A stretch of 64,000 bases of DNA from Halarcobacter sp. (GCA_963676565.1 OY781089.1:512001-576000); one strand, 5' to 3'; shown: positions 1 through 64,000, counted from the stretch's first letter. Notes: generated by a model from the sequence alone, not told the origin. Translations and numbers: made by a program.

Positions 1-1617
1 AACCTTAAATAGTCTTTTTTGTTCACTTGTTTGATCAACTGCAACTTGCTTGAAACTTCTAATAATATCAGCTGTTCTATTTAGATTTGAATTAATTACA
101 CTTACTAATTCTTTAGAACTTTCTAAATAATTCTTAAGGTCCTCTTGAGTCACTTTATCTAGTTCATATTTGTGAGACATATCCTCAGCTAAAAATTCAA
201 GGTGAGAAGAACCAGTTAAACCAACACCTACTGGTGTACTTATCTCATGGGCAACCCCTGCAACTAAACGACCTAACCCAGCTAATTTTTCTGACTCCAC
301 AAGTTTATTTTGAGTTTCTCTTAAATTTTCAATTATTGTTTCTAATTCATCATTTGATTCTTGTAAGTCAATATTTCTATTGTATAATTGTTCTTCTAAT
401 TCCTTTTTCTCAGAAATATCTCTAACCGTACCATAAATTACGAATTGAGAATTTAGAACAATTTTGGAAAGAATAATTTCGGCCCAAAATTCTTGATTAT
501 TAGGTTTTTTATGAATCCATTCAAACCTAGCACTACCAACTTTATCAAACTCTTTTGAAACCTTTTTTAAAGCTTCTTTTGTAGTTAAACCATTTTTTTG
601 ATACTCTGGAGAAATATCATAAGGAGATTTCCCTATAACCTCACTTTTATCCTTTAATCCAAAAATTTCTAAAAAGGCTTTATTACAATCGATATACTTG
701 CCATCTTCAAAGGAAAGCATAGAAAGACCATCTTTAGAATCATTAAACAGTGTCTCAAAAATCTCTTTTTGTTCTTTCAATTCCTGCGTTCTTTCTTCAA
801 CTAATTTTTGAAGATTTTTATTTAATCCTTCTATCTCATTTTCACTTTTTTTCAAAGCTTCCATTTCAAATAAAATATGGTTTCTCATTTTTTCAAAGTT
901 TATAGATAACTCTTTTAATTCTCTTACACCATTTATCTCAATTTTTGTATTTAAGTTTCCTGATAAAATCTCTTTTGTTGCATCAGATAGATTATCAATA
1001 GGTTTCAATACATTTTTTACAATTAAAATGATAATAAGTGAGATTATAGATAAAACTATAAGTGAAATTATTAAAAAACTTTGTCCAAATTTATAAAGTT
1101 CACTATATTTCTCATCTAAATTAATTCTATAGCCAATAATCCAATTCCATGGCTCATAACTTTTAAAAATAATCCATCTTTCATCATTCTCCCTATTTAT
1201 AACAAAATTTCCATTTTTTAGATTTAATATCTTTTTATATTCTTTTTGATTTTTATAAAGATTACTATTTTGAGCATTATATTTTCTATGTATAACTAAG
1301 TTATTATTTTCATCTATAACAAAAGGATAAATATTTTTTTCACCCTTATCAAAAATTTCTTTTATAGCTTTTAAAGTCCCCTCTTTAAAAGCTTCTTCAT
1401 AGGATTCTACCATTTGTGTTTTCAAAAGTTTTTGGTATTTTTGATCAATTAAATAGATTATATTATCAATTCTCTCTTCATATAAAACAGTTTTTGAAGT
1501 ATCAATCTGTTTTTTTAAATCATTATAAGATAAGTATAGTATCAACCCAATACCTATAATTATTGATAAAAGTATTGCTACTAATAATTGTGTTTGTAAA
1601 GAATTGTTTTTTATCAT
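1..1617 (-). CDS. Sensor histidine kinase (TM, periplasmic domain, HAMP, PAS, HisKA); runs off the left edge of the window
   Basis: Not in the ORF track. Read by hand from ATG at 1617 (ATGA overlap with the upstream stop): MIKNNSLQTQLLVAILLSIIIGIGLIL..., with H-box EKLAGLGRLVAGVAHEISTP near 230-300. Confidence 0.85.
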   Translation of the reverse strand, partial: MIKNNSLQTQLLVAILLSIIIGIGLILYLSYNDLKKQIDTSKTVLYEERIDNIIYLIDQKYQKLLKTQMVESYEEAFKEGTLKAIKEIFDKGEKNIYPFVIDENNNLVIHRKYNAQNSNLYKNQKEYKKILNLKNGNFVINRENDERWIIFKSYEPWNWIIGYRINLDEKYSELYKFGQSFLIISLIVLSIISLIIILIVKNVLKPIDNLSDATKEILSGNLNTKIEINGVRELKELSINFEKMRNHILFEMEALKKSENEIEGLNKNLQKLVEERTQELKEQKEIFETLFNDSKDGLSMLSFEDGKYIDCNKAFLEIFGLKDKSEVIGKSPYDISPEYQKNGLTTKEALKKVSKEFDKVGSARFEWIHKKPNNQEFWAEIILSKIVLNSQFVIYGTVRDISEKKELEEQLYNRNIDLQESNDELETIIENLRETQNKLVESEKLAGLGRLVAGVAHEISTPVGVGLTGSSHLEFLAEDMSHKYELDKVTQEDLKNYLESSKELVSVINSNLNRTADIIRSFKQVAVDQTSEQKRLFKV

Positions 1618-2579
1618 TGAACTATCTCTGCATGATCAATAAAGTCAAAAGGGAAAATGATATTAAGCTTTTTTGCTAAAGTTGTATTAATTATAATTCT
1701 AGCTTCTTTATTTTTAACTATTTTAATATCATTCACTTTTTTCCCATTTAAAATTTCAAGAGCAGTTTTTGCAACCCACTCTCCTTGCTCTTCAGGCTTA
1801 TTTGCAAAAATCATTAATGCAAAGTTTTTTAAAGTTATATCCCAAGCAGCAGATGGAATTTTAGTTTCTTTTTTAACAAAAGCTTCTAACTCTTCTTTAT
1901 TTTTATTCCAATCTACTAAAGCCCCACTATTTCCAAGTAACAATATATCAACATTGTTTTGTAAATATATAAAATTTTCTTTCCATTCTTCTATTGTTTT
2001 TGCATACTTTGTAATGATTTTTTGATTTAACTGTTTTTCAAAAAATTGATTCTGTAACTTAACACTATAAGAATTATCATCTAAACTGCCTATTCTAATA
2101 CCTTTGGTATATTTTTTTAAAGTATCAACTATTTGAGGTATAAGCTGTACTTCTTCCATTCCTGTTATTTTATTAGGTAATTGTTCATATTTCTTTATAG
2201 TACCATTTATGCCACAAAAAATAATTGGAATAGTTGAATTTTTAAAATGGGGTAAAATAACATATTTAATAGCATTGTCATCGGAAGTAATAATCACATC
2301 AGGTTTAAATTTTTCAATTTGATTTTTAATCTCTAAAGCAGTTTTTATTTTATAGGATTCATTATTATTTCTTTTAGAATCCATCTCAACTCTTTTAAAT
2401 TCAATTGGTAACTTAGATTTAAAAAGCACTTTTTTAATATTATTTTCAATTCCATCACTCCAATAAAGCCCAGTATGATAGGAGTTAATGTAAAAAACCT
2501 TTTTAGGAGAAACACTTTTGGCTCCTAAATAGGAAGTTAAGGTAAATAATAAAAAGAAAAGAACAAATAACTTTTTCAT
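1614..2579 (-). CDS. Periplasmic ABC-type substrate-binding protein, probably an accessory sensor for the downstream kinase
   Basis: Signal peptide MKKLFVLFFLLFTL (start at 2579 preferred over 2600); INSYH...W, PDVIITSDDNA and INTTLAKKLNI motifs; translationally coupled to the kinase; no permease nearby. Confidence 0.75.
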   Translation of the reverse strand: MKKLFVLFFLLFTLTSYLGAKSVSPKKVFYINSYHTGLYWSDGIENNIKKVLFKSKLPIEFKRVEMDSKRNNNESYKIKTALEIKNQIEKFKPDVIITSDDNAIKYVILPHFKNSTIPIIFCGINGTIKKYEQLPNKITGMEEVQLIPQIVDTLKKYTKGIRIGSLDDNSYSVKLQNQFFEKQLNQKIITKYAKTIEEWKENFIYLQNNVDILLLGNSGALVDWNKNKEELEAFVKKETKIPSAAWDITLKNFALMIFANKPEEQGEWVAKTALEILNGKKVNDIKIVKNKEARIIINTTLAKKLNIIFPFDFIDHAEIVQ

Positions 2580-2636
2580 ATAAGTACCTTTTCTTTTCAT
2601 TATAACATAAAGATTTGATTTTGTAATAATAAAATA

Positions 2637-2732
2637 CTATGCTATTGCTGCAAATGTAGTTGCTATTGTTAGAAAATAGATGATAATAACTATTACATAA
2701 TCTTTTTTATTTGTATTAATTTCTGTTTTCAT
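2637..2732 (-). CDS. Unannotated 31-aa single-helix membrane peptide MKTEINTNKKDYVIVIIIYFLTIATTFAAIA
   Basis: ATG at 2732, TAG at 2639-2637, strong SD AAGGAG 8 nt upstream, 19-residue hydrophobic C-terminus. Confidence 0.6.
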   Translation of the reverse strand: MKTEINTNKKDYVIVIIIYFLTIATTFAAIA

Positions 2733-2781
2733 TTTTTTATCTCCTTCATATAGGAGATAAAAAATCTCCTATATTTTTTTT
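2733..2781. promoter_or_regulatory. Two mutually exclusive hairpins over the RBS of the 31-aa ORF; one is followed by T8 on the + strand
   Basis: ATCTCCT 2739-2745, AGGAGAT 2752-2758, ATCTCCT 2764-2770; 13-bp stem 2733-2745/2752-2764 versus 11-bp stem 2748-2758/2764-2774. Confidence 0.65.
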
Positions 2782-2847
2782 ATTCTAATTAATCTCTTCG
2801 AGACATCATCGCTATTCAATCTTTTCCTTTTTTTTAAAATTTGGCAT

Positions 2848-2882
2848 AAAAAAAGGGGAGAGCTAAGAAGCTCTCCCCTTTT
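2848..2882 (-). terminator. Intrinsic terminator of typA
   Basis: AAAAGGGGAGAGCT-AAGA-AGCTCTCCCCTTTT perfect stem with a T-tract on the - strand, 20 nt after the typA stop. Confidence 0.9.
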
Positions 2883-2902
2883 CAGTTTAAAGTTAAGTTC
2901 TG

Positions 2903-4720
2903 CTATTCAGCGAACTTCGCCTTCTTAGCAGCCCTTTTCCTAACTGTAGGATCAAGCTCTCTTTTTCTAACTCTAATCGTTTGAGGTGTAACCTCAACTA
3001 ATTCATCTTCTTCAATCCACTCTAGTGCATTTTCTAGAGACATAACTCTTGGCGGGATAAGCTTAATTGCATCATCAGATCCCGAAGCTCTTACGTTTGT
3101 AAGTGCCTTTCCTTTAATTGGGTTAACATCTAAATCATTTGATTTTGCGTGTTCTCCAATTACCATCCCTACATAAACCTTATCTTGAGGCTTAATGTAC
3201 ATTGTTCCTCTTTCTTGTAGGTTAAAAATAGAGAAACCTAGTGCTTCACCATTTTCCATGGATACAAGTGCCCCGTTTTTCCTTGATTCTACTGTTCCAG
3301 AATATGGCCTAAACTCTAAAAATGAGTGGTTCATAACACCCTCACCTTTTGTATCAGTTAAGAACTCTGTTCTAATACCAATTAAACCTCTTGCAGGAAT
3401 TTCAAACTCTAACCTTGTAAATCCAGCACCCATAGGAACCATATTTGTCATATTCGCTTTTTTCTTTCCTAATTTTTCAATGATAGTTCCAGAATACTCA
3501 TCAGGAGTATCTATTACTAAATGTTCAAATGGTTCCATTACTACACCATTTTCTTCTCTTGTAATAACCTCTGGTCTACCAATTGAGAACTCAAAACCTT
3601 CTCTTCTCATATTCTCAGCTAAGATAGTAATTTGAAGTTCACCCCTACCGTTAACTTTAAATTTACCCTCACCAATTTGCTCATAATTCATAGCAATATT
3701 AGTGTTCATCTCAGCTTTTAATCTTTCATCAATTTTATTTGAAGTAACAAATTTACCCTCAGTTCCAGCTAATGGAGAATCATTAACTGCAAATGTAACT
3801 GAAAGTGTAGGTTCTTCAATATGCATAGGATCTAGTGGCATTGGATTTGCAGGATCACAAAGTGAATCACCTACGTCAATAGTTTCAAATCCAGCAACAG
3901 CACAAATATCTCCAGCTCCAGCTTCTTTGATTTCAATTCTATCAAGACCTTTAAATCCAATAAGTTTAGTAACTCTACCTTTTACTTTTTCACCATCTGC
4001 TTTTACAAGCATTACAGTTTCACCCATTGAAATTTTTCCATTAAAAATTCTAGAAATACCAATTTTTCCAATGAAATTATCATAATCAAGAGTAAATACT
4101 TGAAGTTGAAGACCATTTTCTTCACTACCTTGTGGTTTTGGAACTTCATTTAAAATAGTTTCGAATAATGGTTGTAAATCTTTTTTCTCATCTTCAAGGG
4201 CATGCATTGCATAACCATCTCTTGCTGCTGCATAAATAACAGGGAATTCTAATTGCTCTTCAGTTGCACCCATTTGGTCAAATAGGTCAAATACTTCATC
4301 AACAACTCTATCAGGTTCCCCAGCTGGTTTATCAATTTTGTTTACAACAACAATTGGTCTATGTCCTAAAGATAAAGCTTTTTTTACAACAAATTTAGTT
4401 TGAGGCATAACACCCTCTTGTGCGTCAACTAGTAATAATACTGAGTCAACCATTTTAAGAACCCTTTCAACTTCTCCACCAAAATCGGCGTGACCTGGAG
4501 TGTCAATAATATTAATTCTAACTCCCTCATAATCAATAGCTGTATTTTTAGAAAGAATTGTAATACCTCTTTCTTTCTCAATATCATTACTATCCATTAC
4601 TCTTTCATCGATTTGCGTATGAGCTGCGAAAGTTCCAGATTGTTTCAGTAATTCATCAACAAGTGTAGTTTTACCGTGGTCAACGTGTGCGATTACGGCA
4701 ATATTTCTAATGTCTCTCAT
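2903..4720 (-). CDS. typA: Translational GTPase TypA/BipA
   Basis: [43 protein letters not shown] and C-terminal [11 protein letters not shown]. Confidence 0.98.
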
Positions 4721-4947
4721 TTATTCTCTTTATGATAATTTCTTTTAATTTCGCGGATTATACTAAAACTTTGCTTAAAGTCTTAAAAAATTTATATTTT
4801 AGTTTCATTTTGATTATAAAGTTTTCGAAAAGAGTAAAAAAGTGTCTAAAAGATAACTTTTAGTTCATTTTAGAGGTTTACAATTACAACATATAAAAAA
4901 TGAAGCTAATATAAATTTTTAAGCTTCAATTAAAAAAAGGAATGAAA

Positions 4948-6345
4948 ATGACAAAAAGAATAGAACACGATTTAATTGGAGATAGAGAAATTCCATTTGA
5001 AATCTATTATGGTGTACAAACACTTAGAGCAAAAGAAAACTTTAATATAACAGGAATAACACTTTCAAATTTTCCTACATTTATTACTTCAATTGCAAAG
5101 GTTAAAAAATCTTGTGCTTTAGCAAACTATGAATTAGGAATGTTAGAAGAGTATAAAAAAAGTGCAATTTGCGAAGCTTGTGATGAACTTATTGCAGGTA
5201 AATATCATGAGCAATTTGTAGTTGATATGTTCCAAGGTGGAGCAGGAACTTCTGTAAATATGAATGCAAACGAAGTTATCGCAAATATTGCTTTAGAACT
5301 TTTAGGACATAACAAAGGTGAATACTCATTTTTACATCCAAATAATGATGTGAATAAATCACAATCAACAAATGATGCATACCCTACTGCATTTAGAATT
5401 GCTTTATATGAAAAAATTTATGAATTAGTTGATTCTATGACTATTCTAAGAAAAGCATTTAGTGATAAATCTAATGAGTTTAGTGAAATAATTAAAATGG
5501 GAAGAACACAATTACAAGATGCAGTTCCTATGACTTTAGGACAAGAGTTTCATTCATTTGCAACAATGATTGAAGAGGATATACAAAGATTACTTGAATC
5601 TCAACAATTAGTTAGAGAGATGAATTTAGGAGCAACAGCAATTGGTACAGGAATCAATTCACATCCTGAATATGCTCGTTTAGTAGAACAAAAACTTCAA
5701 GATGTAACAGGAAGACCATTTAAAACTGCAAAAGATTTAGTTGAAGCAACTCAAGATACAGGTGCTTATGTACAAATCTCTGGAGTTTTAAAAAGAATTG
5801 CTACAAAAATCTCAAAAATCTGTAATGACTTAAGACTTTTAAGTTCAGGACCAAGAGCTGGATTAAATGAGATAAATCTTCCAGCAATGCAACCAGGAAG
5901 TTCAATTATGCCAGGGAAAGTTAACCCTGTTATTCCTGAAGTTGTTAATCAAGTTGCTTTCCAAGTTATTGGTACAGATATGACTATTACAATGGCAAGT
6001 GAAGGTGGACAATTACAATTAAATGTTTTTGAGCCAGTTATAGCATACAACTTATTTAATAATATGAATATGATGAAAAATGCTTTTGAAACACTTGCAG
6101 ATAAATGTGTAAAAGGGATTACTGCGAACGAAGAGCATTGCAAAAATTTAGTTCTTAATTCAATTGGATTAGTAACTGCTTTAAACCCACATATTGGATA
6201 TGAAAACTCTACTTCAGTTGCGAAAGAAGCACTTGAAAGTGGGCAATCAGTTTATGACATTGTTTTAAAAAGAGGTCTTTTAACTAAAGAAGAACTTGAA
6301 GATATTATAAGACCAGAGAATATGATTAAACCTAGATTGGTTTAA
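4948..6345 (+). CDS. aspA: Aspartate ammonia-lyase
   Basis: GSSIMPGKVNP signature, KMGRTQLQDAVP, QSTNDAYPT; second ATG (4948) fits the SD better than 4942. Confidence 0.96.
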   Translation: MTKRIEHDLIGDREIPFEIYYGVQTLRAKENFNITGITLSNFPTFITSIAKVKKSCALANYELGMLEEYKKSAICEACDELIAGKYHEQFVVDMFQGGAGTSVNMNANEVIANIALELLGHNKGEYSFLHPNNDVNKSQSTNDAYPTAFRIALYEKIYELVDSMTILRKAFSDKSNEFSEIIKMGRTQLQDAVPMTLGQEFHSFATMIEEDIQRLLESQQLVREMNLGATAIGTGINSHPEYARLVEQKLQDVTGRPFKTAKDLVEATQDTGAYVQISGVLKRIATKISKICNDLRLLSSGPRAGLNEINLPAMQPGSSIMPGKVNPVIPEVVNQVAFQVIGTDMTITMASEGGQLQLNVFEPVIAYNLFNNMNMMKNAFETLADKCVKGITANEEHCKNLVLNSIGLVTALNPHIGYENSTSVAKEALESGQSVYDIVLKRGLLTKEELEDIIRPENMIKPRLV

Positions 6346-6376
6346 TGGCTTAAGTAAACTTACAGAAGGAGAAAAA

Positions 6377-7678
6377 ATGTTAGGTTTAGAAATTATTGTT
6401 GTACTTGGTGCAATATTTTTAGGAGCCCGAATGGGCGGAATTGGTATTGGTTATGCAGGTGGACTTGGTGTTCTTATTTTATGTTTATTCTTTGGTTTAA
6501 AACCAGGGAGTATCCCTATTGATGTAATTTTAATTATTATGTCTGTTATTGCAGCAATTGCTGCAATGCAAGTTGCTGGTGGACTAGACTATATGGTTAA
6601 AGTTGCTGAAAATATTTTAAGAAAAAACCCTAAGCATATTACATATTTAGCTCCTACTGTTACATATTTCATGACAATTTTAGCTGGAACTGGACATACA
6701 GCTTATTCAACACTTCCAGTTATTGCGGAAGTTGCAAAAGAGCAAGGTATTAGACCGTCACGTCCATTAGGTATTGCAGTTGTTGCTTCTCAAATAGCAA
6801 TTACAGCTTCTCCAATTTCTGCTGCAGTTGTATTTTTAAGTGGTATCTTAGAACCTCTTGGTGTTGGATATATTCAATTATTAGCTGTTTGTATACCTAC
6901 TACATTTGCAGCTTGTATGATTACAGCTTTTGTTAGTAACTTTTTAGGAAAAGACTTAAAAGATGATTCTGTTTATAAAGATAGATTAGAAAAAGGTCTA
7001 GTAAAACTTAGAGGTGAAAGCAATATTGAAATTAAAAAAGGTGCAAAACTTTCAGTTGGAATTTTTATTCTTACTATCCTTTCAGTAGTTACTTATGCAA
7101 CATTAATTAGTAAAAAAGTTGGGATTATTGTAGATCCAAGTTTACCTAGAAATGCTGCAATTATGGTATTCATGTTAGCTTGTGCAACAATTATTACCTT
7201 AGCTTGTAAAGTTGATACAGGAAAAATCATCAGTGCTTCAACATTTAAATCTGGTATGAGTGCTTGTATTTGTGTTCTTGGTGTTGCATGGTTAGGAACA
7301 ACTTTTGTTGGTGCACACTTAGGAGAGATTAAAGAGTTCGCAAGTACTTTATTAAACCAATATCCATGGATGTTAGCTGTTGCCTTATTCTTTGCAAGTA
7401 TGCTTTTATATTCTCAAGGTGCAACTACAAAAGCTTTAATGCCTGCTGCTCTTGCATTAGGTGTTGACCCAGTTACTGCTGTTGCATCATTTGCTGCTGT
7501 TAGTGCATTATTTGTTTTACCAACTTATCCAACACTTTTAGCTGCAGTTGAAATGGATGATACAGGAAGTACAAGAATCGGTAATTTAGTATTCAACCAC
7601 CCATTTATGATTCCAGGTGTAATTGCTATTTCACTAAGTGTAGTGTTTGGATTTATACTAGGTGGAATTATTTTATAA
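6377..7678 (+). CDS. dcuA: Anaerobic C4-dicarboxylate transporter DcuA
   Basis: GARMGGIGIGYAGGLG, ASQIAITASPISAA, DDTGSTRIG..FNHPF; directly after aspA. Confidence 0.94.
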   Translation: MLGLEIIVVLGAIFLGARMGGIGIGYAGGLGVLILCLFFGLKPGSIPIDVILIIMSVIAAIAAMQVAGGLDYMVKVAENILRKNPKHITYLAPTVTYFMTILAGTGHTAYSTLPVIAEVAKEQGIRPSRPLGIAVVASQIAITASPISAAVVFLSGILEPLGVGYIQLLAVCIPTTFAACMITAFVSNFLGKDLKDDSVYKDRLEKGLVKLRGESNIEIKKGAKLSVGIFILTILSVVTYATLISKKVGIIVDPSLPRNAAIMVFMLACATIITLACKVDTGKIISASTFKSGMSACICVLGVAWLGTTFVGAHLGEIKEFASTLLNQYPWMLAVALFFASMLLYSQGATTKALMPAALALGVDPVTAVASFAAVSALFVLPTYPTLLAAVEMDDTGSTRIGNLVFNHPFMIPGVIAISLSVVFGFILGGIIL

Positions 7679-8750
<1,072 letters not shown>

Positions 8751-8752
<2 letters not shown>

Positions 8753-8788
8753 TAAAAAGAAGAGAATTTAATTCTCTCCTTTTTATTT
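8751..8788 (+). terminator. Intrinsic terminator of aspA-dcuA-ansB
   Basis: AATAAAAAG-A-AGAGAAT-TTA-ATTCTCT-C-CTTTTTATT inverted repeat immediately after the stop. Confidence 0.7.
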
Positions 8789-8823
8789 CTTAGATAAAAT
8801 ATCTAAAATATAAAGGATATCTA

Positions 8824-11034
8824 ATGAGAATAAAAACTCTTCTACTACTTATAATACTAATAAATATATCCTTATTTGCACAATCAAATAAAAACGTACT
8901 TGTAATTAATTCTTACCATAGAGGGTTTGAATGGAGTGATAAAGTAATCAATGGAATAGAAAAAACTTTATACAATACAAAAACAAATGTAAATGTTTTA
9001 TATATGGATTCAAAAAGAATCGCATCAGAAAAATATTTCAACAAAATGAAAGAACTTTATAAATTACAATTGGGAAAAAGTAAATATAATTTAATTGTTG
9101 CTGTTGATACTTTTGCCTATGAATTTATGCTAAAAAACTACAATGAACTCTTTAAAGATGAACCCTTATACTTTGTAGGGATTGAACAATATTCCCAAAA
9201 AGATGTTGACTTCTATAACTTGACAGATAAAGTATCTGGAGTATTAGAGAAAAGAGCAATTGACGAGACTATTCAAATTATAAATAAATCAATTCCAAAA
9301 TTAAATAAACTATATATTATAAATGACAAAAGTAAAAATGGAGACCATACGGACCCATATATACGAAATGCTATAAATAATCTAAATAAAAATATTAAAA
9401 TAGAATATATTAGAAGTTCAAACCTAGATAAATTAAAGAAAAAATTCTCAAAGTATAAAAAAGATGAAGCAATATTTTTTATACGTTTTTACAATAATGA
9501 AGATGGTTCTTTAAATAAAAACAGTGAAATTGCTTCAATGATAGATTCTTGTAAAATTCCTGTTTTCTCAACTGATACATTGTTTATTGGAAAAGGTTCA
9601 GTTGGAGGGAAACTTGTAGATATTGAAAAACTAGGAGAAAATGCAGGTGTTGATATTTTAAGAATTTTGAATAATCAATTAAAACTTTCATTTATAAAAA
9701 CTAATACCTCATATGAATATATTTTTGATTACAAAAAAATTAAAGAATTTAATATAAACCTTGAAAGATTAAACTTAAAATATACACTAATAAATACCCC
9801 AATAACTTTTTTTGATAAATATAGAGAGTTTATCGATATTGTTTTTATAATCAGCCCATTTTTAGTTCTTTTAATCCTTGGATTAATTCATAACTTAAGA
9901 TTAAGAATTCAAAAATCAAAGATATCTCAACAAAGAATAGAATTAGATAAGATTTTATTAAATGCTATAGATAATCCAATCGTTTGGCAAGACAAAGATG
10001 GGAAAATTGTTGAATATAATACTAAATTTGAAGAATTTATGAAATATAAAACACCTGATAATAAAGATTTGACTTTTTGTGATTTTATGAAAAACTATAA
10101 AAACAGACCCATAATTGATTGTTTAAAAAAATTTATAAATAAATCAGAAACTGAAAATCTATTAACAATAAAAACTAATACCCAAGAGAAATTTTACATA
10201 ATAAATCAAACAAACTATACTGAAAATATTTATAATACTAGTGGTACAGTAACTGTTTTAACAGATATAACAAAAGAAAAAGAAGCTATAAAAGAGAAAT
10301 CAAAACACCAAGAGTTTATTATCCAACAAAGTAAACTTGCTGAAATAGGTGAAGTTTTTTCATCAATAGCACATCAATGGAAAGCTCCTTTAGTAGAGAT
10401 TGCAACCATTGCACAAGAGCAAGCCTATAATGAAGATAGTAATTTTGATGGAAAAAATAATATATATGTTAACGATATTATGGTGCAAGTTAAATATATG
10501 ACTGATACAATAAATGACTTCCAAAAATTTATTATGCCATCTACTAAAAAAATAGCTTTTGATGTTCATGAATCAATAAGTGAAATGTTAGAGATTATAA
10601 ATCACAATTTAAAATATAACTATATTAATGTAGATATAAATGTTCCTGAAGGAACCCATCTAACAGTATTAGGTTATAAAAATGAGTTTATGCAAACCCT
10701 TCTTAATATTGTAAATAATTCAAAAGATGCCATTATAAAACAAAAAAAGATTGGCAATATAAAAAAAGGAAAAATTACAATAAATCTAATCAATATTGAA
10801 AAATATCTACAACTTGAAATTATTGATAATGGAGGTGGTATCCCTGAAACATTTATTGAAAATATATTCAAACCATATTTCACAACAAAAGAGAAAGGGC
10901 ATGGAATTGGTTTATATATGGCAAAACTAATTATAGAAGATAAAATTGGTGGAAAAATAGAAGCACAAAATTTAAAAGATGGCGCAAAATTTACAATTAG
11001 ACTGGAGACTTACGATGAAGATATTAGTTCTTGA
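8824..11034 (+). CDS. Sensor histidine kinase with fused N-terminal substrate-binding domain and PAS domain
   Basis: INSYHRGFEW N-terminal domain, TM near residue 340, SIAHQWKAPL H-box, DNGGGI, FKPYFTTK and GIGLY. Confidence 0.9.
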   Translation: MRIKTLLLLIILINISLFAQSNKNVLVINSYHRGFEWSDKVINGIEKTLYNTKTNVNVLYMDSKRIASEKYFNKMKELYKLQLGKSKYNLIVAVDTFAYEFMLKNYNELFKDEPLYFVGIEQYSQKDVDFYNLTDKVSGVLEKRAIDETIQIINKSIPKLNKLYIINDKSKNGDHTDPYIRNAINNLNKNIKIEYIRSSNLDKLKKKFSKYKKDEAIFFIRFYNNEDGSLNKNSEIASMIDSCKIPVFSTDTLFIGKGSVGGKLVDIEKLGENAGVDILRILNNQLKLSFIKTNTSYEYIFDYKKIKEFNINLERLNLKYTLINTPITFFDKYREFIDIVFIISPFLVLLILGLIHNLRLRIQKSKISQQRIELDKILLNAIDNPIVWQDKDGKIVEYNTKFEEFMKYKTPDNKDLTFCDFMKNYKNRPIIDCLKKFINKSETENLLTIKTNTQEKFYIINQTNYTENIYNTSGTVTVLTDITKEKEAIKEKSKHQEFIIQQSKLAEIGEVFSSIAHQWKAPLVEIATIAQEQAYNEDSNFDGKNNIYVNDIMVQVKYMTDTINDFQKFIMPSTKKIAFDVHESISEMLEIINHNLKYNYINVDINVPEGTHLTVLGYKNEFMQTLLNIVNNSKDAIIKQKKIGNIKKGKITINLINIEKYLQLEIIDNGGGIPETFIENIFKPYFTTKEKGHGIGLYMAKLIIEDKIGGKIEAQNLKDGAKFTIRLETYDEDISS

Positions 11035-11671
11035 AGATAATGAAAGATTATCAAAATTAATAAAAAATGCCCTAAACAAACATGGTTATATTGTGGATTT
11101 AGTAAGTGATGGAGAAGAAGCCTTAGACAAAATTTTAGATGGATATTCTTGTTTTGTTTTAGATATAAATGTACCATCTTTAGATGGAATTTCAGTTTTA
11201 GAATCTATTAAAATGTATCACAAAAATGTGCCTACAATTATAATTAGTTCAAACCATGACTTAGAAAAAATTCAAAAATCATATGAAACGGGATGTGATG
11301 ATTATATAAAAAAACCATTTTTTATGTATGAACTAATCCATAAAATCCAAAAATTATGTTTTAAAGAGGTTTCAAAAATAAGCCTTGGTGAAAAATTCAT
11401 ATATGATATTCCAAAAAGACTTTTAACACATGATGATAATAAAATTGAACTAGCAAGAAAAGAGATACTTCTATTGGAACTTCTAACAAAAGATATAAAT
11501 AGAGTTTTTAGTTTTGATGAGATTGAGGAATATGTTTGGGAAGGGGAGCCTTCTACAATCATGAATATTAGAGCTTTGGTTAAAAGAATAAGAAAAAAAA
11601 TACCCGAAAAAGCTATAAAGATTGTAAAAGGGATTGGATATAGCGTAAATGCAACAAAAATAGACGAATAA
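11015..11671 (+). CDS. OmpR-family response regulator
   Basis: MKILVLEDN (ATG 11015), LDINVP, DDYIKKPF, winged-helix VKGIGY. Confidence 0.9.
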   Translation: MKILVLEDNERLSKLIKNALNKHGYIVDLVSDGEEALDKILDGYSCFVLDINVPSLDGISVLESIKMYHKNVPTIIISSNHDLEKIQKSYETGCDDYIKKPFFMYELIHKIQKLCFKEVSKISLGEKFIYDIPKRLLTHDDNKIELARKEILLLELLTKDINRVFSFDEIEEYVWEGEPSTIMNIRALVKRIRKKIPEKAIKIVKGIGYSVNATKIDE

Positions 11672-11729
11672 AAACCACTTTTTATACTCCATAGTTTAAT
11701 ATCATTTAGAAAAATTCTAAGGTGTGTTT

Positions 11730-12647
11730 ATGGATTATCAAAAAATACTTGAAGAGATACAAGAAGAGATTCAACCTTTTATAAAAGAAGGGAAAGTTGC
11801 CGATTATATTCCTGCACTTGCAAATTCAAATATTAATGATTTTGCAATGAGTATAATTGAACTTGATGGGAAAGAATATAATGTTGGATGTACCCAAAAA
11901 CTATTTTCTATCCAAAGTATTTCTAAGGTTTTTACCTTCACTATAGCACTTAAAATTTATTGTAAAAATTTATATAAAAGAGTTGGATATGAGCCATCAG
12001 GAAACCCTTTTAATTCCTTAGTACAACTTGAATATGAAAAAGGAATCCCAAGAAACCCATTTATAAATGCAGGAGCAATAGTAACTACTGATGCCTTATA
12101 CTCAAAACATAAAAGCAATACCTTTTATACAATTCTAAATTTTATAAAAAAGCAATGTGGCTATGCCGGAGTCCAAGCAAACAATGAAATATTTGAATCA
12201 GAATTAGCCCATGGTTTTAGAAATCTATCCTTAATAAACCTAATGAAAAGTTTTGGCAATATTGAAAATAATATAGATAATGTAATTTCCACTTATTTTA
12301 GACAATGTTCAATCATGATGAACACACAACAATTAGCTAAGTCAATGCTTTTTTTAGCAAATCATGGTATTAACCCTCTAACAAAAGAGCTAGTTGTAAG
12401 TGCAGCACAAGCAAAAAGAATAAATGCCCTTATGCTTACTTGTGGACACTATGATGCCTCTGGTGATTTTGCATTTCATGTGGGACTTCCTGGGAAAAGT
12501 GGTGTTGGAGGTGGCATAGTTGCAATAGTGCCACAAAAAATGGCAATATGTGTTTACTCACCAGGTTTAAACAAAGTGGGTAATTCTTTAGTTGGAACAA
12601 AAGCTTTAGAACTTTTTACAACAAAAACAAAGTTATCTATCTTCTAA
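11730..12647 (+). CDS. glsA: Glutaminase A
   Basis: GKVADYIPAL, FSIQSISK, EPSGNPFN, NPFINAGA, GLPGKSGVGGG. Confidence 0.95.
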   Translation: MDYQKILEEIQEEIQPFIKEGKVADYIPALANSNINDFAMSIIELDGKEYNVGCTQKLFSIQSISKVFTFTIALKIYCKNLYKRVGYEPSGNPFNSLVQLEYEKGIPRNPFINAGAIVTTDALYSKHKSNTFYTILNFIKKQCGYAGVQANNEIFESELAHGFRNLSLINLMKSFGNIENNIDNVISTYFRQCSIMMNTQQLAKSMLFLANHGINPLTKELVVSAAQAKRINALMLTCGHYDASGDFAFHVGLPGKSGVGGGIVAIVPQKMAICVYSPGLNKVGNSLVGTKALELFTTKTKLSIF

Positions 12648-12648
12648 A

Positions 12649-12674
12649 GGAATATGAATAAAATTTCATATTCC
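12649..12674 (+). terminator. Hairpin after glsA, probable terminator or 3' stabiliser
   Basis: GGAATATGAA-TAAAAT-TTCATATTCC, 10-bp stem; no strong T-tract. Confidence 0.55.
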
Positions 12675-12707
12675 ATTCATAAAGGTGTCATAAATAAAAA
12701 ATAAAAT
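12665..12707 (+). promoter_or_regulatory. Pho-box-like triple direct repeat plus -10 element
   Basis: TTCATA 12665, TTCATA 12676, GTCATA 12687 (11-bp period); TAAAAT at 12702-12707, 10 nt after the last GTCAT. Confidence 0.65.
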
Positions 12708-12732
12708 TCCTTAAAATACAAAAGGAATTTTC

Positions 12733-13815
12733 TTGATAGCTATTGCTTTAAAAGCGTTAAATGCAAATAGATTAAAAACATCACTTATCTATCTTAGTAT
12801 CATTTTTTCAATTACATCAATTTTTTTAATAAGTTCTATATCTAATGGAATTATTGCTATGTACTCGAATATGCTTAAAACTGATGGGGATATCATAGTA
12901 ACCCAAGCAAAGATCTCTGATACTTTTTTCTCAAATGTTGATATTAACTTACTTGAAAAAATAAAAAAAATTGAAGGGGTGAAAGAATCATCGGCAATTA
13001 TAGTTGGTGCTTCACCCGTTGAAGATTTACCCATAGTGGCGATATACGGTGTTACAAAAAATAGATTTAAAAACTATAAACTTATTTTAAACAACTATCC
13101 AAAAGAAAATGAAGTCTTAGTAGGTAAAAGTATTTATGAACAATTAACAAATAAAAAACAAATAGAAATAGCCGATAAAACTTTTAAAATTGCAGGAGTT
13201 TTCAAAAGTGATATAGGCTTTGAAAATGGTGGTGTGGTTTTAAATATTGAAGATGCTGGAGAGATTTTCAATAAAAGTGCCTCTATTCTTATGGTAAATG
13301 CAAATATTCAATCAGATATCAACTCCATAAAATCTAAAATAAAAAAGCTAAGTTCAAAAATAGATGTAAAAACAACTGCTAATTTTGTGGACAACTATAA
13401 TCAGTTTAAAATAATTCAAACCTCATCAAATACTATTTCATTAATCGCTTTTTGTATGGGTTTACTATCAATTGTAAGTATCATGAGTATAACTGTAAAT
13501 CAAAGAAAAGATGAGTTTGGTATCAAAAGAGCCTTGGGAATACCAATAAAAAAGATTATTTTGCAAATTATGAGTGAGAGCTTTATTCTAGGTTTTTTTA
13601 GTTTCATTAGTTCGTTTTTTCTTTCTCATATCATTTTATACTTTATAAAAAATATTCAATTTTTACATGGTTATGTAAATGGTGAGATTTCATTGAACTT
13701 GGCATTTTTTATTTTTGTAACTTCTCTTTCTATGTCTATTTTAGGTTCTATTCTGCCTGCACTAAATGCAGCTAAAACAGACCCACTTATGCTAATTCAA
13801 GGAACTAGAATATGA
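12733..13815 (+). CDS. ABC transporter permease, MacB/FtsX family
   Basis: N-terminal TM, periplasmic domain, TVNQRKDEFGIKRALG, C-terminal PALNAAKTDP; TTG start with SD AAGGA. Confidence 0.88.
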   Translation: MIAIALKALNANRLKTSLIYLSIIFSITSIFLISSISNGIIAMYSNMLKTDGDIIVTQAKISDTFFSNVDINLLEKIKKIEGVKESSAIIVGASPVEDLPIVAIYGVTKNRFKNYKLILNNYPKENEVLVGKSIYEQLTNKKQIEIADKTFKIAGVFKSDIGFENGGVVLNIEDAGEIFNKSASILMVNANIQSDINSIKSKIKKLSSKIDVKTTANFVDNYNQFKIIQTSSNTISLIAFCMGLLSIVSIMSITVNQRKDEFGIKRALGIPIKKIILQIMSESFILGFFSFISSFFLSHIILYFIKNIQFLHGYVNGEISLNLAFFIFVTSLSMSILGSILPALNAAKTDPLMLIQGTRI

Positions 13816-14435
13816 TAAAAGTAATAGATATATTTCATAAATATGAAAAAGAATTAGCACTGAAAAATATAAACTTTGAAGCAAAAAAAGGTGAGTTTGT
13901 ATCAATTGTAGGGGAAAGTGGTAGTGGTAAATCAACTCTTCTTTCAATCCTTTCAACTCTACTTACTCCAACATCAGGAGAACTATTTTTTGAAGATATA
14001 AACTATAAACAAATAAAAGATATAGACCTATTTAGACAAAAGAATATAGGTTTTATTTTTCAGTTTCATTATCTAATAAACTATTTAACAGTTAAAGAGA
14101 ATATTCAAATAGCAAATGAAAATGTAAAAGATCAAAAAATCATAGAACTATTAGACTCTTTAGATATAGCAAATTTAAAAGATAAATACCCAAATGAGAT
14201 TTCAGGTGGACAAAGGCAAAGAGCAGCTATTGCTAGAGCATTAATAAATAAACCAAAAATCATTTTTGCAGATGAACCAACAGGAAACCTTGATTCTAAA
14301 AATGCAAAAAAAGTATTTGAACTTTTTAAAAGCTTATCAAATAAAGGGACAACAATAGTTATAGCAACACACAATAAAGATCTAGCACAAATGGCAGATA
14401 AAATATATGAGGTAAAAGATGGACAAATCAAATAA
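13812..14435 (+). CDS. ABC transporter ATP-binding protein, LolD/MacB type
   Basis: GESGSGKST, IGFIFQ, ISGGQRQR, ADEPTGNLD. Confidence 0.92.
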   Translation: MIKVIDIFHKYEKELALKNINFEAKKGEFVSIVGESGSGKSTLLSILSTLLTPTSGELFFEDINYKQIKDIDLFRQKNIGFIFQFHYLINYLTVKENIQIANENVKDQKIIELLDSLDIANLKDKYPNEISGGQRQRAAIARALINKPKIIFADEPTGNLDSKNAKKVFELFKSLSNKGTTIVIATHNKDLAQMADKIYEVKDGQIK

Positions 14436-16002
14436 TTTTAGTAATTTAATTAATAGACACTTTAAAATATCCCTAGTTTTTTTGTTTTTAGGTTTAACAT
14501 TTGGAATTATATATTCAGGGAATTTATTAGGTTTTTATATTGATTCTCAAACTTTAGATCCTGCTAATATGCGCTCATTGCATATTAGTTTGATGCTTTA
14601 TGGTTTTATTCCTTTAATGTTATCTTATCTTCCTTTTTTATTGATTGATAAAGATAGAGTTAAAAGTGATGAAGGATTATTCTATCTTAATTTATATACT
14701 CTATTTTGGTATATATTTTTAATTTTTATGATTAGTTCTTTATTATTTGGTAATCTTCGAGGTTTGGCATTTTATGATTTTCCATATGAATTAAATTTTA
14801 TTTTAGCCCTTGCTGGAATATTTTACATACTCTCTTTATATAAATATATAAAAGCATATGAAGTGATTCCTTTATGGATAAAAGTTTGTTTATGGATTAC
14901 AATTATTGCACCCGTAGCTCTTTTAATTCTAATGAATCCAATTATTGGTCAAGTTGAAAGTACAATTTCTGGACCCCATGGAGATAATACTTTGGGAATG
15001 AGTTTATCCTTAATACCTATTTACTATTTGATTTTTAAACTTTTAAACGAAACAGATTTTACAGCAAAATGGAATATCTTTTGGATAATACCAACAATTT
15101 TTTATTTTGCTTCAGTTTTATATAGAAGTTTTATTGGTCACTTAACATATGAACAAGAGTGGTTTTTACAATGGCTAACTTTAATGTATATCCCCCTTCT
15201 TTACAGATGGTATAAAGATTCAAAAATTGAACTTTTTGCAAAAAAAGCATTGCTTATTTCTATATTAGCTTTTCTTTTTGTTGATATTGAAGGAAACATT
15301 TTATTTATCCCTGAACTTAGATGGATATTTCATAGAAATGATTTAATAGTTGCCCATGCCCATGTTGCAATGGGTATTGGTGTATTTTTTATGGTTATAT
15401 CAATGTTTGTTTCACAAATAAAAGAGTTAAAGAAAGCAAGCTTTTATACTATGTATTTAGTTGGATTATTAGGAATCTTTACAGTTTTAAGTATCTCAGG
15501 ATTTATTCAAGCGGGAGTTTTTAACTCTATTTTAAATGTGGATATCCAAAAACTATGGGCATTTAGAACACTATTTGGAATAATAACTTTTTTATCTGTT
15601 TTAACTTTTATAAATATTAATTTGAAAATTACAAATATTGAAAAATACAATTTAATAGGAATCTTAGCTGATGGTTTTGGAGGAATCTTTCTAATTTTAT
15701 TTGCAAGTTTTGCCTATCCCCTATTAGGTTTTAAATTTACAGGAGATTATGAATATATTGTTTTTGCCTTTGTAAGTATAACAGGAGTTATTCACTTTAT
15801 GGCTATAAAATTTAAAGAGTATGAGATGATATTAACAAAACTAACCGTTTTGATTAGAGTATTTCTAAGCTCAATATTTTTTGCACTCTTTTACAAACAT
15901 TTATTAGGTTTTGAGGCACTTATGATTTCACTATTTGATATTTCATTTGCTTCATTTTATCTTCTATTCTTCTATAAAAAGGATTTTTTATGTCAAAAAT
16001 AG
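14419..16002 (+). CDS. Divergent heme-copper oxidase subunit I homologue (CcoN/NorB-like) with extra C-terminal TM helices
   Basis: MRSLH (H55), GLAFYDFP, HGDNTLG, EG...FHRNDLIVAHAH (H305/H313/H315), SGFIQ and WAFRTLFG occur in the order of CcoN/NorB helices II-XII. Confidence 0.7.
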   Translation: MDKSNNFSNLINRHFKISLVFLFLGLTFGIIYSGNLLGFYIDSQTLDPANMRSLHISLMLYGFIPLMLSYLPFLLIDKDRVKSDEGLFYLNLYTLFWYIFLIFMISSLLFGNLRGLAFYDFPYELNFILALAGIFYILSLYKYIKAYEVIPLWIKVCLWITIIAPVALLILMNPIIGQVESTISGPHGDNTLGMSLSLIPIYYLIFKLLNETDFTAKWNIFWIIPTIFYFASVLYRSFIGHLTYEQEWFLQWLTLMYIPLLYRWYKDSKIELFAKKALLISILAFLFVDIEGNILFIPELRWIFHRNDLIVAHAHVAMGIGVFFMVISMFVSQIKELKKASFYTMYLVGLLGIFTVLSISGFIQAGVFNSILNVDIQKLWAFRTLFGIITFLSVLTFININLKITNIEKYNLIGILADGFGGIFLILFASFAYPLLGFKFTGDYEYIVFAFVSITGVIHFMAIKFKEYEMILTKLTVLIRVFLSSIFFALFYKHLLGFEALMISLFDISFASFYLLFFYKKDFLCQK

Positions 16003-16964
16003 CACTTGTATTTTTTATAGGTTTTGAACTATGTTATTATCTACTTATTGCTCAAACAGGTATTATTGAATACTTTAATTCAAATATCTTCTTAATTGCT
16101 CCACTTCCAGTAGGAGGAGTTATTGGCTCTTATTTAAGTTATAAAATCTCTGCCAAAAGTGAAACAAAAATAAAAGTATTTTTATTTATTCAGCTATTAT
16201 TGACATTTTTTTATCCAAACTTTAATTTAATAGAACTATTTATATTAGGTATTAGTGTTGGAGCATTAGCACCACTTGTAATAAATGAATTAAAAAAAGC
16301 CTCATATTTAGAAATAGGTTTAGCCCTTGCAATCTCTTATTCAGTTGGTACTTTATTGTTTAATTATGACCCAGCAAAAAGAGAATTTATTGCAATTTTA
16401 TTTACCCTTATTGTTTTTATATCATCATTTTTCCTTCCCCAAGAAAAAGAAAAAATAAATAATAGTGTAGTTTCATCATCTTTACTAATCATGATTCTGT
16501 GGATTTTTTTAGATTCTGCACTTTTTGAAACTCTTTCAAGAAATAGTGATATTTCAATTTGGAGAAATGGCTATACTTTTGAAATTGTTCTATTTCATAT
16601 CTTAGGGCTTATTAGTGCCTTTAAAATAAATCTACAAAAGTTCGAAAATGAGCTTTTTATAATTATACTATTTGCATTAAGTTACCTATTTTATTTTCTT
16701 GAAGAGAGTCTTTTATTATCAATTATTTATCCATTTGTAATCTCATATTACAATGTAACTATTTTAAAAGCTTTAAGAGAGGTTGAACTCAAAAAACTTT
16801 CTATATATATGATTTTTATTGGTTGGATAGCTTCGGGAGCGGGATTATTTACAGCTTTAGAAAATTTAACTTTATTTGTACCAACAATATTTTTAGTAGT
16901 TTTTATTCAATTCTTATACACGCAAAAAAATATTCAAACAAAGGAGAAAGAATGTATAAATTAG
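15990..16964 (+). CDS. Multi-pass membrane protein, possibly MFS-like
   Basis: About 11-12 hydrophobic segments in two similar halves; overlaps both neighbours. Confidence 0.6.
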   Translation: MSKIALVFFIGFELCYYLLIAQTGIIEYFNSNIFLIAPLPVGGVIGSYLSYKISAKSETKIKVFLFIQLLLTFFYPNFNLIELFILGISVGALAPLVINELKKASYLEIGLALAISYSVGTLLFNYDPAKREFIAILFTLIVFISSFFLPQEKEKINNSVVSSSLLIMILWIFLDSALFETLSRNSDISIWRNGYTFEIVLFHILGLISAFKINLQKFENELFIIILFALSYLFYFLEESLLLSIIYPFVISYYNVTILKALREVELKKLSIYMIFIGWIASGAGLFTALENLTLFVPTIFLVVFIQFLYTQKNIQTKEKECIN

Positions 16965-17476
16965 TATTAATTTTATTTGTAAGTTTATTAGCAAATGCAA
17001 ATGAACTTTATTTAAAAGATGGTCAAATTAATGCCCATACAGAAGTTTTTGGAGATAGTACCATTGATCCCCAAACAAAAAAAATTGATCTAAGATTATC
17101 AAAAGATAAAGATATTGAATCAATAAAAGGTGTTTTTGAAATTGAGGCTTTATCACTTATTAGTGATAATGAAGATAGAGACAAACATATGTATGAAGTA
17201 TTAAATGCTAAGTTATCACCAAAAATCTCTTTTGATATCACTTCGATTAATAAAAAAGAAGAGCTTTATCAGATAAAAGGGCTTTTAAAAATGAATAATA
17301 TAAATAAAGAGATAAACTCTTTTGCACATATTACTCAAAATAATAAGGATATATCTATTAATGGTGACTTTTTTATTAATTTAACTGACTTCGGCCTTGA
17401 ACCTCCAACAATGTTTTTTTTAACAGTAAGAGATCAAATTGATATTAAATATAGTTTTAATTTAAAGGAAAAATAG
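16952..17476 (+). CDS. YceI-family periplasmic lipid/polyisoprenoid-binding protein
   Basis: ATG 16952 with SD AAGGAG, signal peptide, SDNEDRDKHM, INLTDFGLEPP. Confidence 0.82.
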   Translation: MYKLVLILFVSLLANANELYLKDGQINAHTEVFGDSTIDPQTKKIDLRLSKDKDIESIKGVFEIEALSLISDNEDRDKHMYEVLNAKLSPKISFDITSINKKEELYQIKGLLKMNNINKEINSFAHITQNNKDISINGDFFINLTDFGLEPPTMFFLTVRDQIDIKYSFNLKEK

Positions 17477-17929
17477 ATGAAAAGAATACTTTTAAGTCTT
17501 TTAGTAATGGGTTTATCGCTTTTTGCATCAGAGTTTAAGATAGGAGATAAAATAGGAACTTTTTCTATTTTAAATCAACACGATAAAAAAGTAACTATAG
17601 ATGATTCAATAGAAAAAATTATTGTATCTTTTGAAAAAGATACAGGGGCAAATATTAATGAGTATCTTTCAAAAAAAAATCCACTTTTTTTAAAAAATAA
17701 CAAAGCAGTATTTATAGCAAATATCTCTGGTATGCCATCAATTATTACAAAACTTTTTGCCTTACCTAAAATGCGTAAATATGATCATGAGATTTTACTT
17801 ATTTATGATGAAGATGACAAAAGATTTATATCTAAAGAGGAAAAATCTACTTTGTATACTTTAAAAGATGGAGTTATAAAATCTATAGACTTTATCACAA
17901 AAGATGATTTAGACAATATTTTTAAATGA
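17477..17929 (+). CDS. Exported hypothetical protein, possibly a Cys-free thioredoxin-like fold
   Basis: Signal peptide, IGDKIGTFSILNQH (peroxiredoxin-like N-terminus), ANISGMPSIITKLFALPKMR. Confidence 0.55.
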   Translation: MKRILLSLLVMGLSLFASEFKIGDKIGTFSILNQHDKKVTIDDSIEKIIVSFEKDTGANINEYLSKKNPLFLKNNKAVFIANISGMPSIITKLFALPKMRKYDHEILLIYDEDDKRFISKEEKSTLYTLKDGVIKSIDFITKDDLDNIFK

Positions 17930-18660
17930 AAATCAAAGAAATAAATCATGTAGATATTAAAACTATTCATAAAAGCATGGATGGTTTTACTATTTTGCAA
18001 ATATCAGACCTACATATAAATAAAAAAACCACTAAAGCACAAATAAAAAACTTAGTGGAAACTTGCAATAATTTAGATTATAATATTTTAGTAATAACTG
18101 GAGATATCATCGATTGCAAAGTAAAATTTATAAAAGAAAAATTATCTATTTTGAACTTTCTAAAGGGGAAAACTTACTTTATTAGTGGAAATCATGATTT
18201 AGTTTATGGACTAAAAGATTTAATTAAACAACTTCAGAACATAACTTTTTTAGATAATAGCTATGAAAAAATTGTATATAAAGATGAAACTATCTTACTT
18301 GCAGGTATTAGTGATAGATTCTCTAAATTTTTCAAACATAAAAGAGAAGAAAAAAACCTTTTAAAGGTTTTAGAGAGAAACAAAAAAAAGATTTTGCTTG
18401 CCCATCAACCAAAAGACTATAAACTTGCGCTAAAATCAAATTGTGATTTATTTTTATGTGGTCATACCCATGGTGGTCAAATCTGGCCTTTCCATTATTT
18501 TGTAAGAATTTTTCAACCATTTTTAAATGGTTTACACTATATAAAAAACTGTCCAATTTATGTAAATAAAGGAATCGGAACATGGGGTATAGATTATAGA
18601 TATAAAGCACATAGTGAGATTGCATTATTAAGGTTTACAAGTGAAAATACTTATAATTGA
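17926..18660 (+). CDS. Calcineurin-like metallophosphoesterase (YkuE/YaeI-like)
   Basis: SDLH, TGD, GNHD, LLAHQP, GHTHGGQ. Confidence 0.9.
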   Translation: MKIKEINHVDIKTIHKSMDGFTILQISDLHINKKTTKAQIKNLVETCNNLDYNILVITGDIIDCKVKFIKEKLSILNFLKGKTYFISGNHDLVYGLKDLIKQLQNITFLDNSYEKIVYKDETILLAGISDRFSKFFKHKREEKNLLKVLERNKKKILLAHQPKDYKLALKSNCDLFLCGHTHGGQIWPFHYFVRIFQPFLNGLHYIKNCPIYVNKGIGTWGIDYRYKAHSEIALLRFTSENTYN

Positions 18661-19312
18661 AGATGATGAAAAAATAGTAAACTTTCTAAAAAAAGGTTTA
18701 CAAGAAGAATCATATAGTGTTGATTATTCATTAAATGGTGATGAAGGTATTTACTTAGCAAGTGTTAATACCTATGATTTAATTTTACTTGATATTATGA
18801 TTCCTGTTAAAGATGGAATTGAAGTTTGTAAAACCCTAAGAGAAGAGAAAATCAATACTCCAATCATCATGTTAACAGCAAAAGATAGTATTGAAGATAA
18901 AATAAAGGGCTTAGATATTGGAGCAAACGATTACATTTCAAAACCTTTTTCCTTTAGTGAATTACTGGCAAGAATTCGAGTTCAATTAAGGAATAAAGAT
19001 AATCTAGTTTCAACCACACTTCAAATTGCTGATTTAAAATTAGACTTATTAAAAAAAACAGTAACTAGAAAAGAAGATACCATTATCCTTACAGCAAAAG
19101 AGTTTTCATTATTAGAGTTTTTAATAAGAAACCAAAATAAAGTTTTATCTGAAACAGTAATTAGTGAATCTTTAAGTAATTTAGATGATGATAATCTAAG
19201 CAATATTATAAATGTTTATATTTACAGACTTAGAAATAAAATAGACAAACCATATGAGAAAAAACTTATAAAAACAGTTAGAGGAATGGGATTTAAGATA
19301 AGTGATGAATAA
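18641..19312 (+). CDS. OmpR-family response regulator (CusR/CzcR-like)
   Basis: IIEDD, LDIMIP, LTAKD, GANDYISKPF, IKTVRGMGF. Confidence 0.93.
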   Translation: MKILIIEDDEKIVNFLKKGLQEESYSVDYSLNGDEGIYLASVNTYDLILLDIMIPVKDGIEVCKTLREEKINTPIIMLTAKDSIEDKIKGLDIGANDYISKPFSFSELLARIRVQLRNKDNLVSTTLQIADLKLDLLKKTVTRKEDTIILTAKEFSLLEFLIRNQNKVLSETVISESLSNLDDDNLSNIINVYIYRLRNKIDKPYEKKLIKTVRGMGFKISDE

Positions 19313-20675
19313 TATATCTATCAAAAAGAAACTATTAATATATAATATTTTAATACAAGTTATCATTCTTGGAGTTTTTTCTTTCTCTTTATATAAAACA
19401 TTAGAAATATCTAGCTTAGATAAGATTAAATCAACACTTAAAATTGTTCTTTTAGATGTAGTTGATGATATTATTGACCATAAAGATGAATTGACCAAAG
19501 ATATATTCCATGAAGAAATAGAGTATAAATTTAAACCTTTATTTATAAGACTACTTGAAATAGATAAAAAGGTTACTAAAATCAATGGTACTAAATTTCC
19601 TAATATTTTTAAATACAATTTAGATGAACTTAATAGTCTAAAAAAAGATATTATCTATTTTGAAAAAAATGATACATACGTTTTATCAAAAATAAAAATT
19701 GCTTTAGATGAAAAAACTTATGTTGTTGAAGTAGCAACTGATTATAGACTTCTAAATTCAACCTTTGAAAATCTTTTATATATTTTAATTTTTATTGTTC
19801 CTATAATTTTAATCTTTTCAATAATTGGAGGATATTTTTTAATCTATAAATCTTTTTTACCTATAGAAAATATTCTTATTAGTCTTAGAAATATAAGTGC
19901 AAAAGATTTATCAAAGAGACTTGAAGTAAATAATAATAAAAAAGATGAAATTGATTTATTAAGACAAGAGATAAATAACCTTTTATCAAGACTAGATAAT
20001 TCCTTTGAAAAAATTAGCCAATTTTCTTCAGATGCATCCCATGAATTAAAAACTCCTCTTACAATTATAAGGGGAGAAATTGAAATAGCACTAAGAAAAG
20101 ATAGAGAAAAAGATGATTATAAAAAAACATTATCTACTTGTTTAGATGAGATATTATCAATTCAAGAAACAGTAAATGATTTACTTTTTTTAGCAAAAAA
20201 TGAGTTTGTTATTGAAAATATAGATGATATTACATATTTAGATGAAATATCAATTGATTCAAAAAAAGAGCTTGAGAACTTTGCTAAAACAAAAAATATC
20301 CAGCTAATATTAGAAATTGATGAACCTCTTGAAATAAAAGGAGAAGCCAAATTTTTAAAAATAGCACTAAAAAATATAATTAAAAATGCCATTACTTTTA
20401 GTCACGAGAATTCTGAGGTCTTAATCAAAAATTATATATTAAATGATAAAATAATAATTGAAGTTGAAGATTTTGGAGTTGGAATAGATAAAAATAATTT
20501 GAATAAGATATTTGAAAAATTTTATCGTATAGATAAAAGCAGAAATAAAAACAGTGGTGGAACTGGTTTAGGTTTATCTATTAGTGAAAAAATTATCTCT
20601 TTACATAATGGAAAGATTGAAGTAGAGAGTATTGAAAACAAAGGAACGAAATTTAAACTTCTCTTTCATAGATAA
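19305..20675 (+). CDS. HAMP sensor histidine kinase (CusS-like)
   Basis: Two TMs, HAMP, FSSDASHELKTPL, FYRIDKSR, GGTGLGLSI. Confidence 0.92.
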   Translation: MNNISIKKKLLIYNILIQVIILGVFSFSLYKTLEISSLDKIKSTLKIVLLDVVDDIIDHKDELTKDIFHEEIEYKFKPLFIRLLEIDKKVTKINGTKFPNIFKYNLDELNSLKKDIIYFEKNDTYVLSKIKIALDEKTYVVEVATDYRLLNSTFENLLYILIFIVPIILIFSIIGGYFLIYKSFLPIENILISLRNISAKDLSKRLEVNNNKKDEIDLLRQEINNLLSRLDNSFEKISQFSSDASHELKTPLTIIRGEIEIALRKDREKDDYKKTLSTCLDEILSIQETVNDLLFLAKNEFVIENIDDITYLDEISIDSKKELENFAKTKNIQLILEIDEPLEIKGEAKFLKIALKNIIKNAITFSHENSEVLIKNYILNDKIIIEVEDFGVGIDKNNLNKIFEKFYRIDKSRNKNSGGTGLGLSISEKIISLHNGKIEVESIENKGTKFKLLFHR

Positions 20676-20686
20676 AGGGGTTTTAA

Positions 20687-22264
20687 ATGCACATTAAAAA
20701 TAAAGTAAAGTATAGTTTTTTATTAATCACAATCCTTATATTAATGATATTTATAGCAAATAGTGTAATTTTATATCAAATAAATGAAAATGAAGAATCT
20801 AAAAAGAATATCACAAAACTAATCTTATTACAAGAAAATATGACCTCATTGACAAAAGATATTATAATATCTCAAAATGAGGATAGATTAAAACAAATAG
20901 AAACAAGATTTACTAATTATGAAAAAGAGTTTGAAACCTTACATTATCTGCTAATCAATGATACACAAAAAGATTTTATTGATTATGTTTTAAAAGATAT
21001 GCATCAAGAAAAAAGTGTTCTTAATCAGTTAAATATTTTAGCAACAAATGAAAAACAAATTGAAACATCCTTTGAAACTCTATTTGAATTACAAAGAGAA
21101 AAAATAAAATTAAATGATGAGTTTATAGAAGCATACCCTTTAGAAAATCGTTTACGAAATAACCTTGAAGAGTTTATATTAGAGAAAAAAGATTTTAATC
21201 TACTTAAAAACTTTTCAGATGTTAAGTATTATAGTAAAGAAGTGCTTTTTCAAAAAAAATCTATGCAATATCTAAATAAATGGCTTGATAAAGTAAATGC
21301 TTTAAGTGTTTTTTTGAAAAACAAAGATTTAGAATCTTACAAAACAGTAATAAAACAATTAGGTGAAAATGCTATTAATTCTAAAAAATTACAAATAAAA
21401 CAACAATCAGTTCAAGATACAATATATAACTCATTAAAACAAAACAAAAATATAAATGAAAAAATTCAAAATGATATAGACCTTTTATCAAAAGAATTTC
21501 TAACAACCATTAGGTCATTTATAACTATGATTTTATTTTTTACCTTAGCTTTTATAATCTATTTATCTATCAAAGTTAATAAAAATGTAGCATTAACAGT
21601 TGATGAGATTGAAGAAAAAGTACAAAATGGATTAAAAAAAATAAAAAAACTTAACCATGAAATAGAAGATACACAAAAAGAAGTAATTTTCACAATGGGT
21701 GCCATAGGTGAAAGCAGATCAAAGGAAACAGGGAATCATGTTAAAAGAGTTGCTGAATACTCAAAGCTTTTTGCCTTATATTATGGATTAGATGAGAAAG
21801 AAGCTGAGATGTTAAAGATGGCTAGTCCAATGCATGATATAGGAAAAGTTGCCATTCCAGATGCCATTTTAAATAAGCCTGGAAGATTTGATGATAATGA
21901 GAGAGAAATTATGAACACCCATGCACAACTAGGTTATGAGATGTTAAAACATTCAAAAAGACCTCTTCTAAAAATGGCTGCAACAATTTCAAAAGAGCAC
22001 CATGAAAAATGGGATGGTTCAGGTTATCCAAAAGGTTTAAAAGAAGAAGAGATAAATATTTATGGACGAATAACTGCCATTGCAGACGTCTTTGATGCAT
22101 TAGGTAGTGATAGATGCTATAAAAAAGCTTGGGATGATGAAAGAATTTTTAAACTATTTAAAGAGGAAAAAGGTAAACATTTTGACCCAAAACTTGTGGA
22201 TATTTTCTTTAAAAATTTAGATGAATTTTTAGCAATAAGGGAAAAATTTAAAGACACTATTTAA
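20687..22264 (+). CDS. Membrane-anchored HD-GYP c-di-GMP phosphodiesterase
   Basis: ETGNHVKRV, MHDIGK, HHEKWDGSGYP, HFDP; two TMs flanking a helical periplasmic domain. Confidence 0.9.
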   Translation: MHIKNKVKYSFLLITILILMIFIANSVILYQINENEESKKNITKLILLQENMTSLTKDIIISQNEDRLKQIETRFTNYEKEFETLHYLLINDTQKDFIDYVLKDMHQEKSVLNQLNILATNEKQIETSFETLFELQREKIKLNDEFIEAYPLENRLRNNLEEFILEKKDFNLLKNFSDVKYYSKEVLFQKKSMQYLNKWLDKVNALSVFLKNKDLESYKTVIKQLGENAINSKKLQIKQQSVQDTIYNSLKQNKNINEKIQNDIDLLSKEFLTTIRSFITMILFFTLAFIIYLSIKVNKNVALTVDEIEEKVQNGLKKIKKLNHEIEDTQKEVIFTMGAIGESRSKETGNHVKRVAEYSKLFALYYGLDEKEAEMLKMASPMHDIGKVAIPDAILNKPGRFDDNEREIMNTHAQLGYEMLKHSKRPLLKMAATISKEHHEKWDGSGYPKGLKEEEINIYGRITAIADVFDALGSDRCYKKAWDDERIFKLFKEEKGKHFDPKLVDIFFKNLDEFLAIREKFKDTI

Positions 22265-22272
22265 AACTAAAT

Positions 22273-23229
22273 CTATTTAGATTTAGTTAAAAATAAAAGT
22301 CCACTAATAGTTATAAACAATCCCAGCCATCCTATTGTGTTCGGGAAACTACCATCTAAAAATAAAACTTCTCCAAATAAAGCAAAGAATACTGAACCAC
22401 ACTGTGTGGCATCCACAAGCATAAGTTTTGTTGTTGTATTTGCATGATTTCTTGCATATAAAAAAAGTGTTGTAGCAACAATCCCTGAAAGAATAGAAAC
22501 TAAAGCTACACTAATAAACTGCCCTGAACTTGGTGGTGTTGGATTTATAAAAAAATATAAAATCAACCAAAAAGGTGAGCTTCCTAAAATAAGCAGAAAA
22601 ACCTTTGCAAAGCTATTACTTAAAACTTGTATATCTTCACCTTCTTGCTCTTTTTTTATTTTTCTTTCCCAAACCAATTGATTACCAATTGGGTAAGAAA
22701 AAGCTGCAATTAAAATTGGGACTGAACCTAAAAGAAGCTTATCTAGATTTGATAAATCAAAATGGCTAAGATTTACTAGCGTTACTCCAATAAAAACAAC
22801 AAGGGTGAAAAACCAAATCTTTTTTGATAGTCTTTTACCAAAAAAAGTAAGTACAAAAAGTGAAGCTAAAATAGTCATCTGCCAAGTAGTAGCAACTACC
22901 CAAGCAGGTGAAAAATCAGCGGCATAACAAATAAGTGAATAAAAAAATCCAAAACCAATAGTCCCAGATATACTCCAAAATAAAATATTCTCAAAATACT
23001 CTTTTAAAATTGCTTTGTAAAAAGAAAAGCCTTTTAAAAAGACAAATCCCACACTCAAAAATAAAAGTGTATAGAGATATCTTAATGAAGCAGACCAATA
23101 CCAATGCCCTCCATCTAAAGAAATACTTCTATTGATTAAAAATGTTGCTGAAAAAAAAGAGGCTGCTAGAAGTCCTACAAAAAGGAGGTAAATTGGTTCG
23201 TTTTGATACTTGATAAGTTTACTATTCAT
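22273..23229 (-). CDS. DMT-superfamily (EmrE-like efflux family) transporter
   Basis: About 10 TMs, GGHWYWSASLRY, WVVATTWQ, AAFSYPIGN. Confidence 0.8.
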   Translation of the reverse strand: MNSKLIKYQNEPIYLLFVGLLAASFFSATFLINRSISLDGGHWYWSASLRYLYTLLFLSVGFVFLKGFSFYKAILKEYFENILFWSISGTIGFGFFYSLICYAADFSPAWVVATTWQMTILASLFVLTFFGKRLSKKIWFFTLVVFIGVTLVNLSHFDLSNLDKLLLGSVPILIAAFSYPIGNQLVWERKIKKEQEGEDIQVLSNSFAKVFLLILGSSPFWLILYFFINPTPPSSGQFISVALVSILSGIVATTLFLYARNHANTTTKLMLVDATQCGSVFFALFGEVLFLDGSFPNTIGWLGLFITISGLLFLTKSK

Positions 23230-23291
23230 GATAAATTCCTAAAAAAAAGAAAAAATTATACAACAAAAACTATTGGTTTTAGTTTTTAAAT

Positions 23292-23347
23292 TGTAAAGAA
23301 AATGTCAAGAAAGTTTAGACCCCAGCTTTAAAGTTTTTATTTATACT
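23292..23347 (+). promoter_or_regulatory. 11-bp direct repeat (response-regulator-type site) and -10 upstream of the cytochrome operon
   Basis: TGTAAAGAAAA 23292-23302 and TGTCAAGAAAG 23303-23313; TATACT at 23342-23347. Confidence 0.5.
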
Positions 23348-23369
23348 TTTAAAATGAAAAGGAGAAAAA

Positions 23370-23771
23370 ATGAAATATTTATTTTTAGGATTATTTGTAA
23401 TAAGTTTTGCAAATGCTAGTGTAGTTGATGACTATTTAAATAGTTTAAAAAAAGAGGTTCAAAGTCAAAACCCAACTTTTAAAGGTTTTGATTATAAAAG
23501 GGGTGAAGAGATTTTCACATCTAAACATATTGGTAAAAAAGGTAAAGAGATATCTTGCGTATCATGTCACACTGCAAATCTAAACCAAACAGGGGAAAAC
23601 TTTTTTACAGGAAAAGAGATAAAACCCCTATCACCAAAAGCAAATCCAAAAAGATTTACAAAAGTTAAAACAATTGAAAAATGGTTAAGAAGAAACTTCA
23701 ATGATGTTTATAAAAGAGAAGGTACAGCCCAAGAAAAAGGTGATGTAATAACTTACATCATAAATAAATAA
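23370..23771 (+). CDS. Monohaem c-type cytochrome, SHP/DUF1924-like
   Basis: Signal peptide, CVSCH, TGKEIKPLSP..NPKRFT, EKWLRRNFNDV. Confidence 0.82.
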   Translation: MKYLFLGLFVISFANASVVDDYLNSLKKEVQSQNPTFKGFDYKRGEEIFTSKHIGKKGKEISCVSCHTANLNQTGENFFTGKEIKPLSPKANPKRFTKVKTIEKWLRRNFNDVYKREGTAQEKGDVITYIINK

Positions 23772-23780
23772 GGAGACAAC

Positions 23781-24272
23781 ATGAGATATTTACTAATACT
23801 AACAATAGGATTTGCATCACTTATGGCAAATGAGATGAATACAAAAGAAACTCTTTTTAAAAATGAGTGTTCATCATGTCATATGGCATATCAAGCACAA
23901 TTTCTACCAAAAAGATCGTGGATAAAAATGATGGATAATCTATCTGAGCATTTTGACACTGATGCTTCACTAGACAAAGAAGATACGCAGATGATAAAAG
24001 AGTATTTAGTTAATAATTCAAGTGATTCAACTAAAAGATTATATGGCGAGATTGCAGAATTTGCACAATCAATTCCAAAATCAAAAACTCTTTTAGCAAT
24101 CACTGAAATTCCAAAATTTAAAAGAGAACACAGAGAAGTTCCAAAAAGATTTATAAATCAAAAAGAGGTGAAAAGTTTAAGTAATTGTATTGCTTGTCAC
24201 ACAGATGCAAAAAAAGGTTGGTATGATGAAGATAATATTAATATACCAAACTATGGAAGATGGGACGATTAA
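23781..24272 (+). CDS. Dihaem cytochrome c (DHC)
   Basis: ECSSCHMAY..LPKRSW..HF and NCIACH. Confidence 0.88.
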   Translation: MRYLLILTIGFASLMANEMNTKETLFKNECSSCHMAYQAQFLPKRSWIKMMDNLSEHFDTDASLDKEDTQMIKEYLVNNSSDSTKRLYGEIAEFAQSIPKSKTLLAITEIPKFKREHREVPKRFINQKEVKSLSNCIACHTDAKKGWYDEDNINIPNYGRWDD

Positions 24273-24289
24273 TTAAAAAGGATAATATA

Positions 24290-25406
24290 ATGCAAAAATC
24301 ATATATCTGGAGTTTACCAACAAGAGTTTTTCACGCTTTATTTGCTGTATTTATTTTGTTGGCTTTTTTAACTGATGATGATAATTTATTACAATATCAT
24401 GCAATAATCGGTTACTCTATTTTTATTTTGCTTTTATTTAGAATAGGATGGGGATTATTTGGTCCTAAACACTCAAGGTTTAAAGACTTTCCACTTAGTA
24501 TAAAAAAAGCAAAAGAGTTTTTAGGTGAAATGTTAACAGATAAATCTAAATATGTAGGGCATAATCCAATGGCTTCATTTGTAATGATTGCTATTTTAAC
24601 AACAGTTTTTTTAACTATTGTTACTGGTGTTTTAGCCTTTGGTATCCAAGAAGGTCGTGGAATAGCTTCAGGATTGAACAGCTCATTTTTTAAAGAGATG
24701 GAACTATTTGAAGAGATTCATGAATTTTTTACAGGTGTTTTAATAGCTTTAGTTGTAGCTCACTTAGGTGGTGTTTTAGTGGACAAAGTTTTACATGGGA
24801 AAAATAAAACTTTGAACTCAATTGCAAATGGTTATAAAATGACTGATGAAAAAGAGGATATCACTGTAAATTTTTATCAAAAAACATTTGCATTTATTAT
24901 GGCTATTTTATTTATAGGATTTTTACTATTTAATTTAACAAGTCCTAAAAACGTATTAACTGCCTCAGTTTTTGAACCAATTGATTACAAAAAAGAGAAC
25001 TCTTTGTTTGTATCTGAGTGTGCATCGTGTCACACTCTGTATCCCTCCCAATCTTTTACCTAAAAAATCTTGGGTGACATTAATGGGTGATTTAGAAAAC
25101 CATTTTGGAGATGATGCTTCTTTAGATGAAGAGGATACAAAAATCATATTGGATTTTCTAGTAAAAAATAGTGCAGAAAACTCAACTATGCAAGGAAGTT
25201 TAAACTTTTTGAATTCAATTGAAGATAAAGATATAATAGCCATGTCACAAACACAGTTTTGGAAAAAAACCCATGAAGATATTCCAAAAGAGTTGTTTAA
25301 TCATAAAGATATAAAAAGCAAAGCTAATTGTAAAGCTTGTCATACGGATATTGAGAAAGGATTAATAGAAAATGAAAATATTAAAGATATTTCTAGTTTT
25401 AATTAG
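24290..25406 (+). pseudogene. Cytochrome b (Ni-hydrogenase b type)-dihaem cytochrome c fusion broken by a +1 frameshift near 25043-25045
   Basis: Frame 1: WSLPTRVFH, GHNP, EIHE, HLGG, then CASCHTLY. Next frame: PPNLLPKKSW..HFG..NCKACH. Removing one C restores a 371-aa ORF. Confidence 0.8.
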
Positions 25407-25797
25407 TCTATTTGTATTTTTAAATGCAGATGATGATTATAAGGATTTTGAAGAATACAAACATAAATATTATAAAAATCAAAAATACAATCTATATAAA
25501 AATTTTGAATTTTTAAATTTAGACTCCCAACAATATACTCTTATGAAAGATATTTTAATCAATTACAAAAAAGAGTATAAACAACTTCAAAAATATAAAC
25601 ACGATATAAAAGAAAAGATTGAAGATTTAGTAAAAGAGGATAGTTTTGACAAGAAAGAATTTATTGCTTTGTTAAAAGATTTAAAGTATAAACATCTTGA
25701 AATTGAAGCATATAAAATAGAAAGAATTCATAATATTTTAAATAAAAAACAAAGAAAAAAACTAGCCCATTATGTTGAGGAGTGGGAACTTGACTAA
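25372..25797 (+). CDS. Periplasmic helical protein, Spy/CpxP-like
   Basis: Signal peptide, LNLDSQQ and ILNKKQR (LTxxQ-like) motifs; precedes a two-component pair. Confidence 0.65.
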   Translation: MKILKIFLVLISLFVFLNADDDYKDFEEYKHKYYKNQKYNLYKNFEFLNLDSQQYTLMKDILINYKKEYKQLQKYKHDIKEKIEDLVKEDSFDKKEFIALLKDLKYKHLEIEAYKIERIHNILNKKQRKKLAHYVEEWELD

Positions 25798-26455
25798 TAA
25801 TATATTATTAATTGAAGATGATACTGCTATGAATGAACTCATAGTTGATTACCTAAAAGATTTTGATTTAAATTGTACTGCATTTGTAAATCCTATTAAT
25901 GCCTTAGAAGAGTTAAAAAAAAACAGCAATTATGATATTGTAGTATTAGATTTAATGCTTCCTAATTTAAATGGATTTGATGTATTTAGAAAAATCAAAT
26001 CCATTGTTGATGTACCAATTATAATATCTTCTGCTAGAGGTGATATTGGTAACAAAATCCATGGATATGAACTAGGAGCTGATGATTTTTTAGCTAAACC
26101 TTATGAGCCAAGAGAACTTGTTTTAAGAATCAACTATATACTAAAAAAATCAACTCAAGAGACTTTTACAATTGGTGACTTTGAGATAAATACAAAAGAA
26201 AGAGAAGTTTTAGTAGATAATTATCCAATCGATTTTACTAAAGTTGAGTTTGAAATTTTTATGTTTTTAGTTAATAACTCAAATAGAATAGCATCAAGGG
26301 AAGATATAATAGAAAACACCTCTTTAGAATCTAATACAAAAAATAGAACTGTTGATATGCATATTTCAAACATAAGATATAAAATAGGTGATGATTCAAA
26401 GGAACCAAAATATATTAAGTCAGTTTGGGGTGTTGGGTATAAATTAATCTCTTAG
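25790..26455 (+). CDS. OmpR-family response regulator
   Basis: TTG 25790 with SD GAGGAG; LIEDD, LDLMLP, GADDFLAKPY, IKSVWGVGY. Confidence 0.92.
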   Translation: MTNNILLIEDDTAMNELIVDYLKDFDLNCTAFVNPINALEELKKNSNYDIVVLDLMLPNLNGFDVFRKIKSIVDVPIIISSARGDIGNKIHGYELGADDFLAKPYEPRELVLRINYILKKSTQETFTIGDFEINTKEREVLVDNYPIDFTKVEFEIFMFLVNNSNRIASREDIIENTSLESNTKNRTVDMHISNIRYKIGDDSKEPKYIKSVWGVGYKLIS

Positions 26456-26466
26456 AAAAGGTTTTC

Positions 26467-27669
26467 ATGTCTATATTTAAAAAAATTCTAATTTTATTTT
26501 CTTTTAGTTTTATTCTTATGAGTATTATTGGTTTTTGGATGGATACTATTAACTCAAATAGAATTGATAGCTTGATAAAAGAAAAATATGCAAAAATTTC
26601 TTACGAAATTTTAGATAACTTTGATGACATTAACAAAATAAAAGAATTAGAATTAAAATATGGACTAAAAAAAATTGACGATTTTAAAAGTTTAGAAAAT
26701 GAGGTTTTATATGAAGAGAATCTGACATTTGGCTTTGTTAAGATTTTCCAAAAATTTTTCCAAGATGAGTTTATACTTCAAATAAAGTATTTAGATGATG
26801 AATATATTTTTCAAACTAAAGATGAAGGAAGTATTAACGACAAATTTATACTAAATATTCTAATAGTTCTTGATGTTTTAGCGTTAATCATTATCTTTTT
26901 ATTTGTACTGAAGATTTTTTCACCTTTAAAACAAATTTCTAAACAAATTACTCAATTTGCAAATGGAAACTTCTCTACAAGAGTTGATATAAAATCAAAT
27001 GATGAGATTGGGAAACTCGCAGATACATTTAACAATATGGCATCTAAACTTGAAAACCTTATAAATACAAGGGAAGAACTCTTAAGAGATATTGGACATG
27101 AACTAAGAACCCCAATAGCAAGAGGAAAATTTGCAATTGAAAAAATTGATGATTTTTCACAAAAAGAATTAATGAAAAAAATTTTCAGTGATCTTGAAAT
27201 ATTAACAAATGAATTAATAGAATTAGAAAGATTAAACTCTTCAAAACTAAACTTTGAAAAATTTACCAATAAAAAACTTATAATAGAATCCCTACAAAAA
27301 ATACATTTTGATAATGAAGAAAAAATAAAATTAAATATAAAAGATGATTTTGAAATAGAAGGTGATTTTTACTACTTATGTATTGCTTTAAAAAACTTAA
27401 TAGATAATGCTTTAAAATATAGTATAAAATTCCCAATAGAAATCTCATCATCAAAAAATAATATTCAAGTTATAAGTTTCGGTGAACCATTATCCCGTGA
27501 GATTGAATACTACCTTCAAGCATTTACCCAAGAACTTCCCCAAAGAAATGGCTTTGGATTAGGACTTAGTATTGTAAAGAAAATTGCAGATAAACATAAT
27601 TTTAAAATCTCCTACAAGCATAATGAAAAAAATAATAGCAATAACTTTACTCTAGACATAAACTCATAG
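26467..27669 (+). CDS. HAMP sensor histidine kinase (ArsS/RacS-like)
   Basis: HAMP DEIGKLADTFNNM, IGHELRTP, NLIDNALKY, GFGLGLSIV. Confidence 0.9.
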   Translation: MSIFKKILILFSFSFILMSIIGFWMDTINSNRIDSLIKEKYAKISYEILDNFDDINKIKELELKYGLKKIDDFKSLENEVLYEENLTFGFVKIFQKFFQDEFILQIKYLDDEYIFQTKDEGSINDKFILNILIVLDVLALIIIFLFVLKIFSPLKQISKQITQFANGNFSTRVDIKSNDEIGKLADTFNNMASKLENLINTREELLRDIGHELRTPIARGKFAIEKIDDFSQKELMKKIFSDLEILTNELIELERLNSSKLNFEKFTNKKLIIESLQKIHFDNEEKIKLNIKDDFEIEGDFYYLCIALKNLIDNALKYSIKFPIEISSSKNNIQVISFGEPLSREIEYYLQAFTQELPQRNGFGLGLSIVKKIADKHNFKISYKHNEKNNSNNFTLDINS

Positions 27670-27732
27670 TTATTCTCACAAGTTTTATAAATAGAAAATA
27701 AGATATAATCTCGAAAAAACTTAAGGGATAAG

Positions 27733-28341
27733 ATGACTGCACTTGAGATTGCTGATATTGTTGGTATCATATCTTTTGCAATTAGTGGTTTTTTAATTGC
27801 TGTACATATGAAACTAGATATTTTGGGTATTTTTATATCTGCATTTTTAACTGCCTTTGGTGGTGGAATGATTAGGGATGTTATTGCAAATAAAACACCA
27901 TATATTTTTACAAATAACCTTCCTATTGTTTTGGTTCTAGTAACTATTGTTTTAGCAGTAGTATTTAAACTTCATAAAATACCAGATTTAGAAGGTAAAA
28001 CTGCTTTTGTTGTTACAGATACCATTGGATTAGCTTCTTTTGCTATTTCGGGTGCATTAATAGCTATGAAGGCAGATTTTAATTTTATAGGTATTATTTT
28101 ACTTTCACTTCTAACAGCTATTGGTGGTGGTACTTTAAGAGATGTTGTTATAAATAGAATTCCTGCAGTTTTAATAAGTGACTTCTATGGTGCAATAGCT
28201 ATTATCATCTCATTTGTAATAATTGCAACTGATTACTTTTATGAGATAAACAAAGTTACACTTTTAGCAATATTTATTTTTGGTATTGTTTTAAGACTTG
28301 TGGCATATTATAGAAAATGGCATCTACCTACTCTTTCGTAG
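27733..28341 (+). CDS. TRIC/UPF0126 (YadS-like) membrane protein, putative glycine transporter
   Basis: Duplicated TAFGGGMIRD / TAIGGGTLRD motifs; WHLP C-terminus. Confidence 0.88.
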   Translation: MTALEIADIVGIISFAISGFLIAVHMKLDILGIFISAFLTAFGGGMIRDVIANKTPYIFTNNLPIVLVLVTIVLAVVFKLHKIPDLEGKTAFVVTDTIGLASFAISGALIAMKADFNFIGIILLSLLTAIGGGTLRDVVINRIPAVLISDFYGAIAIIISFVIIATDYFYEINKVTLLAIFIFGIVLRLVAYYRKWHLPTLS

Positions 28342-28358
28342 ATAGATGTTGATTTAAA

Positions 28359-29711
28359 TTAGTGAGAAACTGCTTCTAAAACAGACTCACTAAGTGTTGG
28401 GTGAGCAAATATCATTTTTGATAAATCTTTCATAGTTAGACCTGCATTTATAGCAACTAAAAACTCGTGAATTATCTCTGTTGCTTCATTCCCAATAATT
28501 CCCGCACCTAAGATTTTATCAGTTTCCGTACTATAAATGATTTTAATAAAACCACTATCATCACCTTTTATTTTTGCTTTTGCATTTGGTTTAAAAAATA
28601 CCTTTTTAGCCTTAAAAGGCACTCCCTCTTCTTTTAAACTTACTTCACTAGCTCCAATACTAGCAACCTGAGGCGAGCAAAAAGTTACAGATGGCCAAAT
28701 CGAATTTTGTTCAAATACTTCTTTTTTAAGTATTTGTTGTGCCACTCTTTTTGCTTCATAATATGCTACATGAGCTAAAGCAGGAGTTTTAATCACATCA
28801 CCTATTGCATATACATTTGGATTTGATATTGATTTCAGATTTTCATCAACCTCAACAAAACCTCTATCACTTATGATATTTGCAAGCTCAAGATTTAAAT
28901 CATTTGAGTTTGGAACTCTTCCAATAGATACTAAGATTTTTTCAAAAATCTCTGTTTTTTGTTTTTTCCCTAAATCAATTGTTACCTCAACACCCTCTTC
29001 TTTTATCTCAAAAGATGTGATATTTGCCTTTACATCAACTTTTATTCCAGCTCTTTCAAACTCTCTTTTTAAAGTTTTACCCATATCATCATCTTCTGCT
29101 GGAATTAGCTTTGGTGTGAATTCTGCTATTTGCGTTGTAGTTCCAAGACTACTAAAAAAAGTAGCAAATTCACATCCAATCGCTCCTCCTCCAACTACTA
29201 AAATAGATTCTGGGAGTTTTTCTAATTGAAATACTTCTCTACTAGAGATAATATTTTTACCATCAACTTTTAATAAAGGGTGTTCCCTATGTGAAGAACC
29301 AGAGGCTATAATAAAGTTTGTAGCAGTAAGTACTTCATCATTTACTTTAATTTTATTTGCATCAATAAATGAAGCTATACCATATTTGATTTCAACTTTC
29401 CCTTTTTTTAACATATTAAAAACACCAGTTTTTGTATCACAAATAAGTCTGCAAGTATTGGCTTTCAACTTACTCATATCAAAACCACTTATTGATACAT
29501 CAACCCCACACTCTTTAAAATACTTAGCTTTTTTTACAAAAGTAGCGCTTTCTAAAAAGTTCTTTGCAGGAATACAACCTTCATTTAAACATGTTCCACC
29601 AACACTATCTTCACCTTTTTCAATAATACAAACACTTTTACCACCACTTCCAAGTAGTGAAGCCACTTCATAACCTGCTGGCCCTGCTCCAATAACTATA
29701 ACATCATACAT
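28359..29711 (-). CDS. lpdA: Dihydrolipoamide dehydrogenase (glycine cleavage L protein)
   Basis: GAGPAG, GGTCLNEGCIP, GGGAIGCE, HPTLSE. Confidence 0.93.
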   Translation of the reverse strand: MYDVIVIGAGPAGYEVASLLGSGGKSVCIIEKGEDSVGGTCLNEGCIPAKNFLESATFVKKAKYFKECGVDVSISGFDMSKLKANTCRLICDTKTGVFNMLKKGKVEIKYGIASFIDANKIKVNDEVLTATNFIIASGSSHREHPLLKVDGKNIISSREVFQLEKLPESILVVGGGAIGCEFATFFSSLGTTTQIAEFTPKLIPAEDDDMGKTLKREFERAGIKVDVKANITSFEIKEEGVEVTIDLGKKQKTEIFEKILVSIGRVPNSNDLNLELANIISDRGFVEVDENLKSISNPNVYAIGDVIKTPALAHVAYYEAKRVAQQILKKEVFEQNSIWPSVTFCSPQVASIGASEVSLKEEGVPFKAKKVFFKPNAKAKIKGDDSGFIKIIYSTETDKILGAGIIGNEATEIIHEFLVAINAGLTMKDLSKMIFAHPTLSESVLEAVSH

Positions 29712-29714
29712 ACC

Positions 29715-30608
29715 CTACTCTCCTACATACTCATGAGCTAAATAAGAACTTCTAGTATAAGGACTTGAATGAACATATTCAAAACCAAGCTCTAGTGCAA
29801 TATCTTTATATCTTTTAAATTGTGAAGGTTTTACATACTCTTTTACTTTTGTAAACTCATTTGATGGAGCTAAATATTGACCAATACTTAGATAATCACA
29901 CCCAACATCTCTTAAGTCTTTCATAACCTCAATCATCTCCTCTTCCGTTTCACCAAGACCAACCATAAGTGCTGTTTTTGTTTTTACATTTTTAGGAGCC
30001 AAAGTTTTTAGTTTTCTTAAGACTTGAAGTGACCTTTTATAGTTTGCTGCTTTTCTGATTTTATACAAAGAAGGAACCGTTTCCATATTGTGTCCTAAAA
30101 CAACAGCTCCAGATTCCACTGCTATTTTAAGAGACTCCATATTCCCTTGAAAGTCAGGAATTAAAAGTTCAACTTTTGTATCAGGAAGCTCCTTTAAGAT
30201 TTTTTGAGTTACCTCATAAAATTGACTTGCTCCACCATCTTTTAAATCATCCCTAGCAGGACTTGTTATAACCACATATTTAAGCCCTAATGCTTTTACT
30301 GATTTATAAACTTGTTCTATCTCATCTTTATTTACAGAGTTTGGCTTTCCAGTTTCAACATTACAATAAGAGCATCTTCTAGTACAAATTCTCCCAAGGA
30401 TTAGAAAGGTTGCATTTTTCTTAGAGAAACACTCACTTATATTTGGGCATTTTGCTTCTTGGCAAATAGTATGGATACCCACATCATTTAAAAGTTGGTC
30501 CATCTCTTTTTGGGCTCCAAAGTTAAGCTTTTTTTGAAGCCATTCAGGTTTTCTCCCATTAACACTATTTTTTATAAATTCTCTAGAATTAATCTTTTTA
30601 GTCATCAT
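29715..30608 (-). CDS. lipA: Lipoyl synthase
   Basis: CQEAKCPNISEC, CTRRCSYC, RSSY. Confidence 0.95.
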   Translation of the reverse strand: MMTKKINSREFIKNSVNGRKPEWLQKKLNFGAQKEMDQLLNDVGIHTICQEAKCPNISECFSKKNATFLILGRICTRRCSYCNVETGKPNSVNKDEIEQVYKSVKALGLKYVVITSPARDDLKDGGASQFYEVTQKILKELPDTKVELLIPDFQGNMESLKIAVESGAVVLGHNMETVPSLYKIRKAANYKRSLQVLRKLKTLAPKNVKTKTALMVGLGETEEEMIEVMKDLRDVGCDYLSIGQYLAPSNEFTKVKEYVKPSQFKRYKDIALELGFEYVHSSPYTRSSYLAHEYVGE

Positions 30609-30629
30609 CTAATCCTTAAAATACACTAT

Positions 30630-32093
30630 TTAACAAGAACTACAAACATCAAGCTCTTTAATAGCCCTTGTATCATCAGGTCTACAAACACCTAATGTTT
30701 TTGGAAACTCTTTAAAAGCACTTGCATCTTCATGTGCTAACTTAACAGCCTCAATCATCCGGTCACAGAACTCATCTAAAGTCTCTTTATTTTCAGTTTC
30801 TGTTGGTTCTATCATAATTGCTTCTTTTACAATTAATGGGAAATAAACTGTAGGTGCATGAAGACCAAAATCAAGTAAATATTTTGCAATATCCATAGCG
30901 GTAACCTTATTCTCTTTTGCTAAAGTTTTAGCAGAGAATACACACTCATGCATACATAAAGTATCATATGGAGTATCTAAATGCTCTCTTAGTCTTGCTC
31001 TTATATAGTTTGCATTTAAAACAGCTTTAGAACTTGCGTTTTTCATCCCATTTCCACCTAAAACTGTCATATAAGCTAAGGCTCTTAAGCTAATTCCATA
31101 GTTTCCAAAAAATGGTGAAATTTTACCAATAGAATCAGCTCCACCTGAAGTAAATTCATAAACACCATCAACTTTACAGATCCCTAAGTCTGGTAAAAAT
31201 GGTTTTAATTTTTCATTTACTCCAACAGGACCCGAACCAGGACCTCCACCACCATGCGGCGTTGCAAATGTTTTATGAACATTAATGTGAATAACATCAA
31301 ATCCAATATCTCCTGGACGTGCAACTCCCATAATAGCATTCATATTTGCTCCATCATAATACATCATTGCATCATATTCATGGGCTAAATCACAAATCTC
31401 TTTAATTCTTTTATTATAAATTCCAAGTGTATTTGGAACAGTAAGCATAACAGCTGCTACCTCATCAGACATTTTTGCTTTAAAAGCATCAAAATCCATT
31501 GCACCATTTTCATCTGATTTAATAGTAATAACCTCATATCCAACCATTGCAGCAGTTGCTGGATTTGTTCCATGGGAAGAATCAGGAACAATTACATATT
31601 TTCTTTTATTTCCTTTGCTTTCATGATATTTTTCAATCATCATAATTCCAAGCATTTCACCATGGGCTCCTGCTTGTGGAGTAGTTGTAAAAGCTTTCAT
31701 ACCAGTTACTGCACAAAGCTTCTGTTCTAATTCATCAATAACTTGTAATGCCCCTTGAACATCCTCATTCATGTTATTTGTAACTAAATGTGGGTGAATA
31801 GATGAAAATCCTTCTAAACTAGCTACTTTTTCAGCTATTTTTGGATTATACTTCATAGTACAAGAGCCAAGAGGATAAAAGTTTTTATCGATTGCAAAGT
31901 TTTTAGTTGAAAGATTTGTAAAATGTCTAATCACATCAAACTCACTAAGCTCTGGTAATCCTGCTTTTCGTTCCCTTAATAATTTCTCATCAAGTTTTAC
32001 CTTTGGAACATCAAGTTTTGGCAAAGGAATACCATCTCTTCCCTCTACACTTTTATCAAATATTGTTTTGGGTTTCATATTTATAATACTCAT
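30630..32093 (-). CDS. gcvPB: Glycine decarboxylase subunit 2
   Basis: YPLGSCTMKYNP, HGTNPATA, HINVHKTF.TPHGGGGPG, IEPTETE. Confidence 0.95.
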   Translation of the reverse strand: MSIINMKPKTIFDKSVEGRDGIPLPKLDVPKVKLDEKLLRERKAGLPELSEFDVIRHFTNLSTKNFAIDKNFYPLGSCTMKYNPKIAEKVASLEGFSSIHPHLVTNNMNEDVQGALQVIDELEQKLCAVTGMKAFTTTPQAGAHGEMLGIMMIEKYHESKGNKRKYVIVPDSSHGTNPATAAMVGYEVITIKSDENGAMDFDAFKAKMSDEVAAVMLTVPNTLGIYNKRIKEICDLAHEYDAMMYYDGANMNAIMGVARPGDIGFDVIHINVHKTFATPHGGGGPGSGPVGVNEKLKPFLPDLGICKVDGVYEFTSGGADSIGKISPFFGNYGISLRALAYMTVLGGNGMKNASSKAVLNANYIRARLREHLDTPYDTLCMHECVFSAKTLAKENKVTAMDIAKYLLDFGLHAPTVYFPLIVKEAIMIEPTETENKETLDEFCDRMIEAVKLAHEDASAFKEFPKTLGVCRPDDTRAIKELDVCSSC

Positions 32094-33421
32094 ATTACTT
32101 CTCCTAAGGCACTTGCAAACGCATCCATTTGCTCTTTTGTTCTTTTTTCAGTAACAGATACTAAAATTGCATTTTCTAAACCTTCATAAATATTTCCAAG
32201 ATTTATACCTGCATAAAAACCTTTATTGCTCATTTGTTCAATTACATCTGTTGCATCACATGGTGTTTTTATTACAAACTCATTAAATGTAGGAGACTCA
32301 TTTAAAATCTCAACACCTTTTATACTTGAAAGTTTTTCTCTTAGGTATTCAGCCTTACTATAATTTGTAGTTGCTAATTCTTCAAAACCTTCACGTCCTA
32401 CTAAAGAGATAAATATAGTACTTCTTAAGGCCAATAGATTTTGATTTGAACAAATATTTGAAGTTGCTCTATGTCTTCTAATATGTTGCTCCCTTGCTTG
32501 CATTGTTAATACAAACATCTCTTTGCCATCTTTATCTAAAGTTCTACCTATAATTCTTCCAGGTAAATCTCTAATGTAAGCCTGCTTTGTAGCAATCATC
32601 CCAAATGATGGTCCACCAAATGATAAATAGTTCCCTAAACATTGTCCATCTGCACTTACAATATCAACACCCATACTTCCTGGGTCTTTTAAAACTCCTA
32701 AAGAGATAGGATAAGCAGACATTACAGCTAAAGCCTTATTTTCATGAAGCTTTTCTATAATAGTCTCAAAATCACCTATTGAACCAAAGAAATTAGGATT
32801 TTGGAAGAGATATCCACCAACACTATCATCTATTTTTTCTAATACAGTATCAAGGTTACTCTCAACACCATTTAAATCAATAACTTCAACTTCAATCTCT
32901 CTAAATTTTAAATATGTTTGAACCACTTTTATATATGTAGGATTTACCCCACCATCTATTAGTATTTTATTTTTTTTAGAGATTCTAACTGCCATTAAAG
33001 CTGATTCAGCTAAAGCTGTTGCACCATCATACATAGAGGCATTTGAAACATCCATACCAGTTAATTTACATACTAAACTTTGGTATTCATATAAAACTTG
33101 TAATGTACCTTGAGAAGCTTCTGCTTGATATGGAGTATAAGCTGTATAAAACTCTGATCTTCCCGCTAATGCATCAACTGCACTTGGAACTATATGGTCA
33201 TAGTAACCACCACCTAAAAACATAACCTTATCTGTAACATTTTTTGAAGATAGAGCTTTAAATTTTTCAAAAGTGGTAAACTCATCAACTCCGTCTTCTA
33301 TATCTAGTGATGAAACTCTTAAGTTACTTGGTACTTGGTCAAAAAGTTGTGATTCTTCTTCTAAGCCAATTACATCAAGCATCTGCTTAATTTCATTTTG
33401 CGTGTGGGGAGTATATGGCAT
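32090..33421 (-). CDS. gcvPA: Glycine decarboxylase subunit 1
   Basis: FYTAYTPYQAEASQG, NASMYDGA, REQHIRR..ATSNIC. Confidence 0.95.
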   Translation of the reverse strand: MPYTPHTQNEIKQMLDVIGLEEESQLFDQVPSNLRVSSLDIEDGVDEFTTFEKFKALSSKNVTDKVMFLGGGYYDHIVPSAVDALAGRSEFYTAYTPYQAEASQGTLQVLYEYQSLVCKLTGMDVSNASMYDGATALAESALMAVRISKKNKILIDGGVNPTYIKVVQTYLKFREIEVEVIDLNGVESNLDTVLEKIDDSVGGYLFQNPNFFGSIGDFETIIEKLHENKALAVMSAYPISLGVLKDPGSMGVDIVSADGQCLGNYLSFGGPSFGMIATKQAYIRDLPGRIIGRTLDKDGKEMFVLTMQAREQHIRRHRATSNICSNQNLLALRSTIFISLVGREGFEELATTNYSKAEYLREKLSSIKGVEILNESPTFNEFVIKTPCDATDVIEQMSNKGFYAGINLGNIYEGLENAILVSVTEKRTKEQMDAFASALGEVI

Positions 33422-33429
33422 TTTATCTC

Positions 33430-33795
33430 CTATAGTGAACTTGTATATTCGTCATAAGCAGCTTGATCCATAAGTTCCTCAAGCTCACTCTCATCTGAAA
33501 GTTCTAATTTAAAAACCCAATTTGCATTTGCATCTTGATTTAGAATCTCTGGTGTATCTAAAAGTGATTCATTTACTTCTATGATTTTCCCTGATATTGG
33601 TGTATATATATCACTTGCAGCTTTTACAGACTCAACAAAAGCAGCACTATCTCCAGCACCAAACTCATCATCAATTTCTGGTAATTCTAAAAATGTGATA
33701 TCCCCTAACTGCTCAATAGCATATTCTGAAATTCCAACTGTACCAATATTTCCTTCAACTGTTACCCACTCGTGCTCTTCACTAAATTTTTGCAT
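33430..33795 (-). CDS. gcvH: Glycine cleavage H protein
   Basis: HEWV, LGDI, VESVKAASD lipoyl-Lys motif. Confidence 0.95.
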   Translation of the reverse strand: MQKFSEEHEWVTVEGNIGTVGISEYAIEQLGDITFLELPEIDDEFGAGDSAAFVESVKAASDIYTPISGKIIEVNESLLDTPEILNQDANANWVFKLELSDESELEELMDQAAYDEYTSSL

Positions 33796-33810
33796 TTCTC
33801 TCTCCTAATC

Positions 33811-34890
33811 TTATTTTTTTATAAATGGTAATGAGGCTTTATTTGCTTCAATAGCACCTCTTTTGTCTCGAAGTTCAAATGATTTTTCACCATCAAAACT
33901 ATCAACATCAATCATTGCTAAGCCAATTCCAACATTTAGTGTTGGAGAAAAAGCAGCTGAAGTTACAAAACCAATTTTTTTATCATCTTGATATACTTCA
34001 AAATCTTTTCTAGCACTTCTTCTTGAAGTAGTTTTAAAAGGGATTAACAATCTTTTTAAACCATTATCTTTTTGTTTTTCTAATGCATCACGTCCAGCAT
34101 AATCTCTTTTTAGATTTATAAACATTGAAAGGTTTGCTTCAAGTGGAGTTATCTCTTCAGTTAAATCATTTCCATATAAACTATAACCCATCTCAAGTCT
34201 TAAGGCATCCCTTGCTCCAAGACCAGCTGGTTTTACCCCATCATTTATAAGTGCATCCCAAATTTTTACACTTGTTTTATCATCAATATAAAGTTCAAAC
34301 CCTAATTCACCTGTGTAACCTGTTCTACTTAAAAGACAATCTTCTCCAAAGATTTTTGTTTGAACAAATGAGAAAAATTTTAAATCGTCTAAATTTATAT
34401 CGAAATATTTTTGTAAGACTTGTTTTGAGTTTGGGCCTTGAACATCAAGTTTTGCAGTTTCTTTTGACCTATCATCAAGTGTTCCAGTTTTAAGTCTGCT
34501 TGTAATTGTTTTAAAATCAAGTGCAGCCCTTGAAGCATTTACAACTATCATAAGTTCATCATCTGATAATCTATAAATGATTAAATCATCAATTACACCA
34601 CCTTGGTCATTTAGTAAAAATCCATATTTACATTTACCAATATTTAGTGCATCTATATTTATTGAAGTTGCCTCATTTATACCTGAAGTTACTATATCAC
34701 CTTTGAAGAAGAACTCCCCCATATGAGAAGTATCAAATAGCGCTACATCGTTTCTACAGTACCCATGTTCAGCTAAGATTCCATCAAACTGTATTGGCAT
34801 CTCCCAACCAGCAAAGGGAACCATTTTACACTTTATTTCAAGCTGTTTTTCATAAAGTGGGGTTCTTAATAATGTTTCTTCCATATTCAC
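33811..34890 (-). CDS. gcvT: Aminomethyltransferase (glycine cleavage T protein)
   Basis: FAGWEMP, FDTSHMG, SRTGYTGE.GFE, GLGARDALRLEMG. Confidence 0.96.
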   Translation of the reverse strand: MNMEETLLRTPLYEKQLEIKCKMVPFAGWEMPIQFDGILAEHGYCRNDVALFDTSHMGEFFFKGDIVTSGINEATSINIDALNIGKCKYGFLLNDQGGVIDDLIIYRLSDDELMIVVNASRAALDFKTITSRLKTGTLDDRSKETAKLDVQGPNSKQVLQKYFDINLDDLKFFSFVQTKIFGEDCLLSRTGYTGELGFELYIDDKTSVKIWDALINDGVKPAGLGARDALRLEMGYSLYGNDLTEEITPLEANLSMFINLKRDYAGRDALEKQKDNGLKRLLIPFKTTSRRSARKDFEVYQDDKKIGFVTSAAFSPTLNVGIGLAMIDVDSFDGEKSFELRDKRGAIEANKASLPFIKK

Positions 34891-34991
34891 CCTTTTAAAA
34901 ATATTTATATGAATATTTTAAAGGACAAAAGGGGCAAAAAAGTATCAAAATTTTCTTGATTTTAGAATTTACTGTATATTTTTTAGTACAA

Positions 34992-36662
34992 TTATTTCAA
35001 AACTTTTATAGTAAATAATGCTCCATTTTCAAAATTTCTAACATTTATAAAACCTTGCATATTTCTCTCAATAATATTTTTAGCCATATAAAGCCCAATG
35101 CCTGTTCCTTGTGTTTTGTGCCTAGTTGTAAAATATGGCTCAAAAATTTTATCTAGAATACTTTTTTCTACCCCACCAGCATTATCTTGAATTTTTACAA
35201 TAGAATAATTTTCTCCTACTTTTATCTCTATCTTTATTTTTGGACTTTTTATTTTTCTCTCTAAGAAAATGTCTTTTGCATTACTTAATATATTCAAAAT
35301 AACTTGTGAGTATTCATTTTTATATCCTAGAACTTCACTATCTTCAATAACATCAAATTCTAAATTTATACCATGATATTTCAATGATGATTCAATGATA
35401 TAAAAGGCATCTTCACAAGCTTTTTTTATAGAGAAAAATTCTTTTTCACCTTGAGGTTTAAAGAAGTTTTGAAAATCATTTATTGTTTGAGACATATATG
35501 AAGTTAAAGTATTTGCTTCTTTTATCTTTTCATCAAGATATTTTTTATCAAATTTGTTGAAATCATATGTTACTTTCATATTCATATGAATCGCAGATAT
35601 TTGTGCAAGTGGCTGTCTCCATTGATGGGCAATATTTCCAATCATCTCTCCCATTGAGGCTAATTTTGATTGTTGTATTAATATTTGTTCCTGTTCTAAT
35701 CTTTGGTCTATCTCTCGTTGTATTTTATCCTCTAAATTTTCAATCATATCATTTATCATGATTTTTAATTCATTTAATGATTCATTATTTGTTTCTTGAT
35801 TAATTCTAGTTCCTAGATTTCCACATTTTATATTTTCAAGTATCTTTGTAGCATCTTTAATTAAAGCTTCATTTTGTTCAATATTATTACTAATTAATTG
35901 AACATTTTCATTGATTATTGTTGCCATTTGCTTAAACTCATCTTCTGTACTTAATTCAATTTTACTAACCTTGGTTTTTTTATCATTTAAGTACTTAAAA
36001 AAATCATTTAATCCATTTTGAACTTTGTAAATTGAGTTTAAAATATTACTTGAAATTAGCCATCCTATAATCACTGCAAAAGAAAAAAGTATGGCAATAC
36101 TTAAAAATATTTCTAACTTAATCTCTTTTGTTTTTGTAACTGCATCGTTATATGCAATACTTGAATTGTTTAAAGAGGTTTTTTGAAGATTTAAAAGTTC
36201 AATTATTAATAAATCAAATTGTTTTTTATTGATAGTAGTTACATTAATATATGCGCCCTCCTCAAACTCTTCATCTAAATATTGTTTTGTTTGATGAATA
36301 TGTTTTTTGTAACTCTCCCACATCTCAAAAATCTTGAGACTAAATCTTTTAATATTTTTAAAGTTCTTGTCTAAATCGAGTTCAATCTTATTTATATCCT
36401 CTTCAATTTTTCTTCTTATTTGTTTATTGGGTGCCATAACTAAGGATTGATTTAACTGTCTTAAACTATATAAAGGAGTAATAACATTGTTTTGTAAAGA
36501 TAAAACAGCTTGAGACTTACTATGAACCTCTTTTAAAGTATTTTTATTATCTTCACTAATAACTATTGTTTTATATCCTAATATAGCAATTGATACACAT
36601 AAAATAAGAAATAAAATTCCTAATTTTATTTTAATATTCATTTTTTTTATAAATTTAATCAT
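34992..36662 (-). CDS. Sensor histidine kinase with four-helix-bundle-like periplasmic domain
   Basis: Two TMs, GNIAHQWRQPL, DNAGG, FEPYFTT, GTGIGLY. Confidence 0.9.
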   Translation of the reverse strand: MIKFIKKMNIKIKLGILFLILCVSIAILGYKTIVISEDNKNTLKEVHSKSQAVLSLQNNVITPLYSLRQLNQSLVMAPNKQIRRKIEEDINKIELDLDKNFKNIKRFSLKIFEMWESYKKHIHQTKQYLDEEFEEGAYINVTTINKKQFDLLIIELLNLQKTSLNNSSIAYNDAVTKTKEIKLEIFLSIAILFSFAVIIGWLISSNILNSIYKVQNGLNDFFKYLNDKKTKVSKIELSTEDEFKQMATIINENVQLISNNIEQNEALIKDATKILENIKCGNLGTRINQETNNESLNELKIMINDMIENLEDKIQREIDQRLEQEQILIQQSKLASMGEMIGNIAHQWRQPLAQISAIHMNMKVTYDFNKFDKKYLDEKIKEANTLTSYMSQTINDFQNFFKPQGEKEFFSIKKACEDAFYIIESSLKYHGINLEFDVIEDSEVLGYKNEYSQVILNILSNAKDIFLERKIKSPKIKIEIKVGENYSIVKIQDNAGGVEKSILDKIFEPYFTTRHKTQGTGIGLYMAKNIIERNMQGFINVRNFENGALFTIKVLK

Positions 36663-36663
36663 C

Positions 36664-38319
36664 TTAAAATCTTTTTGGTTTTATGGCTTTTTTTAAATCA
36701 TTAGGGTAGTTTTTTTCTTCTCTAACAGACCAATGATTTTTACTGATTTCTATTTCCCAAAGTGGAATAATACCACCTTGGTAAGGCTTGTAAATAAGCT
36801 CTTTATTAACTGCAATCACTTTATTTAAAGATGGTACTCTTAATGTATAAGCTTCTTCTCTAGCTTGAAATAAAATATTTTTTACAACCTCTTTAAATTC
36901 CTGACTATTTTGTTTTGTAATAAAATATTTTTGAATATATTCTTGCATTTTTTCATCTTTTGGAATTGTTGACCAAACACTATTATTTTCATAAATAAAA
37001 AATACCGTCCAAGGATTTTGATAATACCAGTCATCATCTCCCCAAACTAAAATATCCCACTTTTGTGTATTTTTATTCTTATTGGTATTAAGTAATTGCT
37101 TATATATATCTTTTTCACTTGTCGTGATTTTGTAATTGAATTTAACCCCATATTTTTTTAATTGATATTCAATGCCTTTCAATAAGAATAAAAATCTATC
37201 TTGGGTAAAAATCTCTAATTCTAATCCATTTAATAGTTTATTAATTTGGTTTTGAGATAATTTTTTTTCATTTATTATATATTCATTAGCAATTTCTTCA
37301 ACAACTTTATAATTTATTGATGTCGTAAAAGGGGAAACTCTACCTTCATTTTTATAAACAAAATTAAGTAAATTTTCTTGATTTAAGGCCTGATTTAAAG
37401 CAACTCTTACCTCTTTTTTTAAAAGCTTTTTATTTCCATTTATTAAATTAAAAAAAAGTACAAAATTATCTGTCGATTTTGAAACAATAAGTTTTGAATA
37501 AGGGGATAAAATAATTTCAAGTTTTTTATTAAATGGGATTGGCATTAAATCTAATTTCCCCTCATTTTTTGTAATATCTTCAATTGCTTTATTTATATCA
37601 AGTTGTGTATAAACTGTTATATTTTTTATTTTGGGGTAATTTTTATTCCAATAATAGGGGTTAGCAATTAATTCAATTTTATTTGTTTGTTTATCCCCTA
37701 GTGCATAACCACTTTTTATAATATATGGTCCCATTCCAAATTCCCCTGCAACTTTATTCGCAGTTCCAGTTTCTCCACCAACAGGATTATAGTATTGAAT
37801 ATACTCTTTTGTATAAAAATATACCCTTGCTAGGTCAGTTAAAAACATCTCATACTTTTGTTTTAATACAATTTTTAAATGTCTTTCATCTACTTTAAAA
37901 ACATCAAAATCTATTTTGTTAATATTTGTATATAAAAAAGGATTCTTCTTAAAAAAATTAAGATTATAAATAGCATCTTCTATTGTAAAATCTTCTCCAT
38001 TTTGGAATTTTAGATTTTCCCTAAATTCAAAAATATAAGTAAAATCATCAACTCTTTTATGACTTTTTGCTAAATCATATACCCAACCTTTTTCATTATC
38101 ATAAGATCTAATAAGACCTGCATTTGTAGCTTTTGCAATATATGAATATGGAATTGATGGTAAAAATATATTTATATGGGATTTTGGATGAAGCTTTGAT
38201 GCTATATTTTTTGAAGAGCTATCTTCTCTAAACTCAAACTCTTTTACAACATGAGATGAAGCTTCTAAATAAATAGTTAAAATTAAAATAGAAGATATTA
38301 GTTTAAAGATTTTAAACAA
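36664..38319 (-). CDS. Family-5-like periplasmic solute-binding protein lying between regulator and kinase
   Basis: Signal peptide, YIFEFRENLKFQNGEDFT, GMGPY, ANPYYW, EVRVALNQA; no permease or ATPase adjacent. Confidence 0.78.
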   Translation of the reverse strand: MFKIFKLISSILILTIYLEASSHVVKEFEFREDSSSKNIASKLHPKSHINIFLPSIPYSYIAKATNAGLIRSYDNEKGWVYDLAKSHKRVDDFTYIFEFRENLKFQNGEDFTIEDAIYNLNFFKKNPFLYTNINKIDFDVFKVDERHLKIVLKQKYEMFLTDLARVYFYTKEYIQYYNPVGGETGTANKVAGEFGMGPYIIKSGYALGDKQTNKIELIANPYYWNKNYPKIKNITVYTQLDINKAIEDITKNEGKLDLMPIPFNKKLEIILSPYSKLIVSKSTDNFVLFFNLINGNKKLLKKEVRVALNQALNQENLLNFVYKNEGRVSPFTTSINYKVVEEIANEYIINEKKLSQNQINKLLNGLELEIFTQDRFLFLLKGIEYQLKKYGVKFNYKITTSEKDIYKQLLNTNKNKNTQKWDILVWGDDDWYYQNPWTVFFIYENNSVWSTIPKDEKMQEYIQKYFITKQNSQEFKEVVKNILFQAREEAYTLRVPSLNKVIAVNKELIYKPYQGGIIPLWEIEISKNHWSVREEKNYPNDLKKAIKPKRF

Positions 38320-38998
38320 AACGATATCCTGAACCAGAGAGATTCATAATTATATCAGTTGGAAGTTTTTTTCTAAGATTTCTAACAAGTGAACGTAAAG
38401 CACTATCAGTCATAATATCATCACCCCAAACTTTTTCTTGAAGTTCTTCATAACTAGTAATTCTATTTTGGTTTTTTATCAAAACTTCAAAAAAAAGCAT
38501 CTCTTTTTTATTTAAAACAACTATCTCATCTTTATAATACAATTGTTTTTTATCAAAATCATAACTATAATTTTCATCACTTTTTAACTTAGTAACTTTA
38601 TTTATCTCAAGTAAATTTACACAAGACTCTAAAACTTCAAATAAAGGTTCTAATTCAACTGGTTTTACCAAATATTTTTCCATATGTAGCTCAACTGCTT
38701 CCATAAGATATTTTTTATCTGTATGGGCAGTTATCATAACTACAGGTGTTTGCCTATCTATTTTCCTAATTTTTTTTACAAGGTCAATGCCATTTAACAA
38801 GGGCATATGAATATCGCTAAAAATAATGTCAGGTTTTTTTTCATTATAAAGTTCAAAGGCTTCTACACCATTTGAAGCTTCAAAGACTTCTTTTACATAG
38901 TATTGTAAACTATCAGCAATATTTTTTCTTATACCCTCTTCATCTTCTGCATAAAGTATAGTTAATGTTTGTAATTTTTCTAATAACTCTTTTTGCAT
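38312..38998 (-). CDS. OmpR-family response regulator
   Basis: YAEDE, SDIHMP, ITAH, YLVKP, LRKKLP..GSGY. Confidence 0.9.
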   Translation of the reverse strand: MQKELLEKLQTLTILYAEDEEGIRKNIADSLQYYVKEVFEASNGVEAFELYNEKKPDIIFSDIHMPLLNGIDLVKKIRKIDRQTPVVMITAHTDKKYLMEAVELHMEKYLVKPVELEPLFEVLESCVNLLEINKVTKLKSDENYSYDFDKKQLYYKDEIVVLNKKEMLFFEVLIKNQNRITSYEELQEKVWGDDIMTDSALRSLVRNLRKKLPTDIIMNLSGSGYRFV

Positions 38999-39028
38999 AA
39001 TGACTCCTTGTAATGATTATATCAAATC

Positions 39029-39586
39029 TTAGTGAGAAGTTTTGATTAAACCATCTGATGCATTTGATTTTAAATATCTTAAAAGATATGCACTCTCTTC
39101 CTCGTCAAGTTTTGCAAAACCTTTCATAGGTGTAAATAGTGCTTCCCATTCAATCATAGTATGATGATTTACAACTTGTGCAGCATGACACTGGGTACAC
39201 ATTTCATAAAAAAACTCTTCATGTTCTTCCCAAACTTCTGCACCATTTTCAGTTAAATACTCCTTTTCAACCATTCCAACTAATTCAACTTGGTCAGAAT
39301 TTTTCTTACTTAATTTAAAACCCTCATCCATTTTTGCAATTAAAAGCTCTTTTTCTTTTGTTGAATATACATTGTTCCCATCAATAAACCCTTTTATTGA
39401 TACTTTTACCTCTTTATCCATATCCTTTAAAATCTGTACAGGAACACCAAGATAAAGTTCAACCATTTTTCCATCTTCACCTTTTAATTTTGTGTTTTGA
39501 AAGATGAATTGATTACTTGCACTTACTTGGGAAAAATACCCAAGTAAAATTGATACTAAAGTAAAAAGTTTAAATAAATTTTTCAT
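39029..39586 (-). CDS. Monohaem cytochrome c, electron donor to the adjacent molybdoenzyme (TorC C-terminal-like)
   Basis: Signal peptide from MKNLFK (39586), CTQCH, LLRYLKSNASD. Confidence 0.82.
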   Translation of the reverse strand: MKNLFKLFTLVSILLGYFSQVSASNQFIFQNTKLKGEDGKMVELYLGVPVQILKDMDKEVKVSIKGFIDGNNVYSTKEKELLIAKMDEGFKLSKKNSDQVELVGMVEKEYLTENGAEVWEEHEEFFYEMCTQCHAAQVVNHHTMIEWEALFTPMKGFAKLDEEESAYLLRYLKSNASDGLIKTSH

Positions 39587-39587
39587 A

Positions 39588-41996
39588 TTATGCTCCAATA
39601 ATCACTGGTGGTTGATAAGCCATATTTGGTTTAACAGCACCTGCTTTTTTTATCGACACTAAACAAGTATTTGCAGTTGTTGCTTGTGCCATAGATGAAG
39701 TTGGTCTAGATGAAGTTAAAAGATTTGCTTGACCAGAATTACATCTAGAACCTTTTTTATTTGGATCTTCAGGTGAATACCAAGCTCCCTCTTCAATTGC
39801 AACAACACCATCTCTAATTGTATTTGTAATAACAACACCAGCAAGTAAAGAACCTCTATCATTAAACACTTCAACAATTTCACCATCTTTTACACCAAAC
39901 TTTTTAGCATCATTTGGAGATATTCTAATTGGTTCTCTACCTTGAACTTTATGAACACTTTGTACCCATGTATTATCTAATTGAGAGTGAACTCTATATG
40001 TTGGGTGTGGAGAAACTAAGTGTAATGGATATTTACTTACTAATTTTTTGTTTCCTAACCATTCAGCAGGTTCCATCCAAAATGGGTGTCCTTTAAAATC
40101 ATCATGTCCAAAGCTTGCAAATTTTTCAGAGTAAATTTGAATTTTTCCTGTTTCAGTTTTTAGTTTATTGTTAACTGGATCTTTTCTAAAAGCTTCATGT
40201 CTAACATATTTTCTTGCACTATCAGGGATATCATATTTTACTACACCTTCTTTCCAAAAATCTTCAAATGAAATTTTCATATCTTTTGCAGCATATGATC
40301 TCTTGTATAGCCTTTCAATCCACTCTAAAGCAGTTCTTCCTCTAGTAAATTTTTTCTCTTTTCCAAATCTAGCTGAAAGTTGAGCAAAAATAACATAATC
40401 ATCTCTTGATTCATACATAGGTTCAACCACTTTTTTCATAGCAAAAATTCTATCTTGTGAATAAGACATACCTGAAGTAATATCATCTCTCTCTAAAGTT
40501 GTAGTTGCTGGTAAAACAATATCTGACATTTTTGCTGTTGGAGTCCACCAAGGATCTACCGTAACAATAGTGTCAAGAGTTTTCATAGCTTCAACTAACT
40601 CATTTACATTTGGTTGATGCCCAATTGGAGATGAACCTGTGCAAAGCATAAACTCAACTTTTGGGTAAGTAATCTCTTTACCTTTATATGTAACTTTTTT
40701 ACCTGGATTATTAATTAAATCACTCATTCTAGATGCAGGTATATTTAAATTAACTTTATTCCCTCCACCTTGACTCATACCACCAACTGTTGCTTTTCCA
40801 GAAGAAGCATCACCACCACCTGCATAATGCATAGAAAATCCAAAACCTCCTCCAGGAAGTCCAATTTGTCCAATCATAGAAGCTAAAGTGATTAAAGTCC
40901 AATCAACTTGTTCACCATGATGTGCCCTTTGCATAGCCCAGTTACCTGCAATAAAAGTTCTATTTGAAACCATAATTTCCGCTAATTCTTTAATTTTTGA
41001 AGCTGAAACTTCTGAAAGTTTTGATGCCCACTCAACAGTTTTATCAATGCCATCACTTTTTCCAAGTAGATATGGCAAAAACTTATCAAAACCATAAGTG
41101 TATTTTTTGATAAACTTATCATCATATTTTTTTGATTTGTACAAATGATTCATCATACCCAGCATTAAAGCAACATCAGAACCGGGTCTAACTTTTACCC
41201 AATCGGCATTAAACTCTTGAGCAGATTTAGTATAAATTGGATCAATTGAGATAAATTTGATACCAGCTTTTTTATACTCTTCATAGGCATCTATATTTCT
41301 ATGATTTGGTACAGCCCAACCAATTCTATTTGTTTTATAAATATCAGCTCCCCATAAAACCATAACTTTTGTATTTGATATAATTTGCTCATGGGCAGTT
41401 TGAATTGAATAAACTTCCATGTCTCCAACAATAGCTACATTTGTAGGACCAGCTGCTCCATTTGAATACTCACCTGCAGTTCCAACTGCTCCACCAATTT
41501 GATTAAAGAATCTTCCTGCCATTGCATTTGGTTTAAATGCACCGGGGTGAGCCCATCCTGAATATGCAGAGTTATAAAGTGCCTGATTCCCACCACTTTT
41601 TTGAGCTTTCTTGATAGCTTTTGCAGTTAAATCTAAAGCCTCTTCCCAAGATACTCTAACAAACTCATCTTGCCCTCTTAAATCACCTCTTCCTTTTCCT
41701 TCAAGATATGATTTTCTTACAACAGGATATTTAACCCTTGAATTAGTCATAACTCTATCAGCTAATCCTTTTACCATTACCGTAGGATTTGCATCTGAAT
41801 CTAATTGTGCAGTTATATCAACAATTTTTCCATCTCTAACATGGGCATGGAATGGACCAAAGTGAGAAGCATGTGGAATTTTTTCCGTTCTATTAGCAAA
41901 TTCTTTTGCAACAATACCATTTAAACTACCACTTGCTGCAATTACCGCAGATCCAAGTGCTCCTTTTTTAAGAAAGTCTCTTCTTGAAGTTTTCAT
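39588..41996 (-). CDS. torA: Periplasmic Mo-bisPGD S/N-oxide reductase (TMAO/DMSO reductase, TorA/BisC family)
   Basis: Tat motif SRRDFLK, HASHFGPF, GEYSNGAA (Ser ligand), MQRAHHGEQ, PHPTYRVHSQ. Confidence 0.88.
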   Translation of the reverse strand: MKTSRRDFLKKGALGSAVIAASGSLNGIVAKEFANRTEKIPHASHFGPFHAHVRDGKIVDITAQLDSDANPTVMVKGLADRVMTNSRVKYPVVRKSYLEGKGRGDLRGQDEFVRVSWEEALDLTAKAIKKAQKSGGNQALYNSAYSGWAHPGAFKPNAMAGRFFNQIGGAVGTAGEYSNGAAGPTNVAIVGDMEVYSIQTAHEQIISNTKVMVLWGADIYKTNRIGWAVPNHRNIDAYEEYKKAGIKFISIDPIYTKSAQEFNADWVKVRPGSDVALMLGMMNHLYKSKKYDDKFIKKYTYGFDKFLPYLLGKSDGIDKTVEWASKLSEVSASKIKELAEIMVSNRTFIAGNWAMQRAHHGEQVDWTLITLASMIGQIGLPGGGFGFSMHYAGGGDASSGKATVGGMSQGGGNKVNLNIPASRMSDLINNPGKKVTYKGKEITYPKVEFMLCTGSSPIGHQPNVNELVEAMKTLDTIVTVDPWWTPTAKMSDIVLPATTTLERDDITSGMSYSQDRIFAMKKVVEPMYESRDDYVIFAQLSARFGKEKKFTRGRTALEWIERLYKRSYAAKDMKISFEDFWKEGVVKYDIPDSARKYVRHEAFRKDPVNNKLKTETGKIQIYSEKFASFGHDDFKGHPFWMEPAEWLGNKKLVSKYPLHLVSPHPTYRVHSQLDNTWVQSVHKVQGREPIRISPNDAKKFGVKDGEIVEVFNDRGSLLAGVVITNTIRDGVVAIEEGAWYSPEDPNKKGSRCNSGQANLLTSSRPTSSMAQATTANTCLVSIKKAGAVKPNMAYQPPVIIGA

Positions 41997-42041
41997 TTTC
42001 TAATCCTTTTTTGAACTTATATTGAAACTTTAACAAGAAAA

Positions 42042-42080
42042 AATCGAAAAAAAATCGAATCATATTATATTTTTAATCGA
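42042..42080. promoter_or_regulatory. Three helically phased AATCGA repeats in the divergent torA/porin promoter
   Basis: AATCGA at 42042, 42053 and 42075 (spacings 11 and 22 bp). Confidence 0.55.
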
Positions 42081-42134
42081 TTATTTTCCCATTTATTTTA
42101 TTTATCATTTCAAAATTTTAAATAAGGAGAAAAA

Positions 42135-43292
42135 ATGAAAAGATTAAATTTAGGTTTATCTTTTGTTGCAGCATTATCAATTTATAGTACTGCAAACGCT
42201 CAAAGTTTGGCTGATGCTTTGACAAATGGAAAAATAAGTGGTGAAGTTACAACTACTTATGAAAATAGAGATTTTGATATAGATTCTGGGACTTACTACA
42301 GAAGCAGCGCTTATTCTGTTGGCTCATTTGCATTAAAATATGAAACAAATATTTGGAATGATTTTGCATTAACTTCAAAATTTAGAGCTTATGCAACTCT
42401 ATTTGAAGATGATGATAATTCAAATACAGGAACTGGAAATGGAGATGCATCTGGAAGATTTTATGAAACTGGAACTAATAAAAATATTGATATTGAAGAA
42501 CTGTTTTTATCATATGAACCAAATGATAATTTTTCAATAAAAGCCGGTAGACAATTTATCTCATCATATTGGATAAATAAGACAAATGATGCAATTAAAA
42601 TTGATGCAAATATTGAAAATACTTCACTAGAAGCAATTTGGACACTAAGAAATGGTAGAGTTTATGGAAGGGATTATAGACCTGTAAGCAAAGTAAATAG
42701 TGATGATGGAGTTTTTCAAATAGCTTTAAATCATAAGTTTAATAATATATTTAGCCTTAGTGCCTATGATAGAATTGAACCAAATGTAAGAGATATTATG
42801 GGAGCAAAAGCTGATGCTAAATTAGGTGATTTTTCTTTTGGAATTCACTATGCTTCAAGTAAAGAGGATGATTCAACAATAAAAGATTCTAACTTAATTC
42901 ATTTAACTGCAAGCACTACAATATTAGGATTTACTCCATATGCTGGTTTTATTAAAGTAGATGAAGAGGCAGCTTTCCCAGGTTGGACAAGTAGTGGCGA
43001 GACAATTGATCCGATGGAAGAAGGGGATTATATATATGAAAAAGATGCTCAAACTTTATATTTAGGTGTTAATAAATCATTTGGAGAATTAAGTTCTACA
43101 TTATTATATGGACAAACTGACTATTTATCTGGAATTGATAAAAGAAAAGTAAAAGAAACAACATTATGGCTTGCTTATCCAATAACAAAAAAATTAAATG
43201 CAAACCTTGGTTTAACTAATGTAAATGAAGATGAAAATTCAACTGCTAGCAATTTAAATCAAATTAACTTTACATTATCATACTCTTTTTAA
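42135..43292 (+). CDS. Outer-membrane porin (OprD/Campylobacterota MOMP-like)
   Basis: Signal peptide, SLADALTNGKISG, IKAGRQ, C-terminal LSYSF beta-signal. Confidence 0.82.
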   Translation: MKRLNLGLSFVAALSIYSTANAQSLADALTNGKISGEVTTTYENRDFDIDSGTYYRSSAYSVGSFALKYETNIWNDFALTSKFRAYATLFEDDDNSNTGTGNGDASGRFYETGTNKNIDIEELFLSYEPNDNFSIKAGRQFISSYWINKTNDAIKIDANIENTSLEAIWTLRNGRVYGRDYRPVSKVNSDDGVFQIALNHKFNNIFSLSAYDRIEPNVRDIMGAKADAKLGDFSFGIHYASSKEDDSTIKDSNLIHLTASTTILGFTPYAGFIKVDEEAAFPGWTSSGETIDPMEEGDYIYEKDAQTLYLGVNKSFGELSSTLLYGQTDYLSGIDKRKVKETTLWLAYPITKKLNANLGLTNVNEDENSTASNLNQINFTLSYSF

Positions 43293-43294
43293 AT

Positions 43295-43321
43295 AAAAAA
43301 GCCCCTCTAAGAAAGGGGCTT
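43295..43321 (-). terminator. Intrinsic terminator with its T-tract on the - strand (may be bidirectional)
   Basis: AAAA-AAGCCCCT-CTAAGAA-AGGGGCTT. Confidence 0.75.
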
Positions 43322-43554
43322 AATGATTTAATTTTAATTATTTAATTTTTTTAATTTTAGATCTTTCGATCAACAAAAATTTATATACTAATATTATTAG
43401 CAATAAATTAACCTATAAACTAACTAATGTCCTATGTAACTATTTTAATTAACAGTTAAGGAGGGAGAGAGTCAATTTTATAACTACATATTCCATTAGA
43501 AAATTTATTGTAGTAAATAAAAATCGCAAAAAAATCTATTTAAAAAAAATTTAT

Positions 43555-44625
43555 TTATTCTCCATAAGTTAATCCCATAATTTCACCTGTTTTATAAACT
43601 TCATCATCCCTTGTTACTGGTTTTAATTTTGGTGCCATATATTCTAAAGGAGTTGCTTGAAGTTTATTATTTACAATTGAAACTGTATTTCCATATCTTT
43701 CTGATTTTATAAGTTGCGCTGCATAAACACCAAATTTTGTTGCTAAAATTCTATCATAAGCAGAAGGTGCACCACCTCTTTGTTGGTGTCCTGGGACTGT
43801 AACTCTAGTTTCAAAACCAAGTTGATTAAGTTGTGCTGCTAATCTATATGATACTGTTTCATATGGCATTGAAGCACGATATTTTTTAAACTCTTTTCTA
43901 GTCATTAAAGACTCATCTTTACTAATTGCACCCTCTGCTACAACAATAATTGAGAAGTTTTTACCTTTTTGTCTTCTATTATTAAGTGCTTCTTGAACTT
44001 TCTCAAGGGTATATGGAATCTCTGGAATTAAAACAACATCTGCTCCACCAGCAAGTCCTGCATATAAAGTAAGCCATCCAGCTTTATTTCCCATAAGTTC
44101 AATAATCATAACTCTATCATGAGAATCTGCTGTAGTATGAATTCTATCAATAACTTCTGTTGCAATATCAACAGCACTATGGAAACCAAAAGTTACATCA
44201 GTCCCATAAATATCATTGTCAATTGTTTTAGGTAAACCTATAACATTTAAGCCCTCTTCCCTTAAAAGATTTGCATTTTTGTGGGTACCATTTCCACCTA
44301 AGGTAACTAAACAATCTAACTTTAACTTTTCATAGTTTTTTATCATGTTTGCAACTTTATCAACACCATCATCTTCAATTCTTTTCATATATTTAAAGGG
44401 GGTTCTTTGAGTTCCAAGCATAGTTCCACCCCTAGTTAAGATACCAGAAAAATCACTTGGTAATAGCTCTTTGTATTTATAATCTATTAATCCTTGATAG
44501 CCATTGTAAATCCCCACAAATTCACAATCAAAAAGTTCATATGAAGCTTTTGCTACACCTCTAATTGCGGCATTAAGTCCTGGACAATCTCCACCACTTG
44601 TTAATATTCCAATTCTTTTCTTCAT
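43555..44625 (-). CDS. pfkA: 6-phosphofructokinase (PfkA family, group III type)
   Basis: TSGGDCPGLNA, GGNGT, PKTIDND, ELMG, GHQQRGG.P.AYDR. Confidence 0.92.
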   Translation of the reverse strand: MKKRIGILTSGGDCPGLNAAIRGVAKASYELFDCEFVGIYNGYQGLIDYKYKELLPSDFSGILTRGGTMLGTQRTPFKYMKRIEDDGVDKVANMIKNYEKLKLDCLVTLGGNGTHKNANLLREEGLNVIGLPKTIDNDIYGTDVTFGFHSAVDIATEVIDRIHTTADSHDRVMIIELMGNKAGWLTLYAGLAGGADVVLIPEIPYTLEKVQEALNNRRQKGKNFSIIVVAEGAISKDESLMTRKEFKKYRASMPYETVSYRLAAQLNQLGFETRVTVPGHQQRGGAPSAYDRILATKFGVYAAQLIKSERYGNTVSIVNNKLQATPLEYMAPKLKPVTRDDEVYKTGEIMGLTYGE

Positions 44626-44724
44626 AGATTACCTTCATTTATGACTAGTGTCACATATAAATTATATTTTTAAAACAATTATACTCTTTATTAAATAATA
44701 TTCATTATTTATTATGTAAAAAAA

Positions 44725-45168
44725 CTATTTTATTGCTATATATATTTCAATGAAATCTTCTTTTGAATATTTTTCAAAATCAATTGTATATGCTCTTTCA
44801 TATTCGCTCTCTTTTTCAAAATATTCCCAAACATCTTTCCAACAATCAATAACAACCTCAGGTAATTCACCCTCTTTTGAGAAAACTAGATATTTCTGAT
44901 CTTTAATTACAATTGCATTTTTTGGTTTTGTTACTTCAACTGCAACGGTAACTGTATAATCTCCATTTACGTCAGATTCATAATCTGAATAAACTCCATA
45001 CATTGAAGATTTATTTGCTTTATTAAAAGTTTTGCCTAAAATATTTTTATCCTGATAATCATCCCAAAGTTTAGCTATTTTAGATTTCGCTGGATTCATT
45101 TCATCATTATTATTAGTTCTAACACCAAGGCCTGCAACCATTAATTTTTCTACATATTTAATTTTCAT
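44725..45168 (-). CDS. GyrI-like effector-binding protein
   Basis: GVRTNN, YGVYSDYESD..GDY, RAYTIDFEKY. Confidence 0.85.
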   Translation of the reverse strand: MKIKYVEKLMVAGLGVRTNNNDEMNPAKSKIAKLWDDYQDKNILGKTFNKANKSSMYGVYSDYESDVNGDYTVTVAVEVTKPKNAIVIKDQKYLVFSKEGELPEVVIDCWKDVWEYFEKESEYERAYTIDFEKYSKEDFIEIYIAIK

Positions 45169-45175
45169 TTTTTTC

Positions 45176-45856
45176 CTATTTATTTAATTTGTACCCTGCC
45201 CCATAAATATTTTCAATGGAGTCTTTTGGGATTTTTTTTCTAAGACGCTTTATTAAATCTTTTAATTTTGTGGCACTTGTTTCACAATCTTCAAATTGAT
45301 TCCAAAGATAATCATAAATTTCATCAGAACTAAATACTCTATCTTTTTTTGATGTTAAAAGTTCAAGAAACAAGGTTTCATGTTTTGTAAGTTTAATCTC
45401 TTCATCATTGAAAATCAATTTTTTAGAATCTCTATTAAAAACATATCCATCTTTTAAAAAGAAATTTGAAGATTCGTCATTTAACTCTTTATATTGAATA
45501 ACTGCTTCATTTAATGCCTCTTTTAATTTAATTCTAGAGATTGGTTTTGGAAGATATTTTGTTAAATTTAACTCCGCTGCAAAAAGTAATTTATCTTGTT
45601 CTAAATGGGCAGTTAAAATTATTATTCTTGTTTTCTTATCATTTTGTCTAATTTTTTTAGTTAATTCAAGACCATTTATAAAAGGCATATTAATATCCAA
45701 AAGCATAATGTTTGGTTTAAATTCTTCATAATACTCTAAGGCTTCTTCCCCATTTTGAGCGATATAAACCTCTTTGAAATTTCTTTTTAAATAGTTTCCA
45801 TAGTTTTTTCTTGTTTCTATTTCATCTTCAGCATAAAGAATTGTTAAATTATTCAT
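45176..45856 (-). CDS. OmpR-family response regulator
   Basis: YAEDE, LDINMP, LTAH, YLPKP, NIYGAGY. Confidence 0.9.
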   Translation of the reverse strand: MNNLTILYAEDEIETRKNYGNYLKRNFKEVYIAQNGEEALEYYEEFKPNIMLLDINMPFINGLELTKKIRQNDKKTRIIILTAHLEQDKLLFAAELNLTKYLPKPISRIKLKEALNEAVIQYKELNDESSNFFLKDGYVFNRDSKKLIFNDEEIKLTKHETLFLELLTSKKDRVFSSDEIYDYLWNQFEDCETSATKLKDLIKRLRKKIPKDSIENIYGAGYKLNK

Positions 45857-46706
45857 TATCTTTCCTTGCTAACAAAATTGAAAACTTAGCACCTTTTTTT
45901 TCATTTCTTACATCCAATTTACCATGCATCGATTTTTCAACTATCATTTTTGCCATGCAAAGACCATGACCTGTTCCTTGTGAATGGGGTTTAGTTGTAA
46001 AATATGGATCAAAAATCTTGTGAAAAAACTCCTTGGGTATCCCTCCACCATTATCACTTATTTCTAAAACTGCCTTTGAATCTTTTGTTTTAATCAGTAT
46101 GTTTATTTTAGGAGATTTTATTTGATTATCTACTAATACATCTTTTGCATTATTTAAAATCACTAAAAGTGCTTGAACAAACTCTTTTTTCACTCCAAAA
46201 ACTTTTGAGTCTTCTACAATTTCAAATTTACACTCTATTTGTTTTGATTCTAAAAGTTTATAAACTAAAGCAAAGGCATTATCAAAGGCATCTTTCATTG
46301 AAAAAATTTCTTTATCTTCATTTGGTTGAAGATAGTTATTAAAACTTTCAATTGTATCACTCATATAAAAAGTTAATTTTTCAATCTCATTTAGATGCTC
46401 TTCCAGTTTTTTAGCATCTAATTTCTTCTCTTCAAAGTCTGCTTCTATATTAAGTACCACAGAATTTATTTGAGATAATGGTTGTTTCCACTGATGAGCA
46501 ATATGAGCTAAGGTTTCACCAACTGCAGCAAGTTTAGATTGGGCAACTAAAAGTTTATCCTTTTCCCTTAACTCCTGAAGTTGTTTATTAACCTCTTTTT
46601 CAAGTTTTTGATTATAATTTAATTTTGAAACTGCATAAACTAAAACAAAAACAAATAGTAAAAAAAATAAAATATACTGTTCATTGTTTGTTAATAGTTC
46701 TAGCAT
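45849..46706 (-). CDS. Minimal histidine kinase (single TM, no sensor domain)
   Basis: One N-terminal TM, IAHQWKQPL, DNGGGIP, FDPYFTTK, GTGHGL. Confidence 0.88.
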   Translation of the reverse strand: MLELLTNNEQYILFFLLFVFVLVYAVSKLNYNQKLEKEVNKQLQELREKDKLLVAQSKLAAVGETLAHIAHQWKQPLSQINSVVLNIEADFEEKKLDAKKLEEHLNEIEKLTFYMSDTIESFNNYLQPNEDKEIFSMKDAFDNAFALVYKLLESKQIECKFEIVEDSKVFGVKKEFVQALLVILNNAKDVLVDNQIKSPKINILIKTKDSKAVLEISDNGGGIPKEFFHKIFDPYFTTKPHSQGTGHGLCMAKMIVEKSMHGKLDVRNEKKGAKFSILLARKDNE

Positions 46707-46707
46707 C

Positions 46708-47286
46708 TTATTTATTTGTTAAAGTTTTTAGTGCCTCAACAATTGTTTGAGACTCTAAAGTTTTAATTTTTTCCTCTAAAGAGTTTACTGTCTCATTCTC
46801 ATCAAGTTTTATACTTTTTTGTAAAATAAATTTTCCCTCATCATAATTCTCATTTACAAAATGAATAGTACAACCTGATTCTTTTTCTTTTGCACTGATA
46901 ACCGCCTCATGAACAAAGGTACCATACATCCCTTTACCCCCAAATTTTGGCAAAAGTGCTGGATGTGAGTTTATAATTTTATTTTCAAATGTGGTTACTA
47001 AATTTTTCTCAATTTTTTTCATGTAGCCAGATAAAAATATATAGTCTACTTTAAACTCTTTCATTAGATTTGTTATTTTTACGTCTAAGTTTTCTGTAGG
47101 AAATCTGTTAGCATTTATTATAAAATTTGGCACATCTTTTTTACAAGCTTTTTCTATAACCTTTGCATTTGAGTTATTTGATATTACTAATACTACTTGC
47201 GCATCTAAGATTTTTTCTTCACAAGCTTTTTGTATAGTATCAAAACCGCTTCCATTATGAGATGATAATATCCCAATTCTTTTCAT
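46708..47286 (-). CDS. purN: Phosphoribosylglycinamide formyltransferase
   Basis: LVISNN, LSGYMK, INSHPALLPKFGGKGMYG, SGCTIHFV...YDEG. Confidence 0.9.
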   Translation of the reverse strand: MKRIGILSSHNGSGFDTIQKACEEKILDAQVVLVISNNSNAKVIEKACKKDVPNFIINANRFPTENLDVKITNLMKEFKVDYIFLSGYMKKIEKNLVTTFENKIINSHPALLPKFGGKGMYGTFVHEAVISAKEKESGCTIHFVNENYDEGKFILQKSIKLDENETVNSLEEKIKTLESQTIVEALKTLTNK

Positions 47287-47379
47287 TGCATATCCTAAGT
47301 TTGTTTCTTTGTTTGGTCGAATTATAATAGAATTTAAATAAATTTCAAAAGATAATTTAATTAAGTTAATATTCTACTT

Positions 47380-48612
47380 TTATGGAATCCTTAAAACAGC
47401 AGCATTACATAAATCATCACTTTCAAATTTTGTGATATCTCCTGCTTTTAAATTAGGTACTGGAAAAACTCTAACTGTTAATGGTTTATTTAATTTAAAA
47501 GCCATCATTCCAGTATCTCTACAAATATCTGCTATTTTTTCAATTGAAGAATCACCCTCAATAGGAACTGTATCAAGTCCAATTCCACAAACAGATGAAT
47601 AAGTTAGAAGTGATCTTATATCAAATTGATTTTTCTTTGTAGCCTCGGCTAAACCTTCATCTTCAATAACTGCTAACATCAAACCAGAAAAGCCTATTAA
47701 TTCACACCCTTGTATTGATTTAAATACTTTAGTTAACATAGCTGATGCCTCTATACATCCTGCTGCACCAAAATATTCAACTCCTAAAAGTTTATAAACA
47801 TCAACCATAGAACTACAATTTTTAGAAGGAGCAGCTGAACTATCTATTCCTATAAATTTAGTTTTATTTTCATGTTGACAATTTTGCACAATTTTTAAAG
47901 CATTATCCACATGGTATTGTAAAGAGTTTTTCATCACATCAAAGGCTTTTTCCCATTTTTTATTATGATCTTCATTTTCATCTAAAGTTTTTAAAGCTTC
48001 AACTAATAAATCAGGGGATTCAAAACCTATAGCAAAACAGTCTTCATCACTACTATTATGATAAGAAGCTGGAAAATAAGGAATATGTGATTTACAGTTA
48101 TAGTTTATAGTAAAATTAAAATTCCCCTCGGCGTTTGTTGTTATTTCTGAAATCTCTTTTACTACTTTTGCACACTTTAAAGTTAAATTATTATCTGGGA
48201 ATCCTAGATTATCAGTTGGAACATTTACACAAATATTGCAAATATCTCCAAATGATTTAATCAATTGAGGAACCATTTCAATCTCTTTTTCACTTTTTGC
48301 TTCACCTATTGCAAACCTAATTCTTATATCTGGAAAAGAGTCACTATTAAGAAGTTTAGATAAATAATTCATATCTTCAATTGTAGTTTCTAAACTTGTT
48401 GTATTTAAATATTCTCCAAAGGCATTGGTTACAATTCTAACACTTTGAACCTCATATCCATTAGAAACAAAGTCATTTAATAACTCTTTACTAAATAAAG
48501 CTACTTTTTTTATAGTATCTTCCCATGTTTTTTTATCTTTTGACAAAGTTATAAACGAAGTTATGGTTCTTATTTTACATAAATCTTTATTTTTTAAATT
48601 TTCATTAATCAT
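47380..48612 (-). CDS. DUF711/UPF0210-family protein
   Basis: IRTIT, PYFPASY, GIDSSAAP, GFSGLMLAVIED, YSSVCGIGLDTVP. Confidence 0.82.
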   Translation of the reverse strand: MINENLKNKDLCKIRTITSFITLSKDKKTWEDTIKKVALFSKELLNDFVSNGYEVQSVRIVTNAFGEYLNTTSLETTIEDMNYLSKLLNSDSFPDIRIRFAIGEAKSEKEIEMVPQLIKSFGDICNICVNVPTDNLGFPDNNLTLKCAKVVKEISEITTNAEGNFNFTINYNCKSHIPYFPASYHNSSDEDCFAIGFESPDLLVEALKTLDENEDHNKKWEKAFDVMKNSLQYHVDNALKIVQNCQHENKTKFIGIDSSAAPSKNCSSMVDVYKLLGVEYFGAAGCIEASAMLTKVFKSIQGCELIGFSGLMLAVIEDEGLAEATKKNQFDIRSLLTYSSVCGIGLDTVPIEGDSSIEKIADICRDTGMMAFKLNKPLTVRVFPVPNLKAGDITKFESDDLCNAAVLRIP

Positions 48613-48614
48613 TT

Positions 48615-49085
48615 TTAACCTTTAATTCTTTGAGAGTGAGTAAGTGCTATTGCTATTGCATCTGTAATATCAAGTGGTTTTATCTCTTTTTTTATTCCAA
48701 GTAATCTTTTCACCATAAATGCAACCTGCTCTTTTTGTGCTTTTCCATTTCCTGTTACTGCTTGTTTTACCTGTAAAGGTGTATATTCTGCAAAATTTCC
48801 AAACTCTTGCAAAACTTTTAATGAAATTGCCCCTCTAAATTGGGCTAATTTTATTACTGTTTTTGGGTTAAAGGCATAAAACATATCTTCTATCGCAACT
48901 TCATCTAAATCATATTTTCTAAATATCATCTCTAAACCTTCACACATTTCAACAATTTGTTCTTGAAGGATTTTTGTTTTTATTTTCACAAGACCTGCTT
49001 CAAGTAATTTTATTTCTCTACCGTTTTTTTCAATTACTGCATATCCACAATTTCTTGTTCCAGGATCAATTCCTAAGATTTTCAC
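48615..49085 (-). CDS. ruvC: Holliday junction resolvase RuvC
   Basis: GTG start at 49085 gives [34 protein letters not shown]. Confidence 0.96.
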
Positions 49086-49185
49086 TTTTTTCACATTTTC
49101 CTTTTTTTTCATTTCACATATAAAATGTACTTAATAATGGTATTAATTCCATAAATTTTCACTTAAAGAGAAAAAGTTATTCACA
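49078..49185 (+). promoter_or_regulatory. Cluster of co-oriented DnaA boxes (candidate oriC1)
   Basis: ATTTTCACT 49078, TTTTTCACA 49087, CATTTCACA 49110, ATTTTCACT 49155, consensus TTATTCACA 49177-49185. Confidence 0.7.
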
Positions 49186-49376
49186 TAACAATAATATATA
49201 GAAAAAAATATATAAACAATAAAATTACATAGATAAATATAAGTAAATAATTATAAATCATATAATAAAATAAAAAAATAAATGATTTATAGATAATTTT
49301 TATTTTTATTTAAGTTAAGTAAGGCAATAATAATGTAAGTAATTTAATTACTTAATTTTTTTATAAGGAAAGCGGA

Positions 49377-49616
49377 ATGTTAGGATCTTTATTAGGTGGT
49401 TTATTAACTCCTGTGATCGGTTTAGTAGGTGGATTAATCTCAACTGTTGTTGATTTAGTTGGTGGATTAGTTGGTACAGTTGTAGGACTAGTTGGTGGTC
49501 TTTTAGGTGCTGTTACTGGTATCGTATCTGACGTAGTTGACTCTATTAGCATTGACGTTGATGCAGACGTAAATGTAGACGTTAACGGTGTTGACGATTG
49601 CGGAACTTGCTGCTAA
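49377..49616 (+). CDS. 79-aa Gly/Val/Leu-rich repeat peptide with acidic tail ending CGTCC; probable T1SS substrate
   Basis: SD AAGGA, biased codon use, own 3' hairpin, first gene of the T1SS cluster. Confidence 0.85.
   Translation: MLGSLLGGLLTPVIGLVGGLISTVVDLVGGLVGTVVGLVGGLLGAVTGIVSDVVDSISIDVDADVNVDVNGVDDCGTCC
49395..49526 (+). repeat. Four imperfect 33-bp (11-aa) tandem repeats
   Basis: GGLLTPVIGLV / GGLISTVVDLV / GGLVGTVVGLV / GGLLGAVTGIV. Confidence 0.9.
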
Positions 49617-49621
49617 TTATT

Positions 49622-49647
49622 TGTAAGTAGGTTTTAACCTACTTACA
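49622..49647 (+). terminator. Hairpin between the peptide gene and the T1SS genes (leaky terminator or mRNA stabiliser)
   Basis: TGTAAGTAGGT-TTTA-ACCTACTTACA, 11-bp perfect stem without a poly-T tail. Confidence 0.75.
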
Positions 49648-49677
49648 TCTCACTTAACTCTCTAATTAAGGTTTTCT

Positions 49678-51378
49678 TTGTCTTCAGAACACAAATTTTC
49701 AGAATTGAAATCTACACTTAAAAAAAATAAAAAAACGTTTTTAATTGTGGGTTTATTTAGCTTTTTAACTAACATTTTAATGTTAGTACCGCCTATTTAC
49801 ATGTTACAAATCTATGACAGAGTTATAAAAAGTAATAACGAAAACACACTTTTTGTACTTACTTTTATGATAGTTATCCTATTTATTACAATGGCACTAC
49901 TTGAGATAGTTCGTTCTCAAATACTTATAAAAATTGGTAGTAGTATAGATAATGCAATAAGTAATAGAATTTTTGATTCACTATTTCAACTAGAGCTTAT
50001 TGATCCCAAAAGTGCCAATTCATCATATTTAGATTATTTAACTAGAATAAGACAATTTATGACAGGGAAAAGTATTTTTGCTGTTTTTGATGCACCTTGG
50101 ATTACTATTTATGTGATTATTCTATTTCTTTTTCACACTGCCTTTGGAGTTTTTGCAATTATCGTGATACTTATACTATTAGTTGTAACTGTAATGAATG
50201 AAGTTGCAACATCACAAAATTTAAATGAAGCAAGTAAAAATAATATTGCATCAAATATATATATTGATGCCTCTTTAAAAAATGCAGCAGTTATTAATTC
50301 TATGGGGATGAGGGAAAATATAAGAAAAATATGGCATAAAAAATATTATGGTTTTTTAAACTTACAAAATGATGCAAGTTATAGTGCTAGTATTTGGATT
50401 AATATCTCTAAAAGTATTAGACTTATGGCCCAATCCCTTACCCTTGGTATTGGTGCTTATCTAGCAATTGGATATGAAGTTACACCAGGGACTATGATTG
50501 CAGCTTCGATAATAATGAGTAGAGCCCTATCTCCAATCGATTTAATAATTTCTGGATGGAAAGGTTTTATTGCTTACAGAACAAGTCATAAAAGAATTGA
50601 TGAATTATTAAATAAATTTCCAAAAAAAAAGAAAACTATATCTTTAAAAATTACAAATGCAGAACTTGTACTTGAAAATATAGTTGTAACTCCCCCTATG
50701 ACAAAAAATGAAACAATAAAAGGTATCTCTTTAAAAATAAAGTCTGGTAATGTTGTAGCTGTAATAGGAAAAAGTGGTGCAGGAAAATCAACTTTAATAA
50801 AAGGTATTTTAAATATTTGGCCTCTATCTGGGGGAAAAGTTAAAATCGATGGTGTTGATGTTTCAATGTTTGATAAAGTACAAATAGGTCCTCAAATTGG
50901 TTATCTTCCTCAAGACATTGAACTATTTGAAGGAACAATTAGTGAAAATATCTGTAGATTTCAAGAGCTAGATTCAGAAAAAATTGTTTCAGCTGCAAAA
51001 AAAGCTGGCGTACACGATTTAATATTGAAATTTCCTAAAGGTTATGAAACAAAGATTACTAATTCAGGGGATAGTTTATCTGGTGGACAAAAACAAAGAA
51101 TTGGCTTAGCAAGAGCAATTTATGATAATCCAAGTCTTGTGATACTAGATGAACCTAATTCAAACCTTGATAAAGAGGGTGAACAAGCTTTATTAAACAG
51201 TATAAAAAGTTTAAAAGAGAATAACACAACGGTGATAATAATTACCCATAAAGATAATATCTTAGATATTACAGATAAAGTTCTTTTGATTGAAAATGGT
51301 TTATTAAAAGATTATGGTAATACCCAAGAAGTTCTTAATAAAAATCAATTTTTTAAAGTAGACAATGATAATGTATAA
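49678..51378 (+). CDS. prtD: Type I secretion permease/ATPase, PrtD/AprD family
   Basis: PPIYMLQIYDRV, FDAPW, GKSGAGKST, GYLPQDIELFEGTI, LSGGQKQRIGLARA, LDEPNSNLD; no N-terminal C39 domain. Confidence 0.92.
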   Translation: MSSEHKFSELKSTLKKNKKTFLIVGLFSFLTNILMLVPPIYMLQIYDRVIKSNNENTLFVLTFMIVILFITMALLEIVRSQILIKIGSSIDNAISNRIFDSLFQLELIDPKSANSSYLDYLTRIRQFMTGKSIFAVFDAPWITIYVIILFLFHTAFGVFAIIVILILLVVTVMNEVATSQNLNEASKNNIASNIYIDASLKNAAVINSMGMRENIRKIWHKKYYGFLNLQNDASYSASIWINISKSIRLMAQSLTLGIGAYLAIGYEVTPGTMIAASIIMSRALSPIDLIISGWKGFIAYRTSHKRIDELLNKFPKKKKTISLKITNAELVLENIVVTPPMTKNETIKGISLKIKSGNVVAVIGKSGAGKSTLIKGILNIWPLSGGKVKIDGVDVSMFDKVQIGPQIGYLPQDIELFEGTISENICRFQELDSEKIVSAAKKAGVHDLILKFPKGYETKITNSGDSLSGGQKQRIGLARAIYDNPSLVILDEPNSNLDKEGEQALLNSIKSLKENNTTVIIITHKDNILDITDKVLLIENGLLKDYGNTQEVLNKNQFFKVDNDNV

Positions 51379-52654
51379 AGCTCCCAATGATGATTCATCT
51401 AAAATAGCTAAATTTGGTTTTAGTGTTGTAATAGTTGTGTTTATAATATTTGGAGGATGGGCAACTTTTGCTCCCCTTGCTATTAATGTAACTGCACTTG
51501 GTAAAGTATCTGCTGGATTAAATAAGAAAAAAATTCAAAGTATTGAAAGTGGTATAATCAAAACAATTTATGTAAATGATGGTGATTATGTAAAAAAAGG
51601 TCAACTATTAATTGAATTAGATGATACCCAATCAAAATCAGAATTAGATACTCAATTATTCCAATACCAAACACTATTAGCCCTAAAATCGAGACTTTTA
51701 GCACAACAAAATGGTAAAAAGACAATCACATTTGATGAGGGTGTGAAAAATAAAAAACTTATCGCTGAACAGACAGATTTATTTAATAGCACCATAGAAT
51801 CAATTAAAAAAAATAAACAAATATTAAATAAACAAGTATCACAGTTAAAAAAACGTATTGAAGCTATAAACTTCAAATTAAAAAGTAATACTTATATAAA
51901 ATCATCAATCGATGAAGAGATTGCAGAATTAGAAAAACTATATGCAAAAAAATTGATTAATAAAGTAGATTTAAGAAAATTTAAAAGGGAAGCATCCCAA
52001 CTAAGTGCTGAAATAATCAATAATGAAAAAGAGAAAACTGAATTAAAAGAGAAAATAAATGAATTATCTACAAAAATAGTACTACTTTTAAATGATTTCA
52101 AAAAAGATACTTTAGAGGAATTAACTTCTGCAACATCAAAAATCAATACTGTAAAATTAAAAATAGATTCATTAAGAAATAAATTAAATAAAACAAAAAT
52201 CTATGCACCATCTAATGGTTATATAGTAGGTGTATCAGATTATACACAAGACTCTATTATAAAAGCTGGTGCTGATATTATGGAGATTGTTCCAAAAGAT
52301 GCAGACCTTATAATTGAAGGTGCTATTAAATCCACAGATATAGATAAAGTAAAAATAGGATTAGAGGCAAATGTAGTTTTTTCTGCATACAACACCCAAA
52401 AATCTCATAAAATTCATGCAATTGTAACTTATATTTCTGCTGATACTCTTTATGATAAACAAAACCAAGAGTTCTATTATGAGATTAAATTAAAACTAAG
52501 CAAAGAGGGTAAAAAAGAGATTAAAAAATATAACTTTAATTTAGTTACAGGAATGCCTGCAGAAATAATGGTAAAAACTGGATATAGAACTGTTTTAAGT
52601 TATATGTTAAAACCTTTATTAGACAGATTTAATAGGAGTTTAAATGAAGAATAA
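51365..52654 (+). CDS. prtE: Type I secretion membrane fusion protein, HlyD/PrtE family
   Basis: GWATFAPL, IQSIESGII..V.DGD.V, long coiled coil, GMPAEIMVKTG.RT..Y..KP. Confidence 0.92.
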   Translation: MIMYKAPNDDSSKIAKFGFSVVIVVFIIFGGWATFAPLAINVTALGKVSAGLNKKKIQSIESGIIKTIYVNDGDYVKKGQLLIELDDTQSKSELDTQLFQYQTLLALKSRLLAQQNGKKTITFDEGVKNKKLIAEQTDLFNSTIESIKKNKQILNKQVSQLKKRIEAINFKLKSNTYIKSSIDEEIAELEKLYAKKLINKVDLRKFKREASQLSAEIINNEKEKTELKEKINELSTKIVLLLNDFKKDTLEELTSATSKINTVKLKIDSLRNKLNKTKIYAPSNGYIVGVSDYTQDSIIKAGADIMEIVPKDADLIIEGAIKSTDIDKVKIGLEANVVFSAYNTQKSHKIHAIVTYISADTLYDKQNQEFYYEIKLKLSKEGKKEIKKYNFNLVTGMPAEIMVKTGYRTVLSYMLKPLLDRFNRSLNEE

Positions 52655-53978
52655 CTTATATTTAATAAGTTTTTTACTTCTTTTTATTCCATTTAAAATA
52701 TATGCATTAGAGACTTTAAAATTTTCAAAAGCATATGAATTATCTTTGCAAAATTCTAAAAGAATACAATCTTTAGAATATAAATTAAAAGCAAATCATG
52801 AGAATCTGAATCAGGTTAGATCTATGATGTTACCTGAGGTTAATTTTTATGGATCATACACCCAAAATAATTATAAGGATATCCCTGTAAGTAATATATT
52901 TAAAGTAGATATAAAACAAAAAGTTAAAAACTATAATATTATTTTAAAACAATCCCTTTTTGATAGAAATCTTGCTTCAAAAATGGATATTGAAAAATCT
53001 AAATATGAATCTTATAGAAATGATTTAGATATAGAAAAACAAAAATTAGCAAAAGAGCTTTTAGATATATATTTAGCTCTTATAAAATCAAAAAATAAGA
53101 TAACAATGTTATCAAAATTTAAAGAGTACTTGGACTCTAAAAAAGAGCTTTTAAAGACTAGATATGAGATGGACTTATCCACAATTTCGGAGCTTATAAC
53201 TGTTGAATCAGATTTTAACCAAACTAACATTGACTTAGAAAAAGAGAAAGTTTTATTTAAAGTAAATAAAGAAAAACTAATAAGCTATATGGGAGAGGGA
53301 CTTGATTTTGAAATACCAGGATTAGATGATATTGTATTTACCTCTGATAATCTAAAAAAGATTAGAAGAAATTTAGTAAAAATTGATGAAATATATTCAA
53401 ATTTACAAGTTGATAAACTTGAGAATATTATGCAAATGCATAAGCATGAATTAGAAGATGCACAAAATAGTCATCTGCCAAAACTAAGTTTAAATCTTAA
53501 ATATACAAAAAATGTATCTGTAGAAAATAGTTATACTTCAGATTCTAGTTATAAAGAAAATAGAGAATTTTCTATAAATCTTTTAATTCCTTTGTATAAA
53601 GGGGGATATTATACATCATTGGAGAGAGCTTCAAAACTAAATATCAAGTCTTCACAGAAAGATATCGAAGCTTTACTTGATGATTTAAAACTCCAATACA
53701 AAGAAACTCGTGCAAATATAAACTCTGCAATTAGATCTATTTCTCTTTATGAAAAAGCTTTAGAAGCGGCAGTACTAACAAAAGATATAGTAAACAAAGA
53801 GTTCTCGCACGGTATAAAAAGTATACTCGATGTACAAGAAGCAGAGTATAAAATAACGCAAATAAAAGATAAATCTATTGACAATGTCACAACCTTAGTT
53901 GACAACTATTTAGCCTTTCTAACACTAACAAACCATTTTGATGCACTTGAAGTAATTGATTCTATAATTAAAAATTAA
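52644..53978 (+). CDS. TolC-family outer-membrane secretion channel
   Basis: Signal peptide, LPEVNF, LKQSLFD, LPKLSL, IPLYKGG, GIKSILDV. Confidence 0.88.
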   Translation: MKNNLYLISFLLLFIPFKIYALETLKFSKAYELSLQNSKRIQSLEYKLKANHENLNQVRSMMLPEVNFYGSYTQNNYKDIPVSNIFKVDIKQKVKNYNIILKQSLFDRNLASKMDIEKSKYESYRNDLDIEKQKLAKELLDIYLALIKSKNKITMLSKFKEYLDSKKELLKTRYEMDLSTISELITVESDFNQTNIDLEKEKVLFKVNKEKLISYMGEGLDFEIPGLDDIVFTSDNLKKIRRNLVKIDEIYSNLQVDKLENIMQMHKHELEDAQNSHLPKLSLNLKYTKNVSVENSYTSDSSYKENREFSINLLIPLYKGGYYTSLERASKLNIKSSQKDIEALLDDLKLQYKETRANINSAIRSISLYEKALEAAVLTKDIVNKEFSHGIKSILDVQEAEYKITQIKDKSIDNVTTLVDNYLAFLTLTNHFDALEVIDSIIKN

Positions 53979-54050
53979 TATTTAATATTTTTAAATTTAT
54001 ATTAATTTAGATATAATCTTTAGAATTTATATACAAAGAGTACGGTTTTA

Positions 54051-55358
54051 ATGACAAGTAAAGAGTTTTTACATATTATAGAAAAAGAAGCACATCCAGC
54101 TGATTACAAAAGATACCTAAAACAACTATCATACAAAAAAATTTCTTCTGATGACAAATTAGCAGTTTTTGAAGTATCAAATAAGTATGTAGGGGCATGG
54201 ATTAAAAGTAAATATACACAAATTATACAACACTGCTTTGAGATATACGATGGCACTAAACCTGACATTGAAATAAAAATTGCAGGTGAGAAGAAAAGTA
54301 AAAAAGAGATTATTTCTGAAAAAGCCAAAAATGAAGCTACTGAAAGTACTATATTAAACCCTTCATATACTTTTGATTCTTTCGTAGTGGGAAGTTCCAA
54401 CCAAATGGCATATAATGCCTCTTTGGCAGTTGCTCAAAAACCTGGTGTTCAATACAATCCATTATTTATTTATGGTGGAACAGGTCTAGGGAAAACTCAC
54501 CTTTTACAAGCAATTGGTAATGATGCCATTGAAAAAGGTAAAACAATTATTTATGTAACTATTGAACAGTTTATGAATGATTTTACATTTTCAATTAAAA
54601 ATAAAAATATGGAACACTTTAGAAGTAAATATAGAAAATGCGATGTTTTACTAATCGATGATATTCAATTTTTATCTGGAAAAGAACAAACTCAAGAAGA
54701 GTTTTTTCACACCTTTAATGAATTACATAATGCAAAAAAACAAATTGTTATGACGAGTGATAGAATACCTTCACAAATTGCAGGACTTGTGGATAGATTA
54801 AAATCAAGGTTTGAATGGGGTTTAACGGCAGATATTCAATTACCTGGACTTGAAACAAAAATTGCTATTATTGAAAAGAAAAGTGAACTTAATGGAATCC
54901 ATTTAAGTAGAGAGATTATTAACTATATTGCAACAAACCTTGATAACTCTATTAGAGAGATTGAAGGGGTATTAATTAGAATTAATGCTAGTGCTTCTTT
55001 ATTAAATCAAGAGATAAATTTAGAGTTAGCTCAAAATTTATTAAAAGAACAAATTAAAGAAAAAAAGGAAAATATCAAACTTCCTGATATAATTACCCTT
55101 GTAGCAAACGAATTAAATATTAAACCAAGTGATATTAAGTCTAAAAAGAGAACTGCAACAGTAGCAAATGCAAGAAGAGTAGTTATCTATTTAGCAAGAG
55201 AATTAACACACAACTCTATGCCTGATATAGCAAAATTTTTAGGAATGAAAGATCATAGTTCTATTTCTAAAAATATTCAAAAGACAAATGAGTTAATAGA
55301 AACAGATGAAAACTTCAAATTAATCATCCAAAATTTGAAGAATAAAATCATAAATTAG
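54051..55358 (+). CDS. dnaA: Chromosomal replication initiator DnaA
   Basis: YNPLFIYGGTGLGKTHLL, LLIDDIQF, QEEFFHTFN, RLKSRFEWGL, KDHSS; TATAAT at 54012-54017 upstream. Confidence 0.99.
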   Translation: MTSKEFLHIIEKEAHPADYKRYLKQLSYKKISSDDKLAVFEVSNKYVGAWIKSKYTQIIQHCFEIYDGTKPDIEIKIAGEKKSKKEIISEKAKNEATESTILNPSYTFDSFVVGSSNQMAYNASLAVAQKPGVQYNPLFIYGGTGLGKTHLLQAIGNDAIEKGKTIIYVTIEQFMNDFTFSIKNKNMEHFRSKYRKCDVLLIDDIQFLSGKEQTQEEFFHTFNELHNAKKQIVMTSDRIPSQIAGLVDRLKSRFEWGLTADIQLPGLETKIAIIEKKSELNGIHLSREIINYIATNLDNSIREIEGVLIRINASASLLNQEINLELAQNLLKEQIKEKKENIKLPDIITLVANELNIKPSDIKSKKRTATVANARRVVIYLARELTHNSMPDIAKFLGMKDHSSISKNIQKTNELIETDENFKLIIQNLKNKIIN

Positions 55359-55388
55359 GGAGTGGTAAAAATAAGTTAGATAAGCAAA

Positions 55389-55510
55389 TGTGAAAAGCTG
55401 TGAACTTTTATAGATACTTATTCACATACACAAAGTGTTATGCAGTAGGGTCTAGGATAAAGTTTTCATCTTTTCACATGAACTACTATTACCACTAATT
55501 AATATAATAA
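55389..55510. other. oriC: Replication origin (oriC2): DnaA boxes, DnaA-trios and AT-rich unwinding element
   Basis: TGTGAAAAG 55389, TGTGAACTT 55399, TTATTCACA 55418, CTTTTCACA 55470, then CTA-CTA-TTA-CCA-CTA 55483-55497 and an all-A/T run, between dnaA and dnaN. Confidence 0.9.
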
Positions 55511-55525
55511 ATAGGAGCTGATAAA

Positions 55526-56596
55526 ATGAAATTCATAATAACAAAAAGCATATTTGAGAATATAATCTCATCAATGCAACCATTCTTAGAAAAAAAAGAT
55601 GCAAGTTCAATTACTTCACATATATATTTAGAAGTAAATGATTCTAAACTTATTCTAAAAGCAACAGATTATGAAATTGGATTAGAATGTAGTATTGATA
55701 CAATTACTGAATCACTTTACGGAAAAGCAACAGTAAACGGATCTAATCTACTAGGTATAATTAAAAGATTAAAAGATTCAGATATTATTATTGAAACTGC
55801 TGATAATAATCTTGTTATAAAACAAAATAAATCAACATTTAAATTACCTATGTATGATGCAGATGAATATCCATCATTAATTTTAAATCAAGATTTAAAA
55901 AATTTAGATGTTTCAACTGTTAATTTAATCAACTCTATTAGAAAAATTACACCTGCAATTGATAATAACAATCCTAAATTTGAATTAAATGGTGCATTAA
56001 TAGATATAAAAAGCTCTAAAATAAATTTTGTATCAACTGATACTAGAAGATTAGCAATTTCATTTTTACAAAACATTTCAAATGCTGAAGCTCAATTTAT
56101 TATTCCTAAAAAAGCAATAATTGAAATTCAAAAACTATTTTTAGATAATGCAACAATCTCTTATGATGAAAACAATCTAATTGTTTCAAATGCTAATATG
56201 AGATTTTTTACAAAACTAATTAATGGTAAATTCCCAGATTACGAAAGAATCATTCCACAAAATTTAAAATATAATTTAGAGATTCCAAAAAACATGTTAA
56301 TTGAATCTATCAAATTAGTTACATCTTTATTTTCAAATATTAAAATCACATTTAAACCTCAATCTATAGTTTTTGAATCTTTAGATGAAGATACAGAATC
56401 AAAAACACAAATTGATATTGATTTAAATATTGACAATGAGTTCTATTTAGCAGTTAATGCTAAATATTTATTAGACTTTTTAAGTCAAACAAATAAAGAA
56501 AATGTAACTATTGGATTTAATGAATCAAATTTACCATTTTATTTAGAAGATGATAAATTCTTTACAATTGTAATGCCAATTGTTTTAGAAAAATAA
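55526..56596 (+). CDS. dnaN: DNA polymerase III beta clamp
   Basis: ATDYEIG, ELNGAL, STDTRRLA, GKFPDYERIIP, VMP. Confidence 0.97.
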   Translation: MKFIITKSIFENIISSMQPFLEKKDASSITSHIYLEVNDSKLILKATDYEIGLECSIDTITESLYGKATVNGSNLLGIIKRLKDSDIIIETADNNLVIKQNKSTFKLPMYDADEYPSLILNQDLKNLDVSTVNLINSIRKITPAIDNNNPKFELNGALIDIKSSKINFVSTDTRRLAISFLQNISNAEAQFIIPKKAIIEIQKLFLDNATISYDENNLIVSNANMRFFTKLINGKFPDYERIIPQNLKYNLEIPKNMLIESIKLVTSLFSNIKITFKPQSIVFESLDEDTESKTQIDIDLNIDNEFYLAVNAKYLLDFLSQTNKENVTIGFNESNLPFYLEDDKFFTIVMPIVLEK

Positions 56597-56606
56597 GTAA
56601 GGATAA

Positions 56607-58934
<2,328 letters not shown>

Positions 58935-58966
58935 TTAATTTTTAATTAATTTTTGAATGATACCTT
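58935..58966 (+). promoter_or_regulatory. eptA promoter: TTAATTT-N4-TTAATTT direct repeat plus extended -10
   Basis: TTAATTT 58935-58941 and 58946-58952, 8 nt, then (TGA)TACCTT 58961-58966. Confidence 0.6.
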
Positions 58967-58997
58967 TGTGAAATAATATTTTCACAAAGGTTTTTTT
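58962..58997 (+). terminator. Intrinsic terminator of dnaA-dnaN-gyrB, overlapping the eptA RBS
   Basis: ACCTTTGTGAAA-TAATAT-TTTCACAAAGGT followed by a T run ending at the eptA ATG. Confidence 0.8.
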
Positions 58998-60617
58998 ATG
59001 TTTAAACAAATCTCTTCATATAGAGTAATTCTTATTTGTTCCTTTTTATTTGCCCTATTTTATAACTATTCTTTTTTTAAAAATCTATTGATAGTTTATA
59101 AATTTAGTGGTATAAATATTTTTTATACCATAAGTGTTTTTTTCTCACTAATTGCTTTTATTGCCTTAGTTATAAATCTTTTATCTTCTAGATTTATATT
59201 TAAACCATTTATGATTTCCCTTTTAATTATTTCATCTTTTGTAGCTTATTTTATGGACACTTATAACATAGTTGTAGACCATAGTATGGTTAGAAATTCT
59301 TTAGAAACAAATTTAAATGAATCCCTAGATTTATTTAGTATAGAGCTAGTTTTTTATGTTTTACTATTTGGTGTAATTCCAAGTTTTTTAGTATATCAAT
59401 CAAATATAAGTTATGGAACATTTAAAGAAGAAAGTATAAAAAAATTAAAAACAATCATTTTACTTTTAATATTTATAGCAATAAATGTATTTGGTTTTAG
59501 TAAATTTTATACATCATTTTTAAGGGAGCATAAAGATTTAAAATATTATGCAAATCCTACATTTTGGATGTTTGGAATTATGGATTATACAAAAAGAACT
59601 TTTTTTGATGGAAAAGTTGTTGTAAAAACTCTTGGAAAAGATGCTAAAATTGTTGAAGAAACTGATGAATATGAGAAAAAAGAATTAGTTATTATGGTTG
59701 TTGGTGAAGCAACAAGAGCTGATAGATTTTCTTTAAATGGTTATGAACGAGAAACAAATCCATTACTAAAAAAAGAAGAAATATATAATTTATCAAATGT
59801 AAGTTCATGTGGTACGGCAACAGCACATTCAGTTCCTTGCATGTTTTCTATATATAATAGAGATGACTATAGTTATAAAAAAGGTATTAGAACAGAGAAT
59901 GTATTAGATATTTTAACTCATTCAAATGAAATAAAAGTTCTTTGGAGAGATAATAATTCTGATTCAAAAGGGGTAGCCTTAAGGGTTGAATATGAAGACT
60001 ATAAAACTTCAGAAAAAAATACTATATGTGAAAATGGTGAATGTAGAGATGAAGGAATGCTTATAGGATTAGATAAATATATTGAAAAAAATAAAAACAA
60101 AGATATTTTAATTGTTCTTCATCAAATGGGAAATCATGGACCAGCTTATTATAAACGATATCCAAAGAAATTTGAAAAATTTACACCTGTTTGTAAAACA
60201 AATCAATTGGAAAAGTGTACAAAAGATGAAATAAATAATGCATATGATAACGCAATATTACATACTGATTCATTTTTATCAGATGTAATTAATTTCTTAA
60301 AACCATATTCTAAAGATTATGAAACAGCAATGTTTTATATGAGTGACCATGGAGAAAGTTTAGGTGAAAATGGAATTTATTTACATGGAATGCCATATTT
60401 TATGGCTCCTAAAACACAAACTCATGTTGCTTCACTAATGTGGTTTGGTGATAGTATTAAAGAAGAATTGGATGTAGAAAAGTTAAATATTTTAAAAGAT
60501 AATTCATATTCTCAAGATAATTTATTTCATACATTATTAGGACTTTTTGAAGTGGATACAAATGTATACAAAAAAGATTTTGATATTATAAATCCAATAA
60601 GAAGAGATAAAAAATGA
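58998..60617 (+). CDS. eptA: Lipid A phosphoethanolamine transferase (EptA/EptC family)
   Basis: 5 TMs, VVGEATR, SCGTATAHSVPCMFS, HQMGNHGPAY, YMSDHGESLGE.GIYLHG. Confidence 0.93.
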   Translation: MFKQISSYRVILICSFLFALFYNYSFFKNLLIVYKFSGINIFYTISVFFSLIAFIALVINLLSSRFIFKPFMISLLIISSFVAYFMDTYNIVVDHSMVRNSLETNLNESLDLFSIELVFYVLLFGVIPSFLVYQSNISYGTFKEESIKKLKTIILLLIFIAINVFGFSKFYTSFLREHKDLKYYANPTFWMFGIMDYTKRTFFDGKVVVKTLGKDAKIVEETDEYEKKELVIMVVGEATRADRFSLNGYERETNPLLKKEEIYNLSNVSSCGTATAHSVPCMFSIYNRDDYSYKKGIRTENVLDILTHSNEIKVLWRDNNSDSKGVALRVEYEDYKTSEKNTICENGECRDEGMLIGLDKYIEKNKNKDILIVLHQMGNHGPAYYKRYPKKFEKFTPVCKTNQLEKCTKDEINNAYDNAILHTDSFLSDVINFLKPYSKDYETAMFYMSDHGESLGENGIYLHGMPYFMAPKTQTHVASLMWFGDSIKEELDVEKLNILKDNSYSQDNLFHTLLGLFEVDTNVYKKDFDIINPIRRDKK

Positions 60618-60970
60618 GAAATCAACCCAAATATAATTTTTTTAAAAATAGTTCTTATGCTTTAAATGGATTTGTAGATTTGGTTAAAACAGAAACTTCA
60701 TTTAAAATAGAATTATACTGCGCAATTATTGCCTTTCCTCTAATTATTTTTATTGATACTTCACTAGTGAATAAATTGCTCATGTTTATTACCTTTAGTG
60801 GACTACTTTTAGCTGAAGTAATAAATAGTGCAATAGAAAGAACAGTTGATTTAGTGACACTTGAATACCATCAAATGGCAAAAAAAGATAAAGATATTGG
60901 TAGTGCTATTGTTTTTGTAAGTATTTGTATTTGTACTGTTACTTGCTTATCAATATTGCTTACAATTTAG
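60614..60970 (+). CDS. dgkA: Prokaryotic diacylglycerol kinase
   Basis: ETSFKIE, EVINSAIERTVD, KDIGSA. Confidence 0.9.
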   Translation: MRNQPKYNFFKNSSYALNGFVDLVKTETSFKIELYCAIIAFPLIIFIDTSLVNKLLMFITFSGLLLAEVINSAIERTVDLVTLEYHQMAKKDKDIGSAIVFVSICICTVTCLSILLTI

Positions 60971-60992
60971 TTATATAATACGGAAATTACAT

Positions 60993-62330
60993 TTACACTT
61001 TGGAAGTATCAAATGTAACTGTAATTTTTGTTCCAATAGATGGTTTAGATTCTATATCTAGTTTACCTTTATGAAGTTCTACTATATTTTTAACTAAACT
61101 TAGTCCTAAACCAAAACCTTTAATAGATTTATTTCTACTTTCATCAACTCTAAAAAATCTATCAGTTATTTGATTTATATATTTTTCAGAAATTCCAATT
61201 CCTTGGTCTTCAACAATAAAACTAACAGAGTCATTTTCTTTGTATATTGATACATAAATTTTTTCATCATCATTTGAATACTTAATTGCATTTTCAATGA
61301 TATTTGAAAATAAAACATTGATTAGAAGAGGATTTACTTTTTCTCTTGCTTTTTCAAAACGTGTAAATTCTATAGATATATTTTTTTCCTCTGCTTGCGG
61401 TAAGAGTTTTTCAACACTATCAATTAAAATTGAATTTAAATCATGAGTTTCAAAAGTCTCATTTATATTTTCTTTAGAGTATTTTGTTAAAAGAAGCAAA
61501 TTTTCAACTATCTCTTTTATTTTATTTGATTCATATGAAATTTTTTTAAGGGAGTTTTTATAATAGTTTTCATCCCTTTGTTTTTTCAATGCAAGTTCTA
61601 TTTGAGTATTTATAACTGTAAGAGGCGTTCTTAATTCATGGGAAACATCACTATTAAATCTATCTAATTTTTCAACTCCTTCTTGAAGTCTATTTACCAT
61701 TAGATTAAAAGTTTTAATAAGCTCTTTAAATTCTTCTTCTTGTTTATCTATTTCAAGGTTATGGGTGAAATTGTCAATTGAGATTTTTTTTGCAGCTTCA
61801 GTGATATCATTTACAGGAGCTAACATTTTATTGAAAAATTTAATTCCAATATAAATTAAAAATATTAGTAAAATAGGATTTAAAACTAATAAAATAGTAA
61901 TAATATCTTCAAGTTTATTGGCATTTTGTTTATTTGTTAATAAAATTTGACCAATAAAAGGTTCACTAAATTTATATATATAAAAGCCTTGATTTATCTC
62001 TTCATCAAACTCTTTCACAAAAAATGTTTTATCTGTATTTATAAATTTTTTAAAAGAGTCAATTGTAAAGTTATCTGTTTGATAAAGAATCTTTTCATCT
62101 TTTAGAATAGCTACTTGAGCATTTTCAATGTTTGAAAATAGTTCTTTAATATCTTCTTCTTTTAATTCATCAAGAACATTTTGTGCAATTAATTCTAGAT
62201 TGGCTTTATGTTTTAGATTAATATTTTCATTTATTGAATAATACAAAGCAAAACTAAATGCTAATAAAACGAGTGTAATAGAACCAATAAACCAAAATAA
62301 GATTTTAAATTTTAAACTATTAAGCTTCAA
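60993..62330 (-). CDS. HAMP sensor histidine kinase
   Basis: DVSHELRTPL, NAIKYS, DQGIGI, RFFRVDESR, GFGLGLS. Confidence 0.92.
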   Translation of the reverse strand: MKLNSLKFKILFWFIGSITLVLLAFSFALYYSINENINLKHKANLELIAQNVLDELKEEDIKELFSNIENAQVAILKDEKILYQTDNFTIDSFKKFINTDKTFFVKEFDEEINQGFYIYKFSEPFIGQILLTNKQNANKLEDIITILLVLNPILLIFLIYIGIKFFNKMLAPVNDITEAAKKISIDNFTHNLEIDKQEEEFKELIKTFNLMVNRLQEGVEKLDRFNSDVSHELRTPLTVINTQIELALKKQRDENYYKNSLKKISYESNKIKEIVENLLLLTKYSKENINETFETHDLNSILIDSVEKLLPQAEEKNISIEFTRFEKAREKVNPLLINVLFSNIIENAIKYSNDDEKIYVSIYKENDSVSFIVEDQGIGISEKYINQITDRFFRVDESRNKSIKGFGLGLSLVKNIVELHKGKLDIESKPSIGTKITVTFDTSKV

Positions 62331-62976
62331 TTTTATACCCCAATCCTTTGAAGTTTTTAATCAATTCTTTTGAGAGTTTTTTTCTTAACTTGAAAATAGT
62401 AACTTCAATTACATTACTAGTTCTTATCTCTTCATTTGTCCATAATTGTTCTTCAATCATAAATTTTGATACATAAGAGTTTTTATTTTTTACTAAAAAC
62501 ATTAAAAGTTCATACTCTTTTGCACTTAATTCTATTGTTTGATTTTCTAAAGTTACAATTTTTTTACTTGTATCTATTGTAAAGTTTTGAATTTGAATAG
62601 TACTTGAACCCTTAAAAGATGTTCTTCTATACAAAGCTTCTACTCTTGCTTGAAGCTCTTCAAAGCTAAATGGTTTAGATAAATAATCATCTGCACCATG
62701 TTTTAAACCTTCAACTTTATTTTTAACTTCATCTTTTGCTGTTAACATGATAATAGGTGTATTAATATTATTATTTCTAAGTTTTTCTAAAATTTGAATA
62801 CCACTTATCTTTGGAAGCATCCAATCTAAAACTATTACATCATAACTATTCATAGAAGCTAAATATAATCCATCTTCACCATCATCTGAAGTTTCTACAA
62901 TAAAATCTTCTTCTTCAAATCCATCTTTTAGTAAAGAGAGGATGTTTTCATCATCCTCAATTATTAGTAATTTCAT
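62320..62976 (-). CDS. OmpR-family response regulator
   Basis: IIEDD, LDWMLP, LTAKD, GADDYLSKPF, KGLGY. Confidence 0.93.
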   Translation of the reverse strand: MKLLIIEDDENILSLLKDGFEEEDFIVETSDDGEDGLYLASMNSYDVIVLDWMLPKISGIQILEKLRNNNINTPIIMLTAKDEVKNKVEGLKHGADDYLSKPFSFEELQARVEALYRRTSFKGSSTIQIQNFTIDTSKKIVTLENQTIELSAKEYELLMFLVKNKNSYVSKFMIEEQLWTNEEIRTSNVIEVTIFKLRKKLSKELIKNFKGLGYKIEA

Positions 62977-63013
62977 AAGCTACCTTTTATTTAGGTTTTA
63001 ATTATAACTTTTT

Positions 63014-63439
63014 TTAGCTCCAAAATTTATACCAAGGTTCATTTTCTTCATTGTCATCATCTTCTTCATCTTCCTCACTTTTATCAACTTTGGATGCTAA
63101 GATTTTTCCATTTCCTGCATCAACTAATACATCTGTAATTTGATTGTTTTTTAATACTTCAGCTTGGTATACTAAATTTCCATCTTCATTTTCTAATTTT
63201 ACTTGTATAACAGTACCATGATATTTTGATTTTAAAATATTTGTAACTTCTGATACATCAATCTTTGCCATACTCTTTTCATTAAGTTCAGAGATTTTGT
63301 CATCTACTTGCATTGAACTTTTAATTACTTTATCTTGAGTTTTATCATTGATTTCTAAATCTTTATCTGAAGCTAATGCTACAGATGACATTAAACTCAA
63401 TGCAACAATGCTTTTTACTAAATAAGAATTGTTTTTCAT
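63014..63439 (-). CDS. Periplasmic PepSY-domain protein
   Basis: ATG 63439 with SD AAGGA, signal peptide, VKLENEDGNLVY..V...VDAGNGKIL, acidic tail ending PWYKFW. Confidence 0.85.
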   Translation of the reverse strand: MKNNSYLVKSIVALSLMSSVALASDKDLEINDKTQDKVIKSSMQVDDKISELNEKSMAKIDVSEVTNILKSKYHGTVIQVKLENEDGNLVYQAEVLKNNQITDVLVDAGNGKILASKVDKSEEDEEDDDNEENEPWYKFWS

Positions 63440-63469
63440 TTTATATCCTTTTTTTGATTTGTTAAGAGA

Positions 63470-63501
63470 ATTGTAAAGGCCTGAAATTAACTGTAAATTA
63501 A
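63470..63501 (-). promoter_or_regulatory. PepSY operon promoter: TTAATTT-N4-TTAATTT plus -10 TACAAT
   Basis: Minus strand reads TTAATTT-ACAG-TTAATTT-CAGGCCTT-TACAAT. Confidence 0.65.
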
Positions 63502-63598
63502 TTTTTACAAAAAATTTTCTTTTGTTCATTTATTTGTATGTAACTTTCCTTATCCTATAATCCCAAATTCAAAATAAAACCATCCAAAGAAGAAACCA

Positions 63599-64000
63599 AT
63601 GATAGAACTGATTAATATTTCAAAAAGCTACCCTACAAATGATTTGTATAGTGACTTAAACCTAAGACTAAATGCTGGTGATAAAGTAGGTTTAGTTGGA
63701 AGAAATGGTACTGGAAAATCGACACTTTTTAAACTTATTTTAGGGGAAGAGCCACAAGATAGTGGTGATATCAATTTTCCAAAAGGCTACAAAATTGGTG
63801 CTTTAAAGCAATATTTTAACTTTACTGAAAAAACTTTAATTGATGAAACAGCCTTAGCTTTAAGTGAAGAGGATAAATACAATATTTATAAAGCTGAAAA
63901 GATACTATTTGGTCTTGGATTTACAGATGAAGATTTAAATAAAGATCCAAAATCATTTTCTGGTGGTTATCAAATTAGAATAAATCTTGCAAAGCTATTA
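63599..64000 (+). CDS. ABC-F family ATPase; runs off the right edge of the window
   Basis: Read by hand: MIELINISKSY...VGLVGRNGTGKSTLFK...GLGF...FSGGYQIRINLAKL; TATAAT at 63556-63561. Confidence 0.88.
   Translation, partial: MIELINISKSYPTNDLYSDLNLRLNAGDKVGLVGRNGTGKSTLFKLILGEEPQDSGDINFPKGYKIGALKQYFNFTEKTLIDETALALSEEDKYNIYKAEKILFGLGFTDEDLNKDPKSFSGGYQIRINLAKLL

Follow-up and report, generated by a model that had tools for sequence, protein, structure and literature searches.

A leaderless glycine-zipper peptide as putative cargo of a dedicated PrtD-type secretion system in Halarcobacter

A four-gene cassette between ruvC and dnaA

The window considered here is a 64,000-nucleotide stretch of Halarcobacter sp. 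DNA (GCA_963676565.1, OY781089.1:512001-576000), given as one strand, and the features that concern us lie between and including its ruvC and dnaA genes:

48615-49112, minus strand: ruvC, the left flank of the cassette
49113..49376, plus strand: ruvC-peptide intergenic region, its AT-rich cassette DNA preceded on the ruvC side by TTCAC-type motifs
49377..49616, plus strand: gene for a 79-aa leaderless glycine-zipper peptide, putative cargo of the type I secretion system (T1SS)
49622..49647, plus strand: perfect 11-bp hairpin, 5 nt 3′ of the peptide stop codon
49678..51378, plus strand: PrtD/SapD-type T1SS ABC transporter, 566 aa (TIGR01842)
51365..52654, plus strand: HlyD-family periplasmic adaptor, 429 aa (TIGR01843; Pfam HlyD_3)
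52644..53978, plus strand: TolC-type outer-membrane channel, 444 aa (Pfam OEP, two stretches)
53979..54050, plus strand: right cassette junction, a 72-bp spacer of dnaA promoter-proximal sequence
54051-55358: dnaA, the right flank of the cassette

By comparison with cassette-less relatives, which also set the boundaries, the peptide, PrtD, HlyD and TolC genes form one cassette that is inserted between ruvC and dnaA: the gap between these two genes measures about 170–200 bp in 16 cassette-less loci of the same genus and 4.9 kb in the window, the left part of the ruvC-peptide spacer aligns with the ruvC-dnaA spacer of cassette-less relatives, and TTTAGATATAATCT...TATA(T/C)AAAGAGT stands 5′ of dnaA both in the window and in those relatives. 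The ABC and adaptor genes overlap by 14 nt and the adaptor and TolC genes by 11 nt, and the PrtD gene follows the peptide gene at a distance of 61 nt (59–67 nt from peptide stop to PrtD start across all seven loci that carry the peptide). In both lineages in which the two cassette ends are visible, the window and locus L052, the cassette holds four genes, with no immunity gene among them and no small open reading frame in its spacers of 61–77 bp. It carries no modifying enzyme, and, with ruvC and dnaA as its flanks, it adjoins no large cargo gene; a first-pass annotation of this DNA had likewise seen no large RTX, protease or S-layer gene next to it.

A PrtD-type transporter without a peptidase domain

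The same annotation had described a 79-codon gene heading a complete PrtD-PrtE-TolC cluster, a description that the open reading frame and the matches to TIGR01842, TIGR01843 and Pfam OEP bear out. The ABC transporter scores 683 bits on TIGR01842 type_I_sec_PrtD (cut-off 510), and its best solved relative is Aquifex PrtD (5L22, E 4.4e-150, full length); it has no C39 or C39-like N-terminal domain, for which its open frame of only 570 aa leaves no room. The adaptor scores 336 bits on TIGR01843 (cut-off 208), and the TolC-type protein scores 133 bits on Pfam OEP and 131 bits on TIGR01844, the latter below the cut-off of 225, while tblastn at E 1e-8 finds only the TolC-type protein itself in the genome. 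With a C39-less ABC transporter, an HlyD adaptor and a TolC-type factor, the locus has the components of a PrtD-subfamily system. PADLOC returns only generic ATPase matches for the transporter.

The window transporter resembles those of PrtD/HasD/LipB/SapD-type systems in having no N-terminal peptidase or peptidase-like domain, and a transporter of this type fits an uncleaved C-terminal signal. A review notes that HasD, LipB and PrtD-type transporters lack an N-terminal peptidase domain, and describes in PrtD both a highly basic bowl on the cytosolic side and a narrow channel that takes unfolded cargo (PMC8277102). Three other T1SS in the genome are HlyB-like, each adjoining a protein of 4,100–5,100 aa, and two orphan T1SS-type proteins of 1,490 aa and 5,115 aa have no exporter beside them. 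Relatives in the same bacterial family carry paralogous sapCDEF-like clusters (52–59% identity across the family), and a SapC gene precedes PrtD in the five that were checked (54–56% identity). A PrtD tree supports the SapC-linked clade (96/93) and leaves the peptide-linked PrtD proteins in an open polytomy.

A predicted hydrophobic hendecad helix with an acidic tail

Translation of 49377-49616 on the plus strand gives exactly the 79-aa sequence quoted in the first-pass annotation. The gene is no chance open reading frame, since it is conserved in seven loci, its pN/pS of 0.14–0.32 in the sense frame indicates purifying selection, and the antisense open reading frame has lost its start codon in two relatives. 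The product is rich in Val (18), Gly (16), Leu (12) and Asp (9), and a count confirms the reported absence of K, R, H, E, Q and the aromatic residues F, W and Y; the net charge is near −9, and the GRAVY value given for the hydrophobic core is 1.83. The 11-residue repeat seen on first reading also holds, with identities of 0.50 at lag 11 and 0.42 at lag 22 and with the 14 core glycines gathered on one face of an 11/3 helix (R = 0.73, reached by 0 of 10,000 shuffles). GxxxGxxxG motifs start at residues 29, 33 and 40, and the stretch from D26 to D52 is uninterrupted.

AlphaFold2 models one helix over residues 2–57 followed by a low-confidence tail; the mean pLDDT of the whole model is 70.5, residues 66–74 and 77–79 lie below 50, and the last two blocks of ten residues score 50 and 47. 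One long hydrophobic hendecad helix is predicted for residues 1 to about 51, with an extended glycine zipper, and residues 52–79 would make up a flexible, strongly acidic tail. RTX nonamers (GGxGxD, Pfam PF00353) had been reported missing from the peptide; a search at E up to 10 indeed finds none there, and none turns up genome-wide. Judged from the sequence only, the peptide has no Sec signal, and no leader-like segment is present: the GG at residues 7–8 sits within a conserved mature motif and not at the end of a leader.

Distribution and conservation of the peptide family

Among 184 Arcobacteraceae species genomes the peptide occurs in five, and PrtD at 64% identity or more occurs in exactly the same five; 17 other genomes have only PrtD homologues of 52–59% identity, and there the peptide is absent. 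Two metagenome contigs show the same arrangement of peptide and T1SS genes, which gives the seven loci, six of whose members were aligned. All members are 76–79 aa long, and the peptide has diverged to 52–59% identity against 64–76% for PrtD. What has been conserved is an N-terminal LGxLLGGLLxPV motif, the hendecad helix of about 50 residues, whose glycines share one face and which has a polar D/N at its middle (residue 26), and an acidic tail with a [DN][VI]x[VI]NG motif; in this tail V65, N66, D68, N70 and G71 are invariant in the six aligned members (VNxDxNG). K, R and H are absent from all six.

The terminal CGTCC is restricted to three Halarcobacter species, and the relatives end in EIA, ELA or GLA. 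Outside the species that bear it, one Cys is found in G026 and none in G194 or in L088/P0007, so that the weight earlier placed on CGTCC, and the disulfide-linked sheath built upon it, do not survive the comparison. For the same reason a modified-peptide precursor, in which the CGTCC end would be the site of a thioether, thiazole or disulfide modification, is rejected as highly improbable: three Cys within the last five residues in three species invite the idea, and neither a leader peptide nor a modifying enzyme in the cassette accompanies them.

As first supposed, the peptide matches no curated family, be it in Pfam, NCBIfam or PADLOC, and its profile finds no match among PDB sequences. ESM Atlas gave no usable match, an exact look-up of the window, G194 and G026 peptides in a collection of 15 billion proteins found none of them, and plasmids searched by tblastn, either with the window peptide or with P0001, a relative with a leader, gave no match. 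A profile search of 1.84 billion representatives recovered P0001, P0003 and P0007; beyond these, to judge by 17 matches whose sequences were read, it gave look-alikes in period only, namely phage tape-measure proteins and eukaryotic low-complexity repeats, and none of the 17 was a fused or longer form of the peptide.

Betaproteobacterial peptides with the same core behind a leader

The closest sequences are uncharacterised betaproteobacterial peptides, in 44 clusters of the form MAIQELxKxEIxxVSGG plus the same core, from Azonexus, Dechloromonas, Thiobacillus, Aquariibacter and others. Two of the 44 clusters bear the UniRef name 'Bacteriocin', and Pfam Bacteriocin_IIc matches three of 23. These peptides and the window peptide share the mature start LGGLLGGxLxPVxGLVGGL and the 11-residue G/L/V repeats, whereas the former, which belong to another phylum, carry a double-glycine leader of 17 residues and lack the acidic tail; their C-terminal end is short and basic or polar, in some cases with Cys. 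The comparison is one of peptide sequences. In the model of P0001 a leader helix precedes a single long core helix. The contrast drawn in the first-pass annotation with double-glycine/C39 export was therefore apt, since relatives have the same core behind just such a leader.

Aligned with hhalign, the window family and the double-glycine family match with 98.6% probability (E 1.4e-15, 50 columns), and the match starts at the mature N-terminus of the double-glycine family, residue 2 of the window peptide falling against the first post-leader residues. Column shuffles give 1.1% or less, but the reversed double-glycine alignment still reaches 96.6% (E 6e-10, score 51.5 vs 77.2), so that convergence between the two families is possible; the similarity rests largely on repeat architecture. 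One might nevertheless imagine, as a tentative and rather doubtful proposal, a swap of export signals, in which the same core travels with a cleaved N-terminal double-glycine leader and a peptidase transporter in Betaproteobacteria and, in Arcobacteraceae, by way of a PrtD/SapD-type system and an uncleaved acidic tail that takes up about 25 residues at the C-terminus. If this were true, the window peptide would rank as the smallest T1SS cargo in nature to use a C-terminal signal; it would also be hydrophobic and secreted, yet able to do without an immunity protein.

The peptide as probable cargo of the adjacent system

We consider it quite probable, from gene context and conservation, that the peptide is the exported cargo of the adjacent PrtD/HlyD/TolC system. 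The peptide accompanies PrtD at 64% identity or more in all five cases among the 184 genomes, and this strict co-occurrence, together with a four-gene cassette in which the peptide always lies just before PrtD, agrees with the earlier choice of the peptide as the best candidate cargo; the other three T1SS of the genome, moreover, each have a giant protein of their own next to them. Against export speak the hydrophobic stretch of 50 residues, which could insert into the producer's own inner membrane, and the tree, in which the peptide-linked PrtD proteins do not come out as one clade.

PrtD-type cargo, such as metalloproteases, HasA and the S-layer proteins of Campylobacter fetus, is acidic and has an uncleaved C-terminal signal. 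This signal is reported (Ghigo and Wandersman 1994) to have hydrophobic residues at its very end, preceded by an acidic one. The uncleaved acidic tail of the peptide, itself closing with acidic and then hydrophobic residues across the family, is a putative export signal of this kind, and the EIA and ELA ends of its relatives resemble those of two proteins that end in DDNIA and DDFFIA beside a relative's paralogous sapCDEF-like PrtD cluster. Known cargoes of PrtD-type systems are folded and have at least some 190 aa, about the size of HasA, whereas the window peptide has 79 residues, some 50 of them in a membrane-like helix, and comes with neither a SapC gene nor RTX repeats.

Export of the peptide would then proceed by recognition of the unfolded chain through its acidic tail by the C39-less ABC transporter, which would thread it through adaptor and TolC in a single step. 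Once outside, the hydrophobic helices would pack through their glycine faces, and the peptide may either form aggregates on the producer surface or enter membranes, perhaps folded into a hairpin of two helices. C-terminal signals follow rules that are still poorly defined, and known T1SS cargo is large; if the reading is correct, a natural cargo of only 79 residues, with a small conserved motif in its tail of about 25, would offer a minimal model of how transporters without a peptidase domain recognise their signal.

Comparison with Cdz and class II microcins

Two kinds of system already in print weaken the first suggestion that a system of this kind is undescribed. CdzC and CdzD of Caulobacter crescentus (Garcia-Bayona et al. 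2017) are very hydrophobic peptides of 84–86 aa with extended glycine zippers, which depend on a T1SS encoded beside them, form heat- and SDS-stable aggregates on the producer surface and damage target membranes (PMC5380434). The cassette likewise pairs a small hydrophobic glycine-zipper peptide with an adjoining T1SS and, like the Cdz cluster, has no modifying enzymes, and the family's 76–79 residues lie within the 60–151 that serve as the Cdz length criterion. The Cdz-like leader ending in G[G/A/S], in contrast, is absent from the window peptide, which starts directly with the core. The Cdz system comprises two peptides and an essential three-transmembrane immunity protein, CdzI, and its cluster has no TolC gene, whereas the cassette has one peptide, no immunity gene and a TolC gene of its own; the tail of its peptide is acidic, 28 residues long and has a conserved motif of its own, as against an end described for Cdz as 'short charged or polar'.

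Class II microcins of the MccV type, which the peptide resembles in size and composition, are secreted, smaller than 10 kDa, and rich in glycine and hydrophobic residues, with a double-glycine signal of 15–18 aa which a C39 peptidase-containing transporter cuts off (PMC13188072; PMC12219008). One of them, MccAB1 of A. baumannii, self-assembles into amyloid fibres (PMC13188072). The double-glycine signal, the C39 transporter and the adjacent immunity gene that mark this class are all absent from the locus. The microcin and Cdz searches described in print look for the double-glycine signal at the N-terminus (PMC12219008; PMC5380434), and would presumably miss peptides like that of the window.

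Antagonist, structural amphiphile or accessory subunit

Taken whole, the reading of the locus as a dedicated T1SS for a glycine-zipper peptide cargo that resembles Cdz and class II microcins, with an uncleaved C-terminal signal and a PrtD/SapD-type system in place of their N-terminal double-glycine leader and peptidase transporter, has, in our estimation, a little better than an even chance of being right. The peptide is probably secreted, self-sticking, membrane-active and bacteriocin-like, its core resembling that of the double-glycine-leader peptides; supposing that it is exported, an antagonistic, membrane-damaging role seems slightly favoured over a purely structural one. Two features sit awkwardly with this: the net charge near −9, which is unlike that of most membrane-active peptides, and the absence of an immunity gene from the cassette. 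Cdz and microcin systems do carry an adjacent membrane immunity protein (PMC5380434; PMC13188072).

An exported, non-toxic structural amphiphile (a surface coat, a biofilm or amyloid scaffold, or a surfactant) would have no need of an immunity protein, so that the four-gene cassette becomes easier to understand, and a strongly hydrophobic core joined to a polyanionic tail would suit such a role. Staphylococcal phenol-soluble modulins are likewise leaderless helical peptides with a dedicated ABC exporter, Pmt, and no separate immunity protein, and they act as surfactant, cytolysin and amyloid; they show no homology to the window peptide, however, their host is Gram-positive, their helices are amphipathic with charged residues, and Pmt is not a tripartite T1SS. 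Amyloid fibres of class II microcins can build biofilm independently of killing (PMC13188072), which also favours a structural role, as does the excess of peptide transcript over transporter transcript suggested by the conserved 3′ hairpin. Yet the patchy distribution (five of 184 species) and the fast divergence of the peptide relative to PrtD fit a competition factor at least as well, and the nearest sequence relatives have bacteriocin-type leaders; on balance a purely structural amphiphile is a possible but less probable account. This self-contained cassette, carried by Arcobacteraceae of marine and wastewater settings, may serve in competition or in building the cell surface.

A further alternative, which we regard as improbable, is that the peptide is an inner-membrane accessory or regulatory subunit at the place of sapC and that the system exports an unlinked, larger protein. 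The core is hydrophobic enough to insert itself, the gene before PrtD in sapCDEF-like clusters is the accessory SapC, and the two orphan proteins could supply such a cargo, the 1,490-aa protein having homologues in both other cassette-bearing Halarcobacter species. The absence of K, R and H from all aligned members, however, goes against the positive-inside rule that membrane proteins follow. At their C-termini, moreover, the orphans look like the giant proteins that the three HlyB-like systems serve, and this reading offers no explanation for a conserved acidic tail that ends in T1SS-like fashion. The 1,490-aa orphan was rejected as a hidden cargo because its linkage to the cassette is not strict: the family is also present in cassette-less G003 and was not found in cassette-bearing G194.

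Expression of the cassette

An AAGGA motif at 49365-49369 lies 7 nt 5′ of the peptide ATG, and the AT-rich part of the ruvC-peptide spacer contains an ATAAT-type −10 candidate, picked out by its sequence. A palindrome at 49336-49354 has a counterpart at the equivalent place in all lineages, and as an RNA hairpin it folds no better than shuffles (z −0.1 to −1.1). The hairpin at 49622..49647, by contrast, has a folding energy of −14.6 kcal/mol (z −6.6, reached by 0 of 200 shuffles), and hairpins of −14.1 to −15.9 kcal/mol with differing stem sequences stand at the equivalent place in all six loci folded. A strict terminator scan finds no U-tail, and an Rfam scan of 48900-54200 at E up to 1 gives no match. 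This hairpin is probably an intercistronic attenuator or a stabiliser of the mRNA 3′ end, and its conservation suggests a short transcript in excess over that of the transporter: the gene would be transcribed mostly as a short, abundant mRNA ending at the hairpin, and read-through past it would supply the transporter genes. Four oligo-dT RNA runs of a host organism yielded 0, 2, 0 and 0 reads, numbers that are no test of expression.

With 36 occurrences, where 22.7 ± 4.9 are expected (one of 100 shuffles reaches 36), the pattern TWWTTCAC is spread over the whole window, and alone it is no marker of an origin. Conserved TTCAC-type, DnaA-box-like motifs do lie at the ruvC end of 49113..49376, and with the cassette placed in the ruvC-dnaA spacer, by the replication origin, its expression might depend on gene dosage or on DnaA binding.

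The peptide cassette and its place beside dnaA

The most economical reading of this locus is that a 79-aa glycine-zipper peptide would be the cargo of a type I secretion system (T1SS) whose genes lie directly behind its own. The first-pass annotation had drawn a 79-codon ORF at the head of PrtD-, PrtE- and TolC-type genes, and the exact sequence it quoted was recovered:

49377-49616, plus strand: peptide ORF, 79 codons, with AAGGA 7 nt 5′ of the ATG

The ABC transporter (566 aa) begins 61 nt past the peptide stop. Against NCBIfam TIGR01842 (type_I_sec_PrtD; cut-off 510) it reaches 683 bits, and because its open frame exceeds the gene by only four codons there is no room for a C39 peptidase domain. 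Among solved structures the closest is PrtD of Aquifex (5L22), matched over the full length at E 4.4e-150. An HlyD-family adaptor gene (TIGR01843, 336 bits) overlaps the 3′ end of the ABC gene and is itself overlapped by the gene for a TolC-type channel, which scores 133 bits on Pfam OEP and falls under the NCBIfam TolC cut-off.

The flanks are ruvC at left, on the minus strand, and dnaA, dnaN and gyrB at right. Sixteen loci of the same genus lack the peptide, and there ruvC and dnaA sit side by side in divergent orientation with ~170-200 bp between them; since the window retains both the left and the right portion of this spacer (49113-49376 and 53979-54050) around the four genes, these form one cassette. 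Its layout is constant, with the peptide stop 59-67 nt 5′ of the PrtD start in 7/7 loci, ruvC upstream of the peptide gene in 6/7 (the seventh contig is cut) and dnaA 3′ of TolC in both loci read that far, namely the window and L052, a further cassette locus with both ends visible.

Also kept in the window are the promoter-proximal part before dnaA and, beside ruvC, three TTCAC-type, DnaA-box-like motifs; the TTATTCACnGGTGAAAAA pair found in the ruvC-dnaA spacer of cassette-less relatives is absent. GC skew switches sign at ~49000, and the peptide gene would be the first leading-strand gene by the likely origin.

Sequence and predicted structure of the peptide

The composition of the peptide is dominated by a few residues (V18, G16, L12, D9), and a count agrees with the first-pass annotation that K, R, H, E, Q and aromatics are wholly missing. 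The 11-residue periodicity described there is equally clear: residue identity at lag 11 is 0.50, with lesser peaks at lags 4, 7, 15, 18 and 22, a pattern that is the signature of a predicted 11/3 helix. Plotted on that helix, the 14 core glycines gather on a single face (R = 0.73, reached by 0/10,000 shuffles), and GxxxGxxxG motifs start at residues 29, 33 and 40. AlphaFold2, supplied with the small family alignment, draws a single helix over residues 2-57 (block means 83-88 over 11-40) and a low-confidence tail; with a mean pLDDT of 70.5, the model deserves only moderate trust.

Across the family, the invariant positions are M1, G3, L5, L6, G7, L10 and P12 at the N-terminus, scattered glycines and valines in the core, and V65, N66, D68, N70 and G71 in the tail, while K, R and H are absent from every member. 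The feature that marks the family is an acidic tail carrying a small, conserved motif. The first-pass annotation had given weight to the terminal CGTCC and to a disulfide-linked sheath, and this reading loses its basis because neither the motif nor the cysteines are conserved: CGTCC is limited to the three Halarcobacter species, and the C-termini of the remaining members read NCEIA, NVELA and VGGLA, with one, zero and zero cysteines, respectively. All members have D or N at residue 26 (codon 49452-49454), which lies at the mid-point of a 50-residue hydrophobic stretch and divides it into two segments, each of membrane-spanning length. This split hints at a helical hairpin in membranes, as against the one helix that AlphaFold2 draws.

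Distribution and divergence

Six-frame searches found the peptide in two congeneric species, at 95% and 94% identity, and in a single species from each of two further genera of Arcobacteraceae, making 5/184 Arcobacteraceae species genomes with the window's own counted, and on two metagenome contigs besides. Among the three Halarcobacter copies, pN/pS in the sense frame is 0.14-0.32, and the antisense ORF has lost its start codon in two. Transporter and peptide go together: PrtD at 64% identity or above occurs in 5/184 genomes, an identical set to the five with the peptide, whereas 17 other genomes have PrtD homologues at 52-59% only and lack it.

When the window is compared with G026, a cassette-bearing genome of another genus, divergence of the cassette proteins roughly keeps pace with that of the products of flanking genes. 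This would fit either old presence of the cassette with repeated loss or an old transfer.

Protein identity, window versus G026
DnaA: 88%
RuvC: 86%
PrtD: 74%
HlyD: 70%
PurN: 62%
Peptide: 54%
TolC: 51%

Word matches to window positions 49113-51400 occur in 20 public runs from 15 studies, including wastewater, bioreactor and salt-marsh metagenomes, and some of these runs are labelled as three organisms; they are only a lead on habitat.

Comparison with known glycine-zipper and microcin systems

Searches of Pfam, NCBIfam, PADLOC and PDB sequences gave no match to the peptide, bearing out the earlier view that it belongs to no characterised family, and the exact sequences from the window, from G026 and from G194 (another cassette-bearing Arcobacteraceae genome) are absent from a collection of 15 billion proteins. 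Once outside the cell, the glycine-faced helices would pack together or insert into membranes. Such behaviour matches the description of Caulobacter CdzC/D, T1SS-dependent glycine-zipper proteins of 84-86 aa that aggregate on the cell surface in an SDS-stable form and kill on contact (PMC5380434). Also close is the A. baumannii microcin MccAB1, described as forming biofilm-building amyloid fibres (PMC13188072). The window peptide is like these families in size and in its glycine zipper; unlike them, it has neither a leader nor a peptidase transporter, and no immunity gene adjoins it. Because the size and zipper agree and the export features do not, the peptide may well work like the Cdz proteins and microcins without being a member of either family.

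What speaks most strongly against a toxin is the lack of an immunity gene, and for this reason a structural, surfactant-like role stays nearly as likely. In the literature searched, no paper ties a PrtD-type system to a leaderless glycine-zipper peptide, and none names Arcobacteraceae in this context. The searches described for microcins (PMC12219008) and for Cdz systems (PMC5380434) are keyed to the N-terminal signal.

The transporter and other candidate cargo

The family's PrtD homologues at 52-59% identity stand in a different gene arrangement, with a SapC-type gene in each of the five clusters examined. In 4/5, PrtD is preceded by a gene for a 455-460-aa fusion in which an IS200-like Y1 transposase domain comes before SapC (including L098:12695-14065, minus strand, and L099:11862-13286, plus strand); the fusion rests on a Pfam scan for one of these four (from genome G016) and for a 474-aa copy in genome G047, the rest being called by sequence likeness. 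In the G047 cluster a plain 233-aa SapC directly precedes PrtD and the 474-aa fusion adjoins on the opposite strand. HlyD lies 3′ of PrtD in 5/5 clusters, and TolC is present in both loci read that far, a layout shared with the S-layer secretion locus sapCDEF of Campylobacter fetus.

Proteins exported by PrtD-type systems finish, as a rule, with an acidic residue and then hydrophobic ones. In one paralogous locus, two proteins are encoded upstream of the SapC gene, one of 409 aa (trypsin/Calx-beta) and one of 829 aa; their ends, DDFFIA and DDNIA, fit this rule and look like EIA and ELA, endings that occur in the peptide family. According to a review, transporters of this group (HasD, LipB, PrtD) lack the N-terminal domain, their channel is narrow and takes cargo in unfolded form, and the cytosolic bowl at its entry is highly basic (PMC8277102). 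It is plausible that the unstructured, polyanionic tail of the peptide is a ligand of the basic bowl; on the most economical reading, the peptide would exit by way of this uncleaved tail.

A larger, unlinked cargo is conceivable, and nothing in the peptide's own genome (G000) points to one. RTX repeats are absent from the whole genome, and its three further T1SS pairs, each an HlyB-like ABC transporter of ~725 aa with an HlyD, adjoin giant proteins of their own, two of which have C-termini of acidic and hydrophobic residues, for example LIDEDVSIDPDL. No exporter adjoins two other large proteins, one of them the 1,490-aa protein of locus L090.

G000:C1:255120-274104: T1SS pair with giant of 4,249 aa
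G000:C1:1903206-1925027: T1SS pair with giant of 5,118 aa
G000:C1:2975432-2993874: T1SS pair with giant of 4,122 aa
G000:C1:3021460-3025932, minus strand: 1,490-aa protein

The 1,490-aa protein is built of ~147-aa tandem repeats (four 179-aa stretches, 147 aa apart, are 99-100% identical and a fifth copy 91%), and its C-terminus, LLIDQDITVI, is T1SS-like. Homologues occur in both other cassette-bearing Halarcobacter species and in one cassette-less species; none was found in G194, a cassette carrier. The homologue in genome G010 is on the second contig. That the peptide is instead a resident inner-membrane protein is improbable, as the absence of any basic residue speaks against it.

Double-glycine relatives

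Beyond the family, the sole true sequence relatives of the presumed cargo peptide are small betaproteobacterial proteins (44 clusters) from Azonexus, Dechloromonas, Thiobacillus, Aquariibacter and other genera. These begin MAIQELxKxEIxxVSGG, continue with (A)LDLGGLLGGxLNPVLGLVGGLL... and then carry more 11-residue repeats. Their first 17 residues have hydrophobic positions at -4, -7, -12 and -15 relative to GG, which is the pattern of a double-glycine leader. Pfam Bacteriocin_IIc is matched weakly by 3/23 relatives (best E 4.6e-4, unscored against the model cut-off), and two clusters bear the UniRef name "Bacteriocin". The model of one relative, P0001, shows a short leader helix that breaks off at the GG site and a single long core helix beyond it.

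Profile-profile comparison of the peptide family with these relatives gave 98.6% probability (E 1.4e-15, 50 columns), and the match opens with residue 2 of the window peptide, set against the first post-leader residues of the relatives. Twenty column shuffles gave at most 1.1%; a reversed alignment of the relatives still scored 51.5 (96.6%, E 6e-10), the true orientation scoring 77.2, so much of the signal is the common quasi-palindromic repeat. Judged from these alignments, common descent is likely rather than proven. The interest of the system lies mainly in a possible natural swap of export signals and in a minimal cargo with a C-terminal signal.

Two other proteins matched in the profile search, P0005 and P0010 (E 3e-8 and 2.5e-6), were set aside as period look-alikes whose own hydrophobic 11-residue repeats match the profile; they look like phage tail tape-measure proteins.

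Regulatory elements

An upstream palindrome (49336-49354) recurs in all lineages and is no stabler as RNA than shuffles; it may be an operator, or nothing. A second element follows the peptide gene:

49622-49647: perfect 11-bp hairpin, 5 nt past the peptide stop (-14.6 kcal/mol, z -6.6)

At the same site, 6/6 loci folded have a hairpin of -14.1 to -15.9 kcal/mol, with stems that vary by lineage and that 0/200 shuffles equal. The U run that follows it in the G194 lineage is absent in the window. We infer that the hairpin acts as an attenuator or a 3′-end stabiliser, which would let the peptide mRNA exceed that of the transporter.
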